Translations under genes and position numbers: made by a program
Origin: Fodinibius halophilus
GTDB taxonomy: Bacteria > Bacteroidota > Rhodothermia > Balneolales > Balneolaceae
Direction: 5' to 3'
Assembly: GCF_011059105.1 (NCBI RefSeq)
Contig: NZ_JAALLS010000015.1
Span: 53,933-85,932 of the forward strand
DNA: 32,000 nucleotides
Part shown: positions 1 through 32,000 of the stretch, in pieces
Layout of the letters: the number at the start of each line of letters is the position of its first letter
Numbering within the stretch: the stretch's first letter is position 1
Notes under the pieces: model-generated
The model's database searches: none
Told to the model about the DNA's origin: nothing
What the model saw: the letters and a program-made list of their open reading frames with translations, nothing else

Positions 1-1769
1 ATTTTATTCAGGCCAATGTGTATGGTGAGTATGATATCCTGAAAAACCTGACATATGAACTTCGTTTTGGAGCGAATATTGATAACGGATACCTAAACTA
101 CTTTGCTCCCACCTATTATACCAGTTCGATATATAAACGAGAGGTTTCATATTTGTCGCAACAGCGCAGCCGGAATACTGAAACTTCTATATATACATTG
201 CTTCGCTATACCAACAGCTTCAAAGATCATGATATTGAAGCGATGGCGGGCTATTCGCAGGAACGATCGATCTATAAGTCTTCAAATGCTTCTATTGATG
301 ATCTGCCGTCGAATGAAATTCGGGCTCTAAGTGCCGGCAGTGGAAGTGCTTCGGTATCAGGATCTATTTTTGAAAGTACCATGCGCTCGCAATTTGGTCG
401 TTTGACCTACTCCTATGACAGCCGCTACCTCTTTACCGGCAACATTCGTCGTGACGGATCGTCTCGATTTGCTGAAAGTAACCGGTATGGAATTTTCCCC
501 TCAGCTTCTGTTGGCTGGAGAATAAGTGAAGAATCGTTCTTTAATTTTGATAACATCACAAACTTTAAATTACGTGCCAGCTTGGGTAAGCTTGGAAACC
601 AGGAAATTGGTAACTACCAGTTTATTCCTACTATTTCTGCCGGCAGCAACTATATCAACTATGTGTTGGGCGAAGAGCAGAATATTTATAACGGGGCCAT
701 CATAACCAATTTTGCAGCTACGGATATCAAATGGGAAACAACGACCTCCCGAAATATCGGTGTAGATCTCTCTCTGTATGATGATAAAATTCAGTTTACT
801 GCTGACTACTACAACAATGTTACAAGCGATATGTTGGTCAATATTCCAATTCCAGCCACTTCCGGTTCTTCTGCGGGTCCGTTAACCAATGGCGGTGAGA
901 TGGAAACTGAGGGAGTCGAATTTTCTGCCCGATACAGTGAAGGCAACGGTCCTTTCACTTATAACGTCCGTGCAAACATTTCTACTTCGCGTAATACGGT
1001 AACTAAACTTGGTTTTAAAGACGAGGCTTTTACCGGTGGATATATTGAGTATGGCACCCACCCTACTACGCGAACGGTGGTAGGCGGAGAAATAGCACGG
1101 TTCTACCTGTACGAAACAGACGGGCTTTTCCAAAATGCCCAGGAAGTACAGGCACACAGCAGTTCCAGTGGCTTATTACAGCCCAATGCAGCGCCCGGGG
1201 ATGTCCGTTTCAAAGATACCAACGGCGACGGTGTCCTTAACGAAGATGACAAAGTGTATATGGGCAGTGCCGCTCCGGATTTCGAATACGGCCTTACCTT
1301 TAACGCCAACTACCAAAACTTTGACCTGAGTGTATTTGTGCAAGGTACCTACGGCAACAAGATGTACAACGGTACCAAATTCTTAACCCATCGTACCGAT
1401 AGAAATACAAACTATTCTACCGAGCTGCTGGATGCCTGGACGCCCCAAAATACCGATACCGACGTACCGCGAAATATTTCGGGAGATCCCAACGGCAATG
1501 CCCGTCCCTCGGATCGATTCCTGGAAGATGCCTCATATCTTCGTATCAAGAACCTGCAACTGGGATACACTTTGCCCGACAAGCTTTTAGGCAATTCCGG
1601 GGTTAGCAAATTCCGGGTGTACGTAAGCTTCGAAAACCTGGCAACCCTTACCAGTTATAGCGGATTTGATCCCAGCCTAAATAACTTCTCGTTATTTAGA
1701 AGAGGCGTTGACAGTGGGCTCTACCCACTGGCCAGAACATCCATGATTGGCATCCAAACACAGTTTTAA
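1..1769 (+). CDS. SusC/RagA-family TonB-dependent outer-membrane receptor, C-terminal part (5' end lies outside the window)
   Basis: The reading frame starting at base 3 is open from the window edge (FIQANVYGEY...), so the GTG listed at 18 is not the true start. The sequence is long and beta-barrel-like (rich in Y/G/N/S/T) and ends in the terminal aromatic ...MIGIQTQF typical of OM barrels. A SusD-like lipoprotein gene follows 19 nt downstream. Confidence 0.85.
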   Translation, partial: FIQANVYGEYDILKNLTYELRFGANIDNGYLNYFAPTYYTSSIYKREVSYLSQQRSRNTETSIYTLLRYTNSFKDHDIEAMAGYSQERSIYKSSNASIDDLPSNEIRALSAGSGSASVSGSIFESTMRSQFGRLTYSYDSRYLFTGNIRRDGSSRFAESNRYGIFPSASVGWRISEESFFNFDNITNFKLRASLGKLGNQEIGNYQFIPTISAGSNYINYVLGEEQNIYNGAIITNFAATDIKWETTTSRNIGVDLSLYDDKIQFTADYYNNVTSDMLVNIPIPATSGSSAGPLTNGGEMETEGVEFSARYSEGNGPFTYNVRANISTSRNTVTKLGFKDEAFTGGYIEYGTHPTTRTVVGGEIARFYLYETDGLFQNAQEVQAHSSSSGLLQPNAAPGDVRFKDTNGDGVLNEDDKVYMGSAAPDFEYGLTFNANYQNFDLSVFVQGTYGNKMYNGTKFLTHRTDRNTNYSTELLDAWTPQNTDTDVPRNISGDPNGNARPSDRFLEDASYLRIKNLQLGYTLPDKLLGNSGVSKFRVYVSFENLATLTSYSGFDPSLNNFSLFRRGVDSGLYPLARTSMIGIQTQF

Positions 1770-1788
1770 TTAACAACAGACGAATATT

Positions 1789-3303
1789 ATGAAACTTACC
1801 AACTATTTACTGTTACTAACGTTTAGTCTGCTCCTTTTAGCAGGCTGTGATGACGGCTTCTTGGTACAAACCAATGGTAATGAGCTTAACAAGGAGCTAT
1901 TTTGGAAGGATAAAACCGACGCTAAAAAAGGTATTATCGCAACCTACAGTCAGCTCCAAGCCGATGGGCGCTGGGGCTGGTTCGAAAACCATTATATTGC
2001 TCAAAACTATCGCTCAGATCTAATCCGGGCTACTCGTAAAGATCTGCCCTTTGCACAAAAGATTGCAGGCTTTACGTTTACCTCTGATAACAAAGCATTT
2101 AGTGATCTCTGGGAAGATTACTACAACGGTATATTCTATGCCAACCAGGTTATAGAGAATGTGCCGCAGATCCCGGAGCTTTCGAATAGTGATAAAGAGC
2201 AATTTGTGGCAGAAGCGAAATTCCTGAGAGGGTACTACTATTTGAACCTGGTTACACTGTTTAAAAATATCCCGCTGGTTACTTCAGTCCCTCAAAACAG
2301 TGACGATTATTACGCTGAGCAGGCCAGCCCGGAAAAAGTGTGGGACCAGATCATAGCAGACTTCAAAGTAGCAAAAAATACCCTTCCCGCTTCCTACTCT
2401 GTAGAAGATAAAGGACGTGCCACCAAATGGGCCGCCCAGGGGTATCTGGGTAAAGCCTATATGTTCCTTCACGATTTTGACAAGGCTGATGATGAGTTCA
2501 AAAACATTATCGACAACGGCGGCTTCTCTCTCCTGTCAAACTTTACCGACAATTTTAATGGAAGTGGAGAAAACGGTGCGGAATCCCTTTTTGAAATCCA
2601 GCACTCTTCAAAACGCCCTAACGGATTTACCGAATCTACGCCACTGTATAACGAGCAGGCCCCCGGTATTATGGGGGGATGGGAAGAGTTCTTCCCCGCC
2701 GACTGGCTTTTTAATCGTATGATGGAAGATACTACTGCTTCCGGTGAGCTCAGCGACCGTGTAATGGGAACCGTATTTTTTGATCATCCCAACTCTACGG
2801 CAGATGGTATCGCCTATGCGGATATTAAAAGCGATCTGGGCAGCGAAAAGCGTTTCTATAAGAAATATCTCTACAGTAATGATATTTCGGATGGCAACAC
2901 TACCCGCAGTGGTATGAATGTGCATCTCATGCGCTATGCCGACATTCTGCTGCTATACGCGGAAGCCCTCAATGAACTGGGACAAACGGGACAAGCGATT
3001 CCCTACGTCAACCAGGTTCGTCAACGATCTGGCAGTGCTGATCTTTCCAGCAGTATGAGCCAGTCGCAGCTACGCAATCACCTGCGTCATGTTGAACGTC
3101 CCGTTGAATTTGCTATGGAGTTCGGCATCCGTTGGTTTGACCTTGCTCGCTGGAAGAAAGGCAACCTCAGCATCAAAAGTATACTAACAAACCACGGTAA
3201 ACCTGATGCTGCTAACTTTGAGGAAGGGAAGCATGAACTTTACCCCATTCCCCTTTCAGAGATCAATAAGAATGCAAAACTGGAACAAAACTCCGGTTAC
3301 TAA
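1789..3303 (+). CDS. RagB/SusD-family nutrient-binding outer-membrane lipoprotein
   Basis: Signal peptide with lipobox (LLLAGC). SusD-like motifs FLRGYYYLNLVTLFKNIPLV and ERPVEFAMEFGIRWFDLARW. Positioned directly after the SusC-like gene. Confidence 0.9.
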   Translation: MKLTNYLLLLTFSLLLLAGCDDGFLVQTNGNELNKELFWKDKTDAKKGIIATYSQLQADGRWGWFENHYIAQNYRSDLIRATRKDLPFAQKIAGFTFTSDNKAFSDLWEDYYNGIFYANQVIENVPQIPELSNSDKEQFVAEAKFLRGYYYLNLVTLFKNIPLVTSVPQNSDDYYAEQASPEKVWDQIIADFKVAKNTLPASYSVEDKGRATKWAAQGYLGKAYMFLHDFDKADDEFKNIIDNGGFSLLSNFTDNFNGSGENGAESLFEIQHSSKRPNGFTESTPLYNEQAPGIMGGWEEFFPADWLFNRMMEDTTASGELSDRVMGTVFFDHPNSTADGIAYADIKSDLGSEKRFYKKYLYSNDISDGNTTRSGMNVHLMRYADILLLYAEALNELGQTGQAIPYVNQVRQRSGSADLSSSMSQSQLRNHLRHVERPVEFAMEFGIRWFDLARWKKGNLSIKSILTNHGKPDAANFEEGKHELYPIPLSEINKNAKLEQNSGY

Positions 3304-3318
3304 CCCCTTCAATTAATT

Positions 3319-3352
3319 AAAAAGCCCGGGCTTAAAACCGCTTGGGCTTTTT
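3319..3352 (+). terminator. Possible intrinsic terminator after the SusD-like gene
   Basis: Inverted repeat aaaagccc ... gggctttt ending in a T-run, 16 nt after the stop codon. The loop is long (about 16 nt), so the call is weak. Confidence 0.35.
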
Positions 3353-3436
3353 GATTAGTAGAAGCAAAACGTTCGCAAAATTGTGTACCTTCAACCCAGT
3401 AATTACGATAGTTGACGGAAGATTTTCTATAATTAA

Positions 3437-7572
<4,136 letters not shown>

Positions 7573-7581
7573 CCGTTATTT

Positions 7582-8814
7582 ATGCAACTGAAGAACGCTA
7601 CCTATCATATTCAAGATATTAGCATGGAAGCGCTTGCCGAAAAGTACGGCACGCCGCTATTTGTGTATAATGCATTCACTATAGACCGACAGATTAATCG
7701 ATTGCAGAATGCGTTTGACGGTTTTCCCCATCGTATTAACTATGCTGCTAAATCACTGACGAATATTGCGGTGCTGAAGCTGATGTGCAGTTATGGGCTG
7801 GGATTGGATGTTGTTTCGGTGAATGAGCTACAGATGGGACTGGACGCAGGTTTTGATGCCGATGATATTCTTTTCACCTCTAACAGCGTCTCTTTTGAGG
7901 AGATAAAAGAGGCCATTGCCCGCGGTGTTAAGGTCAATATTGATAGCCTTTCCCTGTTAGAAACCTTTGGCAAGGAGTATGGAGGCAGTCAGCCCTGTAG
8001 TATTCGGCTGAAGCTGGATCCCCTGGTGGGCGAGCACGAAGCCTCAACCGAATGGCACAACAAATCGAAATTCGGTATCCATTATTCGCGTCTGGATGAT
8101 ATTAAGGCCCTGATCGACACCTACAATCTCGATATTGTGGGTCTGCATGTTCATAACAGCTCCTCCTTTTTGGATATCCCCGTGTATGTGAAGGCGGCCA
8201 AACGGATGTTTGATATCGCTCGGTCGTTTGAAGGCTTGGATTTTATCGATTTTGGTGGCGGCATTACTGTTCCTTTTCACCCGGAGGATGAAACCATCGA
8301 TGTAAATAAACTGGGAAAGGCATTAACTACCGAGGTACACTCTTTTTATGATGATTACGGGAGCAGGCCGGAAATATGGTTTGAGCCGGGGCGGTTTTTA
8401 GTTAGTGAATGTGGATACCTGCTTTGTTCGGTTACCGTTTTAAAAGGAGATCGCGACCTCCCTTATGCCGGTACAGATACCGGTTTTAATCACCTGTTGC
8501 GTCCCAAGTTGTATGGCGCCTATCACGATATTTGTAATATTTCCAATCCCGAAGGAGAACTACAGAATTATCACATTACCGGGAATATGTGTGAGACCGA
8601 TTTCCTGGGCAGAGATCGGCCGGTTGCTCGTATTCGGGAAGGCGATATTCTCTGTATCAAAAATGCCGGTGCATACGGGGCCTGTATGGCCTCAAACTAC
8701 AACTCGCGCCTACGGCCTGCCGAAGTGATGATTCGGGAAGGCAAAGTACAGCTGATAAGGGAACGAGAAACGTACGAAGATCTGGTGCGAAATCAGCTTG
8801 ATGTCAGCTGGTAA
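7582..8814 (+). CDS. lysA: Diaminopimelate decarboxylase (PLP-dependent, Orn/DAP/Arg decarboxylase family)
   Basis: 410 aa. PLP-lysine context INYAAKSL, glycine loop DFGGGI, EPGRFLV and GNMCETDF motifs, with the expected length and fold order. Confidence 0.75.
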   Translation: MQLKNATYHIQDISMEALAEKYGTPLFVYNAFTIDRQINRLQNAFDGFPHRINYAAKSLTNIAVLKLMCSYGLGLDVVSVNELQMGLDAGFDADDILFTSNSVSFEEIKEAIARGVKVNIDSLSLLETFGKEYGGSQPCSIRLKLDPLVGEHEASTEWHNKSKFGIHYSRLDDIKALIDTYNLDIVGLHVHNSSSFLDIPVYVKAAKRMFDIARSFEGLDFIDFGGGITVPFHPEDETIDVNKLGKALTTEVHSFYDDYGSRPEIWFEPGRFLVSECGYLLCSVTVLKGDRDLPYAGTDTGFNHLLRPKLYGAYHDICNISNPEGELQNYHITGNMCETDFLGRDRPVARIREGDILCIKNAGAYGACMASNYNSRLRPAEVMIREGKVQLIRERETYEDLVRNQLDVSW

Positions 8815-8895
8815 TACATTTTAAAAATGATATCTCCCTGTACCGTATTCGTGCTACAAAATGGTTAAAATGAATAAAGAACGTATCAAAAGCTC

Positions 8896-10917
8896 ATGAA
8901 TAATACTTTTAGGTTAATGCTTTTATCCCTTGCGCTGCTTCTGTTTACAATAATATCATGCAGTTCTGTTGAGGTCAATAAAGAAGCTAAGGAGATTACT
9001 GATTTCCCTGATGCTCTTGAGATGGAGGGCGTCCCTGACAGCACCACCGATGGAGGCATATCCGTATTTACTGATCAGGGTTCCTGGTTTGGTTTTGCTT
9101 TTAGTGCGGGTAGATCTCCACAAGGTAAGGTCGGTTTTTCGGGACCCTACCGGATATCTGACAGCTGGCGTACTGCCAGTCGGTGGCAGGGAAAAACGTT
9201 CGCAAAGCTACTGCTCAAAAAGGAGGGGCAAGATAGCTACCGGGAACCTATTGAGGTCAGTTCTCATTCTTATCCCGGGCGGTTGCAACAGCAGGTCAAA
9301 TATGCTGATATAACAGCAACGATGACCCTCATTTTCAGCTCTGAGAAAACAGTGCTGGTACGTACTGAACTCAAGAACAGGAGTTCAGCCTCCCAAAAGA
9401 TTATTCCCCAATGGAGACATACCTCTTTTTCGAACTTTCTCGGCATAGAGGCCGATCAGGGTATCCTAAAGGTTGAAACCGGTACGGATGAACCATCATA
9501 CTATATTTCCGGTGATTTCCCCTTTTCGGTTCATCGAGAGGAAGCAGCCTATGATGTAGCAGCAGTTAATCCGGTTGAGTTAGCACCAAACGCTTCTGCT
9601 ACAACATATCTCTCTTACTCATACTCCAAAGAAGAAGCATCCGCCCCTATTGCAGATGCCGGTGATCACTTCTCTGAAAACAGGAGCCGCTGGAATAAAC
9701 AGATCAATGATATGTTAGGAGCACCTACCCCCTGGAACAAAGACCGTAGCCTGCAGCGCTTGTCAATAAAAAGCATAATGACTCTCATTAATAACTGGCG
9801 AAGTCCCCGCGGAGATCTGCGTTATAACGGGCTTTTCCCCTCCTATGCCTACCAGGGCTTCCACGGCATTTGGTCTTGGGATTCATGGAAGCATGCCTCT
9901 GCCCTGGCCCTTTTTGATTCCGAACTGGCTAAGGACCAGATGCGGGTGATGTTTGATTATCAGAATGAGTCAGGCATGGTTCCCGATGTTATTTATGCGG
10001 ACAGTACGGAAAACAACTGGCGCGATACCAAGCCTCCCCTTGCCGCCTGGGCCGTATGGAATATCTACGAGCAATCGGGCGACAGTACCTTCTTGAGTGA
10101 GATATATCCCAAGCTAAAGCGTTATCATCGCTGGTGGTATGCCAATCGGGACCACGATGGCAATGGATTGTGTGAATATGGTTCTACCGACGGTACGCGG
10201 ATAGCGGCCGCCTGGGAGAGCGGTATGGATAATGCCGTGCGTTTTGATGATGCGGTAATGGTTAAAAACAGCGAAAATGCGTGGTCACTGAACCAGGAAT
10301 CGGTTGACCTGAATGCGTACCTCTATGCTGACAAGATATATTTGTCCAAAATGGCAGATAAGCTTGGGCTATCCAGGGAATCAGCAAAATTATACGAAGA
10401 AGCTCAAGGGCTGAAAGAACGGATTAATGAACAGATGTACGATTCTAAATCCGGTTATTATTATGATAAAGAGCTGGAGTCTGAGGCTCTTATCAGGGTC
10501 AAAGGTCCCGAAGGCTGGATTCCGCTCTGGGCAGGCATAGCAGATGAGCAGCAAGCAGTATCGGTCCGGGATATCATGATGGATGAAGATCATTTTCGTT
10601 CTACTGTTCCCTTGCCTACCCTGCAGGTTTCTCACCCCAAGTTTAACCCCCGAAACGGTTATTGGCGCGGTCCTGTATGGCTGGACCAGTTCTATTTTGG
10701 GATTAAGGCGCTTACGAACTATGGATTTGATAAAGAGGCCTCGATTTTGGTTGACCAGTTACTGAAAAATGCAAAAGGTTTGGCCGGGAGCCCGCAGCCT
10801 ATTCGTGAGAATTATCATCCCATTACCGGAGAAGGGCTAAATGCCCGGCATTTTAGCTGGTCAGCAGCCCATATTTTGATGATGAGCCAGATGGAGTCTC
10901 TGGAGTTAGAGCATTGA
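8896..10917 (+). CDS. Secreted lipoprotein glycoside hydrolase with (alpha/alpha)6-barrel catalytic domain, GH63/YgjK-like (trehalase/glucosidase-like clan)
   Basis: Lipobox (TIISC). C-terminal half carries IWSWDSWKHA, GMVPDV, PPLAAWAVWNIY, DGNGLCEYG, ESGMDNAVRFD, GYWRGPVWLDQFYF and ENYHPITGEGLNARHFSWSAAH, which are typical of GH63/GH37-like barrels. Confidence 0.7.
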   Translation: MNNTFRLMLLSLALLLFTIISCSSVEVNKEAKEITDFPDALEMEGVPDSTTDGGISVFTDQGSWFGFAFSAGRSPQGKVGFSGPYRISDSWRTASRWQGKTFAKLLLKKEGQDSYREPIEVSSHSYPGRLQQQVKYADITATMTLIFSSEKTVLVRTELKNRSSASQKIIPQWRHTSFSNFLGIEADQGILKVETGTDEPSYYISGDFPFSVHREEAAYDVAAVNPVELAPNASATTYLSYSYSKEEASAPIADAGDHFSENRSRWNKQINDMLGAPTPWNKDRSLQRLSIKSIMTLINNWRSPRGDLRYNGLFPSYAYQGFHGIWSWDSWKHASALALFDSELAKDQMRVMFDYQNESGMVPDVIYADSTENNWRDTKPPLAAWAVWNIYEQSGDSTFLSEIYPKLKRYHRWWYANRDHDGNGLCEYGSTDGTRIAAAWESGMDNAVRFDDAVMVKNSENAWSLNQESVDLNAYLYADKIYLSKMADKLGLSRESAKLYEEAQGLKERINEQMYDSKSGYYYDKELESEALIRVKGPEGWIPLWAGIADEQQAVSVRDIMMDEDHFRSTVPLPTLQVSHPKFNPRNGYWRGPVWLDQFYFGIKALTNYGFDKEASILVDQLLKNAKGLAGSPQPIRENYHPITGEGLNARHFSWSAAHILMMSQMESLELEH

Positions 10918-10969
10918 TCTTTTATTGGTTTGGGTTGTGACCCCATCTTGTTTTTTCTGACCCCTTCTT

Positions 10970-11004
10970 GTTCTTCCCCTGCACGCAGGGGAAGAGACTT
11001 TTTT
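10970..11004 (+). terminator. Hairpin A1 + T6 (intrinsic-terminator-like; probably terminates the glycosidase transcript)
   Basis: gt-tcttcccct / loop gcacgc / aggggaaga-g-ac. That is a 9-bp stem plus 2 bp beyond a 1-nt bulge, followed immediately by tttttt (10999-11004). It sits 53 nt after the stop at 10917. Confidence 0.55.
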
Positions 11005-11085
11005 ATTACGCGATTAGCTAAAAATTAATCCGAAATTCTCTGAAAGGTTATATGCATTACAACCCAGCACATATTGTGGGTAAGT

Positions 11086-11117
11086 GTCCCTCTCCCTACT
11101 GTTCGCAGGGAGAGGAC
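11086..11117 (+). other. Hairpin B1 (pyrimidine arm cctctccct, loop actgttcgc, purine arm agggagagg)
   Basis: Perfect 9-bp stem (11089-11097 / 11107-11115) plus gt/ac beyond a 1-nt C bulge. The purine arm ends 6 nt before GTG 11122. Confidence 0.8.
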
Positions 11118-11121
11118 AGGG

Positions 11122-11232
11122 GTGGGTCAGTACAGCCCATTATTTGTATTTTACCAATTCTATAAAGCTAATTTCATCCCAGGGTTTATTTGTAGGATTA
11201 CCATTTGGTGGCCGTTTCTTGGTTCAGTCTGA
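11122..11232 (+). CDS. Candidate small ORF (36 codons, GTG start): MGQYSPLFVFYQFYKANFIPGFICRITIWWPFLGSV; hypothetical hydrophobic/aromatic peptide
   Basis: My own translation; it is below the 60-aa cutoff of the ORF track. The stop TGA is the first 3 nt of the next repeat unit and leads into hairpin A2 + T6. It is duplicated at 11393-11503 with 3 synonymous changes and 1 non-synonymous change. There is no ATG and no AT-rich leader, so coding status is unproven. Confidence 0.25.
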   Translation: MGQYSPLFVFYQFYKANFIPGFICRITIWWPFLGSV

Positions 11233-11241
11233 CCCCTTCTT

Positions 11242-11276
11242 GTTCTTCCCCTATATCTAGGGGAAGAGACTTTTTT
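11242..11276 (+). terminator. Hairpin A2 + T6
   Basis: Same stem as A1, loop atatct, T6 at 11271-11276. It starts 10 nt after the TGA of the unit-1 small ORF. Confidence 0.5.
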
Positions 11277-11359
11277 ATATAGTAATAAGCTGGAAGTCGA
11301 CTGGGATTCTCTGAAAGGATATACGAATTACAACCCAACACATATTGTAGATAGGCGTC

Positions 11360-11386
11360 CCTCTCCCTGCGGGAAGTAGGGAGAGG
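11360..11386 (+). other. Hairpin B2 (same stem, loop gcgggaagt)
   Basis: Perfect 9-bp stem, 11360-11368 / 11378-11386. The purine arm ends 6 nt before GTG 11393. Confidence 0.8.
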
Positions 11387-11392
11387 TCAGGA

Positions 11393-11503
11393 GTGGGGCA
11401 GTACAGCCCATTATTTGTATTTTACCAATTCTATAAAGCTAATTTCATCCCAGGGTTTATCTGTAGGATTACCATTTGGTGGCCGTTTCTTGGTTTAGTT
11501 TGA
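11393..11503 (+). CDS. Candidate small ORF, second copy (36 codons): MGQYSPLFVFYQFYKANFIPGFICRITIWWPFLGLV
   Basis: Same frame and length as 11122-11232. Differences are GGT/GGG (Gly), ATT/ATC (Ile), TCA/TTA (Ser/Leu) and GTC/GTT (Val). The stop TGA is followed by hairpin A3 + T6. Confidence 0.25.
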   Translation: MGQYSPLFVFYQFYKANFIPGFICRITIWWPFLGLV

Positions 11504-11550
11504 CCCCACCTTGTTCTTTCCCTATATCTACGGGAAGAGACTTTTTTAAT
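11501..11550 (+). repeat. Structured repeat, unit 3, truncated after the hairpin A module
   Basis: tgaccccaccttgttctttccctatatctacgggaagagacttttttaat. The stem carries two substitutions (one wobble, one mismatch). The next bases, atttggtgggcttttctt (11553-11570), resemble the unit 3' end ccatttggtggccgtttctt. Confidence 0.8.
11513..11547 (+). terminator. Hairpin A3 + T6 (weakened stem)
   Basis: tctttccct / atatct / acgggaaga, with one G-T wobble and one C-C mismatch relative to the other copies. T6 at 11542-11547. Confidence 0.4.
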
Positions 11551-11611
11551 GGATTTGGTGGGCTTTTCTTCTCCATTTTTCCTCTATAAAGGTACTTAAC
11601 AAGTGACCATA

Positions 11612-11989
11612 TCATGCTTTAGAGCCTAGTGCTTTGGATATCTTTTTAAGAACTGTAGGCATGTCTGATAGCTCTTCATTTTTAATGCGCAGTACGTCTA
11701 TTCCCAGCTGATTGATTACGTAATCTCTATTGTTGTCATAAGCTGTGTTATAGGTGTGATACTTTCCATCCAGTTCAACAGCCAGCTTTGCCTTTGCACA
11801 GTAGAAATCTGCTATGAAAAAATACTTTTTTTGATTTCTTTGTCGGTATATTATCGGTTTTTGCCGGAGAAACCGATATCCATTTAGTTATCGTTTTCTC
11901 AGATATGGCCACAACTTTTTTTCCTCGGGTGTGGGATTATTTCTAAGTTCTCTGGCTAACTCTGTAATGGATTTCTTTTTCTCTCTCAT
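11612..11989 (-). pseudogene. DUF559 (Vsr-like PD-(D/E)xK endonuclease-related) gene interrupted by an in-frame TAA at codon 34
   Basis: My own translation: MREKKKSITELARELRNNPTPEEKKLWPYLRKR*LNGYRFLRQKPIIYRQRNQKKYFFIADFYCAKAKLAVELDGKYHTYNTAYDNNRDYVINQLGIDVLRIKNEELSDMPTVLKKISKALGSKA. It matches the DUF559 pattern (LW..LR...L.G.+FRRQ ... DF.C...KL.IELDG..H ... D..RD..L...G..VLR..N.E). The stop at 11888-11890 sits where family members usually have Gln (CAA to TAA). There is no restart codon downstream. Confidence 0.7.
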
Positions 11990-12140
11990 CTTTTCTTCGG
12001 GTACATAATGAATAACCAGTCAAAGTAATATATTTATAAATTTATTTTAAAAATACCATGGTAGCTTTTGTCTACTGGTTGAATTGTGAATTTATCTTGT
12101 ACTGCTTTTTGATGTTTTTGCTGCTTTATGCCCCCATCTT

Positions 12141-12175
12141 GTTCTTCCCCTATACCTAGGGGAAGAGACTTTTTT
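12141..12175 (+). terminator. Hairpin A4 + T6
   Basis: Same stem as A1/A2, loop atacct, T6 at 12170-12175. Confidence 0.45.
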
Positions 12176-12246
12176 ATTACGTAATTAGCTGGAAATTAAA
12201 CTGAGATTCTCTGAAAAGTTAAACCCAGCACGTATTGTAGATAAGC

Positions 12247-12278
12247 GTTCCTCTCCCTGCGAACAGTAGGGAGAGGAC
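12247..12278 (+). other. Hairpin B4 (same stem, loop gcgaacagt = exact reverse complement of the B1 loop)
   Basis: Perfect 9-bp stem, 12250-12258 / 12268-12276, plus gt/ac beyond a 1-nt bulge. The purine arm ends 6 nt before GTG 12283. Confidence 0.8.
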
Positions 12279-12282
12279 AGGA

Positions 12283-12444
12283 GTGGGTCAGCATACAAGT
12301 AATACAGGTTTTTCAATTCCATTTAAAACAATACTGCTGGCTGTCCTGAGCTACCCTGTTTTGATAATAATCAGCTGCTCACCCTCTATAAAAACATTTC
12401 CAATACCCTGCTGCCTGCATGTCAATACCTTTTCCTATTGTTGA
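12283..12444 (+). CDS. Candidate small ORF (53 codons, GTG start) behind hairpin B4: MGQHTSNTGFSIPFKTILLAVLSYPVLIIISCSPSIKTFPIPCCLHVNTFSYC
   Basis: Shares the GTG GGT CAG start context of the unit-1 ORF and has one hydrophobic stretch (ILLAVLSYPVLIII). No independent support. The nucleotides homologous to units 1/2 are read here in a different frame. Confidence 0.12.
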   Translation: MGQHTSNTGFSIPFKTILLAVLSYPVLIIISCSPSIKTFPIPCCLHVNTFSYC

Positions 12445-12546
12445 AGATAACTGCTATTGTTTCTAATGATATTTATTTGTAGCCTATATAAATATTCGTT
12501 GGATGAATAATAATACAAACAGTATCGTTCAGAGAGTTCATACCCA

Positions 12547-13908
12547 ATGACACATAGATTTATCATAATCTTTTTTCTGTCCCTTTTATTTGCCGGCTGT
12601 GCAAATAAACCCAGAAGAGTACTGCATGAACCCGAAAAAAGATTGGGCACCCACGGTAAAACGCCCATGCTTTTCCATTCAGCCCTGTATTATCCCAGTG
12701 GAATAAGCTTGAATTTCCCGGGTTATATCCTGGGCATTGAAAAAAGTGATAAGAAGAAAATTACTGATAACGATGACCTTAAAATAACCGGGCTGCCCGA
12801 AACCGGATTACCGCAACGAAAAGCTGCAAACGAGATCGTCGATAAAAAGATTATGTATGTCTCCCATATTGTTCGCTACTATGGAAAAAAGTTTGGACGG
12901 GATAACTGTGCATTATATAACGCATATATTCAGCCAAATAATATCGAGACCACCCAAAGCATCCCCCTTTGTGATGGAGTCGGTCGCACTCCAATACCTC
13001 CTAAACAGGCCTATATTAAAAGTTGGTACGCCTTAGATCAATTGAAGAAAATATTGAAGCAAGATATTTCTGCCCGCCAAAATACGGCTGGGGAATATAC
13101 TCATATTGTTGTAACGGTAATGGGCTGGAATACGGTACAAGAAAAAGCTGTTAGAAACTTTAACTCGATTATTAAAAATATTAAACAGCATGCAGGTGAA
13201 AGGTTCAATCCCCTGTTTATCGGGGTCACCTGGCCCAGTGAATGGGTTAGCAGCTGGATTAAACCTCTATTTGTAGGTGCCAGTTTTCCCACTAAAAAAC
13301 TTGATTCCGATGAAATTGGACTCACATGGCTGGGAGTGTTCATTCATGATATTATCCCTGAGGTAAATGATGATTTACCGATTACATTAATCGGTCACAG
13401 TTTTGGAGCCCGTGCATTAAGTGTGGCAACTTGTGCAGGTCCGGCAATTTACAGAACCGACTCTCCTATAAAAAAGCGTACTTTTGATGACCTTAGCCTG
13501 ATAAACCTGCAAGGGGCTTTTTCTATAAATCGTTTTCTGGGAGAGATCAACAATCAAAAAATCACCTTTAACAAAAGATGTACAAATATACCACGGGTAT
13601 TCCTTACCTCTTCAAAATATGATAATGCGGTTGATAAAGCTTTTTGGAGTGATTATACAGGAAGTATTGACAGCTATAATCAATTTTGTAAAGACTACAA
13701 AAAGAATGGTAGTGCCAACTGCCTAAAAACAGATTCCCTGGGTAATATCGAAACCGTCTATAATAATGATTCACATATATTCCTCATACAAGCGGATAAG
13801 CTGATAAACAGAAATGCTTATTTGACAAAAGGAGGAGCCCACAGTGATATCTATCGTAAAGAGCATGGCAACTTTCTATGGAATCTAATCACTGGAAAGT
13901 ATGATTAG
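12547..13908 (+). CDS. Lipoprotein, alpha/beta-fold serine hydrolase of unknown specificity (DUF900-like esterase/lipase)
   Basis: Lipobox LLFAGC. Nucleophile elbow LIGHSFGARAL (Ser codon 13399-13401). Candidate Asp (SSKYDNAVD) and His (KGGAHSDIY) lie downstream. The segment IVVTVMGWN...FIGVTWPSEW resembles the DUF900 N-terminal pattern. Spot GC counts are clearly lower than in neighbouring genes. Confidence 0.6.
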   Translation: MTHRFIIIFFLSLLFAGCANKPRRVLHEPEKRLGTHGKTPMLFHSALYYPSGISLNFPGYILGIEKSDKKKITDNDDLKITGLPETGLPQRKAANEIVDKKIMYVSHIVRYYGKKFGRDNCALYNAYIQPNNIETTQSIPLCDGVGRTPIPPKQAYIKSWYALDQLKKILKQDISARQNTAGEYTHIVVTVMGWNTVQEKAVRNFNSIIKNIKQHAGERFNPLFIGVTWPSEWVSSWIKPLFVGASFPTKKLDSDEIGLTWLGVFIHDIIPEVNDDLPITLIGHSFGARALSVATCAGPAIYRTDSPIKKRTFDDLSLINLQGAFSINRFLGEINNQKITFNKRCTNIPRVFLTSSKYDNAVDKAFWSDYTGSIDSYNQFCKDYKKNGSANCLKTDSLGNIETVYNNDSHIFLIQADKLINRNAYLTKGGAHSDIYRKEHGNFLWNLITGKYD

Positions 13909-13937
13909 TGAGGCCTGCTGCTACAAATCACCGCTTA

Positions 13938-14414
13938 CTAATTTAACTTAGCCAATGTTTTTTGGATCACTTTGAAATCGGGTAAGTTGCTGGAGTCGCT
14001 AAGTTCTTCGCGGTGTTGAATAATACCCTGCTTATCTACTACAAATGAGGCCCTGTTGGCTACCCCTTTCATCCCAAAATAATCATCGTTTAGCACACCA
14101 TAAGCCTTTGAAGCTTCTTTGTTAAAGTCACTCAGGAGGGTAAAATTAAGGTTCTCCGCTTTTTTAAACTCTTTTAGCGTAAAGAAACTGTCTATGCTGA
14201 TGCCAATGACTTTAGCATCCAAAGAATCATATAACTTCATGTTATCGCGCGTGGTACAGAGCTCTTTAGTACAAGTACCGGAAAAAGCCAATGGGAAAAA
14301 GAGTATAACTACATTTTTATCTCCGCGGAAGTCAGACAGAGTTACTTGTTCGCCTTCAGTATTTTGGAGCGTAAAATCCGGTGCTTTTGAGCCTTCTTCT
14401 GCAGTCACTGACAT
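13938..14414 (-). CDS. Peroxiredoxin, AhpE-like (AhpC/TSA family)
   Basis: 158 aa. Peroxidatic-Cys motif [15 protein letters not shown]. Thioredoxin-fold length and order. Confidence 0.85.
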
Positions 14415-14439
14415 AGTCGTACCTAATATATATTATTTA

Positions 14440-15066
14440 TTATGAATCAGCTGTTAATACTGCTGTATCGGTATGCTCGTAACCTAGTACGATAGTGAGA
14501 AGGCCAGCTGCCAGAAGCAGTTGCCATAACCATGCATAGGAAGGCTGAATACCCGGCACATACCAATAGAGCAGGTAACTAAAAAGAAAAATAATACTAC
14601 CAATAAGAATTAATGCATACTGCTTTCTTCTATAGGTATATACCGAATACATCAGTATCGATACGGTAATAGCTCCTCCCTGGTAAATCATAATCAGCCA
14701 ATTTTTGAGAGCATACGTATCTTTTACTAGAAAATATGACAACACAATAAGCAGCGGTAGGCCGGTATAAAGCATTGGAAATTGCGCGAATACCGGTTTC
14801 GATTCGCGAATAAAGACGGCCAGTGAACTAAGCACAAAAGCCAGGCAGGTAATGTGCCCCCATTCTAAAATAAAATCAGCCGTTGTAGTAAAAGTAGCAT
14901 TTGAAACAAATAAACTGACAAAATTGAATCCCTGGAGAATCAGAAAAATTGTTGCGGCAATAGTAAGTCCCAGAAATTTAAGACGTCCCCTACTCTGGGT
15001 AAGACCAACTAATTTAAAGACAACATAACCGGCTACCAGAATCAGTAAAAATGTTGTCAATGGCAT
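14440..15066 (-). CDS. Integral membrane protein of unknown function (about 6-7 predicted TM helices)
   Basis: 208 aa, almost entirely hydrophobic segments separated by short loops. It lies 11 nt after the upstream gene and 25 nt before the peroxiredoxin gene, consistent with one operon. Confidence 0.6.
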   Translation of the reverse strand: MPLTTFLLILVAGYVVFKLVGLTQSRGRLKFLGLTIAATIFLILQGFNFVSLFVSNATFTTTADFILEWGHITCLAFVLSSLAVFIRESKPVFAQFPMLYTGLPLLIVLSYFLVKDTYALKNWLIMIYQGGAITVSILMYSVYTYRRKQYALILIGSIIFLFSYLLYWYVPGIQPSYAWLWQLLLAAGLLTIVLGYEHTDTAVLTADS

Positions 15067-15077
15067 TAAAAAAGTAC

Positions 15078-15647
15078 TTAAGAGTTTTCGGTGGGTTGCT
15101 GACTTTCGCGCTGAGATCGACGCTGTTTGATTTCACGCATTCGCTCTTTCTCTTGGTTATAGACTTTAACCTGTTCGGCGATATCGCGGAGCATTCCCCG
15201 TTCGAAACGGATCATCTCCTGCATAAAATCATATAATAATATTTGTTGGTCATCGCGATAAACAACTGTTTCCCAGTCAATTAATGAGATACTCTTAATT
15301 GAATTAACCAATCCGGCCCGGTGTTTTGCAAGTTTTTTAAGCACCTTCTGGACATCTTTCATTTTATCCTCATCGGGCTCAAAATTCTCACGGTAATGAG
15401 TATAATTATCAAGATGAGTAGGCCGCTTATTCTCCACAGCTTTTTCTAATATAGGCCGGTAGTACGACAGCTGTGCATGATCTATGAGCAACAGCATCTC
15501 AGAAATAGATCGCCCTTCGGGCGGTCGTTCCTCATAAGGCACATTATCAATAACATATTGCATCGCTTCTGCCTCATCCTGCAGGTAAGAAGCGTCCTCT
15601 ATGAGCTCGTTAATTTCATCTTGGGTAATTTCGCGATCTGCCATCAT
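15078..15647 (-). CDS. Hypothetical cytoplasmic helical protein (weak DinB-like resemblance) with a basic/acidic C-terminal tail
   Basis: 189 aa, starting 4 nt after the nuoI stop. SISEMLLLIDHAQ resembles the first His helix of DinB-fold proteins, but the remaining His ligands are not evident. Confidence 0.5.
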   Translation of the reverse strand: MMADREITQDEINELIEDASYLQDEAEAMQYVIDNVPYEERPPEGRSISEMLLLIDHAQLSYYRPILEKAVENKRPTHLDNYTHYRENFEPDEDKMKDVQKVLKKLAKHRAGLVNSIKSISLIDWETVVYRDDQQILLYDFMQEMIRFERGMLRDIAEQVKVYNQEKERMREIKQRRSQRESQQPTENS

Positions 15648-15651
15648 CTAC

Positions 15652-16350
15652 TTATCGGGCCCATTCAGATTCTGCTTGCACATTATCGTTGTGCTCCTGT
15701 TGTTCAAGCATCTCAACCAGTGAGAGACCTGAATTAAATTCGCGGTCGCGATCTCTCACAGAGTGTATATTATTTTCTTCCTGGAAATCCCAGAATTGTC
15801 CGAACTGTCGATTTTTATATTCGCGTAAGAAATCAAGACGTTCTTTAAGATCTTCTTTGGGTACCAACAAGCGCTGTTTGTCATAGATAGCTTCTTCGCG
15901 AGACTCAAATACGATATCGTAATCTTTACTCATGACAATCGCTTCTTCGGGGCAAACCTCCTCACAATACCCACAGTAGATACAACGCAGCATATTAATC
16001 TCAAAGAAGTTGGGATAACGCTCTTTGGGATCATCAGAGTCTTCGTTCGCCTGCATGCTGATAGCAAGCGGCGGACACGCACGGGCACAGAGTCCACATG
16101 CTACACAACGCTCTTTTCCGTTGTCTTCAACAAGAACAGGACGTCCTCGGAATATTGAAGGGGGATCCCATTTTTCTTCCGGGTACTGCATAGTCACCTT
16201 TGGCTGAAACATCTGCTTAAATGTATACCAAAGGGCTTTGAAAATTTCGGGCAGGTACAATTTCTCCAGAAACGAAAAAGAACGCTCCCGCTCAAAATTT
16301 TCGTTGAGCGCATTTGCACGTGGTTGCTCTAAGTTTTGTGGTGTTGCCAT
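15652..16350 (-). CDS. nuoI: NADH-quinone oxidoreductase subunit I (Nqo9; 2x[4Fe-4S] ferredoxin subunit), stand-alone and extended
   Basis: [12 protein letters not shown] and [12 protein letters not shown] cluster motifs. [12 protein letters not shown] and the YPEEKW...FRGRP context match NuoI/Nqo9. ATG at 16350 is preferred over the TTG at 16362. There are N-terminal (about 30 aa) and C-terminal (about 60 aa) extensions relative to typical NuoI. Confidence 0.85.
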
Positions 16351-16443
16351 CTGAATTCGCAATTAAAGAGATTGATTGTTGCTCAGCATAATATCGCTGG
16401 AAAAATAACTGATTCAAGCATTCACATCAAAACAAAAATGTGT

Positions 16444-17751
16444 TTATTTCTGGACAAACCGCATCGTTATAGGAACGCCCGTAAAGCGATACTCTTCCCT
16501 GATTTTATTCTCAATATATCGCCTGTAGTTAGCAGGAAGCTCCTCGGGGTGGTTCATAAAGAACTTAAAGACCGGGGGACTCGATTTTACCTGTGTGCCA
16601 TACTTTATTTTAAGCGGTACTTCTTTGCGCACCGGCAACGGTTTTTCTTTGAGTATGCGTTCGATAAAGGAGTTAAAGTGTGAAGTCTTTATCGTCTTCT
16701 TCCGTTCCTTCCTAACTAAATCCGCTACATCAATCACTTTATGGATGCGTTTGCGGTGGATAGCAGAAATGGAAACAATGGGCACATAAGTCATACGGGG
16801 AATACGATCGTAGATGTACTCCTCAAATTCTTTAAGAAGATTGGTATCCTTTTCGGGCACAATGTCCCATTTATTTAAAACGATTACGATACCTTTGTTG
16901 TAGTCGGCCGCATTCGTGATGATACGTTTGTCTTGGGCTTCGAAACCACGCATAGCATCAAGCATTAAAATGGCCACATCACATTCTTTTAGGGCCCGGT
17001 CTGTGCGTACAGTACTATAGAACTCTACATTCTCTTGTACCTTGGCTTTTTTCCGGAGTCCGGCAGTGTCTATTAATATGTATTCCTGATCGTTATACAC
17101 AAGTTTGCTATTAATAGAATCGCGTGTTGTGCCCGGTATGTCGGTTACGATACAGCGTTCATCATCCAGCATCGCATTAATGTAACTGCTTTTCCCTACA
17201 TTGGGCCGCCCTACCACAGCCAGCTTGGGAATGGTTGTTTTAGGTTCGTCGCGCTCTTCAGGCAACAGTTCAACCATACGATCCAGCAGATCGCCCGTTC
17301 CCCGGCCGCTGATTGCTGATATGGGATACAGTTCATCAAATCCCAAAGTATAAAATTCGGTAGCATTAAGTTCCCGCTCTTCATTGTCAGCTTTATTGGC
17401 TACCAATAAGACCGGGGTTTCTTGTTCGCGCAACAGCTTGGCTACAGAGCTATCCAAACTGGTAATACCTCCTTCGGTATCAACAACAAAGAGGATAAGA
17501 TCCGACTCACGAATAGCAATATGGACCTGTTCTCGAATTCCTTTTTTAACTACATCAGTGGCACCGGGCAAATATCCGCCGGTATCTATGACATTAAATT
17601 CACGACCATTCCAGAACGATTCGCCATAATGGCGATCGCGTGTTACACCGTACTGATCATCGACAATGGCTTTACGGCTGCCGATCAAACGATTAAAAAT
17701 TGTAGATTTGCCAACGTTAGGCCGCCCTACGATAGAAACTACAGGGAGCAT
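16444..17751 (-). CDS. der: Ribosome-biogenesis GTPase Der (EngA), tandem GTPase domains + KH-like domain
   Basis: Two P-loops GRPNVGKST / GRPNVGKSS, DTGG / DTAG, NKAD / NKWD, and a C-terminal KH-like domain. Confidence 0.95.
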   Translation of the reverse strand: MLPVVSIVGRPNVGKSTIFNRLIGSRKAIVDDQYGVTRDRHYGESFWNGREFNVIDTGGYLPGATDVVKKGIREQVHIAIRESDLILFVVDTEGGITSLDSSVAKLLREQETPVLLVANKADNEERELNATEFYTLGFDELYPISAISGRGTGDLLDRMVELLPEERDEPKTTIPKLAVVGRPNVGKSSYINAMLDDERCIVTDIPGTTRDSINSKLVYNDQEYILIDTAGLRKKAKVQENVEFYSTVRTDRALKECDVAILMLDAMRGFEAQDKRIITNAADYNKGIVIVLNKWDIVPEKDTNLLKEFEEYIYDRIPRMTYVPIVSISAIHRKRIHKVIDVADLVRKERKKTIKTSHFNSFIERILKEKPLPVRKEVPLKIKYGTQVKSSPPVFKFFMNHPEELPANYRRYIENKIREEYRFTGVPITMRFVQK

Positions 17752-17835
17752 GTGGGAGTTTTTGATTAATATGTTATTTTCAGTGATAAGCGTTAAAAAT
17801 AATGAATTAACTCCTCAAAGTAGAGTAGAAACTCA

Positions 17836-18072
17836 ATGCTCCAAACCTTCTATAATAACTTCGGTTTTGTTGGCTCCATTGCTATAGCTATGTTTATTTT
17901 TCTTAGTTTTATTTTTTGGATGGCCGGCATTGCCGGTATATCACAATTGCCCCACAGTAGAAAAAAAACGGCCAAACTCGTTGCTTCGGTCCTTTTTCCA
18001 CCTTATCCGATCATCTGGCTGTTTGTTGATATGTTCCGGCAGCGTAAATCAATGAAAAACTCGACTATCTAA
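17836..18072 (+). CDS. Small membrane protein (two predicted TM helices), unknown function
   Basis: 78 aa with two hydrophobic segments, then a basic tail. Its stop is 1 nt before the ATG of the downstream oxidase gene. Confidence 0.45.
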   Translation: MLQTFYNNFGFVGSIAIAMFIFLSFIFWMAGIAGISQLPHSRKKTAKLVASVLFPPYPIIWLFVDMFRQRKSMKNSTI

Positions 18073-18073
18073 T

Positions 18074-19358
18074 ATGGGTAATCGGTCTTCTGAAAAGCCT
18101 TATTCCAGGAAGCGCCAATCCGATATTTTCCTGGGTAAGCTGCGGGGCAATCAAAAGAAGATCCCGATTTCTTTCGAGAAGCTGAGAGCAAAAGCAAAAG
18201 TTCAACTGCCGGAGGAGGCTTTTGCCTATATCGCGGGTTCGGCTGGCAATGAAGTAACAAAAAGATCTAACCGATCGGCTTTTGAGAAATGGGAAATTAT
18301 TCCCCGTGTGCTTCGGAACGTAGCTGACTGTAATACCAAAATATCGTTATGTGGCTCTACCCTGCCCGCCCCCTTTCTTTTGGCTCCCATAGGTGTTTTG
18401 GAGATGGCGCATCGAAAAGCAGATTTAGCGGTATCTAAAGCGGCGGCAGCAGAGAATATTCCTTTTATTTTTTCGAATCAGGCATCGGTACCGATGGAAA
18501 AATGTAGCCGTGCAATGGGTACCTCTCCCCGGTGGTTCCAGCTGTATTGGAGTACCTCCGACGATCTGGTAGAAAGCTTTGTTAAACGGGCCGAAGCCTG
18601 TAACTGTAAAGGTATTGTTCTTATGTTTGATACGACCATGCTGGGTTGGCGTCCGCGCGATCTGGAACTGGACTACCTGCCTTTTTTACGCGGTATGGGG
18701 ATCGCCCAATATACCTCTGACCCGGTATTCTGTGACCTGATGGATACCAATGTTGCCCAGGCAGATGAATCGCCATCAATAACCATAAATTCTTTTCGCA
18801 CTTTGATCCAAATGGCTCAAAACTATCCCGGTGGTTTTTTAAAGAATATTTTTTCAGATGAACCCCGGAAAGCGGTTAAAACATTTATTGAATGTTACTC
18901 ACGGCCTTCCCTGACCTGGGAAAATTTATCGTTCCTTCGTTCAATAACCGACCTCCCGATCTTTTTAAAAGGAATTTTACATCCTGATGATGCCAGGATG
19001 GCGGTAGAAGCCGGAATGGACGGCATCATTGTTTCTAACCACGGGGGCAGACAGCTCGACGGTGCTATTAGCGCTTTAGATGCACTTTCTGATATTAGCC
19101 AGGATTTGGTTGCTACAATCCCCATTTTGTTTGACAGCGGCATCCGTTCGGGTAGCGATATCTTTAAAGCACTTGCATTGGGAGCCGATGCTGTTCTGTT
19201 GGGGCGTCCATATGTTTACGCCCTGGCTATTGCCGGAGAGGTGGGGGGTAAAAGAAGTAATCAAAAACTTTCGGGCAGAATTTGAACTAACCATGGCACT
19301 CTCAGGCTGTCGAAATGTTGATGAAATCTCACGAAAACACCTTACTCCTTATAATTGA
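18074..19358 (+). pseudogene. FMN-dependent alpha-hydroxy-acid oxidase (L-lactate oxidase / lactate 2-monooxygenase family), split by a +1 frameshift in a G6 run
   Basis: Family motifs: [65 protein letters not shown] 18074-19285 ends ...[17 protein letters not shown]. The conserved C-terminus [33 protein letters not shown] is in the +1 frame (ORF 19080-19358). Removing one G from GGGGGG at 19243-19248 restores ...[13 protein letters not shown]... Confidence 0.8.
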
Positions 19359-19449
19359 ATGGGATAATCATCTTTTTATTTTTACCCTCACAAAGATATA
19401 TTCCATGCTTTAGCTAGCACACCCAAAATTTCTATTTTTTAAACGACTT

Positions 19450-20094
19450 ATGCTAAATGAACCATCGTTGGTCCCGCAAAAAGTGGGATGGATTGAAGTT
19501 GTTTGCGGAGGGATGTTCAGTGGTAAAACTGAAGAACTAATTCGCAGAGCAAAACGAGCTCATATTGCCGGACAAAAGGTAGTAGTAGTTAAACCTAAAG
19601 TAGATAACCGATACGATGATGAAGATGTAGTTTCTCATAATCAAAATGTGTTACCCGGACTAGTCGTTGATACCGCTGATCAAATTGTTCTGCTTACCGG
19701 TGAAGCTGAAGTGGTGTGTATTGACGAGGCACAGTTTTTTGACTTGCAGCTTATGAATGTAGCTAATACGTTGGCAAACGACGGCAAAAGAGTTATTGTA
19801 GCCGGTTTGGATATGGATTTCGAAGGCCGCCCTTTTGAACCAATGCCCCAGATGTTAGCTATTGCAGAATATGTAACCAAACTGCATGCTGTGTGTGCAG
19901 AAAGTGGCACTATGGCCCACTATTCTCAACGGGTTGTAGACAGTGAGGATCGGGTATTAGTAGGTGAAACTGACGCCTACGAACCGCGTTCACGCCATTG
20001 CTACCGCCCCCCTGTTGATGAACGACGCGGGCGCCCTATCACTCCCATTTCTGCAGAAGATAATTCCAACGAAGAACAAAACTCAGATGATTGA
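19450..20094 (+). CDS. tdk: Thymidine kinase (TK1-like/type II)
   Basis: P-loop GGMFSGKTEELIRR, Walker B VVCIDEAQFF, and a lasso region KLHAVCAESG...YEPRSRHCY. It has an unusual acidic C-terminal tail. Confidence 0.88.
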   Translation: MLNEPSLVPQKVGWIEVVCGGMFSGKTEELIRRAKRAHIAGQKVVVVKPKVDNRYDDEDVVSHNQNVLPGLVVDTADQIVLLTGEAEVVCIDEAQFFDLQLMNVANTLANDGKRVIVAGLDMDFEGRPFEPMPQMLAIAEYVTKLHAVCAESGTMAHYSQRVVDSEDRVLVGETDAYEPRSRHCYRPPVDERRGRPITPISAEDNSNEEQNSDD

Positions 20095-21421
20095 TATTCT
20101 ACGAGGTATGATCGGGATGCTGGCAATAATCGGTATTGCCCTGGCATTCAGCAAAAATCGAAAAGCAGTAAACTGGCGCCTCGTCGGAACCGGGCTTAGC
20201 ATACAGTTTATACTGGCTGTATTCATTCTTAAGGGCAATGAAATGGCCGAATACTGGACTCCCCTGCGATGGCCAAAAGACTTTTTTAGCTGGGTTTCTT
20301 CCTTTTTTGTGATTGTTCTGGACTTTACCACTGAAGGCGCAAAATTTATATTTGGTGATCTGGCTAAAAGCCCCGGCATGGATGGCAGTATGGGTAATTT
20401 TTTCGCATTCCAGGTACTGCCGACGATCATCTTCTTCGCTTCTCTAACTGCCATCTTATACCACTATGGTATTCTACAATGGATTGTGCGCGTAATGGCC
20501 AAGGGAATGCAGAAATTAATGGGGACTTCCGGGGCGGAGTCACTTTCCGTGATTTCCAATATTTTTGTTGGCCAAACAGAAGCGCCCCTTGTTATTGAGC
20601 CTTATATTAAAAAGATGACAAAATCGGAGTTGTTGGCTGTAATGACGGGAGGAATGGCCACTATTGCCGGTGGGGTGATGGCCGCCTATGTGCAAATGCT
20701 CGGCAATTCCTATTCGCAAGCACATGATGTAGCCCTGGATGTTGGCCGACTCATGTTTGCCGAACAACTGCTGGGCGCAAGCTTGATGGCAGCCCCTGCA
20801 GCACTGGTTATTGCTAAAATAATGTATCCCGAAGTAGATGAGCCTGTTACAAAGGGAGACGTCAAAATGAATGTTGAACAACAAGATGCTAACGGGATTG
20901 ATGCTGCTGCAAGTGGCGCAACTACCGGCCTTAAACTTGCTGCAAATGTCGGCGCTATGTTATTGGCTTTTATAGCGTTACTTGCTATGGGCAATTATTT
21001 CTTGGAGAGCTTTGGAAGTTTCACAGGTATCAATGGAATGATTGCCGACGGTAACTTGCGCATTGAAAAAGTACTGGGATGGATTATTGCTCCTCTTGCT
21101 TATATTGTTGGAGCTCCTTGGGCCGATGCTGTAAACCTCGGTTCATTGTTGGGGACCAAAGTCGTACTAAATGAATTTGTAGCCTACCTCCAGCTTTCTG
21201 ATATGGTGGGAGCTGGGACACTGAGTCCCAAAACAATAACGATGGCTACTTTTGCCCTTTGTGGATTTGCTAATTTTTCTTCTATCGCAATTCAGATTGG
21301 GGGTATTGGAGGATTGGCTCCGAGCAGAAAGTCAGAGCTGGCTCAGTTCGGACTCAAAGCCGTATTGGCCGGAACATTAGCTAACCTAATGACGGCTACA
21401 ATCGCAGGAATATTATTTTAA
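20087..21421 (+). CDS. nupC: Concentrative nucleoside transporter (NupC/CNT family)
   Basis: VGQTEAPLVIEPYI and LCGFANFSSIAIQIGGIG motifs, polytopic membrane protein. The start is taken at ATG 20087 (MIDILRGMIGMLAIIG...), overlapping the tdk stop by 8 nt (ATGATTGA). The ORF-track start at 19964 lies inside tdk. Confidence 0.88.
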   Translation: MIDILRGMIGMLAIIGIALAFSKNRKAVNWRLVGTGLSIQFILAVFILKGNEMAEYWTPLRWPKDFFSWVSSFFVIVLDFTTEGAKFIFGDLAKSPGMDGSMGNFFAFQVLPTIIFFASLTAILYHYGILQWIVRVMAKGMQKLMGTSGAESLSVISNIFVGQTEAPLVIEPYIKKMTKSELLAVMTGGMATIAGGVMAAYVQMLGNSYSQAHDVALDVGRLMFAEQLLGASLMAAPAALVIAKIMYPEVDEPVTKGDVKMNVEQQDANGIDAAASGATTGLKLAANVGAMLLAFIALLAMGNYFLESFGSFTGINGMIADGNLRIEKVLGWIIAPLAYIVGAPWADAVNLGSLLGTKVVLNEFVAYLQLSDMVGAGTLSPKTITMATFALCGFANFSSIAIQIGGIGGLAPSRKSELAQFGLKAVLAGTLANLMTATIAGILF

Positions 21422-21423
21422 AG

Positions 21424-22353
21424 ATGTTATCAGTTAAAAAAATACTTATCTCCTTTTTATCTATAGCGATCTGTACAGTATTACTGTTTTGTACTCGTAC
21501 CGCTCCCGTTGATAAGGATAATGTGCTTGCTCGGGTAGGAACGAAGTACCTCACTATTGAAGAAGCTCAACAGTCAGTGCCGGCGTTTCTACTACAACAA
21601 GACAGTGTGGGGACTCTAAAAAACTACCGCGACGAATGGATTCAACAACAAGTTTTGTTGCAAGAAGCTAAACGCCTGGGCTTACCTCAAAAAAAGGCAG
21701 TACAAAAAAAGCTTCAAAAAGCACAACAAGAAGTTCTGCGTGAAGCACTCCGAAAATACATTATCGCATCTAAAAAAGAAGAGCTCACGATTTCGGATGA
21801 AGAAGCCCGCACGTACTACCAGGCACATAAAAAACAGTTTGCCCTGGATGAAGAATTTGTACAGTTCCGTCATATACGTGCTCGCACATTAAAAGAGGCA
21901 CGGTCGGCCAAACAAGATCTGCTGGGTGGAGTTTCTTGGGCAGAAGTAGCTCACAAATACGCTATTAACCCGAAATCAGCACTGGATAAAGCCGAACAAT
22001 ACTGGCCTATTTCGATGGCATTGAACGATATAAATATAATGAACAGATATCTGAATATTATTGGTCAGAACGAAATATCGCCTATCCAGCGCGTAAATGG
22101 GGTTTATCATTTTGTTCAACTTATCGACAGTCGTGCCAAAGGTGAACTGCCCGACCTTGACTGGCTGCTGGATAAGATCAAAGACTGGATGGTTCTAAAT
22201 AAACAGCGTCGAAATTTCAGTTCCTATGTAAAGAATCTTTATCTTAAGGCGAAATCGAATAATGAAGTAGAGACTTTTAACGTTACACCTACACAAACTA
22301 ATCCAACAACTACCTTTGAAGATACTCTTGAAAGCAACTCAACTGATGAATAA
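21424..22353 (+). CDS. Periplasmic parvulin-type peptidyl-prolyl isomerase / SurA-N-domain chaperone
   Basis: Signal sequence. SurA-N-like helical region, then a single PpiC/parvulin-like domain (VQFRHI...GVSWAEVAHKYA...VYHFVQL). Confidence 0.7.
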   Translation: MLSVKKILISFLSIAICTVLLFCTRTAPVDKDNVLARVGTKYLTIEEAQQSVPAFLLQQDSVGTLKNYRDEWIQQQVLLQEAKRLGLPQKKAVQKKLQKAQQEVLREALRKYIIASKKEELTISDEEARTYYQAHKKQFALDEEFVQFRHIRARTLKEARSAKQDLLGGVSWAEVAHKYAINPKSALDKAEQYWPISMALNDINIMNRYLNIIGQNEISPIQRVNGVYHFVQLIDSRAKGELPDLDWLLDKIKDWMVLNKQRRNFSSYVKNLYLKAKSNNEVETFNVTPTQTNPTTTFEDTLESNSTDE

Positions 22354-23728
22354 AGCTTATCTCTTACTACTTTTTCTTGTTTCACTAATTATAATTCCAT
22401 CCTCGATGCAGGCCCAAAAAAAGGCTGAAGGTAAAAACCTGGATCAAATTGTTGCACTCGTTAACGATCATATCATATTAAAATCTGAGATCGACCAGCA
22501 GGTTCAACAGTATATGATGCAGATGCAGCAACAACAGGGCAAACAGATCTCCTTCGGTGAAGATATTTGGTATACCGTATTGCAAAATACAATCGACCGT
22601 TATGTGATGCTCGATCAAGCTGCCATCGATTCTATCTCAGTACCTACGGGGAAAGTAGATCAACAGATTAACCGCCGTATCCAACAATATATTGAACGTA
22701 TTGGAAGTGAAGAAGCCCTTGAACAGCAGTTAGGTAAAAGTGTTGTACAGCTGCGTGCTGATCTACGCGAAAATTACCGCGAACAGATGACGATCCAGCG
22801 ATTTCAGCAAACAAAACAAACTGCGATTTCTATCACACGTCCCGAGGTAGAAGAATACTTTAACAAAATCCCCCAGGATTCACTTCCGACTATACCGGAA
22901 CAGGTGGCTGTTTCTCAGATTGTAGCTGTACCCCCTACCCTGGCAAATGCAAAATCACAAGCCCGTGAATTTGCTAAGCAACTTCGCGATTCTGTGCTTA
23001 ACCATGGCAAAACCATCGAAGAGCTGGCAAAAAAACATAGTGATGGCCCAAATGCTGCCAATGGTGGTAAAGTACCAATGATGGCTATAAATGACCTGGT
23101 AGCTGAATATTCTGCGGCAGCAACATCCCTGAACACCGGTGACATATCACAGGTTGTAGAAACGTCTTTTGGCTTTCATGTTATCCGCCTAAACAAACGC
23201 GAAGGCGATAAAATTGATACGAACCATATTCTCATTAAGGTTGATAATGAGAGTTATGATGATCAAGCAGCTATCGACAGGCTAAAGCAGATAAAAGATA
23301 GTGTTGAAACAAATGACGATATCACCTTTTCTGAAATGGCCCGTAAACATTCAGATGATCCGAACACAGCCTCTCAAGGTGGTCGCGTACTGCATCCCCA
23401 GAGCGGACAACGCCATATCCCACTTAAAGACCTGGAACCCGCTCTCTATCGCATCGTTTTGTTACTTGAAGAGCAGGGAGATATCTCTGAGCCTAAAAAA
23501 TTTAATATGGGTAACGAGAACAACTCAAAAAAAGCATACCGCATTGTTCGCCTTGATGACCGCATTGAAGAACATACAGCCAGCTTAAAACAAGATTATT
23601 CACGTATTAAAACTGCTGCATTACGACAAAAACAGCAGAAAGAGTTTGCTAAGCTTTTAGATAAGCTGCGTCAAGAAATGTATGTTGAGTACAAAATTTC
23701 GGTACCAGAGAAATACAAACAATTATAG
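22346..23728 (+). CDS. surA: SurA-like periplasmic chaperone with two parvulin domains
   Basis: Start taken at ATG 22346 (MNKAYLLLLFLVSLIIIPSSMQAQ signal peptide), overlapping the upstream stop by 8 nt. Contains IVALVNDHIILKSEID, a first parvulin domain ending in FGFHVIRL, and a second PPIase-like domain. Confidence 0.8.
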   Translation: MNKAYLLLLFLVSLIIIPSSMQAQKKAEGKNLDQIVALVNDHIILKSEIDQQVQQYMMQMQQQQGKQISFGEDIWYTVLQNTIDRYVMLDQAAIDSISVPTGKVDQQINRRIQQYIERIGSEEALEQQLGKSVVQLRADLRENYREQMTIQRFQQTKQTAISITRPEVEEYFNKIPQDSLPTIPEQVAVSQIVAVPPTLANAKSQAREFAKQLRDSVLNHGKTIEELAKKHSDGPNAANGGKVPMMAINDLVAEYSAAATSLNTGDISQVVETSFGFHVIRLNKREGDKIDTNHILIKVDNESYDDQAAIDRLKQIKDSVETNDDITFSEMARKHSDDPNTASQGGRVLHPQSGQRHIPLKDLEPALYRIVLLLEEQGDISEPKKFNMGNENNSKKAYRIVRLDDRIEEHTASLKQDYSRIKTAALRQKQQKEFAKLLDKLRQEMYVEYKISVPEKYKQL

Positions 23729-23738
23729 TAAATAGCGT

Positions 23739-24731
23739 ATGAGCCAGATTCCGCAAGATTCGGTTGAAGCCGTTGATTTTTTCCAGGATTCGGTTACTAA
23801 AATCAGGGAGCAAGTTGGCAAAGTTATTGTCGGCCAAAAAGATATTCTCGATCAATTACTAGTATGTTTATTCTCTCGGGGACATTGTGTGCTGATCGGG
23901 GTACCCGGGCTGGCCAAAACGTTGCTGATTCGTACGGTTTCTCAAACATTAAATTTAAGCTTTAGCCGTATTCAGTTCACCCCCGACCTTATGCCCGGTG
24001 ATATTACGGGTACCGAGGTTATTGAGGATGACCGGGAAACAGGCCAAAAGAAGTTCAAATTTGTTAAAGGTCCTATCTTTGCGAATATCATTCTCGCGGA
24101 TGAGATCAACCGAACGCCGCCCAAAACCCAAGCTGCCCTGCTCGAAGGCATGCAGGAGTTCCATGTTACTGCTGCCGGACATACCTATCCCCTGAAACCA
24201 CCGTTTTTTGTATTGGCTACTCAAAATCCCATTGAACAAGAAGGTACCTATCCGCTGCCAGAGGCACAGCTGGATCGTTTTATGTTTAACCTCTGGCTTG
24301 ATTATCCCTCGCTTGAAGAGGAAAAAAATATTGTTAGCCAAAACACAGAACTGGATGAGGCTGATATTGAAGCCGTGTTAGATATTGAACAGGTTATTGA
24401 ACTTCAGGATCTGGTCCGTAAAGTTCCGGTACCCGAAGGCGTGCTGGCTTCTGCCGTGGAACTTGTTACCAAAACTCGCCCCCAGTCTGATATTGCACCT
24501 GATTTTATCAAAAAATATATGAGTTGGGGTGCCGGCCCCAGGGCCTCACAATTTCTCGTTCTTGGTGGAAAAGCCCGTGCCTTGACACGAGGCCGATATA
24601 ACGTGACCGAAGAAGATATTCGAGCACTGGCAAAACCGGTACTTCGCCACCGAATTGTCAATAACTACGCAGCAGAAGCTGAGGGGCTCTCGGCTGATAA
24701 ACTTATCGAAATGCTGCTCGAGGAAATGTAA
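23739..24731 (+). CDS. MoxR-family AAA+ ATPase
   Basis: Walker A GVPGLAKT, Walker B IILADEINR, FFVLATQNPIEQEGTYPLPEAQLDRF, and a C-terminal lid with GAGPRAS. Confidence 0.93.
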   Translation: MSQIPQDSVEAVDFFQDSVTKIREQVGKVIVGQKDILDQLLVCLFSRGHCVLIGVPGLAKTLLIRTVSQTLNLSFSRIQFTPDLMPGDITGTEVIEDDRETGQKKFKFVKGPIFANIILADEINRTPPKTQAALLEGMQEFHVTAAGHTYPLKPPFFVLATQNPIEQEGTYPLPEAQLDRFMFNLWLDYPSLEEEKNIVSQNTELDEADIEAVLDIEQVIELQDLVRKVPVPEGVLASAVELVTKTRPQSDIAPDFIKKYMSWGAGPRASQFLVLGGKARALTRGRYNVTEEDIRALAKPVLRHRIVNNYAAEAEGLSADKLIEMLLEEM

Positions 24732-24743
24732 CCCGTTATCACT

Positions 24744-26867
24744 GTGGATTTCACTTTTCAAGGCTTTCAATCCGCTCTGCCCCTTTGGTCTTATGTGTTG
24801 ATGTTTATCGGCACATCTGTATTGGCGTGGTGGTCGTATAAGGATAGTACTGGTATTAAGTCTACATATCGATACCTTCTTATCGGGCTGCGAACAGCCG
24901 TATTTGCTGTTTTATTCATTTTATTATTAAACCCGTTCATCAAGACGGAAACCACTTATTTTGAAACGCCTACCATAATGGTGATGATGGACAATTCTGC
25001 CAGTACCGCCATCCGGAAGTCATCATATAAGGGGGTTGAAAGCTATACTCAAACATTGAATAATATTGAATTCGGTGATTTTGAGGAAGTAAATTTATCG
25101 TTTTATGCCATTGGAAGTAGCGCTGAACCAACCAAGCTTGATTCTCTTACCTTTGATGCCGAACAGACAAATTTATCTAAGGCTATACAACTGCTAAAAG
25201 CAAACCAGCGCGAGGTCAACAGTGCCATACTCATCAGCGATGGTATTTATACGCAAGGCCGGAATCCCATTTTTAACACGAACGACCTCGAAATCCCGAT
25301 ATATACAGTGGGACTTGGCGATACTACATCCCAAAAAGATATTCTGGTCCGTTCCAGCTCTACTAATTCTACGGGTTACCTAGACACCCCTCAACCTGTA
25401 ACTGTTAACATAGCCAGCAATGGATTTCGCGGACAATCATTCCAAGTTCATCTAAAAGATGGAAATAAGATTCTCAGCACGAAAACCGTTAGCCCTGACT
25501 TAGTCTCAGATAACCATGAACTCACCTTCAAATTAACTCCCCAAAAAGAAGGGCTCCAACAATATTCCATTGTTATTCCTGCGCTTGAACAAGAGTGGAC
25601 AAGCAATAATAATAGCCAGCTATTTTCAGTGGATGTTAAAGATGCCAAACAGTCAATACTATCACTGGCATTTGAAGTACATCCCGATGTAAAATATGTG
25701 CGTTCACTTCTGCGATCCGATAAAAATACTGAACTGACAACACGAACCTGGATAAACAACAATCGTTTTATTGAAGGTAACCTCAGTATTGCTGCTGATA
25801 CTGTTGATCTTGCTATTATTCACGGTTACCCGGGCAACGGCTTGCCTGCTTCTTTAGAAAAGAAGATAAAATTACTTACAAATGAAGTTCCACATATCAT
25901 TTTTGCAACACCGCTTTTTTCGCCTCAACAATTTGAACAAGAAATTAGCTCTTTACCTGTTCGCCTATTAGGGCCGTGGAATTATGTTCAGGTGGGTTTG
26001 AGCCCCCGGGGTAAAACAAATTCTCATCCTATAATGGAATTACCCACCCTTGACTATAGCCAACTGCCTTCTCTGTTGTCTCCTGTAGACAACATAAACC
26101 CCACTGCTACCGCTACTCAGCTTTTTAACAGTACCCACCGGGGGCAACAAACCAATAAGCCAGTATTATCTGTACAGGAAATTGGCAACCACAGAATATC
26201 CTTTTTTAATGCTTTTGGTTGGTTTCAATTCCACCAGGAACCAAATAGAAAAGTTCAAAATTTTGCCAATGAACTTCTCCTTAACGTTGTTAGCTGGACA
26301 GCTACCAATCCCAATAATCAATTGCTTAAAGCTAAACCCACAAAAACGACTTTCAATGGATCAGAGCATGTTATAATTGACGCATATCTACAGAATGAGC
26401 GGGGAGAGATGGAAACTAATGCATCAATTGATCTTACTTTTTCTTCGGATACCCTTGAAAGTCACTTCTATTCTATGGAAAATGTTGGGTCGGGCCGCTA
26501 TCGCCTAGACCTGGGAACCATGCCCGAAGGTATTTACACTTTTAACGCTGTTGCCCAGAAAGGCGACCGCCATATTGATAGCCAGCAAGGAGAGTTCGCT
26601 GTTGCCCAATCAAATGCCGAATTTGTGAATACCACCCGTGATGATCAACTCTTGCGAACATTGGCCAACAAGACTGAGGGTACCTATCTACCCTACGATT
26701 CTGTTTCCGGGTTTTGGCAAAACTTTCGTGACAAGAACCTGCTTAGCAAGAATCAAAAAAGTGAGACATCTTACTTTTACCTCTACCGGAATATAGGCTG
26801 GTTTATTTTGGTAATCGTTTTGTTATCTGCTGAATGGATAACCCGAAAATATCTTTCCCTGCCCTAA
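24744..26867 (+). CDS. Membrane-anchored VWA-domain protein (BatA-like N-terminal double-TM + MIDAS), MoxR partner
   Basis: GTG start 13 nt after moxR. Two N-terminal TM helices, then a MIDAS-like IMVMMDNSAS...LISDG...VGLGD. Long beta-rich middle and a C-terminal TM helix (IGWFILVIVLLSAEW). Confidence 0.7.
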   Translation: MDFTFQGFQSALPLWSYVLMFIGTSVLAWWSYKDSTGIKSTYRYLLIGLRTAVFAVLFILLLNPFIKTETTYFETPTIMVMMDNSASTAIRKSSYKGVESYTQTLNNIEFGDFEEVNLSFYAIGSSAEPTKLDSLTFDAEQTNLSKAIQLLKANQREVNSAILISDGIYTQGRNPIFNTNDLEIPIYTVGLGDTTSQKDILVRSSSTNSTGYLDTPQPVTVNIASNGFRGQSFQVHLKDGNKILSTKTVSPDLVSDNHELTFKLTPQKEGLQQYSIVIPALEQEWTSNNNSQLFSVDVKDAKQSILSLAFEVHPDVKYVRSLLRSDKNTELTTRTWINNNRFIEGNLSIAADTVDLAIIHGYPGNGLPASLEKKIKLLTNEVPHIIFATPLFSPQQFEQEISSLPVRLLGPWNYVQVGLSPRGKTNSHPIMELPTLDYSQLPSLLSPVDNINPTATATQLFNSTHRGQQTNKPVLSVQEIGNHRISFFNAFGWFQFHQEPNRKVQNFANELLLNVVSWTATNPNNQLLKAKPTKTTFNGSEHVIIDAYLQNERGEMETNASIDLTFSSDTLESHFYSMENVGSGRYRLDLGTMPEGIYTFNAVAQKGDRHIDSQQGEFAVAQSNAEFVNTTRDDQLLRTLANKTEGTYLPYDSVSGFWQNFRDKNLLSKNQKSETSYFYLYRNIGWFILVIVLLSAEWITRKYLSLP

Positions 26868-26874
26868 TTTCAAT

Positions 26875-27906
26875 TTATGGAATTGTAGCAATTTCATTTA
26901 AACGAATTGTCCCGGTTTGCGCATTAATACGGGCCCGTAAGCCTACAGGTAGTGTCACCATTTTGCTGATATGGCCAAACATTGCCCCGGAGAAAGCAGG
27001 AATTCCCAAAGGTTTAATATGATCATCAAAGACTTGCTCTAACGTCAGGCTGTACGAGTTTGACCGTTCACAGTTGGTGCACTGCCCGAAAACAAAACCG
27101 GAAATCTGATCCAATATGCCGCTGAGCTTGAGTTGGGTTATCATACGATCTATACGATAAATATCTTCTCCCACATCTTCTAAAAACAAGATATTTCCTT
27201 GCCAATCTGGAAGATAGTCGGAACCGGCCATTGCAGTTAGAACGCTCAGATTGCCACCTAAGAGTCGTCCCGATGTTCTTCCCGAACGTATAACCATATG
27301 GTTGTCGCAACCGCTGCAAACACCCTCTGCAGGCATCTCCAGTTGGACCACCTGTTGCCCGGATACCATCTCCTCAAAATGCGTTGTTGTATAACCTGTC
27401 CAGTCGGATTTACCTACAGGTCCATGGAACGTAATGAGTCCTGTTTTGGCATAGATAGCTAATAGTAATGAGGTTATGTCGCTAAATCCCACCAGGATCT
27501 TGGGGTTGGCTTTGATCAAATCATAATCGATAGCATCAAGAATGCGGTTTGCTCCCCAACCACCACGAAATGGTATAATAGCATCTACCTCGTCATCTGC
27601 AAACATGGCATTAAGATCGGCAGCTCGTTCATCATCAGTGCCACCCAGATACCCATATTGATTACGGGCATTGCTCCCTTCTTTGACCTTGTACCCCAAC
27701 TCTTTTATCTGTTTTACAATCTTGTTGTACAGCTTTTTTTCGGGTAGCCTGCTTGAGGGACTTATCAATCCAACGGTATCCCCTTTCTGAAGTCTTTTGG
27801 GTTTTGTTATGATTTGAGTTTGAGGAGAGCGCGCAATAGCAGCGGAATTTAGTACGGATACCACGCTACTAGCACCTAAAAATTTAAGGAATCCTTTTCT
27901 ATCCAT
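26875..27906 (-). CDS. LD-carboxypeptidase (peptidase S66 family), exported
   Basis: S66 triad contexts GFSDITSL (Ser), FLEDVGEDIYRIDRM (Glu), GAMFGHI (His). Start taken at ATG 27906 (MDRKGFLKFLGASSVV...). The longer ORF-track start would overlap nadD. Confidence 0.85.
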   Translation of the reverse strand: MDRKGFLKFLGASSVVSVLNSAAIARSPQTQIITKPKRLQKGDTVGLISPSSRLPEKKLYNKIVKQIKELGYKVKEGSNARNQYGYLGGTDDERAADLNAMFADDEVDAIIPFRGGWGANRILDAIDYDLIKANPKILVGFSDITSLLLAIYAKTGLITFHGPVGKSDWTGYTTTHFEEMVSGQQVVQLEMPAEGVCSGCDNHMVIRSGRTSGRLLGGNLSVLTAMAGSDYLPDWQGNILFLEDVGEDIYRIDRMITQLKLSGILDQISGFVFGQCTNCERSNSYSLTLEQVFDDHIKPLGIPAFSGAMFGHISKMVTLPVGLRARINAQTGTIRLNEIATIP

Positions 27907-27916
27907 AACTAGTGGG

Positions 27917-28507
27917 TTAATAGGGATTATTTTGATGTATAAAATCCTGAACTGAGGCTGGTACAAGTCCAGAAATATCGCCGTCACTTTGAATTAAATT
28001 TCTTACTTCTGTTGAAGAGATATTAATGGGTTTGTGATCAATGACGTGAGCATCTCGGGCAACTTCTGGGTCTAACTCCAGCTCTTTATCATAAGGCCTG
28101 TGTGCTACCAACAACTCACAATAGCTTAATATTTCGCGCCAGCGATGCCATGAAGTAAAATGATGGGCTGAATCCTCTCCGATACAGAGATAAAAGTTTT
28201 TACCAGGATAGGCTTTAGCAAGGTGCCTCACCGTCTGAACAGTATAGGAAGGATTAGGCAACCGATCTTCAATATCAGAAATGGTAACATCCTCCCACTC
28301 TGCAAAAGCGCGCTTCAACATCTGCAGTCGAAGCTCATAACTTGTCAGTGATTGTTCAATTTTGTGGGGAGGATTCGGGGTAAGCAAAATCCAAAGTGCA
28401 GAAATATACCCCGAATCTAGAAAAGAACGAGCAATAGATAAATGACCATTATGAACGGGATCAAAGCTTCCCCCAAAAAGCCCTATTGCTTCTTTACCAG
28501 CCGCCAT
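27917..28507 (-). CDS. nadD: Nicotinate-nucleotide adenylyltransferase
   Basis: GLFGGSFDPVHNGH (HxGH) and ISSTEVR motifs. 196 aa. Confidence 0.92.
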   Translation of the reverse strand: MAAGKEAIGLFGGSFDPVHNGHLSIARSFLDSGYISALWILLTPNPPHKIEQSLTSYELRLQMLKRAFAEWEDVTISDIEDRLPNPSYTVQTVRHLAKAYPGKNFYLCIGEDSAHHFTSWHRWREILSYCELLVAHRPYDKELELDPEVARDAHVIDHKPINISSTEVRNLIQSDGDISGLVPASVQDFIHQNNPY

Positions 28508-28509
28508 TA

Positions 28510-29379
28510 TTAGTAACTGCTTCCAGAATCGTCATTGCGGGCGGTGCTGTTCTTTTCATCAGACTCTACCGTCAGTTCAGCGAGTGCAGCCCGTGCAACA
28601 TCTACGTGCTCATCAGCTTGACTTCGATATTTACCATTGGGGAAAAGCTGAATAAATGTTTCGTAGGCCGAAACAGCTTTCTGATACCGTTCTTTCTGCT
28701 TAGAGATAATGCTTCTGCCGGCATAGATGTTATAGGTTTTAATTTTTTCGACAAGTGCACGCTGTGCCCAAATTGACTCAGGGTATTGATCAATAGTGAG
28801 ATCGTAATAGGTGATAGCAGCTTCATAATCATCAATACGCATATACAGATCGGCGGCATAGAAGTGCTTTTTGGCTAATTTAGCCCGCATTTCTGTAATA
28901 TATTGGGCGGCCTCTTGGCGTTTCTCGGAATTTTGATACCGCGAATTGTACAACCTGAACTTTTCGATTGCTTTGCGGGTATAACTTTGATCCAATTTAT
29001 ATCGCGGACTCAGTTTATAGTAGCAATACGCTTCTTTGAACTGCGCAATTTGCCGGTCTTCGGATCGTGGAAAGAGCGAAATATAACGCTCATATTCCGA
29101 TGCAGCCAGAAGATAGCGTTCATCTTCGTTGTATGATTCAGCTAACATAAACTGCGCTTTTTTTCCATAATCGGTGCCTCGCCCAATTTGAATAACAGTT
29201 TCAAAAGCAGATGCGGCTTCGGAATATTTTTCGGCCTGAAATAATTTCATCGATTTTTTAAATGCCGTGGGCAATGTATCTCCGCGCTGGATATATTGCT
29301 GGTTTTTACACGAAGCCAGCAGTACAAACATTAATACTAAGACTGAGCCTTTTACAATAAGAGTTGAAATATTCTTCAT
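28510..29379 (-). CDS. bamD: Outer-membrane protein assembly factor BamD (TPR lipoprotein)
   Basis: Signal peptide + lipobox (VLLASC). TPR-like repeats with the BamD/YfiO pattern (AQFMLAESYN..., YPESIWAQRAL...). ATG 29379 is preferred over the TTG at 29400. Confidence 0.8.
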   Translation of the reverse strand: MKNISTLIVKGSVLVLMFVLLASCKNQQYIQRGDTLPTAFKKSMKLFQAEKYSEAASAFETVIQIGRGTDYGKKAQFMLAESYNEDERYLLAASEYERYISLFPRSEDRQIAQFKEAYCYYKLSPRYKLDQSYTRKAIEKFRLYNSRYQNSEKRQEAAQYITEMRAKLAKKHFYAADLYMRIDDYEAAITYYDLTIDQYPESIWAQRALVEKIKTYNIYAGRSIISKQKERYQKAVSAYETFIQLFPNGKYRSQADEHVDVARAALAELTVESDEKNSTARNDDSGSSY

Positions 29380-29396
29380 TATATACTTTTTAGCTT

Positions 29397-30392
29397 TCAA
29401 TATTCCCGAGAAATCAAACGATTAAAAAATTCAGTAATTTCGCTTTTATAGGTAGAATCACCAAAGATCTGTAAATGATCTATGGCTTCCTGGTAATGAT
29501 ACTCCATAGCACTTTTCGTATCCTCAATAACATTCAAGGATCTAAAGATGGAGATAACATTTGCAATTTCTTCTTTTGTGTTACTTTCAGCTGATAACAA
29601 ATCCGTCAGTTGTTGGTGTTGCTTACCTTCACTTCTTTGCAGTGCTAGGAGAGAAAGATAGGTCTTCTTACCTTCAACGATATCTCCTCCCCTTTTCTTG
29701 CCAAATTTTTCAGGATCAGCTATAACATCCAATAAATCATCCTGTATCTGGAATGCAATTCCTACTTTTTTGCCTGTATATTTAAGTTCATGAATCTGTT
29801 CGGAACTCGCTCCCGCAACAGCTGCTCCCATAGTCAGGGCTCCACTAATAAGGGCCGCTGTTTTGCCTTCAATCATCTCAAGGTATTGTTCGATAGAAAC
29901 ATCTTCCTGAGTCTCAAACATCAGATCATATCCCTGCCCTTCGCATACCTTCTCGGCACTATCCAGGAATAGATCTAAAATGAGGCTATACTCCTCTTTG
30001 GAATAGTTATCGTCTCTGCCATACGCCTGTAGCTGTTTGAATGCTTTGGCATACATTGCATCGCCGGAGAGTATAGCTGTATTGGCATCCCATTTTTTGT
30101 ACACACTCGGTTTTCCACGGCGTTTTTCGGCCCCATCCATAATATCATCATGGAGAAGTGTGAAATTATGCAACAGTTCAATCGACAGGGCTGCAGGCAA
30201 AGCTTCTTCAACCTCTCCGCCACAGATTCCACAAGCAACCAGCGTCAAATACGGACGTACTCTCTTTCCAGCCAGTGACAAGGTGTAGCGCACCGGATCA
30301 TATAATAGAGACGGCTCTTGCGGCAGTTTAAGCTTGGCAAGGCGTGCATCTATAAGTTTTGAAAGTTTCTGCTGTTGCTTAGTATTTTTCAA
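29397..30392 (-). CDS. Polyprenyl diphosphate synthase (short-chain trans-IDS; FPP/GGPP synthase type)
   Basis: FARM LLHDDIMDG and SARM FQIQDDLLD. The only available start is TTG at 30392, since an in-frame stop lies 2 codons upstream. Confidence 0.88.
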   Translation of the reverse strand: MKNTKQQQKLSKLIDARLAKLKLPQEPSLLYDPVRYTLSLAGKRVRPYLTLVACGICGGEVEEALPAALSIELLHNFTLLHDDIMDGAEKRRGKPSVYKKWDANTAILSGDAMYAKAFKQLQAYGRDDNYSKEEYSLILDLFLDSAEKVCEGQGYDLMFETQEDVSIEQYLEMIEGKTAALISGALTMGAAVAGASSEQIHELKYTGKKVGIAFQIQDDLLDVIADPEKFGKKRGGDIVEGKKTYLSLLALQRSEGKQHQQLTDLLSAESNTKEEIANVISIFRSLNVIEDTKSAMEYHYQEAIDHLQIFGDSTYKSEITEFFNRLISREY

Positions 30393-30459
30393 ATTGTTCT
30401 ATGCTGAATTTATAAAAGGCCAAATATAAGGATTTTAATGTAAGATGTTACTGTCGAAA

Positions 30460-31479
30460 TCACTTTGATTGGATATGATTCCGGTTGAGATCTTTTGGCT
30501 GTTCGCAGCCTAACAGTAATAGTATAGTAGTAAACTGTTTACACCAACTTTTATAGAGGCGTTCGAGTCCATCATACCCATCGTTAACAACCGCTCTTAT
30601 TACCGGTTGTGCAGAAGCGGCAAAATCAGCCCCAAGACATAATGCTTTGGCAAGGTCATGGCTGGAGCGTATTCCCCCGGAAGCTATTAGTTCGAACTCA
30701 TAATCGGATCGTAACTCATTTACCTGTTTAACACATTCCAAAGTCGGAATTCCCCAATCATTAAAGTCATTATCGGGGTCATGATTGGAAAGCCGCTCAT
30801 TTTCAACTTTTGCCCAGCTGGTCCCCCCTGCTCCGGCTACATCGATGACCTTAACCCCAACGTCTAACAGGCGTTTAGCAACACTTCCTGAAATTCCGGC
30901 CCCGGTTTCTTTTACGATGACCGGTACGGGACTTTGGGTACAGAGTTGACTTATCCCCTCCTCCACACCTTTGAATTTTCGATCTCCTTCGGGTTGCATC
31001 AACTCTTGCAGTGGATTGAGATGGACAATAATTGCATCAGCTTCAATGGAATCTATTAACAGGTTAACTTGCGAGGCTGCAAGCCCCCCAACCAACTGTG
31101 CACCACCAATATTTGAGGCTATAAACGCATTGGGAGCTTCTTTTCTTACCACAGAAAATGATTCAATGGTACTATCATCTTCAAGTATAATACGCTGGCT
31201 GCCAACACCAAACGGCAAATTATAATCTTCACAAAAGCGGGCTATAATAGCATTTACGGCTCCGGCATCGGTATATCCCCCCGTCATAGAAGAGATAAAT
31301 AGCGGAAATGCAAAGTTCCGCCCTAAAAAACGGGCTTCAGTAGAAACATCCCCAATATCGACTTCTGGCAGGGCATTGTGAATAAACCGGTACTGCTGAA
31401 AACCCGTTTCCGTTTGGTAATCCACTTCCCCTGAGGTCGTCAGAGAAACGTGATCTTTTTTTCGCTGTTTTATACTCAT
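30460..31479 (-). CDS. fni: Isopentenyl-diphosphate delta-isomerase, type 2 (FMN-dependent)
   Basis: RKKDHV, ISSMTGG, VIVKETGAGIS and ASGGIRS motifs on a TIM-barrel-length protein, adjacent to the polyprenyl synthase gene. Confidence 0.9.
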   Translation of the reverse strand: MSIKQRKKDHVSLTTSGEVDYQTETGFQQYRFIHNALPEVDIGDVSTEARFLGRNFAFPLFISSMTGGYTDAGAVNAIIARFCEDYNLPFGVGSQRIILEDDSTIESFSVVRKEAPNAFIASNIGGAQLVGGLAASQVNLLIDSIEADAIIVHLNPLQELMQPEGDRKFKGVEEGISQLCTQSPVPVIVKETGAGISGSVAKRLLDVGVKVIDVAGAGGTSWAKVENERLSNHDPDNDFNDWGIPTLECVKQVNELRSDYEFELIASGGIRSSHDLAKALCLGADFAASAQPVIRAVVNDGYDGLERLYKSWCKQFTTILLLLGCEQPKDLNRNHIQSK

Positions 31480-31492
31480 CTGTAAATACTCT

Positions 31493-32000
31493 TTAAATCA
31501 TATAGCTTCCGCCGTTGATATGGAAAGTTGCACCGGTCATATGCGGTACTTTACCGGAAGCCAGAAAGGCAACGAGTTCCCCTACTTCTTCCGGAGAGGT
31601 GATTTCGTCAAAAGCCATCCCCTGTGTCAAGTATTCCTCGCCATACACTTCGATAGAGTCCATGGCCATGTCGGTCTTGATAAAACCAGGGGCTATAGAA
31701 TATGCTGAAATATCATGCTGTCCATAGTCTCGGGCTACGCTTTTGGTAAAAGCAACCATTCCCCCTTTAGAGGCTGCATAAGCGGAATATTCCTGGGTAT
31801 CTCCCCGATAAGCTGCTCGCGAAGACACATTGATCAGAATCCCTCCTTCTTCATCTGCTTTCCACCTGTTAAGTGCCCATTTCGATAGCAAGGCGGGAGC
31901 CCGCAGATTAACCTGCATAGTTTTATCCCAGGCCTCCAGCCAAGAGTGGTCATCAGTATCAAAACCGGACTCCAAAAAGATTCCTGCATTATTTATTAAT
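31493..32000 (-). CDS. Short-chain dehydrogenase/reductase (SDR), N-terminus outside the window
   Basis: The frame stays open to the window edge and reads ...LINNAGIF (the NNAG motif) upstream of the listed TTG. Catalytic YxxxK context SAYAASKGG. C-terminal ...GATFHINGGSYMI. Confidence 0.85.
   Translation of the reverse strand, partial: LINNAGIFLESGFDTDDHSWLEAWDKTMQVNLRAPALLSKWALNRWKADEEGGILINVSSRAAYRGDTQEYSAYAASKGGMVAFTKSVARDYGQHDISAYSIAPGFIKTDMAMDSIEVYGEEYLTQGMAFDEITSPEEVGELVAFLASGKVPHMTGATFHINGGSYMI

Follow-up and report, generated by a model that had tools for sequence, protein, structure and literature searches.

A probable BoxC/PIT/TM-type repeat cluster around a DUF559 nuclease pseudogene in Fodinibius halophilus

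What kind of DNA fills positions 10918–12546 of the window, the 32-kb stretch of the Fodinibius halophilus genome analysed here? The region contains no intact ORF, in agreement with an initial annotation that described it as a non-coding island built from one hairpin-bearing repeat family and interrupted by an unrelated DUF559 pseudogene. We consider it probable, at roughly 0.7, that the island is a cluster of BoxC/PIT/TM inverted pairs around a DUF559 nuclease gene, arising by the mechanism proposed below. That E. coli carries BoxC/PIT/TM repeats has been known since the 1990s; these repeats are abundant in many bacteria and mark unstable loci. The BoxC/PIT/TM(ECO) motifs are reportedly covered in work by Bachellier et al. 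in the 1990s and by Hoyne, Maher et al. in 2000. We know of no function, origin or mobilising activity found for these repeats, nor of any role for YcjD/DUF559, a nuclease-fold family that is widespread.

Tandem Repeats Finder reported a single array at 10956–11548, with a period of 271, 2.2 copies and 86% matches, which corresponds to the two units and truncated third unit described initially. Hairpin A (TCTTCCCCT-N6-AGGGGAAGA) occurs exactly at 10972, 11244 and 12143, and with two mismatches at 11515 in the truncated copy; hairpin B (CCTCTCCCT-N9-AGGGAGAGG) occurs at 11089, 11360 and 12250, again as described. No further copy of either hairpin was found in the 32 kb, for a shuffle expectation of 0.00 matches, and the island holds four copies (counted within the 32-kb window), three complete and one half. 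The repeat unit of ~272 bp is real, but the true element is shorter: it is an inverted pair of ~40-nt structured ends, 163–172 nt in length, and the 100-nt tail of the 271-bp unit lies outside it, since the tail is absent after the fourth copy. The features of the island are as follows.

10935..10955, forward strand: orphan terminal box (TTGTGACCCCATCTTGTTTTT), found by repeat search directly 3' of the glycosidase stop codon
10958..11129, forward strand: element E1, a complete inverted pair, both modules passing the triplex-motif detector with 10-nt stems and at most one mismatch; left module 10958–10998 (box TGACCCCTTCTTGT, hairpin A 10972–10995, GAC), T6 10999–11004, spacer to 11085, right module 11086–11129 (hairpin B 11089–11115, box ACAGGGGTGGGTCA)
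11130..11229, forward strand: tail 1, flanking DNA (100 nt) that was copied along with the element; 3/100 differences from tail 2
11230..11400, forward strand: element E2, a complete inverted pair (hairpin A 11244–11267, hairpin B 11360–11386) that matches the detector
11401..11500, forward strand: tail 2, second copy of the flanking 100 nt
11501..11547, forward strand: element E3, left module only (hairpin A 11515–11538, with two stem mutations; T6 11542–11547)
11612..11989, reverse strand: pseudogene of a DUF559/YcjD-type (Vsr-fold) nuclease, 125 codons, frame from 11989 to 11615
11990..12128, reverse strand: AT-rich 5' region of the DUF559 gene, 31–32% GC
12129..12290, forward strand: element E4, a complete inverted pair (hairpin A 12143–12166, T6, hairpin B 12250–12276)
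12291..12546, no strand: AT-rich spacer reaching the start of a 453-aa lipoprotein-like ORF

Each element end consists of a terminal box, a linker of 1–3 nt and a hairpin with a pyrimidine arm and a purine arm. The box mirrors the adjacent arm and is not its complement, and the right module, read on the minus strand, is laid out like the left one. All window copies are non-coding, and all are paired (A plus B) where complete. The MITE/REPIN-like architecture noted earlier is borne out by the TGACCCC...GGGTCA ends, the structured inverted repeats, and the small size of less than ~300 bp, non-coding content and multiple copies of the element; the terminal inverted repeats are ~40 nt long and include the hairpins, and are not limited to the ~23 nt first described. 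The orphan box is a left-end remnant without a hairpin, and at the orthologous site in a relative, L159, where the glycosidase is 71% identical, a degenerate left module also lies just past the stop codon.

The copies differ in a mosaic manner. E2 and E1 share 36/41 positions in the left end, 64/87 in the spacer and 35/44 in the right end, so that the element bodies are far more diverged than the tails. The claim of only 4 differences in the last 111 nt needs correction to 5; the 100 nt past GGGTCAG, which are the tail, account for 3. E4 is 78–81% identical to units 1 and 2, consistent with its description as a diverged fourth copy, and has a 10-nt deletion in its spacer. E3, which lies directly against the DUF559 gene on its 3' side, shows 89.6% identity with the E4 left module and fails the detector because of its stem mutations. 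The loop sequences are as originally listed, but the B loops do not vary freely: copies 1 and 4 have loops that are exact reverse complements of each other (ACTGTTCGC and GCGAACAGT, respectively), so that the loop has been flipped between E1 and E4. The description of the island as very AT-rich applies only to 11800–12100 and 12300–12500 (31–35% GC), whereas the repeat units have 39–47% GC. No DUF559 remnant was found in tail 1, and no sequence of the repeat family in 12291..12546.

The two hairpins of each element had been recognised, with a bulge; the mirror-image third strand had been overlooked. The folding tools used consider Watson–Crick pairs only, and give for the DNA of E1 two hairpins and a closing stem (z −4.0). 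An intrastrand triplex motif is defined as a pyrimidine arm, a complementary purine arm and a block mirroring the purine arm on one strand, with G opposite G and A or T opposite A. A custom detector for a hairpin plus mirror block was run over the whole 32 kb, and all six intact modules pass it (10960–10996, 11088–11127, 11232–11268, 11360–11398, 12131–12167 and 12249–12288), with stems of 9–10 nt and 0–1 mismatch in both the stem and the third block; there are no matches elsewhere in the 32 kb. The published ITxF criteria call for a stem of 6–15 nt, at most one mismatch and both loops of 1–6 nt (PMC4666352). The A (left) modules lie within these limits, with a 6-nt hairpin loop and a 1–3-nt linker, while the B (right) modules, otherwise of like architecture, have a 9-nt hairpin loop that exceeds them. 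The G-rich strand could fold back into the major groove of the hairpin to give G.GC, A.AT and T.AT triads; in the window variant the predicted third strand would form a run of four G.GC triads and be interrupted by a conserved T.

The mirror relationship was examined in metagenome matches to a degenerate pattern that left mirror symmetry unconstrained. Among the matches listed, 47 distinct box/arm variants from many taxa agree with the mirror register at 4.85 of 5 positions, compared with 2.91±0.16 in 2000 shuffles (highest 3.57) and 3.06 in the direct register. There are 17 different arm sequences, each with its own mirrored box, and the A and B ends of the window have different stems and correspondingly different boxes. 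The hairpins also covary as Watson–Crick pairs, with 58 double-change cells against 32.7±5.9 expected and none of 500 shuffles as high, which supports the earlier view that this is one repeat family under structural selection.

This mirror signature is that of the BoxC/PIT/TM motifs, which makes the Balneolaceae repeat a new addition to a known kind, not a new RNA. Each element is, as far as sequence can indicate, a predicted inverted pair of BoxC/PIT/TM-kind intrastrand triplex motifs. Its modules thus fall in a catalogued class (PMC4666352), the outcome that the initial annotation had named as refuting its reading. The E. coli motif forms a triplex in vitro by CD and NMR, and such motifs occur as inverted pairs of two linker types (type A plus type B) with conserved stems and variable loops (PMC4666352). 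The window elements share the pyrimidine arm, the purine arm and the G/T-rich mirror block past a 1–3-nt linker, the T interruption of the third strand, the conserved stems and variable loops, the intergenic and multicopy occurrence, the inverted pairs that combine two subtypes, and the locally rearranged DNA. They do not have the E. coli TMECO consensus (GGGAGAGGG-TTA-GGGTGAGGG), their stems reading AGGGGAAGA and AGGGAGAGG, and belong to the same class but to a different sequence family. They also differ in the full stems (TCTTCCCCT/AGGGGAAGA and CCTCTCCCT/AGGGAGAGG versus CCCTCTCCC/GGGAGAGGG), in the linkers (GT (or c)/ACA versus TTA/CCG), in a long spacer of 77–87 nt with private conserved boxes, in the 9-nt loop of hairpin B, in the T6 past the left hairpin at the window locus, in their Balneolaceae host, which Holder et al. 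do not mention (PMC4666352), and in the embedded DUF559 gene, the literature reporting no associated gene.

Copies in related genomes, which the initial annotation had proposed to look for, are present. Exact matches to hairpin A occur in Fodinibius salsisoli (6), in other Aliifodinibius/Fodinibius genomes and in Balneolaceae MAGs, at sites unrelated to the window locus. The repeat family is present in several Balneolaceae genomes, and the class in many phyla. The module lies on either strand and in either orientation with respect to the genes beside it. No consistent direct duplication of the target site flanks the 12 complete copies compared (window, L003, L019, L021, L023 and L024). The T6 past hairpin A is present locally, but it is not the family trait it was taken for, since the left hairpin of other Balneolaceae copies is followed by no T run, the sequence reading GACGC....

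The gene within the island carries a single in-frame TAA at 11888–11890 (codon 34), where relatives have Gln (CAA), in line with its description as a pseudogene; the TAA may reflect either recent mutation or an error in sequencing. The repaired frame matches Pfam PF04480 (E 2e-29, 101.9 bits versus a cut-off of 20.6), and every sequence in the alignment has the catalytic-type residues D61, E72, D74 and H78. The family profile matches PDB 3HRL (1e-34) and, at 7e-7, 3R3P from I-Bth0305I, a proven homing endonuclease domain to which the family is homologous. The best intact relatives are from Balneolaceae and are 73% identical. The AT-rich region 11990..12128 presumably holds the promoter and leader; it is equivalent to the gap of 75–180 nt between upstream element and start codon in L155, L089 and L081.

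YcjD-type DUF559 genes and triplex motifs are strongly associated, in both directions. In 120 metagenome loci chosen by the motif alone, a DUF559 gene is present in 10, and in 9 a YcjD-type gene lies within 300 nt. Among 150 ORFs that flank motifs, DUF559 is the commonest Pfam family, the other families having 1–2 members each except for MTES_1575 (5), a related restriction-endonuclease family; no transposase, integrase or RAYT is among the 25 most frequent families of these ORFs. Conversely, of 17 loci selected only for a DUF559 gene, 12 carry a strong motif no more than 300 nt away, where ~0.06 is expected per locus, and 5 do not. Motif density near DUF559 is 2.5/kb versus 0.09/kb elsewhere, with a locus-level P of 8e-12; P values are optimistic here because the loci are not phylogenetically independent. 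DUF559 is absent nearby at 110 of the 120 metagenome motif loci and at all Marinomonas loci. An element–gene–element arrangement recurs at L023, L081, L089, L155, L162 and L165, with long direct repeats, and is the usual layout. We found no published link between DUF559 and triplex motifs in the literature searched.

The association extends to enterobacteria. In E. coli K-12 a motif lies 168 nt downstream of ycjD, and in five other enterobacterial genera, at four chromosomal sites, the DUF559 ORF has its end within a motif, with another motif beyond it. The E. coli block of motif plus ycjD is allelic to eefRABCD, and at least two independent replacements have been inferred at the eef/ycjD site (PMC12817139). 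Lineages with ycjD belong to phylogroups A/B1/C, those lacking it to B2. The eef allele has no motif, and it follows that the motif arrived with ycjD and not before it. DUF559, which is not a known transposase, is the only gene repeatedly bounded by element ends. We conclude that the DUF559 gene in the island is a recurrent partner of such repeats and not the incidental interruption it had been taken for.

The very-short-patch repair endonuclease Vsr recognises a distorted duplex, namely a T:G mismatch, and nicks one strand. Structure-specific nicking by DUF559 is thus plausible, the two sharing a fold and superfamily group (PMC3424549); they are nevertheless separate families (PF04480 for DUF559, PF03852 for Vsr), and no cytosine methyltransferase adjoins DUF559 in the window. 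Homing endonucleases offer a second comparison. The DUF559 profile matches the catalytic domain of I-Bth0305I (EDxHD family), and DUF559 genes resemble free-standing homing endonuclease genes in being small and selfish-looking, in occupying different chromosomal sites in related genera, and in the presence/absence allelism of ycjD in E. coli. Unlike them, DUF559 has no intron or intein, lies between repeat copies and not within a conserved protein gene, and at only ~120 aa has no separate large DNA-binding domain.

We propose that the element acts as DNA, being a selfish or structural repeat, and that the DUF559 nuclease would recognise or nick its folded or extruded ends. The gene plus one element would insert at a resident element, and the target would be duplicated upon insertion as a result of two nicks, one at each end of the inverted pair. 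The tandem array E1-tail-E2-tail-E3 would have arisen afterwards by unequal recombination and gene conversion among the copies, and the same processes may account for the mosaic similarity and the flipped loop. More tentatively, YcjD-type DUF559 nucleases might be the cognate enzymes of BoxC/PIT/TM repeats in general: gene and repeat would make up a selfish module in which a Vsr-fold nuclease recognises or nicks ends folded as hairpin plus third strand. The module would insert at resident inverted pairs and double them into the element–gene–element layout, seed the scattered gene-less pairs and bring about the instability around these motifs, forming a second REPIN/RAYT-like system based on another nuclease fold and a DNA triple helix.

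Alternatively, motif DNA may be a fragile, recombinogenic hotspot in which any small selfish gene lands or stays, DUF559 being merely the commonest and its nuclease having no particular tie to the motif. DUF559 is missing near most motifs, and raised rearrangement around motifs is documented with no enzyme (Holder et al. 2015, PMC4666352). In F. salsisoli (L008) a VapC/antitoxin pair, with no DUF559, lies between two identical left modules, showing that the repeats can frame other cargo. A passive hotspot should not, however, enrich DUF559 only among the 150 flanking ORFs, with no transposase, integrase, toxin or non-DUF559-type nuclease among the 25 most frequent families; nor does it sit well with the enterobacterial ORFs that end inside a motif, gene and motif being kept together at four sites, or with the motif-free eef allele. 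We therefore regard it as unlikely.

The initial annotation favoured selection on a folded RNA or ssDNA; of these, ssDNA is the better substrate. A structured non-coding RNA (a small RNA or cis-regulatory leader) with hairpins selected at the RNA level and an end at T6 would account for the conserved stems, for the strong predicted RNA fold of E4 (z −6.5) and for the hairpin plus T6 in 4/4 local copies. It is nevertheless very improbable, given that the element is two-fold symmetric, that the module is indifferent to strand and gene orientation, and that T6 is missing from other family members. The purine arm covaries with the mirror block, T or A lying opposite A–T pairs, which fits a purine-motif DNA triplex; according to literature cited in PMC4666352, such a triplex does not form in RNA. 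Nothing in the window matches Rfam at gathering score, and even at E up to 1 the only match in the island is a chance one to a snoRNA. A local role in termination is a separate matter. A terminator consensus scan identified hairpin A of E1, E2 and E4 (11 pairs and then ACTTTTTTAT), and these resemble Rho-independent terminators in having a G+C-rich stem of 9–11 bp followed by T6. They are unlike them in the T run being private to the window locus and in the upstream mirror box and inverted partner, and PIT elements had no promoter or terminator activity in the earlier work that PMC4666352 relates. As T6 follows the E1 left hairpin, 54 nt past the glycosidase stop, this hairpin is probably also the glycosidase terminator.

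It is similarly hard to credit that a transposase encoded elsewhere (RAYT/IS200-type or another IS) mobilises the element in trans as a classical MITE or REPIN, with DUF559 irrelevant. The terminal inverted repeats, small size, many copies and REP/REPIN-like hairpin-forming ends agree with such an origin; the lack of target-site duplication, the 25 commonest families of flanking ORFs, none of them a transposase or RAYT, and DUF559 as the only recurrent neighbour do not, and a transposase or integrase was never seen near the E. coli motifs in the 2015 survey (PMC4666352). The features shared with REP/REPIN–RAYT systems are a short structured repeat in inverted doublets, with many dispersed copies, no target-site duplication, and a small nuclease-type gene (one or few copies) flanked by the same repeats. 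The differences are a PD-(D/E)XK/Vsr-fold DUF559 protein in place of a HUH Y1 transposase, a mirror third-strand block added to the palindrome, and a mobilisation by DUF559 that is only putative. Membership of the REPIN–RAYT group was rejected, the flanked gene being PF04480 DUF559 and not an IS200/IS605-like HUH transposase.

Recent duplication in tandem of the region around the glycosidase terminator, neutral and with neither a function nor a family behind it, would explain the local array, the 97% identity of the 100-nt tails and the terminator-like hairpin A plus T6, but is scarcely credible in view of bodies only 74–88% alike, a fourth copy with no tail, modules at unrelated sites in other Balneolaceae genomes, the covariation of stem and mirror box, and the recurrent DUF559 association.

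The cluster of inverted pairs around a DUF559 gene thus means that the island is probably selfish or structural DNA, not a new regulatory RNA. A repeat that has been an orphan for 30 years gains a candidate enzyme, as DUF559 adjoins such repeats in distant bacteria, and the question becomes directly testable in E. coli K-12. If the adjacency does reflect a functional pair, both orphans, the repeat and DUF559, would be explained at once.

Tandem Repeats Finder identified a single array in the island, at 10956–11548, with a period of 271, 2.2 copies and 86% matches. A pattern search for the two hairpins described in the initial annotation, A as TCTTCCCCT-N6-AGGGGAAGA and B as CCTCTCCCT-N9-AGGGAGAGG, found the sites listed below and no further ones across the 32 kb, with 0.00 matches in shuffles. 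The fourth copy (12129–12291) is 78–81% identical to copies 1 and 2. The array, both hairpins and the fourth copy are therefore as first described; some details are not, since five rather than four positions differ in the last 111 nt of the tandem units, and the strong AT-richness ascribed to the island holds at 11800–12100 and 12300–12500 but not in the remainder.

Features of the repeat island (coordinates in the window; a module is a hairpin plus terminal box at one element end)
10958–11129: element E1, complete
10972: hairpin A of E1, exact
11089: hairpin B of E1
11130–11229: tail, 100 nt, flanking DNA co-duplicated with the element
11230–11400: element E2, complete
11244: hairpin A of E2, exact
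11360: hairpin B of E2
11401–11500: tail, 100 nt, flanking DNA co-duplicated with the element
11501–11547: element E3, left module only
11515: hairpin A of E3, two mismatches
11989 to 11615, minus strand: DUF559 reading frame with one in-frame TAA (11888–11890), Gln in relatives
12129–12290: element E4, complete
12143: hairpin A of E4, exact
12250: hairpin B of E4

Copy 4 shares only 12129–12290 with the other copies and has no 100-nt tail, and the element was therefore defined as the 163–172 nt from TGACCCC to GGGTCA, tails excluded. Read on the minus strand, hairpin B and its outer flank are laid out like hairpin A and its outer flank; the element is therefore an inverted pair of structured ends of approximately 40 nt, with a variable spacer between them. 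The left end consists of the box TGACCCC(A/T)TCTTGT, the hairpin TCTTCCCCT-loop-AGGGGAAGA and GAC, and the right end of GTC, the hairpin CCTCTCCCT-loop-AGGGAGAGG and the box ACAGGAGTGGGTCA. Two short spacer boxes, attctctgaaagg and attacaacccaRcacatattgt, are kept among the window copies (11039–11082, 11310–11353 and 12207–12243), and are missing from the shorter spacers (30–40 nt) of elements in other Balneolaceae genomes. The predicted fold comprises two hairpins and a closing stem, with z scores of −4.0 as DNA and −6.5 as RNA, from programs that model Watson–Crick pairs alone. An Rfam search of the window returned no family at the gathering score, nor at E up to 1.

Each terminal box mirrors the neighbouring hairpin arm rather than complementing it, as in CCCCTTCT|TGT|TCTTCCCC (left) and GGGAGAGG|ACA|GGAGTGGG (right); the stems differ between the two ends, and the boxes differ correspondingly. 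A degenerate pattern, in which ACCC, CCCT, AGGG and AC were fixed, pyrimidine/purine identity was required elsewhere and mirror symmetry was not imposed, found at least 120 loci in metagenomes, and in nearly all of those listed the box is a mirror of its arm. The 47 distinct box/arm combinations agree at 4.85 of 5 variable positions in the mirror register, compared with 2.91 ± 0.16 in shuffles (maximum 3.57 of 2000) and 3.06 in the direct register, and each of 17 different arms is accompanied by its own mirrored box. The Watson–Crick stem covariation that the initial annotation had proposed looking for is also supported: the hairpins show 58 double-change cells compared with 32.7 ± 5.9 in shuffles, none of 500 shuffles being as high.

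The mirror is broken systematically in only one way: opposite the first A-T pair the C-rich strand has an A (the G-rich strand a T), an arrangement that fits the antiparallel purine motif (G.GC, A.AT, T.AT) and not the pyrimidine motif. A pyrimidine-motif triplex on the C-rich strand was rejected as incompatible with the frequent A in the box, whereas either variant is acceptable in a purine motif formed by the G-rich strand. The two terminal boxes can also pair with each other over 15 nt, with one conserved C.T mismatch and wobbles. A closing helix of this kind was rejected as the main constraint, because each box mirrors its own adjacent stem and not the partner box, and we therefore treat the pairing as a by-product of the inverted-repeat layout. 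The B loops, initially regarded as free, are not entirely so, as the loops of copies 1 and 4 are exact reverse complements of each other. Loop flips occur in other families too (TGTAA/TTACA and TGGAA/TTCCA, on identical stems); they may arise by inversion or template switching across the hairpin arms, and the flipped loop therefore points to a hairpin that forms in DNA.

The element belongs to the triplex-motif class, as a structured repeat at the level of DNA, and is multicopy in its lineage. The class is that of the BoxC repeats of the 1990s, which Maher's group found again in 2000 as PIT elements and which were named TM, or TMECO in E. coli, by Holder et al. (2015, PMC4666352). TMECO was shown by CD and NMR to form a triplex in vitro; it has 23 copies in MG1655, with conserved stems and variable loops, and its inverted pairs always combine one TTA-linker and one CCG-linker type (PMC4666352). 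The same study reported elevated rearrangement around the motifs, cited earlier work that found no promoter or terminator activity, and reported neither a functional class of neighbouring genes nor a transposase or integrase close by (PMC4666352). Membership of an already catalogued class (BoxC/PIT/TM) is an outcome that the initial annotation had itself counted against its reading: the window element is a new sequence family within a known class, not a new kind of element. Balneolaceae is a host lineage that PMC4666352 does not mention.

With the hairpin-A pattern, a scan of one genome per species recovered the module from Fodinibius salsisoli (6 matches), further Aliifodinibius/Fodinibius genomes and Balneolaceae metagenome-assembled genomes (MAGs); F. 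halophilus itself was not among the genomes matched. Many Marinomonas genomes have the identical 9-bp stem TCTTCCCCT/AGGGGAAGA and box ACCCCATCTT, a likeness that may stem from horizontal transfer or from convergence. In these Gammaproteobacteria (loci within L001–L030 of our fetched set) the module has many copies and a CCG linker and is set in larger composite repeat regions, with no DUF559 gene inside the loci. A plasmid search with the repeat unit gave no match, and viral contigs gave just two exact hairpin-A matches, both on very large contigs. Two other identities were rejected. Structured direct repeats between small genes raised the possibility of an integron attC site, but this would require RYYYAAC/GTTRRRY core sites and an integrase, neither of which is present. 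The variable spacer likewise raised that of a diversity-generating retroelement, but its substitutions are of the ordinary kind, show an excess of transitions (16:6) and are not adenine-specific, and there is no reverse transcriptase.

The DUF559 frame, once repaired, matches PF04480 with E 2e-29, and no DUF559 remnants were found in the 100-nt tails. The family profile hits PDB 3HRL and, in the homing endonuclease I-Bth0305I, the catalytic domain. Published work places the family in one group with Vsr (PMC3424549), a nuclease that senses distortion in a duplex and nicks a single strand. Many of the closest homologues lie on contigs shorter than 2 kb, consistent with assembly breaks at flanking repeats, and several are labelled “leucyl-tRNA synthetase” by JGI, which looks like an annotation error. 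In two Balneolaceae MAGs (L021 and L023), a DUF559 homologue likewise lies between element copies.

The genes of YcjD-type nucleases show a specific association with the element and lie together with it. Starting from the motif, a family HMM run against six-frame translations of the motif-fetched metagenome loci found a DUF559 gene in 10 of the 120 loci listed, and in 9 of these the gene lies no more than 300 nt from the motif. Among 150 motif-flanking ORFs, DUF559 is the commonest Pfam family with six members, followed by five of the related restriction-endonuclease family PF18741 (MTES_1575), which are probably the same proteins; other families are housekeeping, with one or two members each, and the 25 most frequent families include no transposase or integrase. 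Starting from DUF559, we sampled 17 loci: four from Balneolaceae, seven distinct viral-collection contigs (searched with a profile from a four-sequence alignment), E. coli K-12 and five other enterobacterial genera. A strong motif (G-rich, stem of at least 8 nt) lies no more than 300 nt from the gene in 12 of the 17, and such motifs number 2.5 per kb close to the gene but 0.09 per kb elsewhere in the same loci; the locus-level binomial P of 8e-12 is optimistic, as the loci are not independent. Loci of phage-type partial homologues (catalytic core, residues 40–104) have only two strong G+C-rich motifs in approximately 329 kb, with none reported adjoining the gene, and because these loci are nearly devoid of motifs we consider the association specific to full-length YcjD-type proteins. 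Within the searchable library, no paper mentions both triplex and DUF559, and no ycjD or DUF559 paper ties the gene to BoxC.

In E. coli K-12, a canonical TMECO lies 168 nt downstream of ycjD (L153:5205–5240). The fabI–ycjD intergenic region there (L153:5030–5440) contains a degenerate repeat of the last ~45 nt of ycjD and its stop-overlapping hairpin, ~35 nt downstream. The DUF559 genes of Enterobacter asburiae, Kluyvera, Klebsiella, Franconibacter and Phytobacter occupy four different chromosomal sites, and in each genus the ORF terminates within a CCG-type motif, with a TTA-type motif following. Since this overlap recurs at four sites, gene and motif pair travel together. In Klebsiella quasipneumoniae (L224/L225:2860–3090), tandem 66-nt repeats, each holding an extra TCCCTCT...AGAGGGA hairpin, lie between two triplex motifs downstream of the gene. 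Within E. coli the pair is allelic to unrelated DNA: a motif-plus-ycjD block lies between fabI and sapF in 3346 of 5426 complete genomes, and other sampled genomes (e.g., O157:H7) have eefRABCD there. The eef allele examined contains no motif, and homology between the alleles stops ~40 nt short of the motif. By lineage, ycjD belongs to phylogroups A, B1 and C, ST69 and ST182, and eef to B2 and E; an independent study infers that ycjD has replaced eef on at least two occasions (PMC12817139). Published TMECO counts are 29 in strain 55989, 23 in K-12, 1 in IHE3034, none in Salmonella and 143 in Enterobacter asburiae (PMC4666352). YcjD homologues occur in Enterobacter, Kluyvera and Klebsiella, with no Salmonella among the best 120; the parallel with ycjD presence is suggestive, though anecdotal and circumstantial.

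The common order is element–DUF559–element, the elements being direct and often identical (L023, L081, L089, L155, L162 and L165), sometimes with co-duplication of extra flanking DNA, of the 5′ or 3′ gene end, or of the end of an interrupted host gene. A Fodinibius sp. locus (L155) has the order Ea–Eb–DUF559–Ea′, where Ea equals Ea′. The window has the same order with one side reduced: complete E4, 139 nt, DUF559, 65 nt, and the left module E3. In the Balneolaceae MAG JAXHMA010000004.1 (L023:5430–6260) the block lies at the 3′ end of an hsdS-like gene, whose last ~35 nt (ATGATGCAGGAG..CTGACGGG..AA) are found on either side of it, with differences of synonymous type, as though a replacement gene end had come with the insert. 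In F. salsisoli NZ_JAGGJA010000023.1 (L008:3524–4470), two identical left modules with ~100 nt of common flank, 897 nt apart, frame a PIN-domain (VapC-like) toxin ORF (3701–4090, minus strand) and a 68-aa putative antitoxin (4072–4278, minus strand), and the repeats are therefore able to bracket cargo other than DUF559.

In the mechanism we propose, the element ends, once extruded or folded, would be the recognition and nicking target of the DUF559 nuclease. Because the inverted-pair ends are equivalent on opposite strands, the two nicks would be staggered by the element length; a gene-bearing copy would insert, and repair would duplicate the whole target to give element–gene–element. The same product could arise by homology-dependent copying into a broken element, in a homing-like process with the repeats as portable homology arms. 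In the window, unequal recombination between neighbouring copies may then have produced the E–tail–E–tail–E array, and gene conversion from other copies could account for the mosaic similarity of E1, E2 and E4 and for element bodies that are 74–88% alike whereas the tails are 97% alike. The nuclease gene would later have been struck by a single nonsense mutation.

The serious rival is a passive hotspot, in which fragile repeats gather selfish genes of small size, DUF559 being no more than the most common of these. The VapC/antitoxin pair between identical modules and the many motifs with no nearby gene favour it; however, enrichment in the flanking-ORF census is limited to a single family, the ORF–motif overlap is maintained at four sites and the eef allele is motif-free, and we judge it unlikely.

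Hairpin A with its T6 lies 54 nt past the glycosidase stop and matches the terminator consensus. In a relative whose glycosidase is 71% identical, the corresponding place holds a degenerate left module, and this copy is therefore old and, judged from sequence, probably serves as the glycosidase terminator. Upstream, 18–10917 is a polysaccharide-utilisation-type cluster (TonB-dependent receptor, SusD, GH2 beta-galactosidase, APH-family kinase, PLP decarboxylase and GH63/MGH1-like glycosidase), and synteny with F. saliphilus (L158) holds through the glycosidase and stops exactly at the island. As read here, the glycosidase lacks an exact database match; it is 100% identical to P0121, a protein of F. 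(Aliifodinibius) halophilus with a different start. Downstream, the 453-aa ORF at 12547–13908 matches nothing in Pfam or NCBIfam; its N-terminus MTHRFIIIFFLSLLFAGCANK resembles a lipoprotein signal with a lipobox cysteine, and it contains a 12-nt × 2.2 tandem repeat (13041–13068).

The T6 run is missing from other family members. This argues against the folded RNA that had initially been suggested alongside ssDNA, as do the two-fold symmetry, the use of both strands and the mirror covariation; the element probably works as DNA, and a structured RNA is very improbable. We attach equally little weight to a classical MITE or REPIN moved by an unseen transposase, for which there are no target-site duplications and no candidate enzyme. 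The least credible of all is a neutral tandem duplication, which both the covariation and the copies at other sites contradict.

The value of the island lies in the embedded DUF559 gene, which the initial annotation had set aside, and which leads to a link across phyla between YcjD-type nucleases and intrastrand-triplex repeats. The association seems not to have been reported before, and E. coli allows a direct test of it.
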